This document shows, piece after piece, positions 1-59,452 of a stretch of 59,452 nt of DNA. The notes below the pieces were generated by a model. It was not told the DNA's origin and did no database searches. It saw only the letters and a program-made list of their open reading frames with translations. How positions within the stretch are numbered: position 1 is the first letter of the stretch; every line of letters starts with the position of its first letter. This DNA comes from a virus (taxonomy: Duplodnaviria > Caudoviricetes). The DNA lies in the IMG/VR virus record IMGVR_UViG_3300032301_000880, positions 1-59,452 of that record, one strand, 5' to 3'. A program made the position numbers and the translations under genes.

Positions 1-3000
1 AACATATCCAACCTCGCATTGTCTAATGCGTCCAGATAACTCGCCTTCTGTGCCTTACTCATGTTAGATTGAGATGGAACGCCAAGGATTAGGTTGTCTA
101 CTAAATCTATACCGCCCTGTACCTGCTCAGGAGTTAACATATTCCCCTGTGCAAACTCATCAAGCATAGCATTAACCTGAACCAAAGGAGTAGTATCATC
201 CAATGCAGAAAGGAAATCATCCCCCTCAGTAGGGTCAGCATACTCATTAGATTCACGTAAAGCGTCCAATTGCTTAGTAACCCGCCCCCCTTTTTGTTCA
301 TTTGCGGGTTTTTGCTCGGCGGGAGTAGTTTGGTCTTGTTTAGTTATCTTCCTTAGTTCTGTTCCATCCGATAAGGTTATCGTTTCAATTTTCGCAATCC
401 CCTTCTCAACAAGTTTATCTTGTACCCGCATGGCATCTTCACTTATAGGAAAAGAAGAGTAAAGGATTCCGTGTTCGTCTAATGCTTTTTTGTAAATTTC
501 TTGTCCGCTTCCAATACCCTTTTCCTCCCCTTCATTCAAAGATACACCAGAGATTAAATATCCTTTTTCTGGTAATGCTATTCTTGCGTCCGCAGATTCT
601 ACATAGTCGGTTACAACACCTTCCATTTTTCCTTTAGCCGTAATCACATCACCCTCTGCCTGCGTTCCCTTATCCAACACCTCCATAGGCAAAACCACCG
701 TTTCATTAGTTTGAGGGGCGGGTTTCCCTATCCCTTCAACTACTATTTCCTGTCCTCCTGCTGGTGGTTCTGCTGGCGGTTTGTTTGCCTCTACCTTTGC
801 TTTTAATGCTGCATTAACCGCTTCCGTTGCATTCTTTTTCTCTTCTACTATTTCCTCAGTAGCCCTTGCGTCTTCTACACTGCCTGTATAACCATACCGT
901 TTAACTGCATTAAGGATTTGAAAGAAAGTTCCGGGTGCTGCCATAAGCAAACATTGGGTCGCCAGCATAAGGTTCTCTTCTCCTTTGCTTAGGTTCTTGC
1001 CCATCTGTTCCTCGTACAAGGTCTTAGCGTCGGTCGCATCAAAAACTTGGTTATAAGCAGCAAGGAAATTTTCCCCTACTTTTTCTTCAATTATTTCCTC
1101 CCCCGTCTTAGTTGCCAGGCGACCTATACCCCTGCCTATAAGCGGGCGACCTATACCCCTGCCTATAAGCGGGCGTCCAAACACTCCCATGATAGGCATC
1201 TTCCTGCTTATAGCCTCAAATGCTGCACCAAACGCTGTTTCCCCTAATCCTGTGGCTGCGCCTTGTCCAGTAGCTTCGTATGCCGCCGCCGCAACTAATA
1301 AATCACCCGTTAACGCTCTGGCATAAGCCGCTGATTTAGGGTCTTTGAATACCCGTAGGAAAGCGTTCTCAATCGGAGCAAGTGCGCCACCTGTTTTAGC
1401 TGCCTTACCCAAAACATTCAGCACCCCTTGACCTACTGCCATTGCAGGTACTGTCTCAAGCGAATACGGAAGGCTTTCGCCCAACATCATAGCCATATTG
1501 TCGGCAAACGTTGGAGCAAAACTTTCCATTGCTTTCAAGTCCCCCATTGTCATATCCAACACAGGGTCTTCCCCTAAAGCAGACTGCAACCCTGATGCTC
1601 GCTCCTCCTTGCTTAACTTGTCAGAGAACATGGATTCCATAAGCATCCCTGCATTCGTTCCCTTCCTAAAAGCCTCAGAAAAAATATTGACTTTCTTCTT
1701 AGCCTCCCACAACAAAGCATCCGTACCGCTTAGGTTCTCTGGCTTTTGCCATTCCTTTTCAACCATCTGGAAAAGGTTTTTATTGTATGCCAAAGCATCG
1801 GCAATACCCAATACCTCAGCATAAAGTTTATTATAGGTAGGATTTCCAGCAAATAATTCGTTGTGGTCGCCTATGCTCGTTTGCACTACTTCTGCCCCCT
1901 TGATTTCCGGAGTAAGCAATGCCTTATACGCCTGTAAGTCGGAGTACTTCTTAACCAATAAATCCTTTAAGGAAGCCCTATCCGTTTTGGCATACTTCGC
2001 TTTCGTTGCATTTACCGCCGGGGTTAAATCAATTATTCTATTCCCTTGGTCGTCGGTGTAAGCAAACTGTTCTGGTCTAATGCCAGAGTAGGCTTCCTGC
2101 TGTAAAGAGCGATACTTCGCCTTTATCTTAGGGTCGCTTTCGCTGGCTATCTTTTGCCCTAACTCATCTATGATTGCTTGCTTCTCATAGTTAGGTAAGA
2201 AGTTCTTTCCTTCTGTTTTGGCTAAATCAGATAAGATATTTCTGGTAGCCAGTTCTGGATTCTGTTTGTATAATCCCGCCGCTATTTTGAATGAAACGTC
2301 CTGTATTGCCCTATTGCGTAACCCATCCAGCTCAGCAGCCTTAGCTTGCGCTTCCTGCTTCCGAGAAACCATATCCCTCGTTAAATCATTAGCAGCATCA
2401 AACCGTTGCATCTCCCCCTTCTCAAAAAACTGTGTCTTAGTTTTAGGAGAAAGTTCACTAATTATTTTGGTCTGCGCCCTCAACTGTTTGTTGATCTCGC
2501 CAAACGCTACCTTGGTTTCCGCTGGCACATCGTACAACTTGCCCATAAATGGGATATCATACTTCTTAACTTCAAAATCCTCCAGCATAGGTGCGCCACC
2601 AAACCTTGTTTGGGTGTTGTACCGAATGGCCATTTGGGTATTGAAGTCCTCTGTTGGTCTTTCGTTATCGCTAAAAATAGCAGGGGTTTCTATTCCCGGA
2701 ACGTTGGAAGAAGAAACTACTGGCTGAGGCTCGGAGGCTAATACCTGTTCAAGTAAGGCACCCGGCTTCTCATTTATTGGATTCGGGGTTTTTGCGGGAA
2801 TAGAAGCCTTTGCCGTTGTTCCGCCCCCCAATGCGGGTCTTTCTTCTGTTACCGCAAAGCCCGCTTCAAGTGGGTCATAACCCGTGATTTCTCTGAAAGG
2901 AGTTTCGCTTAAAACTTCTCGACCATACTTGGTTTTATTGAACCCAGAATACAGCCCTTTGGCAAACTCAGGATCAGCCTTTAGCTTTTCATCAAAGCCT

Positions 3001-3080
3001 TTTAGTGTAAGTTCGTCAGGAACTAACCCAAGTTGCTTCGCATCAAGCAACAACACCGATTTTTTATCCTTATCAGGCAT
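1..3080 (-). CDS. Large virion cargo/ejection protein, partial (>1020 aa, runs off the window edge)
   Basis: Not in the ORF track because it has no stop in the window. My translation from ATG 3080 (MPDKDKKSVLLLDAKQ...) stays open to position 1. Helical, Ala/Glu/Lys-rich, located after the nozzle and cargo genes. Confidence 0.7.
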   Translation of the reverse strand, partial: MPDKDKKSVLLLDAKQLGLVPDELTLKGFDEKLKADPEFAKGLYSGFNKTKYGREVLSETPFREITGYDPLEAGFAVTEERPALGGGTTAKASIPAKTPNPINEKPGALLEQVLASEPQPVVSSSNVPGIETPAIFSDNERPTEDFNTQMAIRYNTQTRFGGAPMLEDFEVKKYDIPFMGKLYDVPAETKVAFGEINKQLRAQTKIISELSPKTKTQFFEKGEMQRFDAANDLTRDMVSRKQEAQAKAAELDGLRNRAIQDVSFKIAAGLYKQNPELATRNILSDLAKTEGKNFLPNYEKQAIIDELGQKIASESDPKIKAKYRSLQQEAYSGIRPEQFAYTDDQGNRIIDLTPAVNATKAKYAKTDRASLKDLLVKKYSDLQAYKALLTPEIKGAEVVQTSIGDHNELFAGNPTYNKLYAEVLGIADALAYNKNLFQMVEKEWQKPENLSGTDALLWEAKKKVNIFSEAFRKGTNAGMLMESMFSDKLSKEERASGLQSALGEDPVLDMTMGDLKAMESFAPTFADNMAMMLGESLPYSLETVPAMAVGQGVLNVLGKAAKTGGALAPIENAFLRVFKDPKSAAYARALTGDLLVAAAAYEATGQGAATGLGETAFGAAFEAISRKMPIMGVFGRPLIGRGIGRPLIGRGIGRLATKTGEEIIEEKVGENFLAAYNQVFDATDAKTLYEEQMGKNLSKGEENLMLATQCLLMAAPGTFFQILNAVKRYGYTGSVEDARATEEIVEEKKNATEAVNAALKAKVEANKPPAEPPAGGQEIVVEGIGKPAPQTNETVVLPMEVLDKGTQAEGDVITAKGKMEGVVTDYVESADARIALPEKGYLISGVSLNEGEEKGIGSGQEIYKKALDEHGILYSSFPISEDAMRVQDKLVEKGIAKIETITLSDGTELRKITKQDQTTPAEQKPANEQKGGRVTKQLDALRESNEYADPTEGDDFLSALDDTTPLVQVNAMLDEFAQGNMLTPEQVQGGIDLVDNLILGVPSQSNMSKAQKASYLDALDNARLDM
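1118..1171. repeat. 27-bp perfect tandem duplication (in-frame GRPLIGRGI x2)
   Basis: GGCGACCTATACCCCTGCCTATAAGCG at 1118-1144 and 1145-1171. Confidence 0.95.
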
Positions 3081-3082
3081 GA

Positions 3083-3376
3083 TTAATTAAAATAAGTATT
3101 AGACAATAAAAGACCGTTTAGTGCGGTCTTATTAAACACTTTATTACGAATTTCGTTTTCTGTCTCAGGGCTAAAAAATTCAATACCCCCGCTATAAATA
3201 ATTCTGCAAAGCAACACGCCATCATCAAAAATGACTTCCGCAGAACCTACCGTAGATATTTCGTAGAAGTCAAACTCCCGTGTCCGAACATCAGCAATTC
3301 TTTTACACGAAGGGATATCTTGCTCATCCATGTAAAAGTCGTACACCTTGATTCTAATAGGCAATGTTGCTCTCAT
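3083..3376 (-). CDS. Hypothetical protein
   Basis: 97-aa ORF tightly packed between two minus-strand genes. Confidence 0.55.
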   Translation of the reverse strand: MRATLPIRIKVYDFYMDEQDIPSCKRIADVRTREFDFYEISTVGSAEVIFDDGVLLCRIIYSGGIEFFSPETENEIRNKVFNKTALNGLLLSNTYFN

Positions 3377-3377
3377 A

Positions 3378-5153
3378 TTATTCTTGGATTATGTTTCCGC
3401 CACCACCGGTTCCCTGCTCGGTTATCATTTCAAAGTTAGGCATAGCCGCTTCTTGCGACCCGCTGGGGTATAGCTCATTCCCCAGTACGTTTACTGTGTT
3501 TCTGTCGTTAGGGAAGGTAATCGTTACCGCATCCTTCGCTGGCCGGTATAGCCGCCCATTCACCCATACTTGTATATCTTTAGAAGATATACCAAAGTAT
3601 TGCTTTTTGTCTTTAATGTTACTTCTATCGGCAACCTTTGTCCATGAACTACCATTGGCTAAAGACCCTTTGTCCATTGTGTCCACAAAAAAAGATCTAA
3701 GCTTCGGGGACGTGCCTTGCCTTACAATTATCCCGGTAAATCCGTTAGAAACGGTAGCAACATTAGGGTCTTTTACCAAAACCTTGTCGGCCACCAGATT
3801 TTTTGCCCCATCTGTGGTTAAGGGATAGTTCCATAATCGTGCGCCCTTAGTATCGTCTATAATGCCTTTTTCATCACCCACTCCTGCAAGGAGCGTTACG
3901 CTTTCGGGATTAGGCAAGATATAGTCTTTTGCCACCGGAGAAAGATCCTTTTCTAAAATTGCAGCATCCGTGCTTTGCCCAAGCGTAGACACTTTCCATC
4001 CCTCTCCCAACGCCCTCCCTAAATTGCGAAACGTTTTCTGATCCTCTGGCAAACTATTCCACGCTTGACTTGGCGCATCCGCTTCTTGTTGAAAATACCC
4101 CACAGCCTTATCTTTGTTACCGCCAGTGCTTATCTTGGTTGACTTTTGCCCTTGTTTCCATGAAGCAATAAGCTGGGTAGATTTATTAATCTTATCCTGA
4201 TAACTATTGGCAATAGCAAGAGTGAAATTATCCCATGCCTTCTCAGCACTTTTGCCCTGACCATAGAGTTTAACAAAGTTTTCATACGGGGCAGAACCTT
4301 CTTGACCCATCAGGACATCCCTCTGGGTTTCTAAATAGTTTGCCAGCCCATCATAATTTACTTCCTGCCCCTTTTCGATTCCGGTAACAAGCGTTTCGAA
4401 TCCAGGGTCGCTTATCTTTACCGTGCCATCTACAATTTGACTTACTACCGGGTTTAGAAACTGGTCGCCCATAGCCGCCGTAACCTGTTCGTAGGCAGAA
4501 GGATTATTTAATAAAGCTTGCGTTTCCCTTAGCTTGCCTGACTGAGCCATTAAGTCAGCGTCCTCAGCATCGTTAGCGATAGCATCCATCCAAGCAAGAT
4601 ATTGCGGTTGGGCATCCGCCTGTACTTTGCGCTTGTAAGGGTCGGTATCCTTTACAGACCTACTTACTATTTCTTGAAAAGCCCCGGCTGCTGAAGCTAA
4701 GGCTTTTGTTGTAGGGGCTATTTGAGCCAGCATAGGATCCGCTTTCACCGCTGCCGCAAAAGAAGCAGGGCCGGGATATTGCTCTCGAAGCATAGCCACC
4801 CTCTGATTGTATTTGTTTACGGCTCGTTTAGAAATAGCACTGCCAAGTTCCTTTGCTGCCTCAACATCAAAAACAGGTGCGGCAATATTCGGAAACGTTT
4901 GCTCAGTAGCAGCCATAGCCATAGCTTTCCTCGCAGCATTGGCAGCATTGATCGTACCGTAGTCAATAAGTCCGGGGTCGACAATGGGGATAGGAGCAGA
5001 GAAAGTTTGCCCACTATATGAACCGGCGGACAAAGGATTGAATTGCGGTGAAGAACCCGCTGTCGCAGTTCCCCTCTTCATCAATTCCTTCATTAACGCA
5101 TACTGAGCAGGATTGAACCCACTCGTAATTAAGTCAGAAGCATTGTCGTTCAT
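3378..5153 (-). CDS. Putative internal virion/ejection protein
   Basis: 591 aa with an Ala-rich helical N-half, positioned between the nozzle and the giant cargo gene. Confidence 0.55.
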   Translation of the reverse strand: MNDNASDLITSGFNPAQYALMKELMKRGTATAGSSPQFNPLSAGSYSGQTFSAPIPIVDPGLIDYGTINAANAARKAMAMAATEQTFPNIAAPVFDVEAAKELGSAISKRAVNKYNQRVAMLREQYPGPASFAAAVKADPMLAQIAPTTKALASAAGAFQEIVSRSVKDTDPYKRKVQADAQPQYLAWMDAIANDAEDADLMAQSGKLRETQALLNNPSAYEQVTAAMGDQFLNPVVSQIVDGTVKISDPGFETLVTGIEKGQEVNYDGLANYLETQRDVLMGQEGSAPYENFVKLYGQGKSAEKAWDNFTLAIANSYQDKINKSTQLIASWKQGQKSTKISTGGNKDKAVGYFQQEADAPSQAWNSLPEDQKTFRNLGRALGEGWKVSTLGQSTDAAILEKDLSPVAKDYILPNPESVTLLAGVGDEKGIIDDTKGARLWNYPLTTDGAKNLVADKVLVKDPNVATVSNGFTGIIVRQGTSPKLRSFFVDTMDKGSLANGSSWTKVADRSNIKDKKQYFGISSKDIQVWVNGRLYRPAKDAVTITFPNDRNTVNVLGNELYPSGSQEAAMPNFEMITEQGTGGGGNIIQE

Positions 5154-5155
5154 TA

Positions 5156-5869
5156 TTACTCCAGAGGTACATTTAGAATTGGTACATAACCGGGAAAGGA
5201 AACATTGTTACCCCATGCGCCACCACCAGCAGGTGCGCCACTGCTAACGGGTGCGCTCGACCCGGCAGACGCTCCGGCACCGGATCCGCCAGCAGCACCC
5301 CCACCTAATCCGCTAAAATTATTATTTGCAAAGAATCCCTGCATATTTTTATTTAAAGCAGACTGGTTCGCAGCATTCTGGCTCAATGACATTACCCAAT
5401 CGTATTGCTCAATATCCGCCTTGCGCTTCGCTACATTCTCTATCAAACTGTTTTTCAAGCCCTCAAAGAATTTAACGTCCGCAATGCGATTTGCGCTGAT
5501 CTGATTTAACGCACTATTGGTTCCAGATTGTACCTTGCCAACACCTGCCATATAAGCACCAGCGTTGCCTCCGCTAACCTTGGACATCCCCTCAATAAAG
5601 GTCGCCCCGTTCTTCAATACATCATCCACCAAAGGCTTGTACATCCTTCCGGTTTCGCTGTCCCTTAATCTCTTTTTGATTTCTTCCAGATACGCTAAAC
5701 GCATATCATCGTTTACATCTGGCTTCTTTTTATTAGGATTGTTCATCCCTGTTGCCACTGCCTGTCCTGCCATAGAGCCAACTTGCGCTCCCATAGGATT
5801 GCCTCCAGTAGCAGCTAACCCCAATCCAGCCCCGATTGCTGGCAATAACGATTGAAAAGTAGTAGACAT
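5156..5869 (-). CDS. Putative small ejection protein (Gly/Ala-rich hydrophobic N-terminus)
   Basis: Likely start MSTTFQ at 5869. The LLPAIGAGLGLAATGGNPMGAQVGSMAG segment resembles podovirus ejection proteins, and the gene lies directly after the nozzle. Confidence 0.55.
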   Translation of the reverse strand: MSTTFQSLLPAIGAGLGLAATGGNPMGAQVGSMAGQAVATGMNNPNKKKPDVNDDMRLAYLEEIKKRLRDSETGRMYKPLVDDVLKNGATFIEGMSKVSGGNAGAYMAGVGKVQSGTNSALNQISANRIADVKFFEGLKNSLIENVAKRKADIEQYDWVMSLSQNAANQSALNKNMQGFFANNNFSGLGGGAAGGSGAGASAGSSAPVSSGAPAGGGAWGNNVSFPGYVPILNVPLE

Positions 5870-5879
5870 AATAAACCTC

Positions 5880-8800
5880 TTAGGTGATAACTTTTGGTCT
5901 AATACCAAAGGCACTCACACCCATTTTCCCCGCTAAGTTAAACATTATTTTAACCACAATGACCCTGCTCTGAACCCGATTGTTAGGGGCTGTTAACTGG
6001 CGTGGAATCCATGTAGAAAAATAACCATAGTTGCGCCATGCTAATGGGCTACTTGCTGTAATGATTTCAGCATCGGGAACGTCCGTAGGCTCTGGCTTCT
6101 GTATGTAAAACTCCGTAACACTTGGCTTAATCGTACTGGCGATTTGCATCTGAAGCATATCCTTGTACGTGCTGAATGGTTCGCTGAATGCTACCTGTAT
6201 CCAACGCTCAGGCAAAGAACCGTTAATGGAATAGCCACTGCCAATAATGTAAACTTCACCTTCCCTTGTGCCAAAAATTTCCCTGCCTACTCTAACGTAG
6301 TTGTCGAATTGGTAAGTAAACCTGCCTATCCATGCTCCTTTTTTCTGATCCTGAACCGTAGCAAAGCTGTAAACAAATACGCCTTCCTCTGGTAATAAGA
6401 CGTTTTCTACAAAGGTGTAACTGTATGCTCCATCTTTGTAGGTGTAGTCAAAGCGGGCTACTTCGTCTGGTTGCATTCCATAAGAGAAACTTCCTGATGT
6501 AAAGGTTATTGAACCCGCCGACAAATTCTTTAAAACAAGGGTTTTTACATTTTCGTTTGCCGGAATATCAATATCATCCGTTACAGTCAAATAGCTGCCC
6601 GTAGAAATTAATCCTCCAACTTCAGGGTTATCCAAGTTTGCCCAATAAGTATCTACCCAATTCTGGTCAATAGCCACAGGATTTAAGTACACACTCACCC
6701 AATACTCTTCGTCTTTAGGATTGTATCCTGCCGTAATGCTATCCCTGTAATAAGGATGAACCCATGCCATAACCCTATTGATCAAAGCATCGTAGTAGTT
6801 CCCCGTTACATTCTGAACCACCATATCTTTTAACAAGAAAGCATCTTTTTTATTAACCCATACCAAGCCCCAATCGGTTTCGCATTTCGTCCTCCACAGT
6901 TCCTCTGGCATCCCGTTTTCAATCTCTATCCAATTGTAGTCCGTAATGCCTGAAGTGTCCGTAACCCCTAATTGAAAGATTTGGTCGGCGGATACATCAG
7001 AAATAAGATTCTTATCTACAACAGCCATTGCTAACCCATTACTCATAATAGCATATAGCACATCCCCTTTCCCTGATACATTCTCACTATAAGCACTCTT
7101 AATACAACCCTTATCATCAGGAAATACAAAAAAACTTCCTGGCTTAAATGTTCTGATCCCGGGATCATACTGCAAGTTAGGCTGTCGTTCCTCTGACCAT
7201 ACCGCACCAGTACAGAAAAGGAGCCGTTCTTTAAAACCGGCGGCGGGCTTCATAATAAACTTGGTGTAGTTCCACTCTTGGCTGTAATCCAAGTTCACTT
7301 CAGGGTTGACTTTAAATCCGCCCCATCCCCAATTATCCCGTTCGTTCGGGTAATCAATATCATATTGCGCCCAAATGTTCGGGGCTGAACTGGCTGGCGT
7401 TGCCCACTTATTAGGACGCATCACATAATTATTTGCCGGGAATACCGACCCATAATCGTATGGAACGCACGCCCTCGTTTCACAGTCGTACAGCATCACC
7501 CACTGACGTAGGTATCCATTAACCACCTCAACAGTATTTTCATCCTGTATCTGACCTAAACTCGTTATCGCATTGATATTATTAATAATAAAGTTCCTTT
7601 CATTCATCCTGTATGTGTCATACGGAGGCAGGAAAGAACCAATGGTTAATAACCAATCTCCGGTTCCTCCTACAAAAGAAGCATTCTCATCATACTGGTT
7701 GTCAATGAACGTTCCTATGCTTTCTGCTACATACGTATCCCCACCGAAAACCCGTATTGGAGCAGTGTTGTCATACATAACAATTATTTCACTGCCATCA
7801 TTAGGAGAAAAATCCGGTACGTCAAAGCGGATAACAAATCGTTCCTTCTCTAAAAAGCTACTGGTAAATATCCCCTGAACGTCCGGGCTTAATCCAACAG
7901 GCAAAGAACCAATTCCATTTATTAGGTAGTCTGTTATCTGGGTTATTTCACCCGCCGACATATACGTTCCATTGACCCAAGGACGCAATGCCCCTGATCC
8001 AATATCCCTAACATAAACATACCTGTAAGTCCCAGCCCCAATATCGCTGGATGAAGGAATACAATCCTCCCACCTCTCATCCACACTCTCATACGAACCC
8101 CCTTGCTGGCACAATCCAAGTAAAGACTTGACCTTAATGTGAACTCCCGTAGGCACATACTGGTTGCTCGTTACTTCCTGCCTGTCGGTTTGTACTGACC
8201 GCTTAACTATGGAAACAATGAAAAAGGGGGCTGCCTCAAAAACTCCCGCAGCAGGAAAGATATTGCTGCCTAAAGAAATGCCAAAGGTAAGCCCCTGCCT
8301 TGTTTGCCTGGTTATTACTGCTGAAATAGGAACCGTCGTAATTGTTGTTATCCCGCCAAATGTCGAAGCGTTCAACCACTGGTTCCACCTTACATAAGGA
8401 TAAGAAGGCGCAACCGGAGCCGCCTGAGCATTAATGCTGTTTTCATCATACAACACTCTGGCATAAGAAGCCATATCAATAAGCGAATCATAAGGATCAG
8501 AAACATACGGGGCAAACCTTCTTCTCCCGCTGTACATCTCTGAGAATATTCCAACAGGAGCCTGAACCAATACCTCATACGAACCGAAATTGTTTAACAG
8601 TTCATCACTGTCTACAATGCCAAAATCTATGTCCGGGAAATGACACCATATCGCATCTATCTTAGAAGCGGTTATAGTTCCTCCCGCAACAACAGGTTCT
8701 CTAACCGCTATCCCTTGGCACAAAATCCGGTTCTGTCTGGCAGTACGAACAATAGCAAAACTCTCCATCCCTTCCGGAACCTCTACCCCTGCAATACATA

Positions 8801-10631
8801 TACCCTTAGAAAAGTAAGGAGGCGCAAAGCCCGTTGGATTATACTCTGGAACAACAGTAGCCCCCACCTGAGCGTTAGCGTGCATACGCATCTGGTGAGC
8901 ATCGTTAATGGCATCCCCATCGTTCCTTGGCGTAAAGGGGTGGTAGCCCACATCCTGAGTTAAGTAAACATCATTGCCAAGGATATTTGTGGTCTGAGGA
9001 TTGTTCGGACAAGTGCCTGGCGGATTTGCATCTACATCAGAAGCGTCCTTATAATTTAAAGAGATAACTGTCCCGCCATCGTGGATATTCGTAAACAAAC
9101 ACGGGTTGTTCTTTTGGGTCAACCCCATGTCGTTACTCTGAACGTCTATAATCTCCGTTACTTGCGCCCCAACATTACTGTTGCTGGTTCCTACTGGTAA
9201 GGACTGAATGCCTACATTCGGGTATCTCCCTGCTGAATCCGTGCCATTGGTATCTCCAGGAAAGCGATCATAACTGAATCGCTCCGTACACGTATCAATA
9301 GCATTCCTTCTGCCCCAATCGTGGGTAGCAGTATCCGGAACAGGAGTAACAAAAGCGTTAACGAAATTAGGGTAGAAGCCTACAACTCCTAAGTAATATA
9401 CTTCATTGGACTGGTAGCCTTTGTAGTAAGTAGCATTGTAAGGGTCTTTGTGTCCTTGCTTCCCAATTCCCTGAATAATAGAAATAGAGTTCCTGGTATT
9501 GCCAGAACACTGACCCGAACCATCAAATGTTTTAAGGGCAATGGGAATATCTAAGGATTGATATTCTATGTTTAATAAGTAAACCCGCCGCCTAAAATAA
9601 CGGATTGCCTTGCACCGCTTAATCACTCCCTTAACCTGTAAGTCCTCAACCGTTAAAGGAACCGGCGGGTCTAATAAATAAGGGCTGTCTACATCCGTAA
9701 ACTCCACCACATAAGGCGTAGTAGAACTAATTGGAATCTTAGCTATTACCTGTGGTACTGGCGTTACCGTTGTTGGCTGACCGCTATTCCAATCGTGCCT
9801 GATAATTTCTATGAAGTCATACCCTTGCGGATTGCTTACCCTAAAAATAATCGTAGGCGCATACCTGCTGGTAAACCCTACTGGCGCACCAACAGAAGCA
9901 TAACCTGAATAAATAATATCTTTATCATCCAACGTCAAAGGGATTTTTATTGGAGGCGTAGGTAAGCTGATATTGGTAGCATCGCCTGTCGCAGAAATAA
10001 ATCTTACCTGATACGCATAACTGCCTACCAGCATACCCGCAGCCTGACCTAAATCAGCAAATTCCTTAAATCGGGGTACGTCATTGTAGGTGTTCACCTG
10101 CAAGTACAGGTCGCTCATAACAAACGAAGCAAAATATTTGTCCGTTGTTATGTTGTCCAACATATCTTTTATGTTGAATATTAAAGGGGGGTTGTTGTAG
10201 TCCGTAGCAAAAACTTCTCCCTCTTCGCATCCATCGTTCTTGCTCATCTGGAACTTGTGATCCACATTGACCGTAAAGTTCTGGCTTCGTAATGCCACCT
10301 GCCCATTAATGGTAACGTAGGCTGGGTTGACCGCTAAATCTACCGTAGGGTATTTGTATGCCCATATAGTAAACTGGTTGCCTCCCGCCGCAATAGAACC
10401 GATATCCTCAAAGTCCTCTGGGTTCGGGACAACAGAATAATCGTTTAGGTAGTAAACACTTTCGCCTCCAATAGCTTCTAACCTGCCCTTCTGGGTGTCA
10501 GAGTTGGGGCGGAAGTTCTGCTGGTCTATGTATTTGCCAGTGTCTTGCGCTCCTAATAATTCAGCATCTAATGAAGTATCAGCACCAGAATAAAAAGTGC
10601 GAAGAAAGACTTTGTGTTCGTTCCCTACCAT
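5880..10631 (-). CDS. Tail nozzle/muzzle (stabilisation) protein, crAss-like
   Basis: 1583 aa, beta-rich. N-terminal FATDYNNPPLIFNI and GSYAYQVRF-type propeller motifs. Follows the tail-ring genes. Confidence 0.7.
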   Translation of the reverse strand: MVGNEHKVFLRTFYSGADTSLDAELLGAQDTGKYIDQQNFRPNSDTQKGRLEAIGGESVYYLNDYSVVPNPEDFEDIGSIAAGGNQFTIWAYKYPTVDLAVNPAYVTINGQVALRSQNFTVNVDHKFQMSKNDGCEEGEVFATDYNNPPLIFNIKDMLDNITTDKYFASFVMSDLYLQVNTYNDVPRFKEFADLGQAAGMLVGSYAYQVRFISATGDATNISLPTPPIKIPLTLDDKDIIYSGYASVGAPVGFTSRYAPTIIFRVSNPQGYDFIEIIRHDWNSGQPTTVTPVPQVIAKIPISSTTPYVVEFTDVDSPYLLDPPVPLTVEDLQVKGVIKRCKAIRYFRRRVYLLNIEYQSLDIPIALKTFDGSGQCSGNTRNSISIIQGIGKQGHKDPYNATYYKGYQSNEVYYLGVVGFYPNFVNAFVTPVPDTATHDWGRRNAIDTCTERFSYDRFPGDTNGTDSAGRYPNVGIQSLPVGTSNSNVGAQVTEIIDVQSNDMGLTQKNNPCLFTNIHDGGTVISLNYKDASDVDANPPGTCPNNPQTTNILGNDVYLTQDVGYHPFTPRNDGDAINDAHQMRMHANAQVGATVVPEYNPTGFAPPYFSKGICIAGVEVPEGMESFAIVRTARQNRILCQGIAVREPVVAGGTITASKIDAIWCHFPDIDFGIVDSDELLNNFGSYEVLVQAPVGIFSEMYSGRRRFAPYVSDPYDSLIDMASYARVLYDENSINAQAAPVAPSYPYVRWNQWLNASTFGGITTITTVPISAVITRQTRQGLTFGISLGSNIFPAAGVFEAAPFFIVSIVKRSVQTDRQEVTSNQYVPTGVHIKVKSLLGLCQQGGSYESVDERWEDCIPSSSDIGAGTYRYVYVRDIGSGALRPWVNGTYMSAGEITQITDYLINGIGSLPVGLSPDVQGIFTSSFLEKERFVIRFDVPDFSPNDGSEIIVMYDNTAPIRVFGGDTYVAESIGTFIDNQYDENASFVGGTGDWLLTIGSFLPPYDTYRMNERNFIINNINAITSLGQIQDENTVEVVNGYLRQWVMLYDCETRACVPYDYGSVFPANNYVMRPNKWATPASSAPNIWAQYDIDYPNERDNWGWGGFKVNPEVNLDYSQEWNYTKFIMKPAAGFKERLLFCTGAVWSEERQPNLQYDPGIRTFKPGSFFVFPDDKGCIKSAYSENVSGKGDVLYAIMSNGLAMAVVDKNLISDVSADQIFQLGVTDTSGITDYNWIEIENGMPEELWRTKCETDWGLVWVNKKDAFLLKDMVVQNVTGNYYDALINRVMAWVHPYYRDSITAGYNPKDEEYWVSVYLNPVAIDQNWVDTYWANLDNPEVGGLISTGSYLTVTDDIDIPANENVKTLVLKNLSAGSITFTSGSFSYGMQPDEVARFDYTYKDGAYSYTFVENVLLPEEGVFVYSFATVQDQKKGAWIGRFTYQFDNYVRVGREIFGTREGEVYIIGSGYSINGSLPERWIQVAFSEPFSTYKDMLQMQIASTIKPSVTEFYIQKPEPTDVPDAEIITASSPLAWRNYGYFSTWIPRQLTAPNNRVQSRVIVVKIMFNLAGKMGVSAFGIRPKVIT

Positions 10632-10635
10632 ATAA

Positions 10636-10643
10636 CAAAATTA
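10636..10643 (-). promoter_or_regulatory. Bacteroidota primary-sigma -7 element (TAnnTTTG), representative copy
   Basis: TAATTTTG just upstream of the nozzle ATG. Equivalent elements precede 15198 and 22194 (TACTTTTG), 29716 (TACCTTTG), 41653 (TAACTTTG), 51981 (TAATTTTG) and 52308 (TATCTTTG). Confidence 0.7.
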
Positions 10644-10716
10644 TACTTTTTTAGTAACCCGCCGACCTTTTTAATCTTTTGGGGGCGCGGGCAAACGATT
10701 AAAATAAGGGGCGGTA

Positions 10717-11283
10717 TCATTTCACAATCCCCTCTGGTGCTGGTGCTACATAATACAGCCCTATTGACCTAAAGTAAAGGTACAGCCGCCTTCTTACTTC
10801 TTGCCCTTCTACTAACTCATACAGGGTGTAATCAAATGGACTGTCTTTCCTTGCCTTACGCAACATCTTCCTATTCATAGCCAGCGTAATCCCTTTCCGG
10901 TCTACTTCTAAAAGTATTGCCGTTTGTGTTACCGATGCTCCATAAACATACAGCATCGCCTCATACAGCAACAGTCTTGCGAAAACTATTTCTGCCGTTC
11001 GCTTATTGGTATCTAATATGTCAAACCGACTAAGCCCCGTAACCTCTTCTACTGCCTGTTTAATAACATCCGCAGCATCATACGGAACCATATTCCGAAT
11101 CCATTCATTGACCATAGGAATATCTTCCTCATGGTTAGGGACGTGCAAATGACACACCAGCCCCGTTTCCTTATACAAGAAAACCATGAAGTCAAATATC
11201 CTTGCCCTTAATGCTTCAGATAGCTCCCTGCCACTTATCTGGCTAATTGCAAAGTTTTGTATCTTCTTGGGTACTCGAAACAT
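10717..11283 (-). CDS. DnaA C-terminal (domain IV)-like HTH DNA-binding protein
   Basis: VIKQAVEEVTGLSRFDILDTNKRTAEIVFARLLLY...SVTQTAILLEVDRKGI resembles the DnaA domain IV pattern. Confidence 0.55.
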   Translation of the reverse strand: MFRVPKKIQNFAISQISGRELSEALRARIFDFMVFLYKETGLVCHLHVPNHEEDIPMVNEWIRNMVPYDAADVIKQAVEEVTGLSRFDILDTNKRTAEIVFARLLLYEAMLYVYGASVTQTAILLEVDRKGITLAMNRKMLRKARKDSPFDYTLYELVEGQEVRRRLYLYFRSIGLYYVAPAPEGIVK

Positions 11284-11644
11284 TACTTAGTAATTTGATT
11301 TGAGCCTCAATGGACAAGCGAACTCTTCTTATTTCGTTCTCCCTGCCCTCTAAGGATTTGACGTACTTCTGTAACTCCTTCACATCGGAGGATACGTAGT
11401 AACCAGAAGAAGTTGCCATAAGGTTAGTGATTAGTCCGTGCTTGCGGATGTAGTTGATTAGCTTTCTAACCGCCGTCTGATTTAATAAAATGCCGGTTTT
11501 GGGGAACAAATATCTTATAATGATTTCGTTCCGTACCGCATTCTGCTTCCCCTTAGCCTTCTGCAAATATTCCACCATAGGGGTAAGTACAGAAAACTCC
11601 CGTTCAGTTAAGGGTTTCGTTTCCTTTTCAAAGCCTTCCAGCAT
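11243..11644 (-). CDS. Winged-helix DNA-binding protein
   Basis: NAVRNEII...LNQTAVRKLINYIRKHG...ATSSGYY, a wHTH pattern followed by a coiled coil. Confidence 0.6.
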   Translation of the reverse strand: MLEGFEKETKPLTEREFSVLTPMVEYLQKAKGKQNAVRNEIIIRYLFPKTGILLNQTAVRKLINYIRKHGLITNLMATSSGYYVSSDVKELQKYVKSLEGRENEIRRVRLSIEAQIKLLSNVSSTQEDTKLCN

Positions 11645-11684
11645 ATTGTTAAATTAGTTTTGTTATCTTTTACGATACCGCCCC

Positions 11685-11906
11685 CTATTTTGTTGCATCG
11701 CTGGCATCCATAGTGTACTCAATTCTAACTACATCTTTTATTTGTTTGCCAAAAGCTAACACTTCTTTTTCAATATGATAACTAACCCATTTAAACTCTT
11801 CGGCAATGCTTAGATTTTTGTATTCAGATGATGCGCTTCCGTTGCTTTCAAAAAAAGACCCATCGCTAAAAATCACCTTGTATCTGTTGTCTGATTTGTA
11901 TGCCAC
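11685..11906 (-). CDS. Hypothetical protein
   Basis: 73-aa ORF downstream of a promoter and a hairpin leader. Confidence 0.55.
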   Translation of the reverse strand: MAYKSDNRYKVIFSDGSFFESNGSASSEYKNLSIAEEFKWVSYHIEKEVLAFGKQIKDVVRIEYTMDASDATK

Positions 11907-11940
11907 CTTCTTGTTCTATTTGTTTACGAACTATAAACAA

Positions 11941-12023
11941 GTAGCGCAGAAATCTGACTTAGGTTTTTGGACATTTCCCTTTCGGCATATGCCTCGCTCA
12001 ACCATATCAGTTCCTTGCGCTAC
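11941..12023 (-). ncRNA. Putative structured 5' leader (83-nt hairpin with GAAA tetraloop)
   Basis: GTAGCGCA...TGCGCTAC closing stem, with inner CTGA/TCAG, GGTT/AACC and CC-GAAA-GG helices on the minus strand. Confidence 0.45.
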
Positions 12024-12095
12024 AAAGATTATAATACGTAAACATTACAAAAACGTTACAAAAACCTGCAAAAGATTAAAATGGTCGGCGGTTTC

Positions 12096-12812
12096 CTAAA
12101 TAAAGGAAGCGTAGTACGCCTGCATATTTGTTTTCTCAAACTTATCCATCTGCTGACTTCTTCTTATTGCCTTAAACCATTCTCCATCTATATCATCTTG
12201 TACGTGCTTCATAGCTTCTCCGTACACCATCCTTAATCCTGGATTTTTTCCAAAATCAGCTAATGTAGGTACTGCATTATATACTACCCACCACTTAACC
12301 GCTTGCCTTGCAAACAAAGGAACTATTGGGCAGTCTATTAAATCAGTAAGCACTCCATGATAAATTAGTTTATAATAATCATACGTTACCAATACGTGTT
12401 CGTTGAAGTGAATACCCCCACTATAAATATTGGCGTAAGGTAAATTTCCCTCAAAGTAAGTGTTCCTTCTTTCCATTGTCCCCTTACCATTATTTCGGGG
12501 GCTGTCATTGAAATTCCTTTTCCATCCCACCGGAACAAAGTGGGTAGTGTCGCAACACTCTCCTATAAAAGCATACAGTTCCCGAACACTAATGCAACCG
12601 TTGGGTAATGGATACGGGTTCTTAGGCTCGGCTCCTAAACTCTGTATCTCCGTGTGAAGCATATACAAAGTGTCGAATCCTAACTCCTGTAATGCCTGCT
12701 CTACTTGAGAACGGTACCATCCGGGAGTATTCTGAATCATTTCCCTATCCTGAATTAAGGATAAAGCATCCGATAAAATATCATTGGGGGTTACGAAGGA
12801 GTTGTGATTCAT
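12096..12812 (-). CDS. Tail ring / head-tail adaptor protein
   Basis: 238 aa with an N-terminal helix pair, PYPLPNGCISV and LIYHG...PIVP, typical of P22 gp4/crAss ring proteins. Located after the capsid genes. Confidence 0.6.
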   Translation of the reverse strand: MNHNSFVTPNDILSDALSLIQDREMIQNTPGWYRSQVEQALQELGFDTLYMLHTEIQSLGAEPKNPYPLPNGCISVRELYAFIGECCDTTHFVPVGWKRNFNDSPRNNGKGTMERRNTYFEGNLPYANIYSGGIHFNEHVLVTYDYYKLIYHGVLTDLIDCPIVPLFARQAVKWWVVYNAVPTLADFGKNPGLRMVYGEAMKHVQDDIDGEWFKAIRRSQQMDKFEKTNMQAYYASFI

Positions 12813-12815
12813 GGC

Positions 12816-13538
12816 TTATTGACCCGCCCCCGAATTTGTTGGATTGCCCTGATCCACACTCTCAGGTAAATTTACCTGCGGTGCGCCATACCTGCCATCA
12901 TTAACCAAATCTTTTGGAATCGCTAACATAAATCTACTCATAGCACTGACCTTACGCATAACTTCCAAACATAAATCATTGCTCAGTGGCACTTCTTCAT
13001 CCAAAGAAGTTATTCCACTGAAAGAGATTGCCTCCTTAACAAACATCTCCACCGTCCTGACCTTAACCTTCTCAACACCAATCAGCATAATTTTGTCGCC
13101 AACACGCATGAAGTAAGGACTTGAAGGACTTGGCTCTTCGTGCTTATTAAATCCTAACCGGCGTACCGAATTAGGCGTTCTAACCTCAGAGAAAACAACA
13201 GTCTGGAATACCGGTTTGTTATCTGCACCTGTCATTTCCAAACCATAAGTAACCATTTCAATAGCATCAGGGGCATCAAACACCAAAAAGCCCGAAGGCA
13301 ATTGAACATACTTGCGCCCTTGCTGTAAAACAGTAGGGTCCGTTACCGTACCGTTTTGCACTGGCACGTTGACGTACTGCTTCCGGTACATTCCCGGGAC
13401 CATAAGCCCTCGCTTATACCTCAAATCATTGATGGCTACAATACACCAGTACAGTGCGTGCGCTGGCGTTATGTCCGCATCGTCATTGATTTGCTGATAG
13501 TCCGCAATAACTAAGTCAGTTAATTCTTTGTACGTCAT
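12816..13538 (-). CDS. Tail ring / adaptor protein
   Basis: MTYKELTDLV..., YVQLPS, DEEVPLSNDL and PKDLVND, the same layout as crAss ring proteins. Confidence 0.6.
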   Translation of the reverse strand: MTYKELTDLVIADYQQINDDADITPAHALYWCIVAINDLRYKRGLMVPGMYRKQYVNVPVQNGTVTDPTVLQQGRKYVQLPSGFLVFDAPDAIEMVTYGLEMTGADNKPVFQTVVFSEVRTPNSVRRLGFNKHEEPSPSSPYFMRVGDKIMLIGVEKVKVRTVEMFVKEAISFSGITSLDEEVPLSNDLCLEVMRKVSAMSRFMLAIPKDLVNDGRYGAPQVNLPESVDQGNPTNSGAGQ

Positions 13539-14278
13539 AACAAGCTCCTTAGCAACAAGTTCATTTCAGATAGGTTCACCTGAATCTCAGGGATACCATC
13601 CTCCATAGGGTAGTTAATGTACTCGTTCGCTTTCTCAAGAACAAAAGAATACAAACTATCCATGAACGGGATATCATTGGTTCCTAATGTAGCAATCGGA
13701 GTATAGCCATTCACATAAAATACCGTAACCCATTTGCCATAAGCACTTGGAGATATTTGGATCTCTCGTTCCGTACCCGTACTGTAATTCGTAGGGGGAA
13801 CATAGCCATACCTAACTGCACCACTGGGAACAGTTCCATTAAAACCGGCGGCAAAAGTATTCGTTCTGGCTATTCCCGATTCTTCCAACGTCATGCGCTT
13901 GGCAGGATCACCATCGCCTGCATACTTATACCCCGTTGCTTGGCTAACCACAGGGTTCGCTAACGCTGGAACTTGTATGCTCGGATAAACAGATCCCCCA
14001 ACATGAACTGCCGTAACTATCTCAGGGGCTATACCCGAAGCAGGACCATATACATTTACTCTGGAAAGAGCAGAGGGAATAAATACTTTAGCAAAACTCA
14101 TCTTAGCCAAAGCCTCTTCCGGAAACTTATTCTGACCGTAGCCCAAACGAATCATAGCCAAAGTATACTGACACGCCTGATTAATAGCCGGAATAAGGTT
14201 CAGCGTGGTATCGTAGTGATCCGTACCCTCCGCTGCCAACCGGCTTAATAATGCGTCTGCTATACTTTGGCTATCCAT
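13535..14278 (-). CDS. Tail ring / adaptor protein
   Basis: 247 aa with LIPAINQAC and VTVFYV...DIPFMDSLYSFVLEKA. Third paralogue in tandem. Confidence 0.55.
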   Translation of the reverse strand: MDSQSIADALLSRLAAEGTDHYDTTLNLIPAINQACQYTLAMIRLGYGQNKFPEEALAKMSFAKVFIPSALSRVNVYGPASGIAPEIVTAVHVGGSVYPSIQVPALANPVVSQATGYKYAGDGDPAKRMTLEESGIARTNTFAAGFNGTVPSGAVRYGYVPPTNYSTGTEREIQISPSAYGKWVTVFYVNGYTPIATLGTNDIPFMDSLYSFVLEKANEYINYPMEDGIPEIQVNLSEMNLLLRSLL

Positions 14279-14289
14279 CGTTTAAATCC

Positions 14290-15198
14290 TTATGCTTTTC
14301 CTGCTTTCATTTGGTTCGACAACTCTACCGCATCAAAAATGCGCTTCGTTGTAGCATCAGCAGCGTCAGCCACACGAACCTTTGACATTTCCTCGTCTAC
14401 CATCTTGGTAACAAGCATCTGCTTCATAGTTTCGATAGGCGTGTTGGCATTGAAGCCTCCCTGAATAGCCTGAGACATGATTTGGCTTTGGTTCATAGAG
14501 TCAACCAAACGGCTGAACTTAACCACAAGCAAGTCTCTGGTATTGATTTTTTCGTAAATGTTGTTCGCTGAGTTTTCAAAGAATTGGAAACCGCCCTCTG
14601 GCATATTATTGATATGCTTAGGGTGCGAACGGATGAAGTCCAGTTGCTTCTTTGACCATATCATAATGCTGGATAAGATAACTCTTTGCTCATTACGCAT
14701 CAGCACTGAAGCCCGCTTAAATCTAAGAGGCGTGTTGTAGGGGGCGTTTCTCGCTAACCCATGCTTCACATAATCAAACACTGGACCAAAGCCTACTTGG
14801 AAAACGGTTACAGGCTCGTCCAATAAGTCGTCAGTTTCCTTCAGGAAGTCCGCTTCAACATCAACGTAGGAACGGGTTTGAACCGCCTTCTCGCCATTGT
14901 TTAAACTATGGAATAAGTCCTTCATGGAAGCAACAAGTTGTTCCATGCCAGCGTTCTCCTTAGTAACGCTTTTGTTTGCTTCAGAGGTAGGAATCGTAGC
15001 CAAGTGTTTGGCTATCGTTTCTTGAAGCCGCTTGTCAACAGCAGCATTAAAATCGTCCTCAGTAAGAAAGAAACCGCCCTCTTTTTTATTCAATTCGGGG
15101 TTTTTGGGATTCGGAATCGAAGAAGGATTTGAAGTGGGAGTATCGCCAAACGGGTTATCGCCGCTTGCATCTGGTGTAAGTCCTGTACTTTTTGCCAT
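14290..15198 (-). CDS. Hypothetical protein of the head module
   Basis: 302 aa immediately after the MCP, with its own TACTTTTG promoter. Confidence 0.55.
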   Translation of the reverse strand: MAKSTGLTPDASGDNPFGDTPTSNPSSIPNPKNPELNKKEGGFFLTEDDFNAAVDKRLQETIAKHLATIPTSEANKSVTKENAGMEQLVASMKDLFHSLNNGEKAVQTRSYVDVEADFLKETDDLLDEPVTVFQVGFGPVFDYVKHGLARNAPYNTPLRFKRASVLMRNEQRVILSSIMIWSKKQLDFIRSHPKHINNMPEGGFQFFENSANNIYEKINTRDLLVVKFSRLVDSMNQSQIMSQAIQGGFNANTPIETMKQMLVTKMVDEEMSKVRVADAADATTKRIFDAVELSNQMKAGKA

Positions 15199-15220
15199 AA
15201 ACTTTTTTCAAAAGTATAAA

Positions 15221-15255
15221 AAAACCGCCATTTGAAAAAATCAAGTGGCGGTTTT
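15221..15255 (-). terminator. Intrinsic terminator after the major capsid gene
   Basis: AAAACCGCCATTTGA-AAAAA-TCAAGTGGCGGTTTT inverted repeat with flanking T/A tracts. Confidence 0.8.
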
Positions 15256-15273
15256 CTTCATGATTAAGATTTG

Positions 15274-16584
15274 TTAGTTTACAAAAATCGCACCCATAGC
15301 TAACGGGTTATTGATTTTGAATCCAATAGAACCTTCCAACCAGTTCACTTCCCAGTTCTGCAAGTTGGAATCGCCTTGCAATCTGGTTAATGTTTTACCT
15401 GAGTTGAACGGATACGCACCAAAGTACACTGGACGAATATTCTTCATATCCATCAGGAATGCAGCATTAGCAAAGGACTGAGGGAAACAGCTATTGTCGG
15501 AGAAACGCTTCATCGGCGCAAACACAACTTTAGAACTTCCCAAGTTTACTTGGCTTAACTCCATGTCCGCAACACGGTCATTTGGTTGGTAACGTAACAA
15601 GTTGCCCTTATACTCTTTTGACAACAGCGTTGCCAAAGAAGGCGTTAAGAACAATGGACGTGTAGCCCCGTATGGCCCGTACTCCGTTTCTGTAACCATC
15701 TGCTCGAACATATTGACGAAATTCGCCAACGTGGTGTTCTGAACAAATGATCCAGCGTTTGTCATTGCAGGGTAAACCCCACCAGTAGTCTTAGCCACAC
15801 CATCGGTGCTGACAATTGACGCACCAGTAGAAGCTAATTGAACCTGCCCCTTTTGTCCATTCCAGAACAAGTTGCCTACGTCCTTACGCAATTCCAGTAA
15901 GTTTCTGTCCAATTGCTCTTGGTAATAACCTGGCAAATAGGAGTTGTTTTGAAACTTGTACTGTTCTGCACGGGAGAAACGTGTCGCACGGGAGAAGATT
16001 TGACAGTAGTTAGTACGTCTTACCGTGTCTTGACGGAAATAAGTACTAATGTAGTTCAATCCATCAGCAGATACGTTTGATAGTAACGCCAATGTGTCGT
16101 TTGCAACAACCGCAGGTAAAGCCGGAGCAGGAGCCGTCATTTGCTTTACTTTGATAGTCGTTGCGTTGGTGATCTCATACACTACCCCAATGGTGCCATT
16201 AGGATAAAGTACTTGATAGTCCACAGATACTACGCTCGAATCCGATACCGTCAATGTTTGAGTTGTGCCAACACCCGTATTAGCCGTAATGGTAATAGCA
16301 GTTCTGGATTCTCCCATTTCGTAGAACTCAAATTCGTCTGATTTACACAGTTCAGGCATACCGCCCATTTCAAGGAATTTTAAATCCGAGAACTGTTGAT
16401 CGCTTGCGTCAAAGATGGTGCTGTACACCATTCTCTCAAGGAATGGTACTTCATATCCTTGATTGTACGTGTCCGCATAGCCCCCTGAAGGACCATAAGG
16501 ATTCATGTTTTTGTTCTGATACGCACTCGCATCCGCCGTTGAAGGGCCTATCGAAGGTGGCGTATAATTGTCTGTCAATGCCAC
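15274..16584 (-). CDS. Major capsid protein (HK97 fold)
   Basis: 436 aa (GTG start) with RRTNYCQIFSRATRFS, LELRKDVGNLFWNGQK, KTTGGV and a terminal INNPLAMGAIF. Follows portal and scaffold, and is followed by a strong terminator. Confidence 0.85.
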   Translation of the reverse strand: MALTDNYTPPSIGPSTADASAYQNKNMNPYGPSGGYADTYNQGYEVPFLERMVYSTIFDASDQQFSDLKFLEMGGMPELCKSDEFEFYEMGESRTAITITANTGVGTTQTLTVSDSSVVSVDYQVLYPNGTIGVVYEITNATTIKVKQMTAPAPALPAVVANDTLALLSNVSADGLNYISTYFRQDTVRRTNYCQIFSRATRFSRAEQYKFQNNSYLPGYYQEQLDRNLLELRKDVGNLFWNGQKGQVQLASTGASIVSTDGVAKTTGGVYPAMTNAGSFVQNTTLANFVNMFEQMVTETEYGPYGATRPLFLTPSLATLLSKEYKGNLLRYQPNDRVADMELSQVNLGSSKVVFAPMKRFSDNSCFPQSFANAAFLMDMKNIRPVYFGAYPFNSGKTLTRLQGDSNLQNWEVNWLEGSIGFKINNPLAMGAIFVN

Positions 16585-16631
16585 TGAAAACTCGCTTTCT
16601 TTATTTTAGTTTAGATTACTGACTTTTTTAC

Positions 16632-17933
16632 TTAGGACTTAGGCTGAGGTTTGCTGGCGTAAGGGTCTTTGCTACCATGAACCATACGGTTATAATTATC
16701 AGCCGCATATTGTTCCTGCGGATTTAGCCTTTGCTCCTGACCCGGAAGGGGCTTCGGATTACCTGCATTGCCCGTAACAACTGGTGCTGCTGGTAGTTGA
16801 ATCTTATACCTCTGAAGCACTTCGCTTTCGATACGCTTCGATAGCTGCGCTTCCATAACTTTCAACTGCTCAACACCCCCTCTGGCTAATGCCAAACGCT
16901 CTAAAGCATCTGGCCTTGGCATACCCTTTTCATCAAAGAACATAGCCACAACCTCATTAGCGTTCTTAATCATCCCCGTAACTTTTTGCACTTCCGTATC
17001 TGGGAACCCAGGTAACGAACTGCGCAATCTGCCCTGCGCTACTTCTACATTTCTGGCATACTCGGCTTGCTTAATTTGACCTTGGTGCGCCTCAATTTCT
17101 TTTGTCGCCAAAACCTTTTCTCGCTTACCCTCGTATCTATCCTTTAATGTAGCCACTCGCATATCATAGGATGATGGATCGCTTTCCTGCAACAAAGATA
17201 ATTCATTTTGTTGTTCCTCCGTTAAAAAAGTTTTAACGACATTGGACAAGTCTTGCTTGTCAAATGGGAGGGCAAAATCAATCGTTCCTGCATTGGTGAA
17301 AACCGACCTCCAACTGTCTGCTGGAGCTTCGCCTGTCATGCTTTGTAAGAACTTATAGTTCGCTTCCTTTAGTTCAGTAGGTAAGCTCTCGTAGAAAGCT
17401 AAGGTAGCGTCAAGCTGGTTCTTAGCTTCCTTTAAGGTAGGCATCTCTGCCTTCCATTGGGAAACGTTTTGGGCTATTCCTATTAAGTCGTTTGGATTCT
17501 CAACTTGGAATCCCGCCGACCTAAATGTTGAAAGTGCCTGATCCATATTTTCAATAGCCGTAGGGAACTCAACCGGTTTGTTCGCCGGAGCAGCAAACCA
17601 TGAAGTAGGTTCTTCTGCTGAAGGAATTGCCGGAGCTGGCGGGTTTTGTGCTATAACTGGTTCTGGTACTGGATTAGGTTGTGAAGCCAGTGCTGGTTGT
17701 GGAGGCTGTTTTGGCTGTGGTTGGGGAACAGGTGGTGGTGGTGCTTGCCGAGAAACAAATGCCTCGTACTCTTTTCCAAAACTGGACTTAAATGTATTAA
17801 TATCCAGTTTCATTAAATCTTTGGCCAACTCCTGAGACCGTTGCGGCCCCAAATCAGATGCCCGTGTCTGCAACACCGAATTGTTGCTTATTGTGAAATT
17901 TACTAATTGTTCACTTACTACTTCTGCTTCCAT
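16632..17933 (-). CDS. Capsid scaffolding protein
   Basis: Pro/Gln-rich and coiled-coil, between portal and MCP. Confidence 0.65.
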   Translation of the reverse strand: MEAEVVSEQLVNFTISNNSVLQTRASDLGPQRSQELAKDLMKLDINTFKSSFGKEYEAFVSRQAPPPPVPQPQPKQPPQPALASQPNPVPEPVIAQNPPAPAIPSAEEPTSWFAAPANKPVEFPTAIENMDQALSTFRSAGFQVENPNDLIGIAQNVSQWKAEMPTLKEAKNQLDATLAFYESLPTELKEANYKFLQSMTGEAPADSWRSVFTNAGTIDFALPFDKQDLSNVVKTFLTEEQQNELSLLQESDPSSYDMRVATLKDRYEGKREKVLATKEIEAHQGQIKQAEYARNVEVAQGRLRSSLPGFPDTEVQKVTGMIKNANEVVAMFFDEKGMPRPDALERLALARGGVEQLKVMEAQLSKRIESEVLQRYKIQLPAAPVVTGNAGNPKPLPGQEQRLNPQEQYAADNYNRMVHGSKDPYASKPQPKS

Positions 17934-17942
17934 TATTTAGTT

Positions 17943-20270
17943 TTAAGTTGTACTACCTTCTTTATCTTCTAACGACGCTTCCAAAATTGCCATGCGTTCC
18001 TCTACCAGAATTTTTAATTCCGCCGCCAGTTTATCCAGTTCTGCCTTATTGACAGCCCTTGCATTCACCATTTCTATCTTGGCGTTGTCCTTCTGCATCT
18101 GATTAACTCTTGCCTCAATCCTGTCTCTTTCTTTCTCCTGCAATGCTAACCCTACCATCTGCTCTTCTTTAGCCTGAGCCTGAGCCATACCCTGTTGCGA
18201 GGCAGCGTTGGTTTGCATAATGGCTTGCTTCTCCGCTTCGAGCATCCGTAACATATCCCGTTTTAAAGCATCCAAATCATCAGACTGGAAATTTAAAATG
18301 AATGTTTCTTTATCAATAATCCCCTTTTCATACAAAAGGTTAGTTATCTGAAAAACGATTTGCTTACGGACTTCCTTAACATTATCCTGAACTACATTGA
18401 TCCTAAAGTAATCCAACATAGCATCCTTGCTAATCTTTATAGCCCGCAATCCGGTATCCCCTACTTTAATTACCAACGATTTATCGTAGTAGGAATACAT
18501 ATTTTTGCCTATGTCCGCTAAGGATTTATATACCCCCAACATACAACTGCGTAGTGCGTCGTAATACGGTTCCTGGATTAACGTTCCTCTTTGAACCAAC
18601 AACTGAATAACGCCCAACATAGGTGCGCCTCCATTAGCCATATCCATTAAAGGATCGTTAATACCTACATAGTTATTGGCTAACGCCTGCAATTCTCCAG
18701 CGGAACGTAGAATATTAAATGTCGCTTCATTGATACCAAAATTATATGGCATCATCATATTGCCTATCCCATGCCTCTTAGCCTTCAGGCCAATAGGATA
18801 ACCTGATTTTATCTTCTCATACATACTGGCTTCGGATTCGTCCTTGTCTCCATCCAAAGCCGTTTCGTCATAAGCCAAACCAGAACCACCAGCCGTTGAC
18901 AAGTGGTTCTCAAATACGGATAAGGCCCTATTTGTTAGCCTATTGATATCTACTGCATCATATAAAGGGACGGAAATACTGCCCTGATTCCACCACCAAC
19001 AAGAAATACTGTAAGGGTTAGTCATAGTATAACCGCCCTCAGCATCCTTGGAAACAAAAGGAAATTCCCCGTAATCCAGAACAATATCCGGAACTACCAA
19101 AGGATTTACCTTAACCATTAACTTAGGATCTCCCACCAACTCATACGGGATAAATTTGGTGTACCTCAGTGTGCGTGGATACGCAAATCCACTATTAGCA
19201 ATAGCCCCTTCCGGAGCTGCTACAATCTTAACTTCTTTTAATTCTGAGTTGGCCTTAGCGTAAGCAAGAAGGTTCACGAACTGTGGTTCGCCATTAACAT
19301 CTACCCAGGCAAACTCTTCTTCGTCATTGTCAAACCATACCATCTGAACAACTGGAACTCTTTCCTGTTTGTCCTTGATAGCATTGACAGGGTTGTATCC
19401 CCCATTATAGAAATAACTATCACTGGCCCCCGAATTTAAGGCATTGTTATTAATCGCCTGCTGCATTGCCTCAAGGCTATGGGCCGCCGTTTTCGGGAAC
19501 AAGGCTTTAATCTGCTGAGGCGTATAGTATTCTATATGGCCTAAAAAAGCCGCATCCCGCATATCGGAATAAATGGCATTGTGGTCAAATAACACATTAG
19601 CGTATGGAATAACCGATACCTCTAACTTGCCTCCATATAAGTTGAAGTTATTAATTACCGCAGCGGAAACGCCCCCGATAACTAAGTTTTCTCCCAACAG
19701 TTTCTTTATCGTACCATTGATATCATTCTCTATCTTTAATGATTCTAACAAATAATTAATACTCTTGACTAAAGCATCTTGGTAATTTTCATAAAATTCT
19801 TTAACCCCTTGCTCCTGCTCCTGTGGAATACCCATACCCGCAGCCATTTGCCCCTGCATATCTTTAGGCATCTGATTAAGAAAATCATAACTCGCAAGCA
19901 GTTCCGTTAAGTCCATCTGCTGACGGATAACGGCACGTTGGCTATAAGCCTCCGCCTTAGCATCGAAGTTCATTCGAGCAACATTGCCCCTGAACTGCTG
20001 CGCCATTTGCTCTATAATATTTTTTGTCAGCTTCAAACGTGGGGTCTTACGCCCATCATTCAAGAATACCTGAGCATCCTCCGGATGTTCCCACTGCTGA
20101 TACCGTAAGAAGAACTCAATCTGATTAGCCATCACCAACCAAGCGGCTCTCCGAACATCGTTCAAAGAGATATAAGCGTAATACCTTGCACAATTAACAT
20201 AGTAAGACACATCCTTATTGCTTGTAAAAGGAGAAGGTCTAAATCCTGGAAATTGTAGAGTAGTATTCAC
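17943..20270 (-). CDS. Portal protein (podovirus type with long C-terminal barrel)
   Basis: 775 aa with KNIIEQMAQQFRG, VLFDHNA, LANNYVGINDPL and a Gln/Glu-rich coiled-coil C-terminus. Confidence 0.8.
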   Translation of the reverse strand: MNTTLQFPGFRPSPFTSNKDVSYYVNCARYYAYISLNDVRRAAWLVMANQIEFFLRYQQWEHPEDAQVFLNDGRKTPRLKLTKNIIEQMAQQFRGNVARMNFDAKAEAYSQRAVIRQQMDLTELLASYDFLNQMPKDMQGQMAAGMGIPQEQEQGVKEFYENYQDALVKSINYLLESLKIENDINGTIKKLLGENLVIGGVSAAVINNFNLYGGKLEVSVIPYANVLFDHNAIYSDMRDAAFLGHIEYYTPQQIKALFPKTAAHSLEAMQQAINNNALNSGASDSYFYNGGYNPVNAIKDKQERVPVVQMVWFDNDEEEFAWVDVNGEPQFVNLLAYAKANSELKEVKIVAAPEGAIANSGFAYPRTLRYTKFIPYELVGDPKLMVKVNPLVVPDIVLDYGEFPFVSKDAEGGYTMTNPYSISCWWWNQGSISVPLYDAVDINRLTNRALSVFENHLSTAGGSGLAYDETALDGDKDESEASMYEKIKSGYPIGLKAKRHGIGNMMMPYNFGINEATFNILRSAGELQALANNYVGINDPLMDMANGGAPMLGVIQLLVQRGTLIQEPYYDALRSCMLGVYKSLADIGKNMYSYYDKSLVIKVGDTGLRAIKISKDAMLDYFRINVVQDNVKEVRKQIVFQITNLLYEKGIIDKETFILNFQSDDLDALKRDMLRMLEAEKQAIMQTNAASQQGMAQAQAKEEQMVGLALQEKERDRIEARVNQMQKDNAKIEMVNARAVNKAELDKLAAELKILVEERMAILEASLEDKEGSTT

Positions 20271-20923
20271 GAACCGATTAACCCTTGGTATAACATAGCA
20301 GCAACAGTATTGAAGTCCACACGAGAATCAATAGCAGGGAAGCCAGTAATTAATGGCTTGGCATATAAGTAATCATCGCCCCAAATAATATCAGCGTTGG
20401 TGCCCTGAGAGAAGAAAGTGTCTAAGCCAATGCTTAGAAGAAATCTGTCAACAGTAGTTGTAGCAGAACCGGCTAAGGTAGTGTACCATGTAGAATCTGC
20501 GCCTGCAAAAGAAAGAGCAAGCCCTGATAACCTCCAATAAGCAGCCGTTTTAAAGAAGTCGAATTTATATACCGCCCCCGATTTTGTTCGGATGCCCATA
20601 TAGCACTGCGCAATAGGATTCGCCTGCGTAACCGTACCCAGACCCATAAATACCACATCGGTAATATCGGTTCTGCGAATGGCTGCAAAAGAAATTACAT
20701 TGTCCCAATTGATAGGATCAGGGAAATATCTGTTCCCAGAACCGTCTTCGCCCATTACGGCGTTGCGCTCCAAACCGAAAAGCACATAGTCAGATAACTG
20801 CAAAGCGTTACCATAGATAACGCCATCATCAGGAAACACCTTTGAGAAGTCAGAGGTAGCCCCCGACATATTCGTGCCTCTGGCTGGCGCAATCAGCAAG
20901 TATGCGTCTACCAAATCAGGCAT
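20267..20923 (-). CDS. Putative structural protein (paralogue of the N-terminal domain of 21109-22194)
   Basis: Shares RR(T/S)DI(T/V)D(V/I) and a downstream K/L-S-x-G...D(F/W) pattern with 21109-22194. Confidence 0.5.
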   Translation of the reverse strand: MPDLVDAYLLIAPARGTNMSGATSDFSKVFPDDGVIYGNALQLSDYVLFGLERNAVMGEDGSGNRYFPDPINWDNVISFAAIRRTDITDVVFMGLGTVTQANPIAQCYMGIRTKSGAVYKFDFFKTAAYWRLSGLALSFAGADSTWYTTLAGSATTTVDRFLLSIGLDTFFSQGTNADIIWGDDYLYAKPLITGFPAIDSRVDFNTVAAMLYQGLIGS

Positions 20924-21107
20924 TATCCGCTTCCTCCATAGAATCCTGAGCCAACTGCCGAAGGCTTATTTCTTCTCCTTGGTGCTGTTCGTTGTATCTA
21001 AAAACCCGACATTCAACATTAGTGTTGGCGGCTTCCAAAGCCTCAGTTGCAGTATTGATATACTGCTGTCCATTAGTCAAGTCGTGTGTTGAAACTCCGT
21101 AGTACAT
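20916..21107 (-). CDS. Hypothetical protein
   Basis: 63-aa ORF coupled to both neighbours. Confidence 0.5.
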   Translation of the reverse strand: MYYGVSTHDLTNGQQYINTATEALEAANTNVECRVFRYNEQHQGEEISLRQLAQDSMEEADNA

Positions 21108-21108
21108 A

Positions 21109-22194
21109 TTATTTATTTATAATTGATACCCGCAAATAATTAAGAGAAAGTATTTCAGCACCAACTTCTTTAGTGCCAAACGCACATAGGTAAAAATCAG
21201 CGGATGCAAAATTTTTAGTCAACACTAATCCAGCAGCCGCATTATTAGTACCCGCACTTAAATCATCAGTAGCAACACCGGTAACAATCTGAGCAGATAA
21301 ACTGTTTCTAAAAACAATTTTTCTATTCTGCTTTCGTAACGGCTGAGTAGTGTAAACAGCAGTCCCTGAAATATTTACCCTGTTGGTCGTGCCTAATGCG
21401 TTGTCGGCTACCGCCCATATTAAAGTCTTATCATTTGGGCCTACTGTTCCAGAAAGAAGGTAATCGTACACGATCTCGGAATTGGCCTGCATAAGTTCCC
21501 TTGGCAAAAGCACGGCGACAAGTAACACTTCTGACGTTGTATTGCCTACCGCTAACGCTGCCCCGCTTTGGTGAATGTTCACATAAGGAGCTGCCCAATG
21601 GGTGCCATCCCAGAAAAATAACGCCCCGTAGATCGTATTGAAAAATAAATCGTTGGTAACAGGATTCGCAGGGAAGGAACTGCCAGATGCGCTGAACGTC
21701 CTTTCAAAGAAAGCAGAAGAACTGAGATACCCCGAAATGGTAGTTATCGTTCCCGCAGCACTTGGACGTAAGCCGTAACGGATATTGTTAACCGTAGTCG
21801 CCGTAACCAAAAAGTTCCAGTAGTCAGCATCCGCCTGAGTAGAGCCACTAAGGAAATTAACGTAGGCTTGGCTCCAATCTAAAGTTATGTTCTGCCCGTT
21901 GGATAATTTTAACGTAGCCAGCAGTGTAGCAACTACTGGCATATTGTAAGGGTTGTTCGTTATCTGAACAACATTGCTTTCAATATCAACTATGTCAGAA
22001 CGCCTGAAGGTGTTAATTGCTTTAACAGTAGGGGTTCCAGAGATTACATAGGTAGTGCTGTCAACTTCAATAGGGTCAAAGTAAATTAAGTATACCGCCT
22101 CAGTGTCGCCAGAACTGCTTCCAGCAAAAGAAGGACGGGTGCTACCATTACAAAAAAATAGTCCCCAAGGCTTTTCTATTCTTGTTGTTGCCAC
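21109..22194 (-). CDS. Putative head fibre/decoration protein
   Basis: Contains the fibre-type linker PANPVTNDLFFNT..LFFWDGTHW and a beta-rich C-domain. Late-type promoter upstream. Confidence 0.55.
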   Translation of the reverse strand: MATTRIEKPWGLFFCNGSTRPSFAGSSSGDTEAVYLIYFDPIEVDSTTYVISGTPTVKAINTFRRSDIVDIESNVVQITNNPYNMPVVATLLATLKLSNGQNITLDWSQAYVNFLSGSTQADADYWNFLVTATTVNNIRYGLRPSAAGTITTISGYLSSSAFFERTFSASGSSFPANPVTNDLFFNTIYGALFFWDGTHWAAPYVNIHQSGAALAVGNTTSEVLLVAVLLPRELMQANSEIVYDYLLSGTVGPNDKTLIWAVADNALGTTNRVNISGTAVYTTQPLRKQNRKIVFRNSLSAQIVTGVATDDLSAGTNNAAAGLVLTKNFASADFYLCAFGTKEVGAEILSLNYLRVSIINK

Positions 22195-22257
22195 GAAACA
22201 AAAGTATAAAAAAAGTTTGGTTTCTGAAACCGCCCCCTTTTTTAATCTTTTGCGGGT

Positions 22258-22815
22258 TTAAGAGTTGGCATCGTTCCCGATTATTTCAAACTGTTCCTCC
22301 CCTGTTCTGGCATACGTTCCATCTCGGCTGAAAAGAAACTCTAATGATGCCTCTGAATCTGAAAGCCATTTAACCATAAAGCAACCTGCCTGAAAAACAA
22401 CCTCCCCTATCCCATAGCCACATTTTACAATATTGCCTTCGTAAAACTCTCGACCGTTCAAGTCAAGCAATCCGGTTGCTTTTTTAGGTTCTCCACCATA
22501 CTCAATAAACTTGTCCAACGCCTGAGTGTGTACCTGAATGGCGTTCTCAAAGGTCTGGTGGTCGTAACTGAACAGGTAGTTCTCCTCCGTTCTGCCGTTC
22601 CGAAACCTTGCTCCCATTGTTACCAGAACGATTTCCATCAGTTCATGGGATAAAATGCTCAGGGTGTACAACGGGTCTTTATCATAGGACTTAATCCCAA
22701 TTGATATCGTTGATTCTGACCAATTGAATGAACCTGCATCCGATTCTTTATCCCAGATAATTTGAAACCTGAATGCAAGGATTTCTACTTGTTGTATGAA
22801 TTTTAGTTTAGTCAT
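22258..22815 (-). CDS. Metallopeptidase-like domain fused to a YopX-like C-terminal domain
   Basis: LSHELMEIVL (HExxE), then TGLLDLNGREFYEGNIV...FEIIGN (YopX signature). Confidence 0.55.
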   Translation of the reverse strand: MTKLKFIQQVEILAFRFQIIWDKESDAGSFNWSESTISIGIKSYDKDPLYTLSILSHELMEIVLVTMGARFRNGRTEENYLFSYDHQTFENAIQVHTQALDKFIEYGGEPKKATGLLDLNGREFYEGNIVKCGYGIGEVVFQAGCFMVKWLSDSEASLEFLFSRDGTYARTGEEQFEIIGNDANS

Positions 22816-22873
22816 TCTAATTCTGTTTTAATAAAAATTGCCACTTGCGTATATCTACGTGTTAGCGGTAATG

Positions 22874-23663
22874 CTACGAACCGCATACCCGACTGACTGC
22901 AATTTCATAATATTGTTTCTCTTTTTCAATTCCTACAAAAAAACGATTAAGTTCTTTTGATGCTAAACAAGTAGTCCCTGAACCCATTGTGTTATCTAAA
23001 ACAACATCGTTTTCATCTGTGTAAGTGGATATAAAATACTTCATCAACTCTTTTGGCTTTTGTGTTGGGTGGTACTTCACTTTCGGCAGTTGTGAAATAT
23101 TGTACAGTTCTTGGGTTTCTTAATCCAGTTTCATTTACTATTTCAAAACCGTTAATATTTGGTATTGAATGATAAACTTCTGTTGCTTTGCCTGTTTTTT
23201 TATCTTTGCCTTTATTAAATGCTTTCCCTTGCACCTTTTGAGCATTGTATTTAGTTTTACCCTTCCCAAATACAACTATGTTTTCGTGTGCTTTTAAAGG
23301 CATATAACTTGCTTGTAAAAAATTACTTGCTTTTGATTTTTCCCATATCCACTCATACTTAAATAGTTTTGGATTACTCATTATTAACGCACTTGTAAAA
23401 GGTTGTGAAGCAGTCAATACTATTGCACCGTTATCTGTAAGTATTCTTTCATATTCTTCCCAAAGTTTGTCAAAAGGCAAAATACTATCCCATTTACAAG
23501 CGGTTGTACCATAAGGCAAATCAGCTAAAATAAGATTAACTGACTTGTCTTTTATGTAAGGAAAAATATCGAAACAATCCGCATTAACCAAAGCACTACC
23601 GCTAACAAGGGTTTTGCAATAGTGGGGCGGAAGCGGTTTATTGAACATTTGTAATTCTATCAT
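22874..23663 (-). pseudogene. N4C/N6A DNA methyltransferase (beta class), frameshifted near 23075
   Basis: DLPY is in ORF 23013-23663, while HPTQKP and DNTMGSGTT are in the other frame (22874-23080). Confidence 0.85.
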
Positions 23664-23727
23664 CTTTTAGTTGTTAATTGAACATTTGTACTCCGAAGCC
23701 CCACCTTCGCCAATACCCATACGTTAT
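23593..23727 (-). mobile_element. attC-like (integron-cassette-type) site upstream of the methyltransferase
   Basis: Minus strand reads TAAC-GTATGGGTATTGGCGAAGGTGGGGC...GCCCCACTATTGCAAAACCCTT-GTTAGCG, an imperfect inverted repeat with an extra base. The TAAC overlaps the upstream stop codon. Confidence 0.6.
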
Positions 23728-24203
23728 TGATACCAATATCCGTATTTATTTTCCAACTCCGCAATGAATTTCTTGCGCAAGTTTTGCAGGCTCTTTGAAT
23801 CAGGGTCTGCACTTCTCATGATGTCATTTAATGTGCGCTTGGCAGACAGTACCGTACTTCGGTTGAACCCAAAATAACTCCCAATCTTGCCCTCCTTTAT
23901 GCTGAGGCATTTCCCAACGGCTTCAAATAGGAGGTATCTGACCTCTACATTAGCCCGAAACCTTCGCTTTTCGATAATCTTAGCAACAGGGATATCACTC
24001 ACTATGCTGAGCGTTGCAAGGATGTGGTCAATTGCCACAGGCAACTCCTGCTCGGCTGGTTTGTCCTTGCTGAAGGAAATCGTTATCCGGTCAAACTCAG
24101 ATCCACTGGATTTAAGCAGTGCCTCCAATGAAGTGAATATCGTTTCAACTACATTCTTGGAATCGTCGCTCAGGTGCGCCCCGTTGTTAGTGTTTAGTTT
24201 CAT
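23724..24203 (-). CDS. Second DnaA domain IV-like HTH protein
   Basis: IDHILATLSIVSDIPVAKIIEKRRFRANVEVRYLL...KIGSYFGFNRSTVLSAKR matches the DnaA IGxxFxxdHsTV pattern. Confidence 0.65.
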   Translation of the reverse strand: MKLNTNNGAHLSDDSKNVVETIFTSLEALLKSSGSEFDRITISFSKDKPAEQELPVAIDHILATLSIVSDIPVAKIIEKRRFRANVEVRYLLFEAVGKCLSIKEGKIGSYFGFNRSTVLSAKRTLNDIMRSADPDSKSLQNLRKKFIAELENKYGYWYQ

Positions 24204-24221
24204 TGTTTGATGTTTGCGTGT

Positions 24222-25022
24222 TTATCTGCGACAAAATGCACCACAGCTTTTGCCTTCTTTTTTGTACTCCTTATAAGCTTCCAAGATATCGTCTTGAAAC
24301 ATTTCTTGTTTACATTCATCGCTCAATTGGGTTAGTGTTTTCCCGCTTGTCATTATGGCATAAGTTCTTTTCCTGTTAGCTTGATAGTTTTTCTCAAATT
24401 CAATCATTTTCTCAAATTCTTTTCTATTCAAATACCACAAGGCTTTGTATTCTTTCTCAGACTTATAGAAACACATTGAACAGCCACCACGTAGCATATA
24501 AGCAGGGAAGTTTGGATGTAGGTTATAAGCTTTTAATATATCCTCACAATCCGCCCTGCTCAATAATTGTTCTTGCAATGGGTAAGAATATTTTACATTA
24601 GATTGTAATCCCCAATTCCCCTCCCTGCTTTCTTCGTCGGCATTCAAGCCAATCATTAATTCGCATTCGCCCTGTTGTGAAAGAAAATTATCAATCGGTT
24701 CTATCTTGAATTTCCCTGTACAATATCTCTTATCTGGGCTTGGCATAAATCTCCAAGTCAAAACAGCATCTAATAAATTATCAACCCAATTCCCCTTTAT
24801 CTTAACCTTTGGCTTTAGTCTTATTATTTCAAAATCATCCCCGTGTAGTTCTTTTAATTTAGCTTCTGCAAAATCAATTCTTGCATACATTTCTTCATGC
24901 TCTGCCCCAGTATCACACCAAATTGCTTTTGCCCCTTTCCCAAACAGAATGCACATTGTAGTGCTTTCCACGCCTCCCGAAAAAGAAATAAACCGCTTTG
25001 TATTGTTAGTGTTCAGTTTCAT
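24222..25022 (-). CDS. PAPS reductase-like (PP-loop) Fe-S protein
   Basis: SFSGGVES, CDTGAEH, RYCT, RGGCSMC and a C-terminal CGAFC. Confidence 0.8.
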   Translation of the reverse strand: MKLNTNNTKRFISFSGGVESTTMCILFGKGAKAIWCDTGAEHEEMYARIDFAEAKLKELHGDDFEIIRLKPKVKIKGNWVDNLLDAVLTWRFMPSPDKRYCTGKFKIEPIDNFLSQQGECELMIGLNADEESREGNWGLQSNVKYSYPLQEQLLSRADCEDILKAYNLHPNFPAYMLRGGCSMCFYKSEKEYKALWYLNRKEFEKMIEFEKNYQANRKRTYAIMTSGKTLTQLSDECKQEMFQDDILEAYKEYKKEGKSCGAFCRR

Positions 25023-25408
25023 TGTTTGATGTCAAAGAATTTTTTCCAAGTATCATACATAAAAGAATGGGCGATGTCATCTTCTGTGCAAATTACTATA
25101 CTATTGTAAGTAATCCTAATAATCGGATATTCTTTTCCAATTATCAGTAGTTCTTGCTTAACCCCAAATGGCTTACAAACATCCTTAGCAATCAAGATTG
25201 TTCCTACGGCTAATTGTGGAGGTTCTGGCTGAGTAGTTCGGGATTCCCGAACATCTGGCTTAAGTTTCTCCACCACCTTCTGAGCCTCCCGAATAATATC
25301 GTCCATTTCGCTAATGGTTAATATCAATCCATGATCCTGCTCCATGAGCTTGAATAAGCCATCGTAATGACTGGCTATTAGGCTTAGTTCTTTCTCTGTT
25401 TCAAACAT
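25019..25408 (-). CDS. Hypothetical protein
   Basis: 129-aa ORF coupled to its neighbours. Confidence 0.6.
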   Translation of the reverse strand: MFETEKELSLIASHYDGLFKLMEQDHGLILTISEMDDIIREAQKVVEKLKPDVRESRTTQPEPPQLAVGTILIAKDVCKPFGVKQELLIIGKEYPIIRITYNSIVICTEDDIAHSFMYDTWKKFFDIKQ

Positions 25409-25411
25409 TGC

Positions 25412-25882
25412 TTATAAGTTCTCGTCCAACAATCTCAAAATCGCTAACCACGTTTCTTTGGTCTTAAAGTAAACCTCCATGACCTGATGCCCTGCTCCTT
25501 CTCTGTTCATGTAGATATCAAGACCGTATAAATTCGTGTCATCCTTGTAAGCATAATAGCCGGAAAAGTCAATTTGGTTAAATAAGAACATTACATACCC
25601 ATCGCAGTAAACCTTTATCCTCCCGTTGTAGATTTTAAAAGTGTAGTTCTGAGAAGAAGTTTCAATCACCTTGCCCGCTTCCTTTGGATGTACGTAGGTA
25701 GGAAGATTCGTGGAGCTAATGTTTGGTAAGGGGGCTTTGGATTCGTTTAAAGCTATTTCTTCCTGTGTCATTGCTACCAAAAGGTCTTGATTTGTTATTA
25801 GCATCTCAATTAACACATCTCTGTCTGTATCCTTATAAAGAGCAACCCGTTCTTCGTAGGTTAAATTAACTTTTTGATTCAT
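25412..25882 (-). CDS. Hypothetical protein
   Basis: Likely start MNQKVNL at 25882, just after a TGAAAC-N16-CGTA promoter. Confidence 0.6.
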   Translation of the reverse strand: MNQKVNLTYEERVALYKDTDRDVLIEMLITNQDLLVAMTQEEIALNESKAPLPNISSTNLPTYVHPKEAGKVIETSSQNYTFKIYNGRIKVYCDGYVMFLFNQIDFSGYYAYKDDTNLYGLDIYMNREGAGHQVMEVYFKTKETWLAILRLLDENL

Positions 25883-25893
25883 GTTTTTTGTTT

Positions 25894-25919
25894 TACGATA
25901 CCGCCCCGAAAATGTTTCA
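25894..25919 (-). promoter_or_regulatory. ECF-sigma-type promoter (representative of about 13 copies)
   Basis: TGAAAC-ATTTTCGGGGCGGTAT(16)-CGTA, 11 nt before ATG. Confidence 0.65.
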
Positions 25920-25934
25920 AACTGGGGCAAAACC

Positions 25935-28283
25935 TCACTTTGAATATTTTGGCTGGCGGTATCCCCTTAACGCATTCTCTATCTTTGCTTCCCTTGCTGA
26001 CTTAACAACTACTGTAAGCCTTCCATCGTCTCCTCTAATTATATTTCTGCTTGGCTTAGATTCTCGTAACCAGTCCTTCTCTGTTTTTACATCTACGTTC
26101 TTAGGCACTAAATGGTTCTTCGATTCTGCTGCTAAGTACCCGTATACAGCTCCATCTAACCGATCATCTTTGTAATACGCCTTATCTTTTGGCCCCCAAA
26201 CATATCCCGTTTTAGAAGGATTGAGCTTCTTAGTAAACGAAGATATCTCACTCCAAAACTCTGGACTGTCTATTTTCTCACCGTATACAGTAACCAACTC
26301 AATAAGTTTCCCTACTATCCTTGGAGCATTGTGCGCCTTCTTACTAATACCATCTTGAGAAGCCTGTTCCCCTGACTGGAACATATCCGGTAACTCAGCA
26401 TTGGAAATAACGTACCGTTCCAGTCCCATTATCTCTAACCAGTTGGTGTACTCAGCACCCGTATTGGTTTCTATTAACTCAAAAGGGAACTCCCCTCTTT
26501 TGTTCATAAAATAAAAAGATAAGCATATAGCCTGGATATAACATTCGTGGTAGTCCGGAACCCTGAAATTAACTTCAGCCGAAATAGTGTGGTTTACTGC
26601 ATCAAATATTGTGGAATCGAAATTGGACGTTCCCGTGCCATGATTAATACAATCTGTTCCTTTGTAATACCTGTTTATCCAGGCAGGATCAGGTTCGTGA
26701 AAAATTGTGGTAGTAACCAAAGGGTCTACCCTGTCTGTTTGTATGAATTCCGCCCCCACAATTATTCCTTTGTCCCGTAAGAATATCGGGGCATTCGGGC
26801 TGCTGGAATATTTAGGAATGAAATACCCGTACTTCTTAGGGGCTTCCAACGCCCGCTTAACGTGAACGTCAATCTGCTTTCTGGGAATAAGCGTGCTGTC
26901 CGAAGATAAGAAAACGTCTGCTATCCTCCGGGGATAGTGTTGCTTGAACTGAACTTCAGGATCCTCATCCAGAACCAGCCCCTCTTTCGTTCCGGCCATA
27001 TACGACCGATACTCCGATTCCAAGAACTCTTCCGTTATCCCAGGTTTGGCAAAGCACTGAATGAACATAGGGATAATGCCAGAATCGAACGTTCTTTCCT
27101 GCCATTCCCGGATCAAGCCCATATAGATAATCTCTAAGTCTTTTCCCTCCCGATTAATATTACCGCCGGTTCCCCATCCCACAACCTGCCTTACCTGTCG
27201 CAAGGTTCCGTTGATATTCTTAAATAAAGTAGGTCTGCCCTCCTTCATCATAACCCCAAGTTTCTGGGTCATACCAATTTCATCCAAAAGAACCACGCTT
27301 GGTGTACCTCCATTGATAGAGTACTTGCTGGGGCTATCTACCAGAATAGAAGAGTTGTTCCCTTTGATAGTTCCCTTTTCCTCTTTGTAGCCCACACGTA
27401 GCGACATCTTGGTATCAGAGAATACCGAAGGCCGCATATAGTCGGACCAGTTGGAGTACGAATAATAAATCTTATCCGTATAAATCTCCATTGACTTCTC
27501 TAAATCACAGGCTATATATTTGGCTTTATAGTTCTCATAAACCATTGTTTTGTTGGCTACCCAGCCTCCTTCAGTAATGGTTAAACCTACCTGCCTACCC
27601 TTGGTAGCAAAAATACTGTACCCGCAGTCCTGAAGGAATAATACCAACTGTTGCAAAGGCCACGCCGTATACTTCTCCTTACCTAATCCATTGGTAGCCC
27701 CCGATTCCTGAAACCATAAGTGCTTATTTAAAGCGTACAACGAATTGCACTTGCACCGCTTGGCTTCCGTTCTCAGTAACTCGTTAGCTTGCTCGTAAGA
27801 TAAATCTGAGGACCATACTAATGGATCATCGTTTAGCCAGTAGTATGCCTGAGTAATGTAGTTGGATAAATAGTGGGGTATGTAAATATCTCGGAAGTCC
27901 CCGAAAAGCATGGTGTCAATGAACTGGATTATTTCCGGGTCCATATATCCCTTTATACCTACTCCTTGAGGCATCCAGAAGGACTGGCTTATCTTAGAGG
28001 CTAACTGAGATTTGGTTACGGTGGCTTTGGCGGTGTAGTCGCCTATCTGTAAGGTCTTGCTTACTGTGGATACGAAGGGGTCAACGGTAATTTGAGGTTG
28101 GGATACCGCCGGCAAATTCGTTGAAAGGCGGGTTTCTGGCATAGCCCCAACTACCTCGTAGTTGACATCATACCCTCCCTGCTTCAGTTGGATTAATACC
28201 GCAGTATCTAATAATGCCCCACTCTTGTACAGAGTAAAGTACATCTCCAACTCCCGCTTCGATATGTTTTGCTTGTGGCTCAA
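25935..28283 (-). CDS. terL: Terminase large subunit
   Basis: Walker A KGRQVGLT, Walker B VLLDEIG, motif III GWGTGG, and RNase H nuclease YKGTD...DDRLDG. Confidence 0.9.
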   Translation of the reverse strand: MSHKQNISKRELEMYFTLYKSGALLDTAVLIQLKQGGYDVNYEVVGAMPETRLSTNLPAVSQPQITVDPFVSTVSKTLQIGDYTAKATVTKSQLASKISQSFWMPQGVGIKGYMDPEIIQFIDTMLFGDFRDIYIPHYLSNYITQAYYWLNDDPLVWSSDLSYEQANELLRTEAKRCKCNSLYALNKHLWFQESGATNGLGKEKYTAWPLQQLVLFLQDCGYSIFATKGRQVGLTITEGGWVANKTMVYENYKAKYIACDLEKSMEIYTDKIYYSYSNWSDYMRPSVFSDTKMSLRVGYKEEKGTIKGNNSSILVDSPSKYSINGGTPSVVLLDEIGMTQKLGVMMKEGRPTLFKNINGTLRQVRQVVGWGTGGNINREGKDLEIIYMGLIREWQERTFDSGIIPMFIQCFAKPGITEEFLESEYRSYMAGTKEGLVLDEDPEVQFKQHYPRRIADVFLSSDSTLIPRKQIDVHVKRALEAPKKYGYFIPKYSSSPNAPIFLRDKGIIVGAEFIQTDRVDPLVTTTIFHEPDPAWINRYYKGTDCINHGTGTSNFDSTIFDAVNHTISAEVNFRVPDYHECYIQAICLSFYFMNKRGEFPFELIETNTGAEYTNWLEIMGLERYVISNAELPDMFQSGEQASQDGISKKAHNAPRIVGKLIELVTVYGEKIDSPEFWSEISSFTKKLNPSKTGYVWGPKDKAYYKDDRLDGAVYGYLAAESKNHLVPKNVDVKTEKDWLRESKPSRNIIRGDDGRLTVVVKSAREAKIENALRGYRQPKYSK

Positions 28284-28720
28284 ATCTTGCTATTCTTTAA
28301 CGCTTCTACAATAGCTTTCCGGCTTCCATACTCAGGGTCAGCCAGAATATCTATCGCTTTCTTAATGCCCGCAGAAAAGCCTAATGCCACAAACCGGTTT
28401 TTCAATAAAAGGGCTGGCGGGTTCTTATACGGAACCTGAACGTGTAAGTGCATATTCTTAATCGCATCCGCTAACTCAGCATATTCTTGATCCGAAATAA
28501 CCTCAGCACTCTTGAAGTTAACAAGCCTCTGGATATTCGTTTGGCTCATAAGCGTTACCCTTGAGATATTCTCCTGCTCTGGCAGGTATCGGGTAAACTG
28601 AACCCGTACATTACCATCCTTATCGGGGTTGGTAACAACCTCCGCTAACTCTAAAGTAGTTAGGACAACAAACTTATGCCCCAGTAAATATTTTGGTTTT
28701 TCCGTAGTTGTCTTCTGCAT
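28280..28720 (-). CDS. Hypothetical protein
   Basis: 146-aa ORF in an operon with terL. Confidence 0.6.
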   Translation of the reverse strand: MQKTTTEKPKYLLGHKFVVLTTLELAEVVTNPDKDGNVRVQFTRYLPEQENISRVTLMSQTNIQRLVNFKSAEVISDQEYAELADAIKNMHLHVQVPYKNPPALLLKNRFVALGFSAGIKKAIDILADPEYGSRKAIVEALKNSKI

Positions 28721-29123
28721 TATTGGAAAACATTTGAGTATAATTCAACGGGGCTAAGAAGCATCCGAACACCCACGCTGGCTGGCATTCCCTCAGCACA
28801 AAGAGCAATCCGTTAATTTTCTGGGCGGTTTCCGTACCATCAACAACAAGTTTCAAGGATTCAAATCTAAGATCATTCATCTTAAATACCTCCCGCATCC
28901 AAGCGTCAAAGCAGGTAGGAGCATCGCCCTTTTTAATCTGCATGAACTTCAATATCTCTTCCCGAACCGCCTCAGCATCTGCTTCCGGTAGGTTTTTAGT
29001 AAACCCCATACGCTCTGCAAAATTAGGTAGGTAGTACAATGGAACAAGATAAGTATAGGGCAACGACTTTAGCTTACCCTTGAATAATCGGTAACGTCCG
29101 TCAACTTTAAGACTTTGTTGCAT
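28674..29123 (-). CDS. Hypothetical protein
   Basis: 149-aa ORF overlapping its neighbours. Confidence 0.55.
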   Translation of the reverse strand: MQQSLKVDGRYRLFKGKLKSLPYTYLVPLYYLPNFAERMGFTKNLPEADAEAVREEILKFMQIKKGDAPTCFDAWMREVFKMNDLRFESLKLVVDGTETAQKINGLLFVLRECQPAWVFGCFLAPLNYTQMFSNNAEDNYGKTKIFTGA

Positions 29124-29632
29124 ACGTCAAAAGTAGGGCTTTCTGACGATATTTTAAAATACAACTCCATCAGGGAATGACCAAAAGGGAGTAGTCCGAA
29201 TCTGCCAGGATTTGCCATAAGGATAGAATATGTGTTCTTTATGATCCTGCCTACATTGTCTGTGTACGGGATCCCGTACCGCTGTAAGTCCTCTTCGTAA
29301 TCCTCTTTGTCTAATACTTGGGCAAAGATTCGCTGTAAGCTACGGTAACTTAGAATTAAATCAGAGTAGAAAAAGACTTTGCCCTTGGGTATTGAAGGGA
29401 AAAGTTTGGTTAAGAAGTAATGGAAGGTGTAGATTATCTGGTATTCTGTAACCGCCGGTATTTTTGTTAAAACAGGGGTAGTCAACTTGTGGCACGGTAA
29501 CTTCTCCAGAAACACATAGAACACAATAGGGTCGCTTCCCGTAACAAAAACAACCGTTCCCTTTGAAGGGTCAAACCGCTTCGCTGGGAAAAAACCCGTC
29601 GCCCTGTCAAACTTTAACGGCTTTAGTGCCAT
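29069..29632 (-). CDS. Hypothetical protein
   Basis: 187-aa ORF immediately after the promoter at 29642-29667. Confidence 0.6.
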   Translation of the reverse strand: MALKPLKFDRATGFFPAKRFDPSKGTVVFVTGSDPIVFYVFLEKLPCHKLTTPVLTKIPAVTEYQIIYTFHYFLTKLFPSIPKGKVFFYSDLILSYRSLQRIFAQVLDKEDYEEDLQRYGIPYTDNVGRIIKNTYSILMANPGRFGLLPFGHSLMELYFKISSESPTFDVCNKVLKLTDVTDYSRVS

Positions 29633-29634
29633 AT

Positions 29635-29702
29635 TTGTTTATACGCAACCGCCTCCAAAAAGTTTCAAAACCCCTGATTTATTGATTTTAGGGGCGGGAT
29701 TA
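29635..29702. repeat. 68-bp regulatory block duplicated at 48208-48275
   Basis: 66/68 identical, with 55 bp perfect. Contains the ECF-type promoter and two opposed CCGCC motifs. Confidence 0.95.
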
Positions 29703-29715
29703 ATACCTTTGCCTT

Positions 29716-30339
29716 ATGTCCAACGAATTATTTCCTGTCCCTGCTGACCATACCCGTAAGCTCCGTGAGCTGTACCCAGCCCTACAAGAAGTTCCTGAGT
29801 TCACCGATTCCAAACTTATTGATGAAGAACTCCGCTTTGTGATCCTGTACGGTTCTCCTACTTCTCCCATAAAAGGAGAAGATTCTGTACGTATAGCCAA
29901 GTGTATTGAAAGAGCCTTTAAGCAAGGTTCTCTTTCTGCTCAGGAGAAAGCACTGTACGCTCAGGGTAAGTTTCCCGACAACGTGCGCTCTGCGATTCTA
30001 CGTATGCGCAAGTTCAATCCCAGCACTCGTAATAAAGCGAAGGAAGCAACTGAGAATGTGTTTAACCAGTTTGTCCAAATCCTCAATACCGATACCAACA
30101 ATACTAAGATAACGGAAATGGATAGCGAAGGGAACTCAATAGAAAGCACCAGAGGCATGACACTGGATGAGTTGAAGAAGTGGTCAGAGATGGCAATTAA
30201 GATTACCTCCGAGCTTCCTACCCTTATTGAAACAATGGAAAAAGGTTTTGGTATGCACCAGAAAATTAAATCCCAAGAGGGAGGCAATCAGAAGAACATT
30301 GATAAAATCTTGTCAGAGAAAATTACCCTGGATGAATAG
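29716..30339 (+). CDS. Conserved-looking helical protein, terminase small subunit candidate
   Basis: 207 aa with LRFVILYGSPTSP and a C-terminal ELPTLIETMEK, reminiscent of genes next to crAss-like terL. Has a TACCTTTG promoter. Confidence 0.4.
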   Translation: MSNELFPVPADHTRKLRELYPALQEVPEFTDSKLIDEELRFVILYGSPTSPIKGEDSVRIAKCIERAFKQGSLSAQEKALYAQGKFPDNVRSAILRMRKFNPSTRNKAKEATENVFNQFVQILNTDTNNTKITEMDSEGNSIESTRGMTLDELKKWSEMAIKITSELPTLIETMEKGFGMHQKIKSQEGGNQKNIDKILSEKITLDE

Positions 30340-30504
30340 CTTCAGGGGAAGCAAAAAAAAATCGGGCAAATTTGAATTGGACGGAATTTGGGCAAAAGAT
30401 TTTAGAATTTTATTTTCTTTTTTTTTATTTTTCTTTTCTATAATTCTATATCTTCAGGATAACATCCCTATTAGCATGGAACATTTTGAGCATAGATTCT
30501 TCTA

Positions 30505-30935
30505 AGGAGGACAAAACAATCCCTTCCCCGATTAAGGGGGGATTTGTCTTGTCCTGAGAGGTGTAACATTCGTCACATGAGTTCCCCGTCGTCAGACCCC
30601 AAACCCTGTTAGACCATGTTTAGGTGCGGTGATTCTCTGTTTTAAAGAGTCTTCGCCTATAACCGCCCAGTGTGTTTCCACACTTACAATTCAGTCCCAG
30701 TCTGCTTGCTCCTGATTACTGGGTTAGTTTCGCTCAATGCTCAGTTAGGAAAGTACGCCCCACATTGTGCTATCTGATTTGTCTTTAACGAGATAAAAAA
30801 GAAAAGCCTCGATTGAGTTAACAATCAAGGCTTTAAACATAGTTTAAGACCGGGAAGAAGGTGAAAACAAAACTATATGCTCTTACACGTTTTTTTTAAA
30901 CCTTCTTCCCAAAAGGCGTTAGCTCAACGGCACAA
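30505..30935 (-). ncRNA. Putative structured non-coding RNA / attenuator region
   Basis: No credible ORF. Several hairpins: GGGAAGAAGGT/ACCTTCTTCCC, AAAGCCT..AGGCTTT with U tract, GTGTG-GAAA-CACAC, CCCAGT/ACTGGG and AGGACAA/TTGTCCT. Confidence 0.45.
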
Positions 30936-31058
30936 AGTAAAACAACCCGTTTTTAAAAAGCAAGAAGTTTTTTATTTTTTTTTCTGAACCGCTCTCTATT
31001 TTATTTTTTTGCGGGTTTTTGTAACCTTTTCTCTGGGAATGCGTATAGTATAATAGGT

Positions 31059-31229
31059 ATGAACAAGAAGCTATTAAAAAGAATTGAGCAACTTTTTACA
31101 GAAAGGTTGAAAGCAAAAACCGGATGGGGGAGAAACGAAGTCCTGCAAGCCTACAAAGATTGCTTCAATGAGGCTATCAGTGAGATTCTACTTCCTTTGC
31201 TGGATGAGAAAACAAGCCCAAATGATTAA
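31059..31229 (+). CDS. Small hypothetical protein (56 aa)
   Basis: MNKKLLKRIEQLF...KTGWGRNE..., translated by hand, directly after TGTAAC-N16-CGTA (31020-31045). Confidence 0.6.
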   Translation: MNKKLLKRIEQLFTERLKAKTGWGRNEVLQAYKDCFNEAISEILLPLLDEKTSPND

Positions 31230-31250
31230 TTTTAGGGGCGGAATCCATCC

Positions 31251-31766
31251 ATGACAGCATCACGTAACGCTTGGACTAAGAAACTAACAGGCAAAGCCCT
31301 TTCTACAAAAAGCAAATACGGGAACGTCCGTGTTGGCTCCCATGATTCTAAATTAGAGATTTACTTTAAATCCCTTCTGGTAAATGCTGGGATTCCTTTC
31401 TTGGAGAAACAAAGTGTTGAACTCCAGCCCCCGTTTACCTATATGGGAGAAAAGGTTCAATCAATAAAAATAGAGCCGGATTTCTTTATCTATGCAGAAC
31501 CAGGAGATGTTCTACTGGATTGTTTTGCTATCGTGGATACCAAACACATAACAGGTAAGGTAAAGAATAAAGATGGTTCAGTAAAAGAAATTAAAGGCAC
31601 TGCCGAGTGGAGGATGAAAATAAAAATGCTGAAACATAGGCTCGCACAAGATGAGGAATCTATCCTCTTTTATTTCCCTACCAATAAAAAAGAATGCCAG
31701 ATAGTACTCCTAAAGCTAATTGAAGAAAGACAGAAGGCTTTGGAGAACCGCCCGACAAAACAATAA
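31251..31766 (+). CDS. DUF1064-like PD-(D/E)XK endonuclease
   Basis: SKYGN...HDSKLE, QSVELQPPF, PDF, VDTK and KIKML. Confidence 0.75.
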   Translation: MTASRNAWTKKLTGKALSTKSKYGNVRVGSHDSKLEIYFKSLLVNAGIPFLEKQSVELQPPFTYMGEKVQSIKIEPDFFIYAEPGDVLLDCFAIVDTKHITGKVKNKDGSVKEIKGTAEWRMKIKMLKHRLAQDEESILFYFPTNKKECQIVLLKLIEERQKALENRPTKQ

Positions 31767-31798
31767 ATCAGGGGTTACAAAGACAAAGATATTTTAAC

Positions 31799-32719
31799 AT
31801 GGAAGAAGCAAAAACAAATACCCCTACCATTAACATAGCCCTTGTTTCCGGAGGGAAAGACAGTCAAGCTGTTGCTATTTGGGCTAAAAAAACCCTCGAA
31901 AACGTTATTTATTTAAACTGCGATACGGAATGGGAGGATGAGGTTACTTATGAGTTTTTAAACGAATTTGAAAACAAGCTGGGCGAAAAGATAATAAGAT
32001 TAACAAGTATGGGATTTGAAAATCTGACAAGAAAGAAAGGCAGGTTCGCCTCTACAAAAGCAAAGTTTTGTACTGAAGAGTTAAAAATAAAGCCCACAAT
32101 AGATTTTATATTGAGTTTAGAAGGCAATGTTAATATATATCAAGGCATTCGATGGGAAGAAAGCACGAACAGAGCATCCATGAATAAGTCAGAGGATTAT
32201 TTTAAATATTACTTTGAGTCTTATGGATTTGACAAAAAAGGTAAACCTAAACGATATTCTTATCGAAAAAAAGATATAGTCTTGTGGCTAAAAAAATATT
32301 TTTGTTTTGCAGTGAGGCCAATTATTAGCTGGTCTACAAAGGAGGTTTTTGAATACATTATTGATAATGGATATATGCCAAACAAGCTTTATCAATATGG
32401 ATTTACACGGGTTGGATGTTTCCCTTGTATTATGTGTTCGCTGGATGAAGTTGCTAAGATTGCGGAATACAGACCTGAGAAAGTAGAGTATATTAAAAAA
32501 CTTGAAATAGAATTAGGGACAACTTTTTTCCCACCAAATTATATTCCAGTCAGGTTTTGTAGTAGAAAAATCAGAAAGATTGATAAAGAAACTAAGCAAC
32601 CAGTAATAGTGGGCATCCCTTCAATTGCGGATGTGATTAATTATGTTCAATCTAAAGGGTATGGCTCTGGGTTATTTGTTGGGTCGCACTGCCAAAACCC
32701 TATGTTGCCTTGCGAGTAA
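31799..32719 (+). CDS. PAPS reductase-like protein
   Basis: VSGGKDS, CDTEWE, KFCTEELKIKP, GIRWEES, RPIISWS and RVGCFPC. Confidence 0.85.
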   Translation: MEEAKTNTPTINIALVSGGKDSQAVAIWAKKTLENVIYLNCDTEWEDEVTYEFLNEFENKLGEKIIRLTSMGFENLTRKKGRFASTKAKFCTEELKIKPTIDFILSLEGNVNIYQGIRWEESTNRASMNKSEDYFKYYFESYGFDKKGKPKRYSYRKKDIVLWLKKYFCFAVRPIISWSTKEVFEYIIDNGYMPNKLYQYGFTRVGCFPCIMCSLDEVAKIAEYRPEKVEYIKKLEIELGTTFFPPNYIPVRFCSRKIRKIDKETKQPVIVGIPSIADVINYVQSKGYGSGLFVGSHCQNPMLPCE

Positions 32720-32778
32720 CCGCCCAGCAAAACAATAAATCAGGGGTTACGTATAACCCAGAGAACAAATAATAGGAA

Positions 32779-33552
32779 ATGGCAGAAGCATTCGTTTTAA
32801 GGGCGGTATCCATTCCCGAAATAAAAAAAGCAGGGTATGTACAGAAGCGCATAACCAAGTTAGACGCATCCTTAATCCGTACCGGCAAGAAGAAGCAGTT
32901 CATATTCTCTGATCCCGAACTGGGCAAGCAGAACAAAAAAGACTTCTTAGGATTTGTCAACTGCCCAGTAACGAAACGAGTACTGCATGGCAATATCGTC
33001 AACGCTAAATTAAAAAGTGGATGGTACGCTCAGTTCTCCAGCAACTCTGAATGGGGGAATTACGTCGCCTGCCGTGCCGGATACGTGGGTCAGTACATAG
33101 CCTTATACGAAGATTACTACGTCAACCAGTTTGGGATATCCGTGCCTAAAAGCTCAGATACGTCCCCCGTTCATGCTATGAGCCAGCCTATCACCAGCGT
33201 GGAGTTATGGGCTAAGATAGTCCGTATGGACGTAGTACGCATCCAAGATATTACAATACAGGATTACTTAGATAACGGACTGGATATGCAGAAAGACTAT
33301 TACGACAAAGTAATATTCCGGAACTATAAGTTTACAGAAACAATGAGGAAGCGGATTCAGTCAGGGTACTACGATAAAAAGAAACTGCCGGAACCTAAAG
33401 AGTGGTTGGACACGTATAAAGAATCGTTTGCCTCCTACTGGTCTAAAGGAAGGAAAGAAGTGTATTTGGGGTCTAATGACTGGGTGTGGAGAGCAGAGGT
33501 GCAAGCGTGCGTATTATTAATTCCGCCGACAAAAAGAATCAAAGAGGGGTGA
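32779..33552 (+). CDS. Phage ASCH/PUA-related protein
   Basis: SPVHAM...WAKIVRMDVVRIQDIT...FASYW...NDWVWRAE matches the 'VERLQDI...NPWVWV' phage family. Confidence 0.5.
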   Translation: MAEAFVLRAVSIPEIKKAGYVQKRITKLDASLIRTGKKKQFIFSDPELGKQNKKDFLGFVNCPVTKRVLHGNIVNAKLKSGWYAQFSSNSEWGNYVACRAGYVGQYIALYEDYYVNQFGISVPKSSDTSPVHAMSQPITSVELWAKIVRMDVVRIQDITIQDYLDNGLDMQKDYYDKVIFRNYKFTETMRKRIQSGYYDKKKLPEPKEWLDTYKESFASYWSKGRKEVYLGSNDWVWRAEVQACVLLIPPTKRIKEG

Positions 33553-33597
33553 AAACACCTAATCGAACAAAATAGGGGGCGGTATCGTAAAAGAACC

Positions 33598-33741
33598 ATG
33601 TGGATTATTTGTCCTATATGCAAGGGGAAGAAAGACCCTTATTGCAAGTCTTGTAACAACAAAGGGCTTCTTAACGCCCTAACGGGGAAACCCCCTGAAT
33701 CAATAGCTTTCACCCCTAAAGAGAAGAAGAAAGATGCCTAA
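33598..33741 (+). CDS. Small zinc-finger protein (47 aa)
   Basis: MWIICPICKGKKDPYCKSCNNKG (CxxCxG...CxxCxxxG), after the promoter at 33564-33589. Confidence 0.6.
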   Translation: MWIICPICKGKKDPYCKSCNNKGLLNALTGKPPESIAFTPKEKKKDA

Positions 33742-34348
33742 CATACAGTTTTTCAATACCGATTGCGTGGAGTTTATGAAATCTTTACCCGATAATTACT
33801 ACGACCTTTGCATAGTTGATCCGCCTTATGGGATGCCAAAAGGTAGCACGCACGGGAGAGGCAAATTAAAAAACAGAATTTTGAATAATGGAGGTCTTGA
33901 AAATTGGGATATTAAACCCGATTCCGAATATTTTGCAGAATTGAAAAGGATTTCTAAAAATCAAATCATTTGGGGTGGCAATTACTTTCCGTTACCACCA
34001 ACCAGATGTATTATTTGCTGGGATAAGGTGCAACCGTGGGAAAACTTTTCACAAGTAGAATTAGCTTGGACTTCATTTGATAGCCCTGCACAACTTTACA
34101 GATATGATAATAGAACTGGCGATAAAATTCACCCTACTCAAAAGCCAATTAAACTTTACCGCTGGCTTTTACAGAAGTACGCTAAGCAAGGGGATAAGAT
34201 ACTGGACACACACGGAGGGAGTATGAGTTCGGCCATTGCGTGCGACATGGAGGGCTTTGATTTAGATATCTGCGAAATTGATTTAGATTATTTTGAAGCA
34301 GGCAAAAAGCGATTTGCAACGTACAAACAGCAACAACAATTATTCTAA
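33734..34348 (+). CDS. DNA adenine methyltransferase (beta class)
   Basis: DPPYG, WGGNYF, HPTQKP and DTHGGSMS. Confidence 0.9.
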   Translation: MPNIQFFNTDCVEFMKSLPDNYYDLCIVDPPYGMPKGSTHGRGKLKNRILNNGGLENWDIKPDSEYFAELKRISKNQIIWGGNYFPLPPTRCIICWDKVQPWENFSQVELAWTSFDSPAQLYRYDNRTGDKIHPTQKPIKLYRWLLQKYAKQGDKILDTHGGSMSSAIACDMEGFDLDICEIDLDYFEAGKKRFATYKQQQQLF

Positions 34349-34350
34349 AG

Positions 34351-35742
34351 ATGCTCCTAACTAAAGGCGACCCACATAATGAGAAGTTAGAAGAAACAGC
34401 GATAGGGATATTTATCTCGGAGGCTGGCACCTTTAAAAAGAACTATGCCTCCTTAAACGAAGGCTTATTCCATACGCTGAGGCTAAAGAAGATTTACACT
34501 GCCTTACAATCCCTGTACAATGCAGACGCTCCTATTGACAAGCTATCCGTAATTGACCAGCTACGCAAGCAAGGGGACTTGGAATACGTAAGTATGTCCT
34601 ACGTTACTTTTTTAGAGTATAGCCCTGTTCAGTCTGGGAGTATCGAATACTCTATCCAACTGCTAAAAGAGTGGCAGATAAAAAGGGAATCCTACCAGTT
34701 CTCCCTTGAGCTAAACCAGAATAGTGCATCCGACACCTATGACCCCTTAGAGTTAATTGAGCGAATTGAATCATTTCACAAGAAGCTAAATGATATCCTG
34801 ACAACGGGGAGTATGAGTGGCGTTAAGACGCTCAAGCAGGTGTATATAGAAACCGCCGTCTATTTGAATAAAATAGCCTTATCCAAGGAGGGTATGATGG
34901 GGGTGTCAACGGGATATCCAGAACTGGATGCTGCGTTGGCAGGATGGAAAAAGGGGGATTTGGTTGTTATTGCTGGACGACCAGGCATGGGTAAAACCGC
35001 CTTTACGGTTAATTCATTGTATAGGGCGGCGGTATTCTATAAAAAGAAAGTTCTCTTCGTATCCTTAGAAATGTCCAACGAGCAAATAGGAGTAAGACAA
35101 ATCTCCATGCAAACGGGCATCAACAGCAAAACATTACAGCTCCCCAAGCAAATAACAACCCAGGAGTGGCAGAGAATACAACGGGGAGAAGCCGGAAGCG
35201 GTCAGGAGAACTTCTTAATCTACACCCCTAAGCACAGTAACCCTTCCGTGCTAATGGCTGAAATACGTTCCCTTGTCCATAAGCACGGAATCGAAGCCGT
35301 GGCAGTTGACTACTTACAGCTCCTTTCTTTCTCAAGCAAGAAAAGTACGACAGATGCTATTGGAGAAGCAACTAAGGGATTCAAGAATTTGGCAAAAGAA
35401 CTGGAAGTCCCTATCTTGCTTCTTTCCCAGCTCAACAGAAACAATGAGGAACGTACCGACAAAGAACCTAAGTTATCAGACCTCAGAGCTTCAGGAGATA
35501 TTGAACAAGATGCGGATACCGTTCTTATGTTGCACCGCCCCGAATATTATAAAATAGACGCTTTCATGGATTCCGGAGAATCAACGAAGGGGATAGCCCA
35601 AGTGCTAATCCGTAAAGGAAGGCAAAGCGGTACGGGAGAAGTAAGGCTCAACTGGCAAGAAACCAATACAGTGTTCTATGGACAAGGAGAAACATCAAGT
35701 GTGTACTACCAACCAGGAGGCGAGAGTGAAATCCCATTCTAA
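34351..35742 (+). CDS. dnaB: Replicative DNA helicase
   Basis: GRPGMGKT, SLEMS, VDYLQL, LSQLNR and DLRASGDIEQDAD. Confidence 0.95.
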   Translation: MLLTKGDPHNEKLEETAIGIFISEAGTFKKNYASLNEGLFHTLRLKKIYTALQSLYNADAPIDKLSVIDQLRKQGDLEYVSMSYVTFLEYSPVQSGSIEYSIQLLKEWQIKRESYQFSLELNQNSASDTYDPLELIERIESFHKKLNDILTTGSMSGVKTLKQVYIETAVYLNKIALSKEGMMGVSTGYPELDAALAGWKKGDLVVIAGRPGMGKTAFTVNSLYRAAVFYKKKVLFVSLEMSNEQIGVRQISMQTGINSKTLQLPKQITTQEWQRIQRGEAGSGQENFLIYTPKHSNPSVLMAEIRSLVHKHGIEAVAVDYLQLLSFSSKKSTTDAIGEATKGFKNLAKELEVPILLLSQLNRNNEERTDKEPKLSDLRASGDIEQDADTVLMLHRPEYYKIDAFMDSGESTKGIAQVLIRKGRQSGTGEVRLNWQETNTVFYGQGETSSVYYQPGGESEIPF

Positions 35743-35781
35743 TTCCGCCGACAAAAAGAATGGATTGCGGGTTTTGATTAT

Positions 35782-36830
35782 ATGAAACATATCGGGTTGT
35801 TTGAAGGGATAGGAGGTTTTTCATTGGCGGCACGTTGGATGGGATGGGAAACCGTTGCCTGGTGCGAATGGAATGAATTTGGACAAAAGGTTTTAAGACA
35901 TCACTTCCCGGAAGCGGAAGGATTTGGAGATATAACAAAAACAGATTTTACAAAATATGCAAACAGAATTGATATACTCACAGGAGGATTTCCCTGCCAA
36001 CCTTACTCACTTGCAGGAAAGCGAAAAGGAAAAGAAGATGACCGCCACCTCTGGCCGGAAATGCTTAGAGCAATTAGAGAAATTCGACCAAGTTGGGTTG
36101 TGGGCGAAAACGTTTTCGGCCTTATTAATTGGAATGGAGGGATGGTATTCGACGAAGCGCAAACTGACTTGGAAGCTGAAGGGTACGAAGTCTGGGCGTA
36201 TGTATTGCCAGCTTGTGCCGTTAACGCACCGCACAAAAGAGAGCGAATTTGGTTTGTTGCCTACCGTAACAAGTGTACAAAGGGATCATCCGGAAAGAGT
36301 AGAGAAATTAAAAGCATCGGGGCCAAAACAATGATGAGCAGGAACAACGGAGAGGAGAGGCCAAACAGTATAATAGATCACATGAATTTTTACGGAATTC
36401 TACCAACTCCAACAGGAATGGACGCAACGAATGCCACAGCAAACATGAAAAGCAGCCAAGTGAAACAGGGGAGTATGCACTCAATGACTTTAACGAGGTT
36501 ACTATGCACCCCAACGGCACAAGCGAGCAGAGGGAATACATCGGACAAACGAGGAAAAGGCAATTTGACGGACCAGATAGCAGAAATGGAATTAACAACT
36601 GGGAAAACTTCCCAACTCAATCCCCGATTTGTGGCGGAAATGATGGGCTTCCCGCCGAATTGGACGGAATTACCTTTCCAAAATGGAGAAACGAAAGTAT
36701 AAAAGCTTATGGGAACGCAATTGTTCCACAAGTAGCATTTCAGATTTTTAAAGCTATTGAGCGAATGAATGTTAACCACAAACCTGTAATCGAACAAAAA
36801 GAGGGGCGGGTTCGTACAAAGAGAAAATGA
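35782..36830 (+). CDS. dcm: C5-cytosine DNA methyltransferase locus with overlapping frames and a 1-nt frameshift near 36320
   Basis: LFEGIGG, GFPCQ, ENV and RERIW in 35782-36702. Motif X (KAYGNAIVPQV) is in 36504-36830, and an alternative-frame ORF spans 35957-36334. Confidence 0.85.
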
Positions 36831-37135
36831 AAAGATACTTCATCACCTTATTAAAAAAGATTTTCTGGCACTGGCAAATCTTCCAGAAGTACCAGAGCAT
36901 AGCCCGCAACCACGACCATTGGGTTTTGTTAATCGTTTCCCAGAAGGATGCCGCCAAGCTGATGGAGGAAGAGCCTCAAGCGATTAGTGTTGGTGTAATG
37001 AACAACATGAGTTCGCCAATACAAATGGAATTGTACCGAACCATGATTGAAACTACACGGGAGATAAAAAGAAAAGAGGTCGAAAAAATCCTGACAAACC
37101 TGCATTTGAACAAAAATGAGGGCGGGATACAATGA
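36827..37135 (+). CDS. Hypothetical protein
   Basis: 102-aa ORF after the promoter at 36791-36816. Confidence 0.6.
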   Translation: MKRYFITLLKKIFWHWQIFQKYQSIARNHDHWVLLIVSQKDAAKLMEEEPQAISVGVMNNMSSPIQMELYRTMIETTREIKRKEVEKILTNLHLNKNEGGIQ

Positions 37136-37509
37136 AGAAGAAAGAAAAGAACCCTGATATTCCCAGCATGACTTTATATGCTAAAGGAACAGTAGAGGTA
37201 CGTTCTCATAATAAAAGCATTGTTCTTTGCCCTACCAAAGCGGGCGAAGAGTTTATGTACACTGTCCAACTGAAGAGGGTCGCCAGAGAAGATGCCTACA
37301 AGCCAGCGTGCAGACACGAAGTGCTGAGAGATATTGTCAGGGAAACGACGATAGGGCTAACGGAAGCGTCCATAGAACGCCTGTTTGTAGCCCATATATT
37401 GTCCAAATACGGGGAAACGCAAGCCAAATTTGCGGCAATGTTTGTACAAACATTGAAATATTCCAATGAGGGGTATCCAGAATCCCAAGGGTCAGAAAAA
37501 AATAAATGA
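37132..37509 (+). CDS. Hypothetical protein
   Basis: 125-aa ORF with an ATGA overlap. Confidence 0.6.
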   Translation: MKKKEKNPDIPSMTLYAKGTVEVRSHNKSIVLCPTKAGEEFMYTVQLKRVAREDAYKPACRHEVLRDIVRETTIGLTEASIERLFVAHILSKYGETQAKFAAMFVQTLKYSNEGYPESQGSEKNK

Positions 37510-37755
37510 AATTAACTAAGAAAACCCCGAAATGATTGATTTTCGGGGCGGTTGCAGAACCAGAAAAGAAAGAAGAACACCAAGAGCCAGAACCAGCCAC
37601 ACCTCAACCCTTCTCCATAACAGAAGCCAGGTGGGACGCAACCCAACGAAACATAAACACGCTCTACGCAGAGATACAGAAAATAAACGAAAGCCTCAGA
37701 GGCATTAAGTAAAGACTAACCCAAGCGAGTTCGCATTTACGGGTATTATCAGTGG

Positions 37756-37785
37756 AAGGGGAGAGCAATCTCCCCTTAGCCTTTT
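37756..37785 (+). terminator. Terminator-like hairpin ending the plus-strand replication block
   Basis: AAGGGGAGA-GCAA-TCTCCCCTT followed by AGCCTTTT. Confidence 0.6.
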
Positions 37786-38149
37786 ATATTGATTCCGGAG
37801 CCGGTAGAGTCGAATCGAAAAACGAGCAGGAATAAACCTACCAGAAATGGCAGAATGGATTTAAGGCTATCCAAAATCCAAACAGCAATGCCACCATTTA
37901 AGAGAACCGCCACTATCTACCCAACACCAAACGCATATAATACCTATCCCATCCAATAACAAGAATCCAATACAACCAAGCCAATTCCATAGAACACTAT
38001 AAAATCCAATACCACCAAAAAAATCGTGACTAAGGTACCGATATATTAAAACCACCCCCACCCTAAAGCTGTTTATCTTGAAAAACCATTTTTTTTTGCC
38101 GTTTTGCCAGAAAAAATAGATTCCTTTTTTGTTTTTTTTGTGCGCTGAT

Positions 38150-38162
38150 TATCAATGAGTTA
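38150..38162 (+). promoter_or_regulatory. IHF-type binding box
   Basis: TATCAATGAGTTA matches WATCAANNNNTTR, 7 bp from the dif-like site. A near-copy TCTCAAGGGGTTA lies at ~38548. Confidence 0.5.
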
Positions 38163-38169
38163 CAAGTCT

Positions 38170-38197
38170 ACTTAACATAATATAAATTATAGGACAA
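38170..38197 (-). other. dif: XerCD dif-like recombination site
   Basis: Minus strand TTGTCCTATAA-TTTATA-TTATGTTAAGT (11-6-11). The right arm matches the E. coli XerD arm TTATGTTAAAT at 10/11. Confidence 0.75.
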
Positions 38198-38655
38198 AAA
38201 CATGATCCACTGGTTGAGCAGGGCAATTCCTGAAGCTGCACCGGTTGATCCTGTAAAGGGCTCGCTATATATATACTTTACTATACTCTATATTCTATGA
38301 TGAAATATGATGATGCTTAGGTGCGAAACATTCCTAAGTAAGAATTATTTTTATCTAATAGTCTTTGTTATCTGTGGTTGTGTGGTGGGGGTATTTTGGT
38401 TGTTTTGCACGGTTTTAGGGTTTGTGAGGTATATTATTATAGTAGTTATATACTGTTTGCTGGAGCGGGGATTTTAGGCTAAAAATGGGTAACGAATAGA
38501 TATTCGATATAATTTTTCCCGTTCGTGGTATAATTTTATTATATTGATTCTCAAGGGGTTACAAAAAAGGTTAAAATATTTGTTCTATATTTTGCCGTAA
38601 AATGTAGAACGTATTAAAAAGTTTCTTAATGTTGCATAAGATTTAAAACGAAAAA

Positions 38656-38985
38656 ATGCCAATTACAAAACGGCTAAGCGAACGGATTAACGATGAGACT
38701 TACAAAGCTTTAGTAAGTCAGGGTATCAAAGGGAATGAGGCGTTAATACTCATATACCAAGAGGAGACAGGGGCGAACGTCTTTAAAACGTTTATACAGT
38801 GGAAAGCAGAAGGAATGATGGTAAAAAAAGGTTCTGAAGGGTTCCCTGTGTTTTCCCGTTCAATAGGTAAGATCAAGGAGGAACAAGGGAAAGAGACTAA
38901 AGAAGGAGAAAATAGAATGTTTCGTACTGCTTACTTGTTTAATGAGTTACAAGTGGAGCCTTTGAATGTTAGGGAACCGGCCTAA
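38656..38985 (+). CDS. ArdC N-terminal-like ssDNA-binding protein
   Basis: FKTFIQWKAEGMMVKKGSEG...FRTAYLFNELQVE. First gene of the early block. Confidence 0.75.
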   Translation: MPITKRLSERINDETYKALVSQGIKGNEALILIYQEETGANVFKTFIQWKAEGMMVKKGSEGFPVFSRSIGKIKEEQGKETKEGENRMFRTAYLFNELQVEPLNVREPA

Positions 38986-38998
38986 AAAATATTCAAAT

Positions 38999-39054
38999 GC
39001 GGGTTTTCTGGTGAAATATTAGGGTTCGATTCTCTTAAACCTGCCTAACATTTA
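38999..39054 (+). ncRNA. tRNA-minihelix-like element 1 with CTAACATTTA leader
   Basis: GCGGGTTT/AAACCTGC stem and AGGG-TTCGATT-CTCT T-arm. Confidence 0.6.
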
Positions 39055-39065
39055 TTTACAACAAA

Positions 39066-40232
39066 ATGAAAGTTCAAATTTTAGAATCAGGGGAAATACT
39101 TACTTTCTCAGGTGGCCCAAAGGAGGCCGCAAATCATTTTAATTTATCAAACGGGCTTTTAGGCCTTGCGTCTCTGAGCTCTCAGGGTGTTATTAAGATT
39201 TTACCTAATGATCACCAGGTCGAACCGGAACCGGTAAAAGCCCAAAGTATTAAGCCTATTGAGCAGGACCACAAACCAACACCAAAGGAGGAAAAAAATA
39301 TTATCCCTTTGGTAGAAGTTGTGGAACCAGAAACAAAGGAACCGGAAATTATTGATCCTGAGAAATTAATTTTAAAGGCATTCCAGCAAATTAAAAACAG
39401 TGGTTCTATTGATATTGAACAAGTGCGGGCAATTGTTAAAGAGGAACTATTAAAACAAGCAAACCCGGTAATTGAACACAAGTTTCAAATCCAAAGTTTG
39501 CCAGAATACAAAACAACTGAGGTACATTCCTGTATTGATACGTTGGTAAAATTAGCGATGAATAAGCGGCACGCATGGGTATACGGGCCTCCAGGCTCTG
39601 GTAAATCGTATGCTTGTAAACAAGTGGCGGAAATATTGAATATCCCCTTTTATTCTAAAAGTTTTAGTTCTCAGGCCTCAGTATTTGAATTAAAAGGATT
39701 TCAGAATGCAAACGGTGTTTATGTGGAAACAGATTTTGTAAAATGTTTTAGAGATGGTGGCCTTTTCTTACTGGATGAAATAGACGGGGCAAACCCCAAT
39801 GTATTGTTAAGTCTTAATAGTGCACTATCAAACGGGTTTATAGATACTCCGGGCGGTCAAATTGTTAAAAGTCCCGAGTTCGTTTGTTTTGCAGGTGCTA
39901 ATACCATAGGGACCGGAAACAGTGCTAAATACGCAGGCAGGCAAATAATTGATCAAACCACTATATCCCGTTTCAGGTTTGTTTATTTTGGCTATGATGA
40001 AAATTTAGAAACCGTTTTAGTAGGTTCGGCAATTGCAAAAAAAGTCCAAAAAATTAGACAAAAGGCGAATGAAAAGGGTTTACAGTTTGAAGTTTCTCCG
40101 CGTGTTTCGCTTCAAATTAGGGATGCAATTCAAGACGGTTTTACCCTTTTTGAAGCATGGGATCAAGCACTGATTAACAAATTGAACGAAACCGATAAAA
40201 AGCAGGTTGAAATCTGGATAAGCGAACTATGA
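39066..40232 (+). CDS. MoxR/CbbQ-type AAA+ ATPase
   Basis: GPPGSGKS, LLDEID, GANTIG and YAGRQIIDQTTISRF. Confidence 0.85.
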   Translation: MKVQILESGEILTFSGGPKEAANHFNLSNGLLGLASLSSQGVIKILPNDHQVEPEPVKAQSIKPIEQDHKPTPKEEKNIIPLVEVVEPETKEPEIIDPEKLILKAFQQIKNSGSIDIEQVRAIVKEELLKQANPVIEHKFQIQSLPEYKTTEVHSCIDTLVKLAMNKRHAWVYGPPGSGKSYACKQVAEILNIPFYSKSFSSQASVFELKGFQNANGVYVETDFVKCFRDGGLFLLDEIDGANPNVLLSLNSALSNGFIDTPGGQIVKSPEFVCFAGANTIGTGNSAKYAGRQIIDQTTISRFRFVYFGYDENLETVLVGSAIAKKVQKIRQKANEKGLQFEVSPRVSLQIRDAIQDGFTLFEAWDQALINKLNETDKKQVEIWISEL

Positions 40233-40969
40233 AACACGTATTTAACAGTCTAAATGCTTTTGCGTCCTTCATGCAGGACGCAAATAATAACCTTGACAAG
40301 TTCAAAGGGATTAAAAGGGGTTCTGCTTGTTGGAGTGCGAGGGATGATTTTAACGGTGGTGTATCTTTTGAAACGGCTTTAGGTTATTTGCAAAACGGTT
40401 TTTATGCTCCTGTAAAAGAATTACAAACCGTTGGGAATTTTGAACAAGGTAGTACAATAGACTTTAAGGCTTCAGTTTGCGGTGTGTTTGCCAGCGTTCC
40501 CGCTTATCTAAGTGGGGATCCTTTGGCCTTTTTTGAATTTAATGAACAAGCGACCAATAAAAAATCTTTTCTTATTGACGTTTGTGTACCTGCAAATTTT
40601 GATACTGAAGAACTAAAAAACAAGGTTGAACTTGTTTTAAATATCATTAATTCGCTTGAATGTGACAATATCAAGTGTGAAATAATAATAGGGGTAAAAA
40701 CCGTCGAAATTACAAAACAGGGCAAAATAAAAGCATCTCACGAACTTGAAATAGTTGTTAAACCTTTTGAGGATCGTATAAACTTAGGGACCCATTCCTT
40801 TGCACTTGGTAACATAGCTTTTTTTAGGTCACTGTGCCTATGTTATATCTCCTTATATGCCAAAGATCCGAGGTTGGGCAATGTACGGCCTTACGAATGT
40901 CCTGAAGGAGCTATTAGCGTCTCTTTATTCAGGGACTCGACCGAAACTATTTTAAAGAAAATGCTTTAA
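40229..40969 (+). CDS. VWA-like partner of the MoxR ATPase
   Basis: Coupled to the MoxR gene. VPAYLSGDP, IINSLEC, VKPFED and AFFR are typical of phage CobT/VWA-like partners. Confidence 0.6.
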   Translation: MKHVFNSLNAFASFMQDANNNLDKFKGIKRGSACWSARDDFNGGVSFETALGYLQNGFYAPVKELQTVGNFEQGSTIDFKASVCGVFASVPAYLSGDPLAFFEFNEQATNKKSFLIDVCVPANFDTEELKNKVELVLNIINSLECDNIKCEIIIGVKTVEITKQGKIKASHELEIVVKPFEDRINLGTHSFALGNIAFFRSLCLCYISLYAKDPRLGNVRPYECPEGAISVSLFRDSTETILKKML

Positions 40970-40994
40970 TCCCGGCCCTAAAATCAATTTTTTG

Positions 40995-41051
40995 CCCTGT
41001 TTACGATATTGTTTTAAACTCCTCAGAAGAGTTAACAGGGACTAACATTTA
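40995..41051 (+). ncRNA. tRNA-minihelix-like element 2
   Basis: CCCTGTT/AACAGGG (7 bp) plus AACTC-CTCAGAA-GAGTT (5 bp), then A and CTAACATTTA. Confidence 0.6.
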
Positions 41052-41064
41052 ACAAAACAACAAA

Positions 41065-41556
41065 ATGAAAAAGACAGTAAAAACAATTAAGGCGGATTTA
41101 GAAGCTATTAAACACATAGCAGATGTTTCTGTAAATTATTCCACCAAAGTAAAAGCAAAAGACAGAAAGGAGCTTGAAGGCCTTTCAGAAGCCTACCAAC
41201 TTATTTGGGATCGTTCAATAGGCTTGCAATTAGAACTAAAGGAGTTTTTTTATATGCTCGTTTTAGATCGTGCAAACAAAGTTTTAGGGATTATGAAATT
41301 AGGAGAAGGTAGTGCCAGTGCGTGTATTGTTGATATTCAGCAAATGGTTAGAACTGCGCTCCTTTGCAACGCTCAGGGAGTTATTATGTGGCATAATCAT
41401 CCATCAGGGAATATAAACCCATCAGAAGCAGACAAAGTAATAACTGAAAGGGCAAAACAGGCTTTAAAACTAATGGATATTAATCTAATAGACCATTTTA
41501 TAATAACAGCAGAAAAGTACTGGTATACTTCATTTAAGAAAGAAGGGTTATTATAA
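41065..41556 (+). CDS. radC: RadC-like JAB-domain protein
   Basis: KEFFYMLVLD, HNHPSG, PSEADK and DHFII. Confidence 0.9.
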   Translation: MKKTVKTIKADLEAIKHIADVSVNYSTKVKAKDRKELEGLSEAYQLIWDRSIGLQLELKEFFYMLVLDRANKVLGIMKLGEGSASACIVDIQQMVRTALLCNAQGVIMWHNHPSGNINPSEADKVITERAKQALKLMDINLIDHFIITAEKYWYTSFKKEGLL

Positions 41557-41652
41557 TACCGCCTCCCTTTTCAATCTTTTGCAGGTATTTAAAAATCTTT
41601 AGTATTAGTAAAAACTTTTACTAACTTTGAATAACAATTTAACCTTTTCATC

Positions 41653-41847
41653 ATGAACAAGACAGAAAAAAAATTGTACGTACTTATGTTCTTCCTTCTC
41701 GCACTCATAGCGGGAGTTAAGGAGCATAGAAAAGCGGAGTTTGACCATTCCATCAAGCACTTTAGCTTACCCAGTAACAGGTATAAAGACCTGGTTAAAA
41801 ACATTGAAGCACACAGAGAATTTTCAATTAATCAACATGGAAACTGA
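41653..41847 (+). CDS. Small membrane protein
   Basis: One hydrophobic helix, with TAACTTTG upstream. Confidence 0.5.
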   Translation: MNKTEKKLYVLMFFLLALIAGVKEHRKAEFDHSIKHFSLPSNRYKDLVKNIEAHREFSINQHGN

Positions 41848-41998
41848 ACCTTATTTCAACCCTGAACAATTTGTGGGCTTTTGTATCTTCTTTATCTTCC
41901 TTTACGGGTTTGTGATGGCTTCAATAGGAATGTGGTTCTACAAAGCAAGTAAGAAAACAGATGGGAAAGATGTTTTTATATCCCGCCGGAAAAATTAA
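41837..41998 (+). CDS. Small membrane protein
   Basis: Likely start METEPYF, with a transmembrane stretch FVGFCIFFIFLYGFVMASIGMWF. Confidence 0.5.
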   Translation: METEPYFNPEQFVGFCIFFIFLYGFVMASIGMWFYKASKKTDGKDVFISRRKN

Positions 41999-42003
41999 TC
42001 AAT

Positions 42004-42074
42004 TAGGGGCAAACGGTCAAAAGGGAATCTGATTCCCGCAGGAGGTTCGAGTCCTCCACCCCTACTAACATTTA
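42004..42074 (+). ncRNA. tRNA-like element 3 (T-arm and extra hairpin, no D-stem)
   Basis: TAGGGG/CCCCTA, GGGAAT-CTG-ATTCCC, GGAGG-TTCGAGT-CCTCC, then CTAACATTTA. Confidence 0.65.
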
Positions 42075-42085
42075 ATAACAACATC

Positions 42086-42721
42086 ATGAGAAAGGCAGAG
42101 TTAAGGCAGTGTATTACTGAACGTAGTACTTACTGGTCCAAAGGTCGGTTAATAAGATTTATTACCATTTACATGGCATCTGGTTACAGGTGGGAGGATA
42201 CCGCTGACCCTGAACGAGAGGGTATTAGTTACCATTTTACAGAAGAAGAAGCAATTGCAGCAGCGGACAAAATTAATTTGTCATTAGGGTTTAAAGCTCA
42301 GGTAGATTCAATAGAGATTGACTATGAAGAAGCAAATCAGCACTTTGCCTTCCGGCAGGAGTTTACCTGGTCAGACGTGGACCATAAAAGATTTTACCCG
42401 AATAGTACAACCATTTATTGCGGAAGGTTTAATGCCGGTTTAGAGTTAAGCCCTGATGCCATTGTAGTAGGTTATAATCATCATATGTATATGAATTATT
42501 CATATGATATCAATTTTGTAGGGCCGGTGAGGGATACCCACCTAAAAAAGGAATCTGACTTGGTAAATTCTAAAGACTCTACAACGGCTACTTATTTTAC
42601 CGTTTATGAAACCATAGAAGAACTGGAAGAGTCTTTTAAAAAAGGGGCTTCTGTACCATTCAATAAGATTAATAGAGGGTCAAGGTTAATCAGGGAGTTT
42701 ATTGAGGAGTCCCGCACCTAA
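42086..42721 (+). CDS. Hypothetical early protein
   Basis: 211-aa ORF after element 3. Confidence 0.65.
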   Translation: MRKAELRQCITERSTYWSKGRLIRFITIYMASGYRWEDTADPEREGISYHFTEEEAIAAADKINLSLGFKAQVDSIEIDYEEANQHFAFRQEFTWSDVDHKRFYPNSTTIYCGRFNAGLELSPDAIVVGYNHHMYMNYSYDINFVGPVRDTHLKKESDLVNSKDSTTATYFTVYETIEELEESFKKGASVPFNKINRGSRLIREFIEESRT

Positions 42722-42734
42722 AATTAATCAAACG

Positions 42735-42791
42735 CCCTGTTTGTGATATTGCTTCATCCGGCTCAGAACCGGAAACAGGGACTAACATTTA
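42735..42791 (+). ncRNA. tRNA-minihelix-like element 4
   Basis: CCCTGTT/AACAGGG plus TCCGG-CTCAGAA-CCGGA, then A and CTAACATTTA. Covaries with element 2. Confidence 0.65.
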
Positions 42792-42804
42792 ACAACAAAT
42801 CAAA

Positions 42805-43314
42805 ATGGGTTTAGACAGCTATTTAGTTAAAAAAACGTATGTTAAAAATTGGAAACATACGCCTGCCAAAGAAAGGCACACTGTAACCGTTTTATTGAAT
42901 GGGGAATTATCCCCCGAAATAAAACCAGAAAGAATGTTTTCAATTGTTGAGGAAATTTGGTCTTGGAGGAAAGCAAATCAAATACACAAATGGTTTGTAG
43001 ACAACTGCCAAGACGGAGAGGACAACTGTAAAGAGTACTATGTAAGCAGAGAACAACTTCAAGAACTTGTAGACATTTGCGAAAAGGTTCGGGATAGTTT
43101 GCTTGCTGAAGGTAATTCCGAAGGGGAAATGGGCAAAAGAAGGTTTTTAAACACCGATGTCGCTAAAGAATTACTCCCAACCTCATTAGGGTTTTATTTT
43201 GGAAGCGAGGCTTACGATGAAAACTATCTCATAGACCTGAAAGAAACAATTGCTTATGTAAAACCTGAGCTTTCCTCCAAAACCGGAGATTTTTATTATC
43301 AGGCTTCTTGGTAA
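42805..43314 (+). CDS. Conserved phage hypothetical protein
   Basis: MGLD..., WRKANQIHKWFV, LLPTSLGFYFG and YYQASW form a recurrent phage family pattern. Confidence 0.7.
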   Translation: MGLDSYLVKKTYVKNWKHTPAKERHTVTVLLNGELSPEIKPERMFSIVEEIWSWRKANQIHKWFVDNCQDGEDNCKEYYVSREQLQELVDICEKVRDSLLAEGNSEGEMGKRRFLNTDVAKELLPTSLGFYFGSEAYDENYLIDLKETIAYVKPELSSKTGDFYYQASW

Positions 43315-43320
43315 GCCTAA

Positions 43321-43373
43321 GCGGGAAAATGGTTTTAAGAGGGTTCGATTCCCTCTTTCCTGCCTAACATTTA
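43321..43373 (+). ncRNA. tRNA-minihelix-like element 5
   Basis: GCGGGAAA/TTTCCTGC stem, AGAGGG-TTCGATT-CCCTCT arm, then CTAACATTTA. Confidence 0.65.
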
Positions 43374-43384
43374 ATTAAAACAAC

Positions 43385-43618
43385 ATGACAGAGTACCTTT
43401 TAAAAACAGAAGCAGGCCCGATTGCCTTCTTTAAAGTCCCCCCACAACTACCAATGGAGGACTTGACTAATATGGTTCGCTCAAAGATTGAGCTTGAATC
43501 TAATACTCCCGTTATCCTTAATATGGGCTTGCCTCATGTTAAGAATAATGTAATCATGTTTAACTACATGACCGATTCCCTTACTACTCACCAGGCAACT
43601 CTTACTCCTTCCAAATGA
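43385..43618 (+). CDS. Hypothetical protein
   Basis: 77-aa ORF after element 5. Confidence 0.55.
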   Translation: MTEYLLKTEAGPIAFFKVPPQLPMEDLTNMVRSKIELESNTPVILNMGLPHVKNNVIMFNYMTDSLTTHQATLTPSK

Positions 43619-44634
43619 ATTTAAAAGAATTGCAGGCTATATTAGCCAAGTGTAAGATAAAGCCTTCCAGAAGCATTCCTATCGCCTCCGGCATAACATA
43701 CCATAATGGAATCTGGCAGGTAACTGATTTTAACAGTTACCTACAAATCCGGTACAACATTGGAGATGGAACATTTTTTATTCCTTTGCCTTTGGCAAAA
43801 AAAGCCAAAAAGATTGAAATTGTTGGCGGGATTATGCTTATAAACGGGTTTGAACACCCAGAGGCATATCCCATTGAATCAGAGGATCTTCCAAGTACAG
43901 ATGCATGGCTCCAATTGAAAAACTACATAGGCGTTTATCATATTGACATTCCTAACATAACTGATACTGTTTGTAGTACTAACCCTTTGCTACCTGCTAT
44001 AAATGGAATCTGTTTTGACTTCCCAGAATCTAAGGCTATTGCTACGGATGCTCATATTCTAAGAACATGGGAGTTAATCAACATAAAGCTAATAAAAGGG
44101 GATGCGGTAACAAGTCAAGTCATTTATCCTACTACTATTGCACAACTAAAGGGCATGACAGGGCTTAATGTTCAGGTAAACAAAGGGGCTTCCTTATTCT
44201 TAACCAAAGATTTTGACCTTATTGTTAAGCATATAGATGAAAAATTCCTTGCCTATCAAAATGTATTCCCAAGTCCTAACGACGTTAATTATATCGTATC
44301 GGCTCATAAGGACCTAATGTTAGCCTTGTGTGATTCTATCCCAGAAAGCGGGAAGCATAAGCACTTTGCTATGGAAATTAAGGATGAAAAAGTTACTGTT
44401 TTTGGCAAAGATGCTGAAGGTGTTATTTCTGACAAAGGAGTTCCCTTTCTCCATTGCCAAGTAATTCAACCAAGTCCGGAGGCTTCTATTAGAGTAGGCT
44501 TAGATGCCAAAAAACTAAAAACTATTGTTACCAGCATTACAGAAAGCAAATTTATCCGTATGGGCATTAGCACTAACAATAGAGCGTTTTTTATAAACGA
44601 TTCAAACCTCATTTTCCCTATGATCTTTTCGTAA
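43615..44634 (+). CDS. DNA polymerase III beta-clamp-like protein
   Basis: 339 aa with PAINGICFD..AIATDAHIL, IDEKFLAYQNVFP, VGLDAKKL and a terminal LIFPM, following the DnaN pattern. Confidence 0.65.
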   Translation: MNLKELQAILAKCKIKPSRSIPIASGITYHNGIWQVTDFNSYLQIRYNIGDGTFFIPLPLAKKAKKIEIVGGIMLINGFEHPEAYPIESEDLPSTDAWLQLKNYIGVYHIDIPNITDTVCSTNPLLPAINGICFDFPESKAIATDAHILRTWELINIKLIKGDAVTSQVIYPTTIAQLKGMTGLNVQVNKGASLFLTKDFDLIVKHIDEKFLAYQNVFPSPNDVNYIVSAHKDLMLALCDSIPESGKHKHFAMEIKDEKVTVFGKDAEGVISDKGVPFLHCQVIQPSPEASIRVGLDAKKLKTIVTSITESKFIRMGISTNNRAFFINDSNLIFPMIFS

Positions 44635-44652
44635 CACCTTACCCCAAATAAA

Positions 44653-44859
44653 ATGACAGAGAAAGTAAAACTGCTGGGAATTACGGCTCAGGACTTAATA
44701 GTAGTCTACCTAAATGGAATTCAGATAGTAGCCAAACCAGAATCAGAAGAGATTCTAAGAGTTAGAAGACCTCTATTCCAATGGGTGCCAGATGTACTAA
44801 TTGAAGTATCAGCTTCCCTTAAACTTAAATGTGAGAATGCAGTAAAACAGATGGTGTAA
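44653..44859 (+). CDS. Hypothetical protein
   Basis: 68-aa last ORF of the early block. Confidence 0.5.
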   Translation: MTEKVKLLGITAQDLIVVYLNGIQIVAKPESEEILRVRRPLFQWVPDVLIEVSASLKLKCENAVKQMV

Positions 44860-44890
44860 TACCGCCCCTAAAATTAATCTTTTAGGCTTA

Positions 44891-44926
44891 AAAACCCGCC
44901 CCTGAATAAAATCGGAGGCGGGTTTT
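44891..44926. terminator. Bidirectional terminator between convergent blocks (also a CCGCC-motif copy)
   Basis: AAAACCCGCC...GGCGGGTTTT. Confidence 0.75.
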
Positions 44927-44943
44927 CTCATGGTAGTTTAATA

Positions 44944-45984
44944 TTACTCTTCGCTTAGATCCACATACTTACCCAGCTCCCTGAACCTTTGCGGACATAC
45001 AGAACGTACTGAACAGTAGTATAAACACCTTGTAGGCTCTCCCTTTCTTTCTAAAATAGAATACATTCCTGACGGAGCATTAAGCGTACCCAAAAAGGCT
45101 TCAGCAGCTTCCCTCCTATCAAATATCCTGGTAGCTTGCTTGTTCCCTTTTTTCATTACGGCAAACATAGAATCACTCTGCCATTTATCCGCAGGAGTAC
45201 ATTCAATAAGTTCATTCCGCTGTACGTACCCATCCACCTTTTCTACCAACTGCTGAACGTTATCTACAATGGAAGGTAGTTTCTCATCCGGGAAAGAGAA
45301 TGCAATGCTATGTGCCTCCACTGCCTTTTTAGGATAGGAAAAATTATGCAACCCTTTCATCTTGGAATAATCCTTGTAGAATAAAAGCAGTTCCATTTTC
45401 TCAATCTTAATATCCATCACTACCCAGATCAGCCAACGGTAGAAGTTCAGTTGCTTACTTCTTTCAACGGTATAGCCTCCAGTTTTTGCCTGGCTAACGG
45501 AAACGTTCTTTAGGTCCACCAACCGCTTTTCGGATTTGACTATCTTATCCGGCCTACCTGAAATAGTAAACCCGTTGGGTAGCTCATACTTTAGGCTATG
45601 CTCCAATAGCACATCATCCCCTTGTGGCATATAGAAGTCCTTAAACTCTTCCAGCATGGCTCTCAAAGTATCAGCCTTGTCCGCTATCTCAGGGTTCTTG
45701 TACGTCATGCGCTCAAGGATCTTCAATGCCTTCTGCATGATGGCTAATTCGTAGTCCTTGTAGTGCGCCATTTCTAATACATGGTGCATAGCACTCCCTT
45801 GTAGCATAGGTATCATATCGTGTACGTCCTGCTCAAAGTGAACGTTACGCTTCAGTACCGTTATCTGAAGGGGTTGGAACAAGTCGGAAGGACTGTATTG
45901 TCCTTCCTTTATGTATCCATCGAAGGAGACAGCATCTACTATCTCTTGGGGATACCCAAGTTTATTGGTAATTGTTGATGGCAT
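44944..45984 (-). CDS. PD-(D/E)XK exonuclease (Cas4/RecB-like)
   Basis: YSPSDL, GSAMH, ISGRPD..LVDLK, QLNFY and C-terminal RCLYYCSVRSVC. Confidence 0.8.
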   Translation of the reverse strand: MPSTITNKLGYPQEIVDAVSFDGYIKEGQYSPSDLFQPLQITVLKRNVHFEQDVHDMIPMLQGSAMHHVLEMAHYKDYELAIMQKALKILERMTYKNPEIADKADTLRAMLEEFKDFYMPQGDDVLLEHSLKYELPNGFTISGRPDKIVKSEKRLVDLKNVSVSQAKTGGYTVERSKQLNFYRWLIWVVMDIKIEKMELLLFYKDYSKMKGLHNFSYPKKAVEAHSIAFSFPDEKLPSIVDNVQQLVEKVDGYVQRNELIECTPADKWQSDSMFAVMKKGNKQATRIFDRREAAEAFLGTLNAPSGMYSILERKGEPTRCLYYCSVRSVCPQRFRELGKYVDLSEE

Positions 45985-46004
45985 ATAAATAGGGCAACCG
46001 CCCC

Positions 46005-46286
46005 TTATTTTGTTGGATTAGGGGTTTGCGCCTTAAAAAATTCATGCTTCAGCAAAAGTCCCGGTCGTGCCAGACAAAGGGAACCCACCTTATACCCGGT
46101 ATACACTTCCCCAGAAACAATTCCGGAGATATGCAACGTGGAAGGATTGAGATGATAAATAACACCCCTTTGCATTTCAAAGTAGTGGATACCTTCAGGA
46201 CAATGCCTGTTGTGGTATTCTATGACTCTTTCCTCTTTCTTTTCCATAACGGATAAATCATAATAAAGTGAACGGTACCGCCACAT
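46005..46286 (-). CDS. Hypothetical protein
   Basis: Up to 93 aa, start uncertain. Confidence 0.4.
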   Translation of the reverse strand: MWRYRSLYYDLSVMEKKEERVIEYHNRHCPEGIHYFEMQRGVIYHLNPSTLHISGIVSGEVYTGYKVGSLCLARPGLLLKHEFFKAQTPNPTK

Positions 46287-46349
46287 ATAGCGGCTACAAT
46301 CAAATTAACAGCCCATATCGAGGCTTCCTGAATGGTTTCAAAGTCCATG

Positions 46350-46715
46350 CTATAATAAATCAAGTTGTACTCCTGCTTCTGAGCAGTAGACCTCTACTGC
46401 TATTGTGTATTGTTCAAATTCCATATCAGTTAAGGCTCTGGTAGATGCTTCTACGCTCCCCAGAAACTCCTTCTTAAAGAATTTATCTGCTTTCCCCTTA
46501 TTAAAATGCTCCCCTTGCGCCGTCATGTGCTTGGCGAACCTGTCGCACAACACTCCATGATAGTAAGCGTTTCTGGCATCCCTGCCTCCCGATTCTGGAA
46601 TCTTAGTAATAGAGATTTTTACAAGGGAACCCTTGTAGTAAGCCAATGCCCTGTTAATAAAACCACTTGCAGGAGCAGACGAACCATTCTCGTTAATCCT
46701 GATTAATGCTTCCAT
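46350..46715 (-). CDS. NinB/Orf-like recombination protein
   Basis: RDARNAYYHGV...FKKEFL...STRALTDMEFEQY. Confidence 0.65.
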   Translation of the reverse strand: MEALIRINENGSSAPASGFINRALAYYKGSLVKISITKIPESGGRDARNAYYHGVLCDRFAKHMTAQGEHFNKGKADKFFKKEFLGSVEASTRALTDMEFEQYTIAVEVYCSEAGVQLDLL

Positions 46716-47172
46716 ATTGGTTCAATAATTCCTGAAGGAAATGTACGTTCCTGTCGTAAAACTGGCGTACTTCAATCCTGTTGTCCATCTTCTTTTTCAG
46801 GATGTCCAAATACTCTGCCTCTGGTTGGGGCTGGCATTCTTCTTCAGAATACTCACCGACAGCTTCGTGCATATAGTTGTCGGCTATATTAAACGAACCC
46901 CTCTGGTTATTCAACTCTTGCACTAAGATAATAAGGAGTTCCTTTTTCTCTTCCTTAGAGGCTTTCTTTACAAACAACTCTATCTCTGCCTTTACCTCTT
47001 CCTGAGTAATGGTTTGGTATCCCACCTCAGAAAAGAAACGGGTAAAAAATTTTCCTACCACAATTGATGTTGGCTCATACGCTAACTCCTGACTTGCGTC
47101 CCCTACGGTTAAGTATCTGCGTTCCACTTCTTTTTGCAACTCCGGCACGGATTTCTGTTTTTGCTTTTTCAA
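46693..47172 (-). CDS. Hypothetical protein
   Basis: 159 aa, TTG start. Confidence 0.55.
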   Translation of the reverse strand: MKKQKQKSVPELQKEVERRYLTVGDASQELAYEPTSIVVGKFFTRFFSEVGYQTITQEEVKAEIELFVKKASKEEKKELLIILVQELNNQRGSFNIADNYMHEAVGEYSEEECQPQPEAEYLDILKKKMDNRIEVRQFYDRNVHFLQELLNQYGSINQD

Positions 47173-47194
47173 AATTAACTATTTTTACAACGTA

Positions 47195-47446
47195 ATGGTT
47201 AAGCCTGCCCAATCTACTTTTGATGTTTTTATGGAGAAACTACGGGCATACATAGTTCCCTCTCTCTTTGCGTTTATTATATTCCTTATTATGACCCTTG
47301 CTTCATTCCTAAGAAAAGATTTTGATAACCTCTCAGATGATATTAAAGACCTTAAAGAAATGGTGTCCTCCATGAATACTCAAATGGCTATCGAATCAGA
47401 AAAAACAAAAGCTCTAAAGGATAGGTTAGATAGGTTAGAGAAATAA
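47195..47446 (+). CDS. Single-TM coiled-coil protein (holin/hemolysin-like candidate)
   Basis: TM IVPSLFAFIIFLIMTLASFL, then a coiled coil ending RLDRLEK. Isolated on the opposite strand. Confidence 0.5.
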   Translation: MVKPAQSTFDVFMEKLRAYIVPSLFAFIIFLIMTLASFLRKDFDNLSDDIKDLKEMVSSMNTQMAIESEKTKALKDRLDRLEK

Positions 47447-47477
47447 TACCGCCCTTCATTTTAATCTTTTGCGGGCT

Positions 47478-47705
47478 TTACCACCAAGAAATTCGGTATT
47501 TATCGCCTTCACTATCATTACGGGTTTTCGCTACCTGAAATCCGTGCCTCATTAATGCTTTAGTAGTTTTTTCCGTTAATGTAGGAACCTCTATAAATGG
47601 CTTTTCTTCTGAAACCCTTGCTTGAGCATAGATTTGGTTTAATATCCCTTGAAATTCTGAGTTACACTCATCAGAAATTAATCGTGCTTTTTCTCCGCTA
47701 TTCAT
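47478..47705 (-). CDS. Hypothetical protein
   Basis: 75 aa ending YRISWW, after an ECF-type promoter. Confidence 0.6.
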   Translation of the reverse strand: MNSGEKARLISDECNSEFQGILNQIYAQARVSEEKPFIEVPTLTEKTTKALMRHGFQVAKTRNDSEGDKYRISWW

Positions 47706-47741
47706 TTGGTTTGTTGTTTAAAACGCTTTACGATACCGCCT

Positions 47742-48206
47742 TTATTTTTGTTCAGAAGCGGGTACAGTCCAATCGGGGTGCATATACACCACCTTCGATG
47801 GGGTAAAGTACCTTTCCCTCCTGCCATCCTCCTTTATCACAAGGTAGGACAACTGATCGCCATTGCTCTCTTCTGTAATAGATACAACGCCATCCTTGCC
47901 CGGCTGTAAAGAATCCGTAGCCAATTCGCTCCTGTGGTATAAAAACATAACCAGAGGATTAGGAGTTTTTTCTGTTCGATAGGCTTTAGATTTTTTCAGA
48001 ATGGCTATAAACGCATCGCAATTAGCCCCTAACTCTTCAATAGGCATTTCGGCTATTTCACTCCCCATCTTGTATATTTCACTATCCTCATCATCTAAGG
48101 AGTCAATAGTAAAATTCGTGCTGAATTTTGCATCACACTTTTCATCTTCTGAACAAGTGAAACACTGTTCTGTGCAATTGCCAAGAGCGCATAGAAAGTT
48201 ATTCAT
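47742..48206 (-). CDS. Hypothetical protein (Cys-rich N-terminus)
   Basis: 154 aa after the promoter at 48215-48240. Confidence 0.6.
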   Translation of the reverse strand: MNNFLCALGNCTEQCFTCSEDEKCDAKFSTNFTIDSLDDEDSEIYKMGSEIAEMPIEELGANCDAFIAILKKSKAYRTEKTPNPLVMFLYHRSELATDSLQPGKDGVVSITEESNGDQLSYLVIKEDGRRERYFTPSKVVYMHPDWTVPASEQK

Positions 48207-48272
48207 ATTGTTTATACGATACCGCCTCCAAAAAGTTTCAAAACCCCTGATTTATTGATTTTAGGGGCGGGA

Positions 48273-49079
48273 TTACTGCCCCCTAAGCCCCTTAGCATTA
48301 TAATAATGTCCATCATCTGCTCTGTAGAATCCTTTGCTTCCTAATTCTCTTTCTGGCGCACTGGATAACTGTATTCTTAGGAAGTGTGTTACATCCATAC
48401 CTCGTCCTGGAACTGCTTCTGGTAGCCCTAAATCTTCTCTTAGAACAAACTGTCCATCCTTTAGCCCTACGCTACTCAGAATAGCTTTGTAGTCGTCTGA
48501 ATAGTCCTTATACCAATCAGCGTACTTGATATATCTTTCCAAGTGCTTCATCTCCGGAAAGAATATTTTCTTCATGGGATACGCTTCCTGAATAGCTTTT
48601 ATTTTTTCCCGTATAGCCATCTGCTCTAAGAAGCAATCGTATATCTGTTGCAAGTCTGCTAACAAATTCTCATCTCCTAATTTGGCTTTTACTAAGTTCC
48701 AATCGTTTCTTAGCGAACCTTTTTTACTCTTAGGATACTTCTGGTGGAATAATTCAAACAACCTAAATTCGTTGCTGTCCTCAGAGTACTTAGTTACTTT
48801 AGGGGCTGTTCGCTTCCCTTCATATACCCTGTTGTTTATCAGTTCATAGAACCCTTTGGCTGTCATACCCTGAGAAGGGAATAACTCCTTGCCTACTGCT
48901 TCCAGTTCCGTATGGCTCTTGCCATAATGGAAGGTAATAAGCATCTCCATAATACGCCTTCTTTCATCCCATGCTAACATTTTGGGAGTTAAAATGGCTG
49001 TCATATCCCTGAGAATGTTTTCCTTTGTTCTTGTTCTCCTACGCTTAGAACCCTCTGGAGAATCTATTGTTGTTGCCAT
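48273..49079 (-). CDS. Putative replication initiator / replisome organiser
   Basis: Likely start MATTIDS. FELFHQKYPKSKKG...MKHLERYIK resembles the phage 'FW..YP.K..K...p.twL' domain. Confidence 0.5.
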   Translation of the reverse strand: MATTIDSPEGSKRRRTRTKENILRDMTAILTPKMLAWDERRRIMEMLITFHYGKSHTELEAVGKELFPSQGMTAKGFYELINNRVYEGKRTAPKVTKYSEDSNEFRLFELFHQKYPKSKKGSLRNDWNLVKAKLGDENLLADLQQIYDCFLEQMAIREKIKAIQEAYPMKKIFFPEMKHLERYIKYADWYKDYSDDYKAILSSVGLKDGQFVLREDLGLPEAVPGRGMDVTHFLRIQLSSAPERELGSKGFYRADDGHYYNAKGLRGQ

Positions 49080-49171
49080 GTTAGTCTTTATATTCTCTTT
49101 TATACGCAACCGCCCCCGTTTTTGTTCGGAGGCGGGCTCATAAGCCTAAAGCATTAAAATAAGGGGCGGCA

Positions 49172-50380
49172 TTACTTACAGTACCATACTCCACTTGAGT
49201 ACAGGACTTCTCTCCATACGTAATTAGAAGCTAACACATACGTTGATGCTAATGCTGCGCCTGCAACTGCTATCATATTCCCGTTCCCATCAAGGGTTAT
49301 ATTATTTGTTCCTGCATTGCCGTACCCATCTGTTATTTCCAACATATCATTTTCTGTTGGACTTGCTGGGAAGTAAACCGTTAATGCTGCTGAACATAAT
49401 TTCTTTACTCTCTCAAACCTTTTAGCCGTTACTGGCGCACCTTCAACTGTTGCTTGCAGGTCGTTGAATCTTCTCAGCACCCTAAAGGTTTCTCCGGCTC
49501 TAAATTCAAGGTCGCCTGTTGTCCCTTGTACTTCTCCATCGTTGGCTAATACAGCCCCGCCACGAGTTCTAATTGCCCCGTTGACATCTAAGGTAGTAGT
49601 AGGATTACTTGCTCCAAGCATAATCCCTATCCTTGCGCTGACGTACTTAATATAACTGTCTAAAGCTATATCACCAGAGGTAGGACTATATCCATAGAAC
49701 CTGTATTCTGCTGCCGTTCCCATGATTTGCGCACGGGTCTTAGCCAACATCCTACTTGATCCTGTACTGTACTGAGGGATATTACCATCTGCCCAAGCAT
49801 CAGCAAAGAAGGCAGTCATGGTAGTTACCTGACCTTTACTATTTACGGTAATGGTAGGGGCTCGCATGGTTCCTGCTGGACTTGGAGATAGAGCTGACAG
49901 TTTGGCTGGCGTTATGCTTCCATCAGGGATGGAGAACATGTTCGGAACTGCTGCGCTCAAAGCAGCTACCTGAGAGGACGTATACGCACTGGCAGACGCA
50001 ATAGCCTGAGACCTAACCGTAATATCTTTGGTTAATATCTCGGCTGCAAAATCTGTGAATACGCTATTTAACGCTGCGCTTCCTTCAGGGAAAGCACTCC
50101 AACCAGTTTGCAAACCCCCATCATAAAATATATTTGAGGTAAAATGTAAAGCATCCGTTTCCGCTTCTACATCTCCAATCCTTGTTACCAGTCCTGCATA
50201 AGCAGAACTCAAAGATTCTAAGGTATCAACCCTTAAATCCATCTGGGTATAGGCAGAACCTACATTTTCCAGTTCCTCCTGGATAGTCGCTGGCTGAGTA
50301 CCTAAGTTGTTCTCAACAAAAGTTATTCCCGTATCGGATATAGAACGAATGACTGAAGGGCTGGTTACTTTTGCTCTCAT
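49172..50380 (-). CDS. Tail fibre protein
   Basis: Likely start MRAKVTS. ITVNSKGQVT, NPTTTLDVNGAIR and a C-terminal FPASPTENDMLEITD...NNITLDGNG fibre module. Confidence 0.7.
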   Translation of the reverse strand: MRAKVTSPSVIRSISDTGITFVENNLGTQPATIQEELENVGSAYTQMDLRVDTLESLSSAYAGLVTRIGDVEAETDALHFTSNIFYDGGLQTGWSAFPEGSAALNSVFTDFAAEILTKDITVRSQAIASASAYTSSQVAALSAAVPNMFSIPDGSITPAKLSALSPSPAGTMRAPTITVNSKGQVTTMTAFFADAWADGNIPQYSTGSSRMLAKTRAQIMGTAAEYRFYGYSPTSGDIALDSYIKYVSARIGIMLGASNPTTTLDVNGAIRTRGGAVLANDGEVQGTTGDLEFRAGETFRVLRRFNDLQATVEGAPVTAKRFERVKKLCSAALTVYFPASPTENDMLEITDGYGNAGTNNITLDGNGNMIAVAGAALASTYVLASNYVWREVLYSSGVWYCK

Positions 50381-50381
50381 G

Positions 50382-50882
50382 TTACACCTCGTTGGAATTG
50401 AAGTCGTATTGTGTAGCGAAGGCTTGGCCTCCAATATAAGCTACCACCACCAAAGCGTAGTCTGTATCGGCAACAATTCCAGACAAAGTTAAGTAATTCG
50501 TGGTTGTTGTAAGTGTGGTACAGAGGGTTTCGCTTTCAATCAAAGCCCCGCCTCTGCAATATTTTACCAGGTAACTATCCGCCGGAGGAAGTGGATCCCA
50601 GAACAAGCGATAAACGCCTGACTGGTTTTTGACTTCAACATTCTGAGGGTAGTTAGAATAAGCCCTTTGAGCATTGGCATAAGTAGGAAGCAAGCAAGTA
50701 TAGTCCTTGCCTACAGCCAAGTCTTTTTCCAATACTTTGTGGATTAAAAAGTTCCTAAGCAGTTTGTCCCATAAGCAACAGTCTGGTTTACCTATGCGGT
50801 ATACCTCTTGCTTACAGACTTTACCAAGGAGGGAAACCGCCTCGGCATTCATTAAAGTGTCGTTATCAACGCTCAGTGGCAT
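50382..50882 (-). CDS. Structural protein with FN3-like C-domain
   Basis: Likely start MPLSVD. PQNVEV..LFWDP..DSYLVKY..LSGIVADTDYALVVVA. Confidence 0.55.
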   Translation of the reverse strand: MPLSVDNDTLMNAEAVSLLGKVCKQEVYRIGKPDCCLWDKLLRNFLIHKVLEKDLAVGKDYTCLLPTYANAQRAYSNYPQNVEVKNQSGVYRLFWDPLPPADSYLVKYCRGGALIESETLCTTLTTTTNYLTLSGIVADTDYALVVVAYIGGQAFATQYDFNSNEV

Positions 50883-50883
50883 A

Positions 50884-51981
50884 TTATCCTCCGCATCCGC
50901 ATCCGCAGTCTGCACTACATATTGTTCCAGCCACATCCAAAGCGTCTGCTGCTGCCTGATAGTTTCTGGCATTTAATGCTGCCTGTACCGTTCTCTCGAT
51001 AATCAATAGCTTGGTAGCTTTCAATAAACAAGGGTTCTTACACAGCATATCATCATTGCAAGGCGTTTCTGCTATGTTGCAGTACGCTGACTTAACAGCG
51101 TCGGATAAGCACGTCTGGAACGCACAGTGAACAATAAAATATTCTTCATCCTTGTACTTACCAATAGCAATATCATCTTCCGCAATAACACTCCATGCTA
51201 CACTATTGGTAACATTAACGCTCACATGAACCACCCCATTAGCCTTATACAAAACTCCTGAGTTGTGAACAATAGCTCCATTCATGTAGGCTAAATTCAC
51301 AGACCCGCCTGTTGCTGAATTGTAATCCGGAACGGCAATTAATGTGGCTTTATATAGCCCATCTACAATTGCATAAGCCCCAGGAGTATAATTTACTATG
51401 GTTATGCCTGCACTTGGAGCCGCTAAGAATTCATCATAAGGCAGCGCAGAACAATATCGGTACGTTGACCCATCAGGGAACTCAAGTACCACGCTCCGGT
51501 AGTTAAATAATGCTTGAGTATGTTTAGGGTCATTGTTTGTTGTGTAATTACTGGTATCGGAGAACTCAATCTCTGATCCACAAGTACTCCCCAGGTCAAC
51601 CTCAAAGGTTCCAGTAGCGTCGAGTAAATTGGCTTGGAAAGGAATTGTTGGGGCAGTAGCACAATACAGCGTTTGGAAAATAGCCGTAAAGTTTATCTGG
51701 TCCTCCACTTGGTCAATAGGCTCTACAACAGTAAATCCAGCCGTTATCGTCTGGCTATATAAAGCCTGCAAGCTCAAGGTTACGCTTTGGGTAGCTAAGG
51801 GAGCAATTGTCAGAGACGAATAAGTCATTGTTCCCGCAGAGGACTGTAAGTTGGCAAACTCCAACGTCATTGCCCCCGTATTCTGTACATACACTACCGC
51901 AGTACCCGTTTGGTTAACGCATACACTCACACTGAATGTCGAATTACCAGGGAAACTGGGTAAGTTGATAGGGTTGTTCAT
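50884..51981 (-). CDS. Structural protein (Ig-like domains, Cys-rich C-terminus)
   Basis: VQNTGAMTLEF..LTIAP Ig-like domain and terminal CSADCGCGCGG. Late-type promoter. Confidence 0.55.
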   Translation of the reverse strand: MNNPINLPSFPGNSTFSVSVCVNQTGTAVVYVQNTGAMTLEFANLQSSAGTMTYSSLTIAPLATQSVTLSLQALYSQTITAGFTVVEPIDQVEDQINFTAIFQTLYCATAPTIPFQANLLDATGTFEVDLGSTCGSEIEFSDTSNYTTNNDPKHTQALFNYRSVVLEFPDGSTYRYCSALPYDEFLAAPSAGITIVNYTPGAYAIVDGLYKATLIAVPDYNSATGGSVNLAYMNGAIVHNSGVLYKANGVVHVSVNVTNSVAWSVIAEDDIAIGKYKDEEYFIVHCAFQTCLSDAVKSAYCNIAETPCNDDMLCKNPCLLKATKLLIIERTVQAALNARNYQAAADALDVAGTICSADCGCGCGG

Positions 51982-51995
51982 AATAAGCCAAAATT

Positions 51996-52026
51996 AAAAA
52001 AGGGATTCGGCAATACCAAATCCCTT
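51996..52026 (-). terminator. Intrinsic terminator
   Basis: AAGGGATTTGG-TATTG-CCGAATCCCTT-TTTT. Confidence 0.75.
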
Positions 52027-52047
52027 CGATTGTGAGTAAGCTACTGC

Positions 52048-52308
52048 TTATGCGTTAGCAGCAGATGTCCATTGAGCAACAGTTTCTTTAATGTAGATTT
52101 CAGAACCCGGAACTCCTTCATTGAATTGGATAATTGCATTGATGGAGGATACGCCTGTTACGGTTTGGGGAACTACCCGTCTTACATTAGCAACTAAAAT
52201 GCCAACGGTTGCACTGGAGACGAGAAACGTAGGCACACTTAAAGAATCATAAGTAGCCGTTTTATCGTACTTCCAGTTTACCTGAGTTACATTTACAGAA
52301 TTTGCCAT
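52048..52308 (-). CDS. Small beta-rich protein, possible capsid decoration
   Basis: 86 aa, monocistronic with its own TATCTTTG promoter and terminator. Confidence 0.5.
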   Translation of the reverse strand: MANSVNVTQVNWKYDKTATYDSLSVPTFLVSSATVGILVANVRRVVPQTVTGVSSINAIIQFNEGVPGSEIYIKETVAQWTSAANA

Positions 52309-52369
52309 TACTTGGTTAACCTTTCTGCAAGCAAAGATACAGTTTTATTTATACCGCCGGCAATTTTAT

Positions 52370-52705
52370 TTATTCAAGGGTTTTTGCCGGAACTAATTTC
52401 TTCTGCTCCAAATAATCTTGAAGCGCAAGGTTGCATATATGTTGAATTACACCCCTTGTTTCGGAGTTTAGATTTGATTTTTTAGACCAAATATCGCCTA
52501 TGTGCATCAAACAATCCCCAACAGTCAAGCTACTTCTTCCCATCCTATCGTACCAATCCCTCTCGTATCGCTTCCCTTCGGGTGGTTCTGGGCGCATACG
52601 CCTCTTGGCAACAAGTTCGTTCAAATGCTTCCTGACTAAATCTTGGAAATCAAAATCCTGAATAATTTCAGCAAGCGTTATTTTAATTGGCTCTGGATTT
52701 TCCAT
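52370..52705 (-). CDS. Hypothetical protein
   Basis: 111-aa ORF. Confidence 0.6.
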   Translation of the reverse strand: MENPEPIKITLAEIIQDFDFQDLVRKHLNELVAKRRMRPEPPEGKRYERDWYDRMGRSSLTVGDCLMHIGDIWSKKSNLNSETRGVIQHICNLALQDYLEQKKLVPAKTLE

Positions 52706-52708
52706 AGA

Positions 52709-53518
52709 TTAAAAAGGTAAATCATCCCCCCATTCTGCCTCTGCCTGAACTGGCGGTGCTTTCTGTGGCCTAACAGGGGCAGGCGGTTCTACCTGAGTGC
52801 CCACTACTGGCCTTTTTTGTGGCGCAGGAACGCTGGCTCTTTGCGGTGCTGGCGGAGCTTCAACTTCCTCAGCTACTTCCAAATCTGGAATGTCGTCAAC
52901 GAAAGCATCCCCTTCCGCAAACCCTTGTTCCATCATATCAATGGCCTCTTCGATAGTTGACTCTACCCATTCCTGAAATTCTATCTTCCAGATTTTAAGT
53001 TCCTTTTCTGAAAAATCAGCACGGTACGCTGGAGAACCATTGTCGCTTGCACCAATTAACTTCTGGTTAGGGTCAAGTTGTCCGTTGGCATAAGGAGCGC
53101 AAGCGTAAATAGAAATCCCTACAATGAGTTTTGGGTCGCCATTCTTTTTCCGCTTTGTCTTGTCCTCAAAGGAGTAAGGAACGAAGGTGTACAAATGCCC
53201 ATACGCCAACTGGTTTGCTTTGGTAGCAAAATCGGTAGCTTGTCTGCTTTCCGCAGGAAACGACAACTGATAGAATTGTCCATTGTTATCTACAACAATA
53301 GTAATTTCTTTAGCATTTATGGCTTCATTCTTGCGGATGGCGCAGGAAACTAAATGCCCACACACATAGTCGTGGAACACTTCAAAGACTTCATTGCCCT
53401 TTTTGTTGGTACGCTGGATGGCTCCAAGCGTATCTGCATCTACTTTTTGCGCCAACTTCCCATCAAAAATGGAAAGATACACAACGTGTTTCTGTCTAAA
53501 ACTTCCTAATCCACTCAT
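52709..53518 (-). CDS. Single-stranded DNA-binding protein-like
   Basis: Beta-rich N-domain, Pro/acidic linker and C-terminal WGDDLPF tail. Confidence 0.65.
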   Translation of the reverse strand: MSGLGSFRQKHVVYLSIFDGKLAQKVDADTLGAIQRTNKKGNEVFEVFHDYVCGHLVSCAIRKNEAINAKEITIVVDNNGQFYQLSFPAESRQATDFATKANQLAYGHLYTFVPYSFEDKTKRKKNGDPKLIVGISIYACAPYANGQLDPNQKLIGASDNGSPAYRADFSEKELKIWKIEFQEWVESTIEEAIDMMEQGFAEGDAFVDDIPDLEVAEEVEAPPAPQRASVPAPQKRPVVGTQVEPPAPVRPQKAPPVQAEAEWGDDLPF

Positions 53519-53706
53519 TTTGTTTTATCAATGATTTGTAAGTATACGCAAAGCGCATCAATAAGGTTACGCACTTCTGCCATGATTTCCTGCTTTAATT
53601 TCTTGTCTGGCAGGTAAGTATATCTGGCTAACAATGGCACAAGTTTCTTTGTCGCCTGCCCCAGAATCTCAGTAAAATTAGTTCCTAACTTCTCCCGATT
53701 GCTCAA
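53515..53706 (-). CDS. Hypothetical protein
   Basis: 63-aa coupled ORF. Confidence 0.5.
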   Translation of the reverse strand: MSNREKLGTNFTEILGQATKKLVPLLARYTYLPDKKLKQEIMAEVRNLIDALCVYLQIIDKTK

Positions 53707-53953
53707 TGGTGAGTACTATTTTAAGCCCAAATTTAGCCAATAAATTTATCAATTGCCATTGGTTAAAAACCCGGCTTCCATTCTTTTTCCCGGCGGTTAA
53801 CCAACCATAAAAGTCCTCCACACTTACTCCTACCTCCATACAAGCAACAGCAACATTAGGGCAACTCTTTTCTATATGCGCTTGCACCATCCCCCTTAGC
53901 GTATCATTGCTAAAGAGAATATCATAGTTCTCATTATACGGCAACAGCCTCAT
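53678..53953 (-). CDS. HTH-like protein
   Basis: VAVACMEVGVSVEDFYGWL. Likely start MRLLPY. Confidence 0.5.
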   Translation of the reverse strand: MRLLPYNENYDILFSNDTLRGMVQAHIEKSCPNVAVACMEVGVSVEDFYGWLTAGKKNGSRVFNQWQLINLLAKFGLKIVLTIEQSGEVRN

Positions 53954-55682
53954 GTATCTTAGCTTTTTTAGCAACCTCTTTCATTACCACTTCAAAGAAT
54001 GCCCTACCCTGTACCGGGTCAAAAGATTTCCCATGCACAATAGCATCTTGCTCCTGCTTCTTATTCTTAATTATAGCAGACAATACCTCATCCAAAGTAT
54101 CTACACAAGTAAGCAAGTACCATGAAACAACTTCTTTCTGCCCTATCCTATCCAACCTATCAGTTCCTTGGAAAAATTCCGCTGGTGTAAAAGGAAGGTC
54201 TAAGAATACCCCTTGCGAACAACACCTCTGCAACCCATTGATACCTGTTCCTGCTACTCCTAATGTAGCAAATAAAACTTCTATTTTAGGATCATTAATA
54301 AACTGTTCCCGAATAGCTAATCTCGTTTGGGTATTTGTCTTTCCGGTTATCAGTACCGAATTGTTTTTGAATTTGCCGTGTAGGATTTCAAGGGGTTCCA
54401 CAAACATAGAGAATACCAATACTTTTCCGTTGGGAAGAAGTTCCTCTTTTAAGAAGGACTGGCAGTGGGGAACCTTATACAATGCCAGAACCTTGAGCAT
54501 CCTCTTTAATGCTTGGTCTTTCTCCAAGTCCGATTGCGCCACAGCCATTTCCTGTAAGGCTTGTCTGTATGTTTCCCAGATAGCATCAGAATCTATGTAG
54601 TGGTTGCTTATTGTTTTACCCAGAGTATGCAACTCCTTAATATCTTCCTTTTTTAGCTTAGGCATGAAGTTCAATAAGCGTCCGTACAATTCTCCTGCAT
54701 TGGCAGGATTTAGTTTTGCCCGCCCTCCATTTGATGTTTTGCAGTAGTTGTTCTGGAACGTTCTTATAACCCTACCCATAGGGTGTTCGGCTATCTTCAG
54801 GTAAGCAATTAAATCCGTAACACTATTCTTATAGGGGGTTCCGGTAAGTAACATAACCTTCGCTTTAGCGTTCCGCTTCCTTTGGAAATGAATAATATCC
54901 GTTACCACCTGACTTTGTGCGCTGTCCCTGTTCTTAATATTATGCGCTTCATCCACGATAATATTATTAAAGGGATGCGCATTTAGTTCGTCGTAATATC
55001 TTTTAGCGTCCTCGTAGTGGACCACAATAAACTTCTCGTGTGGCATAGCATTGAATCCGGTTTTCTTTTTAATCTCCCGAATTGCTAATGGATCAACGCC
55101 CCAGTCTTTAACCAAATCATTTACCCATGATGGTTTAACATTGAGTGGACAAATAACCAATGTCTGTTCCCCATAAATCAGGGAAGCCGTTGCGCTGGTA
55201 ATAGTCTTGCCCGTTCCCATATCAAACGCCAAAAGCGAAGTTCTGGCATTGCATAAGAAAGGAATTTCCTCTTTTTGCTTCTCAAATAACCTGTCCAGAT
55301 ACGGAACCTTATGCCCGTGCCTCTCATAGAACATGGCTGTTTCAGTAGCGTACCCATCCCGGAACAAAGCAAAGAGTTCTTCATCCCGTTCCAAGTCCAC
55401 GATCTTAAATTCCCTCAACAGATGGAACATAGCCCTTCTGCGGACAGTAAGCAAATGGCCATACGCCTTATAATAATTGTCGTCATGGGATTCTACTGCT
55501 ACTCCATAGTCATTGAATAGCATTTCAATAGGGGATTTCCACTTCTCACCAAAGCGTTTCTCCAGAGTAAACATATCGGGTCTTTGGTACCTGTACTCCT
55601 TCGGCCAATAAAAACAGAAATAACCGCTTGAAGAAACGGTTATACTGATTTTGCCATATTTGGTACTACCCCTGCTAATCAA
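53934..55682 (-). CDS. SNF2-family (SF2) helicase
   Basis: DMGTGKT, IVDEAH, LLTGTP, KVLVFS, GTGINGL and QGTDRLDRIGQ. Confidence 0.9.
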   Translation of the reverse strand: MISRGSTKYGKISITVSSSGYFCFYWPKEYRYQRPDMFTLEKRFGEKWKSPIEMLFNDYGVAVESHDDNYYKAYGHLLTVRRRAMFHLLREFKIVDLERDEELFALFRDGYATETAMFYERHGHKVPYLDRLFEKQKEEIPFLCNARTSLLAFDMGTGKTITSATASLIYGEQTLVICPLNVKPSWVNDLVKDWGVDPLAIREIKKKTGFNAMPHEKFIVVHYEDAKRYYDELNAHPFNNIIVDEAHNIKNRDSAQSQVVTDIIHFQRKRNAKAKVMLLTGTPYKNSVTDLIAYLKIAEHPMGRVIRTFQNNYCKTSNGGRAKLNPANAGELYGRLLNFMPKLKKEDIKELHTLGKTISNHYIDSDAIWETYRQALQEMAVAQSDLEKDQALKRMLKVLALYKVPHCQSFLKEELLPNGKVLVFSMFVEPLEILHGKFKNNSVLITGKTNTQTRLAIREQFINDPKIEVLFATLGVAGTGINGLQRCCSQGVFLDLPFTPAEFFQGTDRLDRIGQKEVVSWYLLTCVDTLDEVLSAIIKNKKQEQDAIVHGKSFDPVQGRAFFEVVMKEVAKKAKIHEAVAV

Positions 55683-57034
55683 AACACAGGGGCTTCTGCA
55701 ATACCTTCTTCTTCTGAGTACCTAATCTCTAAGTCGCCACCATCATCATCCACCAATTCCCAGAAGGCTTGGTATCCCTTTTCTTCAATAACTGCTTGCA
55801 AGGCTTCTCTGGTATGCTTATCCATTAAGGAAGCGTCTGGTAAGCGTATAGCCTCCACTTGTGATAGCTGGGCTATGTTAAGCAAGATAGCAACCTTCAG
55901 CATTTCGTTACGTGCTATCTGGTTCTCGTCGTATGGTACGCCTTTGTAAAGTAATCCTTCATCCGTATAAGTTAATCCTTCTACCGGAATGTTTGCGGAC
56001 TTGATGATATCAATCTTCTGCTGTTCCAGTTCCTTTAGCCTTGTTGTTTTAGCTTCAGAATCGGCTTCTGCTTTTTGCTGTTCCTCGTATGCCTTGTAGA
56101 AGTTGTCGTATTCTGCATCCTTCTTAGCGTTCTGGGCAAGGAGAACTAAGTCATTTGCCAGCTTCTTCTCTGATTCCTCCCAGTGGGCTTTGTTCGCTCC
56201 TTCTAACCAGGTTGTGCCTCTGGTTACGCTTTCTTTTGCAACCGCCGCCTCATTTAATAAATCGTGGTTTTTTTGGGTTAAGGACTGAATTTCCGCCTGC
56301 AACTGCTCGATTCTCTCTGCATTCCTGCGTACCGAGGCCAGCGTGTTCTGCAACATATTGTTGAAGTCGCTGGTCTTGGTTTCAATATCCCTTATGGTAG
56401 ATAACTTAGCCCGTACCTTGGCTAACTCATCCTGAATCTGCTCCGCATTTACCGTTACGCTTTTTTTGTAGTTCTCAAAATCAGGATAGGCTTTCAAGAA
56501 ACTATCTACCAAAGCCTTATGCCTCTTTACCTCCCTGTTAACGTCGGTTCGCTCCTTGTAGATCCTATCAAACTCTTCCTGAATAATGTCGGTATTGATT
56601 CCAGCAATAGCCTTAACTATTTTCACCTGCTCCTCCGCCTTCATGTTAATGAACTTGAAAGGCTCAATTGTGTATGGAGCCATCAGAGATTCTAAGAAGG
56701 TTCTCTCAGCCCCCTTAGCCACTGGCGCACCCTGCTCATTGTGGATGGTTAGGTACTTATCCTTCTTTGTGATACTGCAATTGACAGTCAGGTTTCTTTC
56801 CTGATTGCCAACTACTACACTTATCTGGGCTTTAGCCTCCCCTTTTTTGATAGGATCAGGAGGCCACCCTTTGCCCGTAAGGACACACCAAATGGATTGT
56901 AATACGCTGGTCTTATCGTGGGAGTTGCCTCCAATAAGCCATACAGAACGCCCGTTAATAGGGGCTTCAAGTTCTCCAATGCCCTTGAAGTTTATTATAC
57001 GGGCATTTAAGATTCTAAAGGATTGCTTTGACAT
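55679..57034 (-). CDS. SMC/RecF-like coiled-coil ATPase
   Basis: IINFKGI, a variant P-loop GGNSHDKTS, a long coiled coil and C-terminal IRLPDASLMD. Confidence 0.75.
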   Translation of the reverse strand: MSKQSFRILNARIINFKGIGELEAPINGRSVWLIGGNSHDKTSVLQSIWCVLTGKGWPPDPIKKGEAKAQISVVVGNQERNLTVNCSITKKDKYLTIHNEQGAPVAKGAERTFLESLMAPYTIEPFKFINMKAEEQVKIVKAIAGINTDIIQEEFDRIYKERTDVNREVKRHKALVDSFLKAYPDFENYKKSVTVNAEQIQDELAKVRAKLSTIRDIETKTSDFNNMLQNTLASVRRNAERIEQLQAEIQSLTQKNHDLLNEAAVAKESVTRGTTWLEGANKAHWEESEKKLANDLVLLAQNAKKDAEYDNFYKAYEEQQKAEADSEAKTTRLKELEQQKIDIIKSANIPVEGLTYTDEGLLYKGVPYDENQIARNEMLKVAILLNIAQLSQVEAIRLPDASLMDKHTREALQAVIEEKGYQAFWELVDDDGGDLEIRYSEEEGIAEAPVF

Positions 57035-57111
57035 AGATTTTTGTTATACGATACCGCCCCCTATTTTGTTCGGAGGCGGGTACGGGCAAATGATTGTTTT
57101 TAGGGGCGGTT

Positions 57112-57783
57112 TCAATCAACCCCAGTAACTACCACTTTCTTTCTTTCAAAAAGAACATCATAATGTAAGTCATAATACTCAAATACTATATGCTTCTTCC
57201 AGAGGACAGGACTAAAGAACTGCAATATGCTTTCTTCTGAAAACCCGTTATCCTGTAATGCTTTTTTGTTTACCTCAATCATAACGAAGTCGGTACGTTT
57301 TAACAGATTTTGCGCCCCCTTTAATACAAAAAGTTCAAATCCCTCTGTATCTATTTTGAGCAACCCACATTTTTCGCCTACAAATATTTCATCCAAACTC
57401 TGAGTTGCTGTTTCACCTTTCGTTAAGCCACGACCCCCAAGGTTGCCCCCGTATTCGGTCATAAGCCCTATACGTTCCTCAAAGCCTATCGCCCACGGGA
57501 ACGCTTGCACATTAGAAAGGTTCTTGCATAAGCACTCAAAAGCATCTGGGTAAGGTTCAAACGCAAAGGTATCAAAGCCAGCATCCACAAACCACTTCGT
57601 AGAATCCCCAATGAAAGCCCCTACATCAATAGCAATTCTGCCCTTGGCGGGACCAACAATGTCCAATACCTTTTGGAAAGTGTCGTCCCACTTTAATCCC
57701 TTTTCTAAAATGTGGGGGTTCGTTCCAGTATCTCCGGCAACACACCACACCCCGTTGATTTCTTCTATGTTATTGTTTACCAT
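57112..57783 (-). CDS. FkbM-family SAM methyltransferase
   Basis: IDVGAFIG, AFEPYP, LKIDTEGFELFVLKGA and VMIEVN. Confidence 0.9.
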   Translation of the reverse strand: MVNNNIEEINGVWCVAGDTGTNPHILEKGLKWDDTFQKVLDIVGPAKGRIAIDVGAFIGDSTKWFVDAGFDTFAFEPYPDAFECLCKNLSNVQAFPWAIGFEERIGLMTEYGGNLGGRGLTKGETATQSLDEIFVGEKCGLLKIDTEGFELFVLKGAQNLLKRTDFVMIEVNKKALQDNGFSEESILQFFSPVLWKKHIVFEYYDLHYDVLFERKKVVVTGVD

Positions 57784-59375
57784 AAGTCTGCTTTTATTGT
57801 TGGTTGCTTCGTTTGCCCATGAACCATAAGGTATTGTTCATACCCAAACTGCTTCATGAACTGCTTAAACAGCATTACATTCGTTTCCCGTTCAGGGCTT
57901 TCTTTCATCCAGTTTGTCGTATGGCTCATGTGGTAACATACGTTCTCCTGCAACTTAGCAAACTGGCATTTTAACTCTGGAGGGTTGCCGTACAGTTTGT
58001 ATTCAAAGATTTTCCTCCAAACAAAATCCCATCCCTCATTGCCTAAATACATATCCAAGTAAGGGACGTATTTAACATCGCTGAGGATAGCATCTAAGAA
58101 CCCAAACGTACAGGCAAACAGATCCGTTCCCACATAGGTAGGCATATCAGCAATGTCTTGGTAGGTTAAGCACTTAGGAACTGTTGTTTCAACCCTGCTG
58201 GCATAAGTAGCCCCGCCGTTATTTTTAACCGCCCGACGAATAAAGAATAAGGATTCCGGGACCAGACCGATATCAGTATTGGTGAACATGAAAATATCTT
58301 TAGGTTGCGCACCCATAGCGATTCCAGATTCAAAGCCATTAATAAAGATTTCCCCGATAGTCATTATCTCATCGCCAGCTTTCCTTTGTGTAAACTGTTT
58401 GTAGTAAATATCCTGCTCTGGGAGTACCGTGTAACTCATCTGGACTACTGAGTGTCTACGCTTGGCAAGCAAATCCCTTTCATCGTAAACGTTGTACGTA
58501 TGGAAGATTTTCTGACTGCTTAAATCTTCAAACATACTCATCCCGTACAAAGGCTTGTTGTCCAACAAGGAAATATTCTTTTCCCAGTTGAAGAAGTTAT
58601 TCATAACCATCTTTAAGTTGCTAATTCCGGAATGGGTTAACAACTCCTTAGCAGTAAAGCGGGATAAACAATCAGCGTATTCTATGCTATGGCTGTACTG
58701 CTTATGCCAGGATATGAGTATACGAGCATCTCCAATATCTAAGTCATGGTAAGTAGCAGTGTCGTTGGTGAGTAATAAAACCCGCCCCTCTTTTTGTCCG
58801 ATTGCCCGTTTTACCCATCCCGCCAAATCGCTGTACCTTGACAAGCGAACATCGGTAATGTCCAACACTTTTATCTTTAGATAATCCGCTATCTTATAAA
58901 CAGTAGAACGTATCTGCGCTATCATAGGCGCATCAATAGCACTGGATTCCCCTGATAAATTAAGGACTATCCAATCGCTTTTAATCTCCATCACCTTAGA
59001 AACCGTTCGCCCCTCAAACGTAGACAACTCCAGATAGATAGGAGATATTTGCGCCGCATGGTAGTTCTTGAACTGTATCGTTTCCTCAAGGGGTGTTCCG
59101 TTCGCCTGGCAAACAATAATCTTATCATCAGGAAATAGGCTCTGGGCTAACACATAAGCGTCCTGCCATTCGTGGGTGTAGCCATCGTGTAAATGCACTT
59201 GGTATCTCGATAACTTACCCCCCTCTTCAAATAAATGTCCGTTGCTCTTATGTACAAAAAAGAGGATGTCCGAAGGACTGCATATCAAGCCCCCGTTTTC
59301 CTCTATTGCACAAATAGCATTGTGCATCTGTAACAAATCTCCTGTCTTAGATAGCTGTATCAGCACATATTTCAT
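57777..59375 (-). CDS. Two-domain glycosyltransferase-like protein (GT9-like plus GT-A-like)
   Basis: N-terminal IQLSKTGDLL and LLTNDTATYH (GT9 pattern). C-half FTNTDI, GTDLF, WDF and YHMSH. Confidence 0.55.
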   Translation of the reverse strand: MKYVLIQLSKTGDLLQMHNAICAIEENGGLICSPSDILFFVHKSNGHLFEEGGKLSRYQVHLHDGYTHEWQDAYVLAQSLFPDDKIIVCQANGTPLEETIQFKNYHAAQISPIYLELSTFEGRTVSKVMEIKSDWIVLNLSGESSAIDAPMIAQIRSTVYKIADYLKIKVLDITDVRLSRYSDLAGWVKRAIGQKEGRVLLLTNDTATYHDLDIGDARILISWHKQYSHSIEYADCLSRFTAKELLTHSGISNLKMVMNNFFNWEKNISLLDNKPLYGMSMFEDLSSQKIFHTYNVYDERDLLAKRRHSVVQMSYTVLPEQDIYYKQFTQRKAGDEIMTIGEIFINGFESGIAMGAQPKDIFMFTNTDIGLVPESLFFIRRAVKNNGGATYASRVETTVPKCLTYQDIADMPTYVGTDLFACTFGFLDAILSDVKYVPYLDMYLGNEGWDFVWRKIFEYKLYGNPPELKCQFAKLQENVCYHMSHTTNWMKESPERETNVMLFKQFMKQFGYEQYLMVHGQTKQPTIKADLW

Positions 59376-59452
59376 GACCTGTTGATACGAATACTAAGGG
59401 AAAAAGGTTACACATATTCCAAAAAAAACACTTGCCCCGAAAGAGACAAGTG

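What the first reader, a model, noticed from the sequence alone, without database searches (positions are those of the whole stretch)
38999..43373. Five tRNA-minihelix mimics punctuate the early operon, each followed by CTAACATTTA
Seen: five intergenic elements (38999, 40995, 42004, 42735, 43321) each fold into a closing stem stacked on a short stem with a 7-nt loop. Each is followed by the same CTAACATTTA and an A-rich run to the next ATG. In four of five the loop is followed by exactly 5+7 nt, one base, then CTA. This is tRNA T-stem, acceptor stem and discriminator geometry, with CTA where CCA would be. Three carry the canonical T-loop TTCGA(T/G)T and a GG-containing connector. Known: RNase P and RNase Z recognise this minihelix, T7 early mRNA is cut at host RNase III sites, and tRNA punctuation occurs in mitochondria and mascRNA. 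Inference: the phage uses host tRNA-processing enzymes to cut or stabilise its polycistronic early mRNA into units with uniform 5' leaders. It may also release small tRNA decoys, for example against anticodon nucleases.
Basis: partly seen in the sequence, partly recalled or inferred. Interest (0 to 1): 0.88.

Follow-up and report, generated by a model that had tools for sequence, protein, structure and literature searches.

The report
tRNA-mimic punctuation in a phage operon
Five small RNA structures that copy the top half of a transfer RNA sit between the genes of one phage operon, most likely so that the host's tRNA-trimming enzymes cut the long message into units with matching leaders.

Summary
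CTAACATTTA occurs exactly five times in the 59-kb record. All five are on the + strand, and each directly follows a 7-bp stem stacked on a 5-bp stem with a 7-nt loop. Relatives from metagenomes carry the same elements with compensatory stem changes. They are not tRNAs (ARAGORN 0, Rfam 0), not terminators and not promoters.

New here: "CTA instead of CCA" is not odd. In 62 tRNA genes of three Flavobacteriia genomes, position 74 is C in 60 and position 75 is C in only 3. CTA is the second commonest triplet. The elements therefore copy the native 3' flank of host pre-tRNAs.

Only the two intergenic regions without an element carry Bacteroidota-type -7 boxes. Their predicted transcript starts fall on a motif-like sequence. 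Homology breakpoints between relatives sit at the motif.

Best reading (about 0.5): these are processing signals like plant-mitochondrial t-elements, cut by RNase P and RNase Z, that also act as recombination joints. No RNA data exist, so cleavage is untested. The decoy idea has no support.

The parts
38999..39044 (+). e1, tRNA mimic of type A. G(-1), acceptor 5' strand 39000-39006, 13-nt connector with GG, T-stem 39020-39024 / 39032-39036, loop TTCGATT 39025-39031, acceptor 3' strand 39037-39043, discriminator-position C 39044.
   Evidence: 11 of 12 pairs; covariation with e5, L236 b1, L237 a2.
39045..39065 (+). CTAACATTTA (39045-39054) plus an 11-nt A-rich leader to ATG 39066 (AAA_5 ATPase gene).
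40994..41041 (+). e2, tRNA mimic of type B. Acceptor CCCTGTT/AACAGGG, 15-nt connector, stem AACTC/GAGTT, loop CTCAGAA, position-73 A.
   Evidence: (12 of 12).
41042..41064 (+). CTAACATTTA plus a 13-nt leader to ATG 41065 (RadC-like gene).
42004..42064 (+). e3, tRNA mimic of type C, without a D arm. Acceptor TAGGGG/CCCCTA, 13-nt GG connector, extra hairpin GGGAAT-CTG-ATTCCC, T-arm GGAGG-TTCGAGT-CCTCC. The motif follows with no separate discriminator base.
   Evidence: (the minimum-energy fold shows exactly this, z -1.9 to -2.4). Identical in L236 and L237.
42065..42085 (+). CTAACATTTA plus leader to ATG 42086 (211-aa ORF, no family).
   Evidence: In L236 the same site reads CCAACATTTA.
42734..42781 (+). 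e4, tRNA mimic of type B. Same acceptor, connector and loop as e2, but the stem is TCCGG/CCGGA.
   Evidence: (12 of 12).
42782..42804 (+). CTAACATTTA plus a 13-nt leader to ATG 42805 (169-aa ORF).
43321..43363 (+). e5, tRNA mimic of type A. Acceptor CGGGAAA/TTTCCTG (three pairs flipped relative to e1), 10-nt GG connector, T-arm GAGGG-TTCGATT-CCCTC.
   Evidence: (12 of 12).
43364..43384 (+). CTAACATTTA plus an 11-nt leader to ATG 43385 (77-aa ORF, then a clamp-like gene).
   Evidence: Three other runs' contigs start matching at 43368, inside this motif.
38627..38655 (+). Candidate operon promoter P1. A -7-like box TAATGTTG (one mismatch to TAnnTTTG) lies 29 nt before ATG 38656 (ArdC-N-like gene).
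   Evidence: The homologous region in L236 has TAGTATTG followed by GGAACATTTA and a leader.
41622..41652 (+). Candidate internal promoter P2. It holds the only perfect TAnnTTTG box (TAACTTTG) on the + strand of 37700-44900. It is followed by ATAACAATTTAACC... and ATG 41653.
   Evidence: The region is conserved in L236 and L237.
44890..44930 (.). Probable two-way intrinsic terminator closing the operon. A GC-rich stem (CCCGCCCC ... GGAGGCGGG) is flanked by an A-run and a T-run. Coordinates are approximate.
   Evidence: Read by eye.
40970..40990 (+). Upstream box TCCCGGCCCTAAAATCAAT, just after the stop codon. Similar boxes lie at 38977, 41557 (variant), 41981 (variant), 42712 and 44862. It is the 5' boundary of the shuffled cassette.
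   Evidence: Also seen in relatives' loose ends.

Best explanation
The five elements are minimal tRNA mimics made as part of one long phage message. Each consists of an acceptor stem stacked on a T-arm. Three have a canonical T-loop and a GG 'D-loop' stand-in.

Each is followed, exactly where the CCA of a tRNA would lie, by C-U-A-A. This is the kind of 3' flank that tRNA genes of the three sampled Flavobacteriia genomes carry.

Inferred mechanism: the host's tRNA-maturation enzymes treat each element as a pre-tRNA. RNase Z cuts at the 3' end of the mimic, and RNase P may cut at its 5' end. This would divide the operon transcript into units. Each downstream message would then start with (C)UAACAUUUA plus a short A-rich leader. 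That is nearly the same 5' end that the two promoter-proximal genes should get by transcription initiation. If RNase P does not cut, each upstream message could keep the mimic as a protective 3' end.

A side effect, or second role: the conserved flanks (the upstream box and the motif) act as joints at which related phages exchange gene cassettes.

Shown: the structure, its strandedness, covariation, the host-like flank, the absence of promoter and terminator signals, and the mosaic breakpoints. Inferred: every enzymatic step.
For: 1. Motif and geometry are real. There are 5 of 5 exact motifs on one strand, each preceded by the 7+5 stack. The background rate for that geometry is 0.6% of positions.

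2. Covariation.
- Type B (e2, e4, L237 a1, a4): 47 of 48 cells pair. All 5 T-stem pairs change on both sides, giving three wholly different stems under an identical loop. 0 of 500 shuffles reach the score, and slid controls pair at 31-52%.
- Type A (e1, e5, L236 b1, L237 a2): 45 of 48 cells pair and 5 pairs are compensatory. 0 of 500 shuffles reach the score.
- Where acceptor pair 7 is lost in b1 and a2, the T-stem gains a sixth pair, so the 12-bp stack is kept.

3. Strand. Conserved G-U pairs work only on the + (sense) strand.

4. Host-like flank. In 62 tRNA genes from three Flavobacteriia genomes, position 74 is C in 60, position 75 is C in 3 and position 76 is A in 44. The triplets are CAA 27, CTA 13, CTT 6 and CCA 1. 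PMC5143459 says Bacteroidetes/Chlorobi tRNA genes mostly do not template CCA (passages read). An RNase Z equivalog scores above its cut-off in 3 of 3 of these genomes.

5. Promoters and terminators.
- -7 boxes with at most one mismatch occur within 75 nt upstream of only 2 of 11 gene starts in the operon (38656 and 41653). None precedes the five element-preceded genes.
- No terminator-like or sigma-70-like site lies at any element.

6. Leader match. After the -7 boxes come ATAACAATTTAAC (window 41631) and GGAACATTTAAAAAC (L236). The motif-like sequence therefore sits at the predicted transcript start.

7. Same layout elsewhere.
- A large gut-phage family has a -7 box, a real tRNA-Val, the same 10-mer, 14 nt and then an ORF.
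- A Bacteroidales MAG has tRNA-Trp, the motif, 14 nt and secE. A Chitinophagaceae MAG has tRNA-Met, the motif, 12 nt and a cold-shock gene.

8. Translation signals fit a Bacteroidota-type host. SD-like tetramers occur at 6 of 49 gene starts, and leaders are 41% A.
Against: No RNA evidence of any kind exists. No RNA run holds the sequence, so no cut site is shown.

The host is unknown. The best cultured-phage match to the helicase is 35% identical, and the three Flavobacteriia genomes are stand-ins.

Only 9 distinct element sequences from three related genomes were available. The covariation therefore rests on few, related rows, and whole-stem swaps could come from recombination rather than stepwise compensation.

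e1 and e2 fold no better than shuffles. Their T-stems are absent from the minimum-energy fold.

Type B loops (CTCAGAA) are not T-loops, and type B connectors have no GG.

Base -1 is G, not the U that bacterial RNase P prefers (recalled).

One relative (L236) lacks any element before the 77-aa ORF yet keeps the leader. The element is therefore dispensable there.

The conserved ACATTTA part of the motif is not explained by tRNA mimicry.

The wider 'tRNA + motif' hits may be partly chance. C74-biased trailers make my reversed-motif control too lenient.
Confidence: 0.5

Rival explanations
1. The elements are mainly cassette boundaries, that is mobile regulatory or recombination linkers like the PeSLs of T4-type phages. 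The conserved upstream box and the motif provide short homologies at which gene cassettes are swapped. On this reading the hairpin serves as a generic RNA stabiliser or insulator and is not recognised by tRNA enzymes.
For: Homology breakpoints sit at the motif.
- Contigs of three other runs begin matching at 43368.
- A joint runs from 42083 to 43368 in two runs.
- A type A element replaces type B before the RadC gene in one run and in L236.
- L236 joins a different upstream gene directly to ...CATTTA plus the leader.
- The upstream box recurs at the 5' side.

The PeSL precedent: abstract of PMC2839356 read.
Against: A generic hairpin would not need any of the following:
- the exact 7+5 (or 6+6) stack;
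- the canonical TTCGAnT loop with a GG connector, present in 5 of 5 distinct type A and C elements;
- the host-type C74-U-A-A flank.

Unlike PeSLs, these elements contain neither a promoter nor a terminator.

Recombination at conserved sequence is expected whatever the sequence does, so this rival is compatible with the best explanation rather than opposed to it.
Confidence: 0.2
2. The point of the elements is the released small RNAs. After excision, the roughly 45-60-nt minihelices act on their own. They could be substrates or sponges for CCA-adding enzyme, synthetases, or tRNA-targeting host defence nucleases. The uniform leaders would then be secondary.
For: The operon carries anti-defence-type genes, namely ArdC-N-like and RadC. 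Three different designs (A, B, C) are kept side by side in each genome. A G-U pair is invariant in 4 of 4 type A acceptors, which hints at specific protein recognition.
Against: Four of five elements have no anticodon-like arm, so they cannot decoy anticodon nucleases. Nothing shows that the RNAs accumulate. One relative lacks an element at one site without an obvious substitute.
Confidence: 0.1
3. Each element is a promoter or a terminator-promoter unit. CTAACATTTA would be a -7/-10-like box (AACATTTA loosely resembles TAnnTTTG). The T-loop TTCG would be a -33-like box, and the hairpin would be a terminator.
For: AACATTTA matches 4 of the 6 specified positions of TAnnTTTG. One relative has ...ACATTTG, which matches 5 of 6. 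TTCG lies 18 nt upstream in types A and C (read). A fixed -33/-7 spacing would also explain the exact adjacency to the T-arm.
Against: The spacing (18 nt) and the boxes are off the consensus as I recall it (TTTG, then 19-21 nt, then TAnnTTTG).

Type B has no TTCG or TTTG at that place.

The lineage's real promoter-like boxes end 21-24 nt before the ATG. That is where the motif begins, so the motif occupies the transcript-start position and not the box position.

No T-run follows the stems, and 0 of 5 elements are flagged as terminator-like. The operon's flanks do have canonical GC-hairpin-plus-T-run terminators.

Stem covariation is not needed for a promoter.
Confidence: 0.07
4. The elements are decayed remnants of phage tRNA genes with no present function. 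They would be kept only by linkage and recent duplication.
For: Phages often carry tRNA genes. e3 looks like a tRNA that lost its D arm. ARAGORN and Rfam reject all five.
Against: Compensatory changes keep the stems. Five of five elements sit in the same register before the same motif and a gene start. The loops are invariant while the stems turn over.
Confidence: 0.05

Closest known systems
t-elements of plant mitochondria (Forner et al. 2007, PMC1920247; abstract read)
   Same: Both are tRNA-like structures that are not tRNAs. They sit at mRNA 5' or 3' ends and are proposed to act as cis-signals for RNase Z and/or RNase P.
   Different: Here they are in a bacteriophage, five in one operon. 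They come in three designs, and each is coupled to an invariant 10-nt motif and a uniform leader. Ends are mapped in the plant case and not here.
tRNA punctuation of animal mitochondrial transcripts, and mascRNA at the MALAT1 3' end
   Same: tRNA or tRNA-like folds inside long transcripts direct RNase P and RNase Z cuts that define neighbouring RNA ends.
   Different: Those use full cloverleaves (real tRNAs, or a full mimic). Here four of five elements keep only the acceptor/T-arm stack plus a linker.
Bacterial tRNA-mRNA co-transcripts (for example the tufB operon, recalled). In E. coli, RNase E cuts 1-3 nt after the encoded CCA (PMC2190699, start of the abstract seen in the listing).
   Same: A tRNA upstream of an ORF on one transcript is separated from it by tRNA-processing nucleases.
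   Different: Those use functional tRNAs, one per operon head. Here non-decoding mimics are repeated between genes.
PeSL cassettes of T4-type phages (Arbiol et al. 2010, PMC2839356; abstract read)
   Same: Both are short, repeated intergenic cassettes in a variable early region, and recombination between them shuffles genes. The breakpoints seen fit this.
   Different: PeSLs are a sigma-70 promoter plus a terminator hairpin. These elements have neither and instead have tRNA geometry.
RNase III processing sites of T7 early mRNA (recalled)
   Same: Host endonuclease sites between the genes of a phage early polycistronic message.
   Different: RNase III sites are long, imperfect double-stranded hairpins. 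These are 12-bp tRNA-type stacks with T-loops.

Membership tests
tRNA (Rfam RF00005 / ARAGORN) | Cloverleaf with D arm, anticodon arm, T arm and acceptor stem, detectable by the standard models | tested here: not met
   ARAGORN finds 0 genes in the window. Rfam finds 0 matches at gathering score. No tRNA match appears at E up to 10 in 38500-44000. Four of five elements lack an anticodon arm, and none has a D stem.
tRNA-like processing signals (t-elements) | Acceptor stem coaxial with a T-arm (about 12 bp) and a 7-nt loop, in a transcript that is not a tRNA | tested here: met
   11-12 of 12 pairs form in all five elements. Covariation is seen in relatives.
tRNA-like processing signals (t-elements) | mRNA 5' or 3' ends that map to the borders of the structure, made by RNase Z or RNase P | not testable with these tools
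   No RNA run holds the sequence. Only DNA contigs could be laid.
tRNA-like processing signals (t-elements) | A 3' flank that the host's tRNA 3'-end pathway accepts (no CCA anti-determinant) | tested here: met
   The flank is N-C-T-A-A. In 62 Flavobacteriia tRNA genes, C74 occurs in 60, C75 in 3, and CTA in 13. RNase Z is present in 3 of 3 of those genomes. The real host is unknown.
Intrinsic (Rho-independent) terminator | GC-rich hairpin directly followed by a T-run | tested here: not met
   0 of 5 elements are flagged. The stems are followed by CTAACATTTA, not a T-run.
PeSL-type promoter/terminator cassette | A functional promoter consensus inside the cassette | tested here: not met
   No sigma-70-like site lies at the elements. 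No TAnnTTTG box with at most 1 mismatch lies within 75 nt upstream of the five genes.
PeSL-type promoter/terminator cassette | Recombination between cassettes that shuffles the flanking genes | tested here: met
   Breakpoints lie at 41042, 42068, 42083 to 43368, and 43368 in other runs' contigs. Element types are swapped, or the element is absent, in L236.
RNase III site (T7 R1.1 type) | About 20 bp of double-stranded RNA with an internal loop | tested here: not met
   The stems are 7 + 5 bp, interrupted by a 10-30-nt single-stranded connector.
Integron attC site | Paired core sites RYYYAAC ... GTTRRRY, with an integron integrase nearby | tested here: inconclusive
   Read by eye: type A ends in GCCTAAC, which fits RYYYAAC, but types B and C do not fit. 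No GTTRRRY partner is seen on the same strand. I did not screen all ORFs for an integrase.

The most novel reading that the evidence does not exclude
Phages of Bacteroidota, and perhaps their hosts, may use tRNA 3'-end processing as a regular way to create translatable mRNA 5' ends. This phage lineage would have reduced the tRNA to a portable 45-60-nt 'cut-here' cassette: an acceptor/T-arm mimic, a host-type C74-UAA flank and a fixed leader start.

The cassette would punctuate an operon, equalise the leaders of unrelated genes and serve as the joint for cassette exchange. This would be a phage counterpart of mitochondrial tRNA punctuation.

The same 10-mer lies after real tRNAs in a large gut-phage family, and before secE and a cold-shock gene in two Bacteroidota MAGs. 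That would then reflect one shared, host-read signal.
Probability: 0.3. Interest if true: 0.85.

Novelty: new variant of a known kind. Interest (0 to 1): 0.7.

Why it matters
Most of what is known about how phages divide and balance their early polycistronic messages comes from RNase III and RNase E sites in coliphages. A phage that plants several minimal tRNA mimics between its genes would extend 'tRNA punctuation', so far an organelle and nuclear-lncRNA phenomenon, to viruses of bacteria.

It would also bear on a phylum, Bacteroidota, whose mRNA leaders and translation signals are unusual and little studied.

It would give a compact, testable definition of what Bacteroidota RNase P and RNase Z need in a substrate. 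Three natural minimal designs with natural compensatory variants are available.

It could also provide a portable processing cassette for genetic tools in Bacteroidota.

Finally, the host-side observation deserves a wider survey. In 62 sampled Flavobacteriia tRNA genes, C74 is templated in 60, while C75 is templated in only 3 and A76 in 44. That says something about the order of 3'-end maturation in this phylum.

Tried and rejected
Known RNA families: Rfam at gathering score on the whole window found nothing. At E up to 10 on 38500-44000 it found only noise. ARAGORN found nothing.

Close relatives among cultured phages: blastn of 38000-44000 found none. Megablast of L007 found none. tblastn of the helicase reached at most 35% identity.

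Relatives in IMG/VR by protein (ATPase, clamp-like): none. The type B pattern in IMG/VR gave 2 chance hits.

RNA evidence: no RNA holder is listed for 38600-44900, so nothing can be said about expression or ends.

Wider 'tRNA + CTAACATTTA' association:
81 of 119 rows are ARAGORN tRNAs, all at gap 13. Of these, 75 belong to one tRNA-Val family.
- The reversed 10-mer control gave 0 of 29 tRNAs.
- I later saw that C74-biased trailers make that control too lenient.
- The TTCAANT version gave only 2 of 38. CCAACATTTA gave 15 of 39, about what a 7-mer after CCA would give.
- In genome contigs, 19 of 109 hits are tRNAs. Of the 13 whose titles I saw, 11 are Bacteroidota and one is Ignavibacteriota. 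The titles of L205-L233 were not shown.
- I therefore treat the single-copy cases as suggestive only.

In 14 of the 17 loci that one search printed (15 lineages, since L007 and L009 are one family), an ORF of at least 60 aa starts 11-23 nt after the motif. Apart from the tRNA-Val family rows (L007, L010, L033), no two downstream proteins compared are alike. L058 and L108 have only 6- and 9-aa frames at the first ATG.

A guess that tRNA-Trp is directly followed by secE in a Chryseobacterium genome was wrong. The first ATG there opens 6 codons.

Integron attC likeness was rejected by eye, because only type A fits one core site.

Alignment: MAFFT of all eight type A and B elements put the acceptor 5' strands out of register. 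I aligned the two types separately. e3 and its identical copies were left out of both counts.

A structured-looking non-coding stretch at 30340-31060 gave no Rfam match below E 0.05.

I built no covariance model. Only sequence already held could have been searched with it.

Full report
WHAT THE WINDOW IS. The window is an IMG/VR virus record of 59,452 bp, classed as linear and about 68% complete. It has no close relative among 50,697 deposited phage genomes. blastn found no match, and the helicase reaches at most 35% identity by tblastn.

Genes on the + strand run from about 29.7 to 44.9 kb. The finding lies in the last part of this block, 38656-44859. Recognisable genes there are:
- an ArdC-N-like anti-restriction fragment;
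- an AAA_5 ATPase;
- a DUF7192 protein;
- a RadC-like JAB protein;
- two proteins with no Pfam family (one has a weak hit to a PHROG of unknown function);
- a 77-aa ORF;
- a clamp-like protein.

A terminator-like hairpin at 37756 and about 900 nt of non-coding DNA precede this part. A GC-rich hairpin flanked by A- and T-runs follows it at about 44.9 kb (by eye).

Gene starts across the window rarely have a Shine-Dalgarno tetramer (6 of 49). Their leaders are 41% A, against 28% in the genome. This is the Bacteroidota style of translation start (recalled).

CTAACATTTA occurs exactly five times. All five are on the + strand, at 39045, 41042, 42065, 42782 and 43364. It occurs nowhere else, and the backwards-read control gives none.

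I parsed backwards from the motif. In e1, e2, e4 and e5 the order is: one base, a 7-nt strand, a 5-nt strand, a 7-nt loop, the 5-nt partner, a 10-15-nt connector, and the 7-nt partner. e3 has the same order but no separate single base. It also has a 30-nt connector that contains an extra hairpin.

Pairs formed out of 12 are 12 for e2, e4 and e5 and 11 for e1 and e3. In a scan of both strands with a generous connector range and G-U allowed, 712 of about 118,900 positions reach 11 of 12, and 53 are perfect. Five of five at prescribed positions is therefore not chance.

The elements fall into three designs:
- Type A (e1, e5): loop TTCGATT and a GG in the connector.
- Type B (e2, e4): loop CTCAGAA and no GG.
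- Type C (e3): loop TTCGAGT, a GG connector and an extra hairpin. It looks like a tRNA without a D arm.

Energy alone is weak evidence. e3, e4 and e5 fold as described with z about -2. e1 and e2 are no better than shuffles, and their short stems are missing from the minimum-energy fold.

WHAT THEY ARE NOT.
- They are not tRNA genes: ARAGORN finds 0, and Rfam finds 0 at gathering score and no tRNA hit at E up to 10.
- They are not intrinsic terminators. None of the five is flagged and no T-run follows. The operon's flanks do use canonical hairpin-plus-T-run terminators.
- They are not sigma-70-type promoters.
- They are not Bacteroidota-type promoters. On the + strand of 37700-44900 there is one perfect TAnnTTTG box, at 41622. 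Boxes with at most one mismatch lie within 75 nt upstream of only two of eleven gene starts (38656 and 41653). None lies before the five genes that follow an element.

RELATIVES AND COVARIATION. Protein searches of IMG/VR found no kin. One metagenome scan with the clamp-like protein returned three contigs, L236-L238, at 94% amino-acid identity.

These contigs carry the same three designs at the same kinds of places.
- Type B, four distinct copies (e2, e4, L237 a1, a4): 47 of 48 cells pair. All five short-stem pairs change on both sides. The stems AACTC/GAGTT, TCCGG/CCGGA and CTACT/GGTAG lie under an identical loop and between identical flanks. 0 of 500 shuffles reach the covariation score, and slid controls fall to 31-52% paired.
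- Type A, four distinct copies (e1, e5, L236 b1, L237 a2): 45 of 48 cells pair and five pairs are compensatory. This includes three flipped A-U pairs in the acceptor of e5. 0 of 500 shuffles reach the score.
- In b1 and a2 the seventh acceptor pair is lost and a sixth short-stem pair appears, so the 12-bp stack is kept as 6+6.
- An invariant G-U in type A, and G-U pairs elsewhere, work only on the sense strand. This points to RNA, not DNA.

The sample is small and the rows are related. Whole-stem replacement by recombination cannot be told from stepwise compensation.

THE 3' FLANK IS HOST-LIKE. I took 62 distinct tRNA genes from three Flavobacteriia genomes that the pattern scan had reached (a Flavobacterium, a Chryseobacterium and a Winogradskyella). 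I then registered their acceptor stems.
- Position 74 is C in 60 of 62.
- Position 75 is C in 3 (A in 35, T in 22).
- Position 76 is A in 44.
- The triplets are CAA 27, CTA 13, CTT 6 and CCA 1.

A published survey says that most tRNA genes of the Bacteroidetes/Chlorobi group do not template CCA (PMC5143459, passages read). All three genomes encode an RNase Z equivalog above the curated cut-off.

The N-C-T-A-A after each mimic is therefore what a pre-tRNA of such a host looks like. In L236 the e3 copy reads CCAACATTTA. In the e3 register this gives C-A-A after the discriminator, the commonest host triplet.

These genomes are stand-ins. The phage's host is not known.

THE MOTIF SITS AT THE TRANSCRIPT START, NOT IN A PROMOTER. 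The two intergenic regions of the operon without an element do have -7-type boxes. What follows those boxes resembles the motif:
- In the window, TAACTTTG is followed by A-ATAACAATTTAACC... and ATG 41653.
- In L236, at the head of the operon, TAGTATTG is followed by T-GGAACATTTAAAAAC... and an ATG.

These boxes end 21-24 nt before the ATG. That is where CTAACATTTA begins in the element-preceded genes, whose motif starts 21-26 nt before the ATG.

As I recall, transcription starts a few bases after such a box. If so, primary transcripts begin within the AACA(A)TTTA stretch. A cut at the 3' end of the mimic would give nearly the same 5' end. This is the best support I found for the 'uniform leader' idea. 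It is inference.

MOSAICISM. DNA contigs of three other runs were laid at 80% likeness. Two of the runs are freshwater metagenomes, and one is from the study of the probable source sample. The contigs show that homology with the window repeatedly starts or stops at the motif:
- Three contigs begin matching at 43368, inside the e5 motif.
- Two runs join 42083 to 43368.
- One contig has a type A element where the window has type B, before the RadC gene. L236 has the same.

In L236 the 77-aa ORF is preceded by a different gene and no element at all, yet it keeps ...CATTTA plus the identical leader.

On the 5' side, a second conserved box (CCCGSCC..TAAAATYAAT) follows the stop codons. Its reverse complement resembles a repeat found before many genes elsewhere in the genome.

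The unit of box, mimic and motif thus behaves as a cassette joint. This resembles the PeSL cassettes of T4-type phages (abstract of PMC2839356 read), but without their promoter and terminator.

THE SAME JUNCTION ELSEWHERE.
- 81 rows are ARAGORN tRNAs that end at the motif. All 81 have the gap of exactly 13 nt.
- 75 of them are one family with tRNA-Val(GAC), in seven distinct 3' halves with the motif unchanged. The other six are Met, Arg and Leu tRNAs.
- Three more rows (L014, L020, L035) are tRNA-like but ARAGORN-negative. L014 is an armless design like e3.

In the tRNA-Val family, a perfect -7 box lies 13 nt before the tRNA, and an ORF starts 14 nt after the motif. Copies sit in Bacteroides and Mediterranea MAG contigs.

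In cellular genomes, 19 of 109 hits are tRNAs. They include tRNA-Trp, motif, 14 nt and secE in a Bacteroidales MAG, and tRNA-Met, motif, 12 nt and a cold-shock gene in a Chitinophagaceae MAG.

Outside the window's lineage, ORFs of at least 60 aa start 11-23 nt after the motif in 14 of the 17 loci that one search printed. These represent 15 lineages, because L007 and L009 are one family. Apart from the tRNA-Val family rows, no two downstream proteins compared are alike.

Caution is needed. The reversed-motif control (0 of 29 tRNAs) is too lenient, given the C74 bias of trailers. The TTCAANT version found only 2 of 38. Some single cases have Shine-Dalgarno sites and may be chance. I count this as suggestive support for a shared tRNA-to-mRNA junction design, not as proof.

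MECHANISM AND RIVALS. The most economical reading is that the mimics are read as pre-tRNAs. RNase Z, which the CCA sequence blocks (recalled), would cut at the 3' border. RNase P might cut at the 5' border.

The nearest precedent is the t-elements of plant mitochondria. These are described as probable cis-signals for RNase Z and/or RNase P at mRNA ends (abstract of PMC1920247 read).

I put this reading at about 0.5. The rivals are:
- a recombination linker with a generic hairpin (0.2, and compatible with the first);
- function of the released minihelices themselves (0.1);
- promoter/terminator units (0.07);
- dead tRNA relics (0.05).

Decoys against anticodon nucleases are unlikely, because four of the five have no anticodon-like arm.

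Four things remain unexplained: the invariant ACATTTA part of the motif, the invariant type B loop over hypervariable stems, the invariant G-U in type A, and the upstream box.

PRIOR DESCRIPTION. Six full-text searches found no description of tRNA-like punctuation of a phage operon or of this motif. The only phage paper holding the 10-mer uses it inside a primer. The library lacks most subscription journals, so this is not proof of novelty.

Noticed in passing
window, - strand at 57061, 49117, 48229, 29656, 20579, 12831 and 11685; + strand at 33575: A repeat of about 25 bp, roughly ACAAAAnnGGGGGCGGTATCGTATAA, lies 10-35 nt before many gene starts on both strands. It is often just after a GC hairpin. 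It looks like a phage-specific (middle or late?) promoter or regulator site. Two 80-nt copies of its surroundings precede the - strand genes that start at 29632 and 48206.
   Followed up: partly
window 40970-40990, 42712-42730, 41981-42000, 41557-41575, 38977-38995, 44862-44880: The box after stop codons in the tRNA-mimic operon (CCCGSCC..TAAAATYAAT) is close to the reverse complement of the repeat above. For example, the - strand at 41566 reads GGAGGCGGTATTATAATAAC. It might drive antisense transcription into the operon, or bind the same factor. This was not tested.
   Followed up: partly
window 30340-31060: About 700 nt lack a long ORF, contain GC-rich, structured-looking sequence and end in a hairpin near 30800-30835. 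There is no Rfam match better than E 0.05 and no tmRNA. This may be an unknown non-coding RNA.
   Followed up: partly
window 37710-38655: About 900 nt of non-coding DNA separate two + strand gene blocks. An A/C-rich half is followed by a T/G-rich half, then the candidate operon promoter. This could be an origin or a regulatory region.
   Followed up: no
loci L307-L336 (three Flavobacteriia genomes): tRNA genes template C74 in 60 of 62 cases, but C75 in only 3 of 62. The gene flank reads N73-C-[A/T]-A. This suggests that 3'-end maturation in this group leaves or needs C74. I did not find this stated in the passages read of PMC5143459.
   Followed up: partly
L007 480-600, and 74 similar IMG/VR loci; L144, L167, L212: A large family of phage contigs carries a -7 box, tRNA-Val(GAC), CTAACATTTA, 14 nt and a 119-aa ORF with no Pfam family. 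Many come from one metagenome, and copies lie in Bacteroides and Mediterranea MAG contigs. The tRNA's T-stem varies in seven versions while the motif stays fixed.
   Followed up: partly
L236 3065; L237 402; L237 916: Natural motif variants in relatives are CCAACATTTA (after the e3 copy), CTAACATTTG and CTAAACATTTA (one base inserted). These are useful as natural mutants for tests.
   Followed up: no
window 31799-32719 and 35782-36702: The upstream + strand block holds a PAPS-reductase-like gene and a C-5 cytosine DNA methylase. These suggest DNA-modification functions.
   Followed up: no
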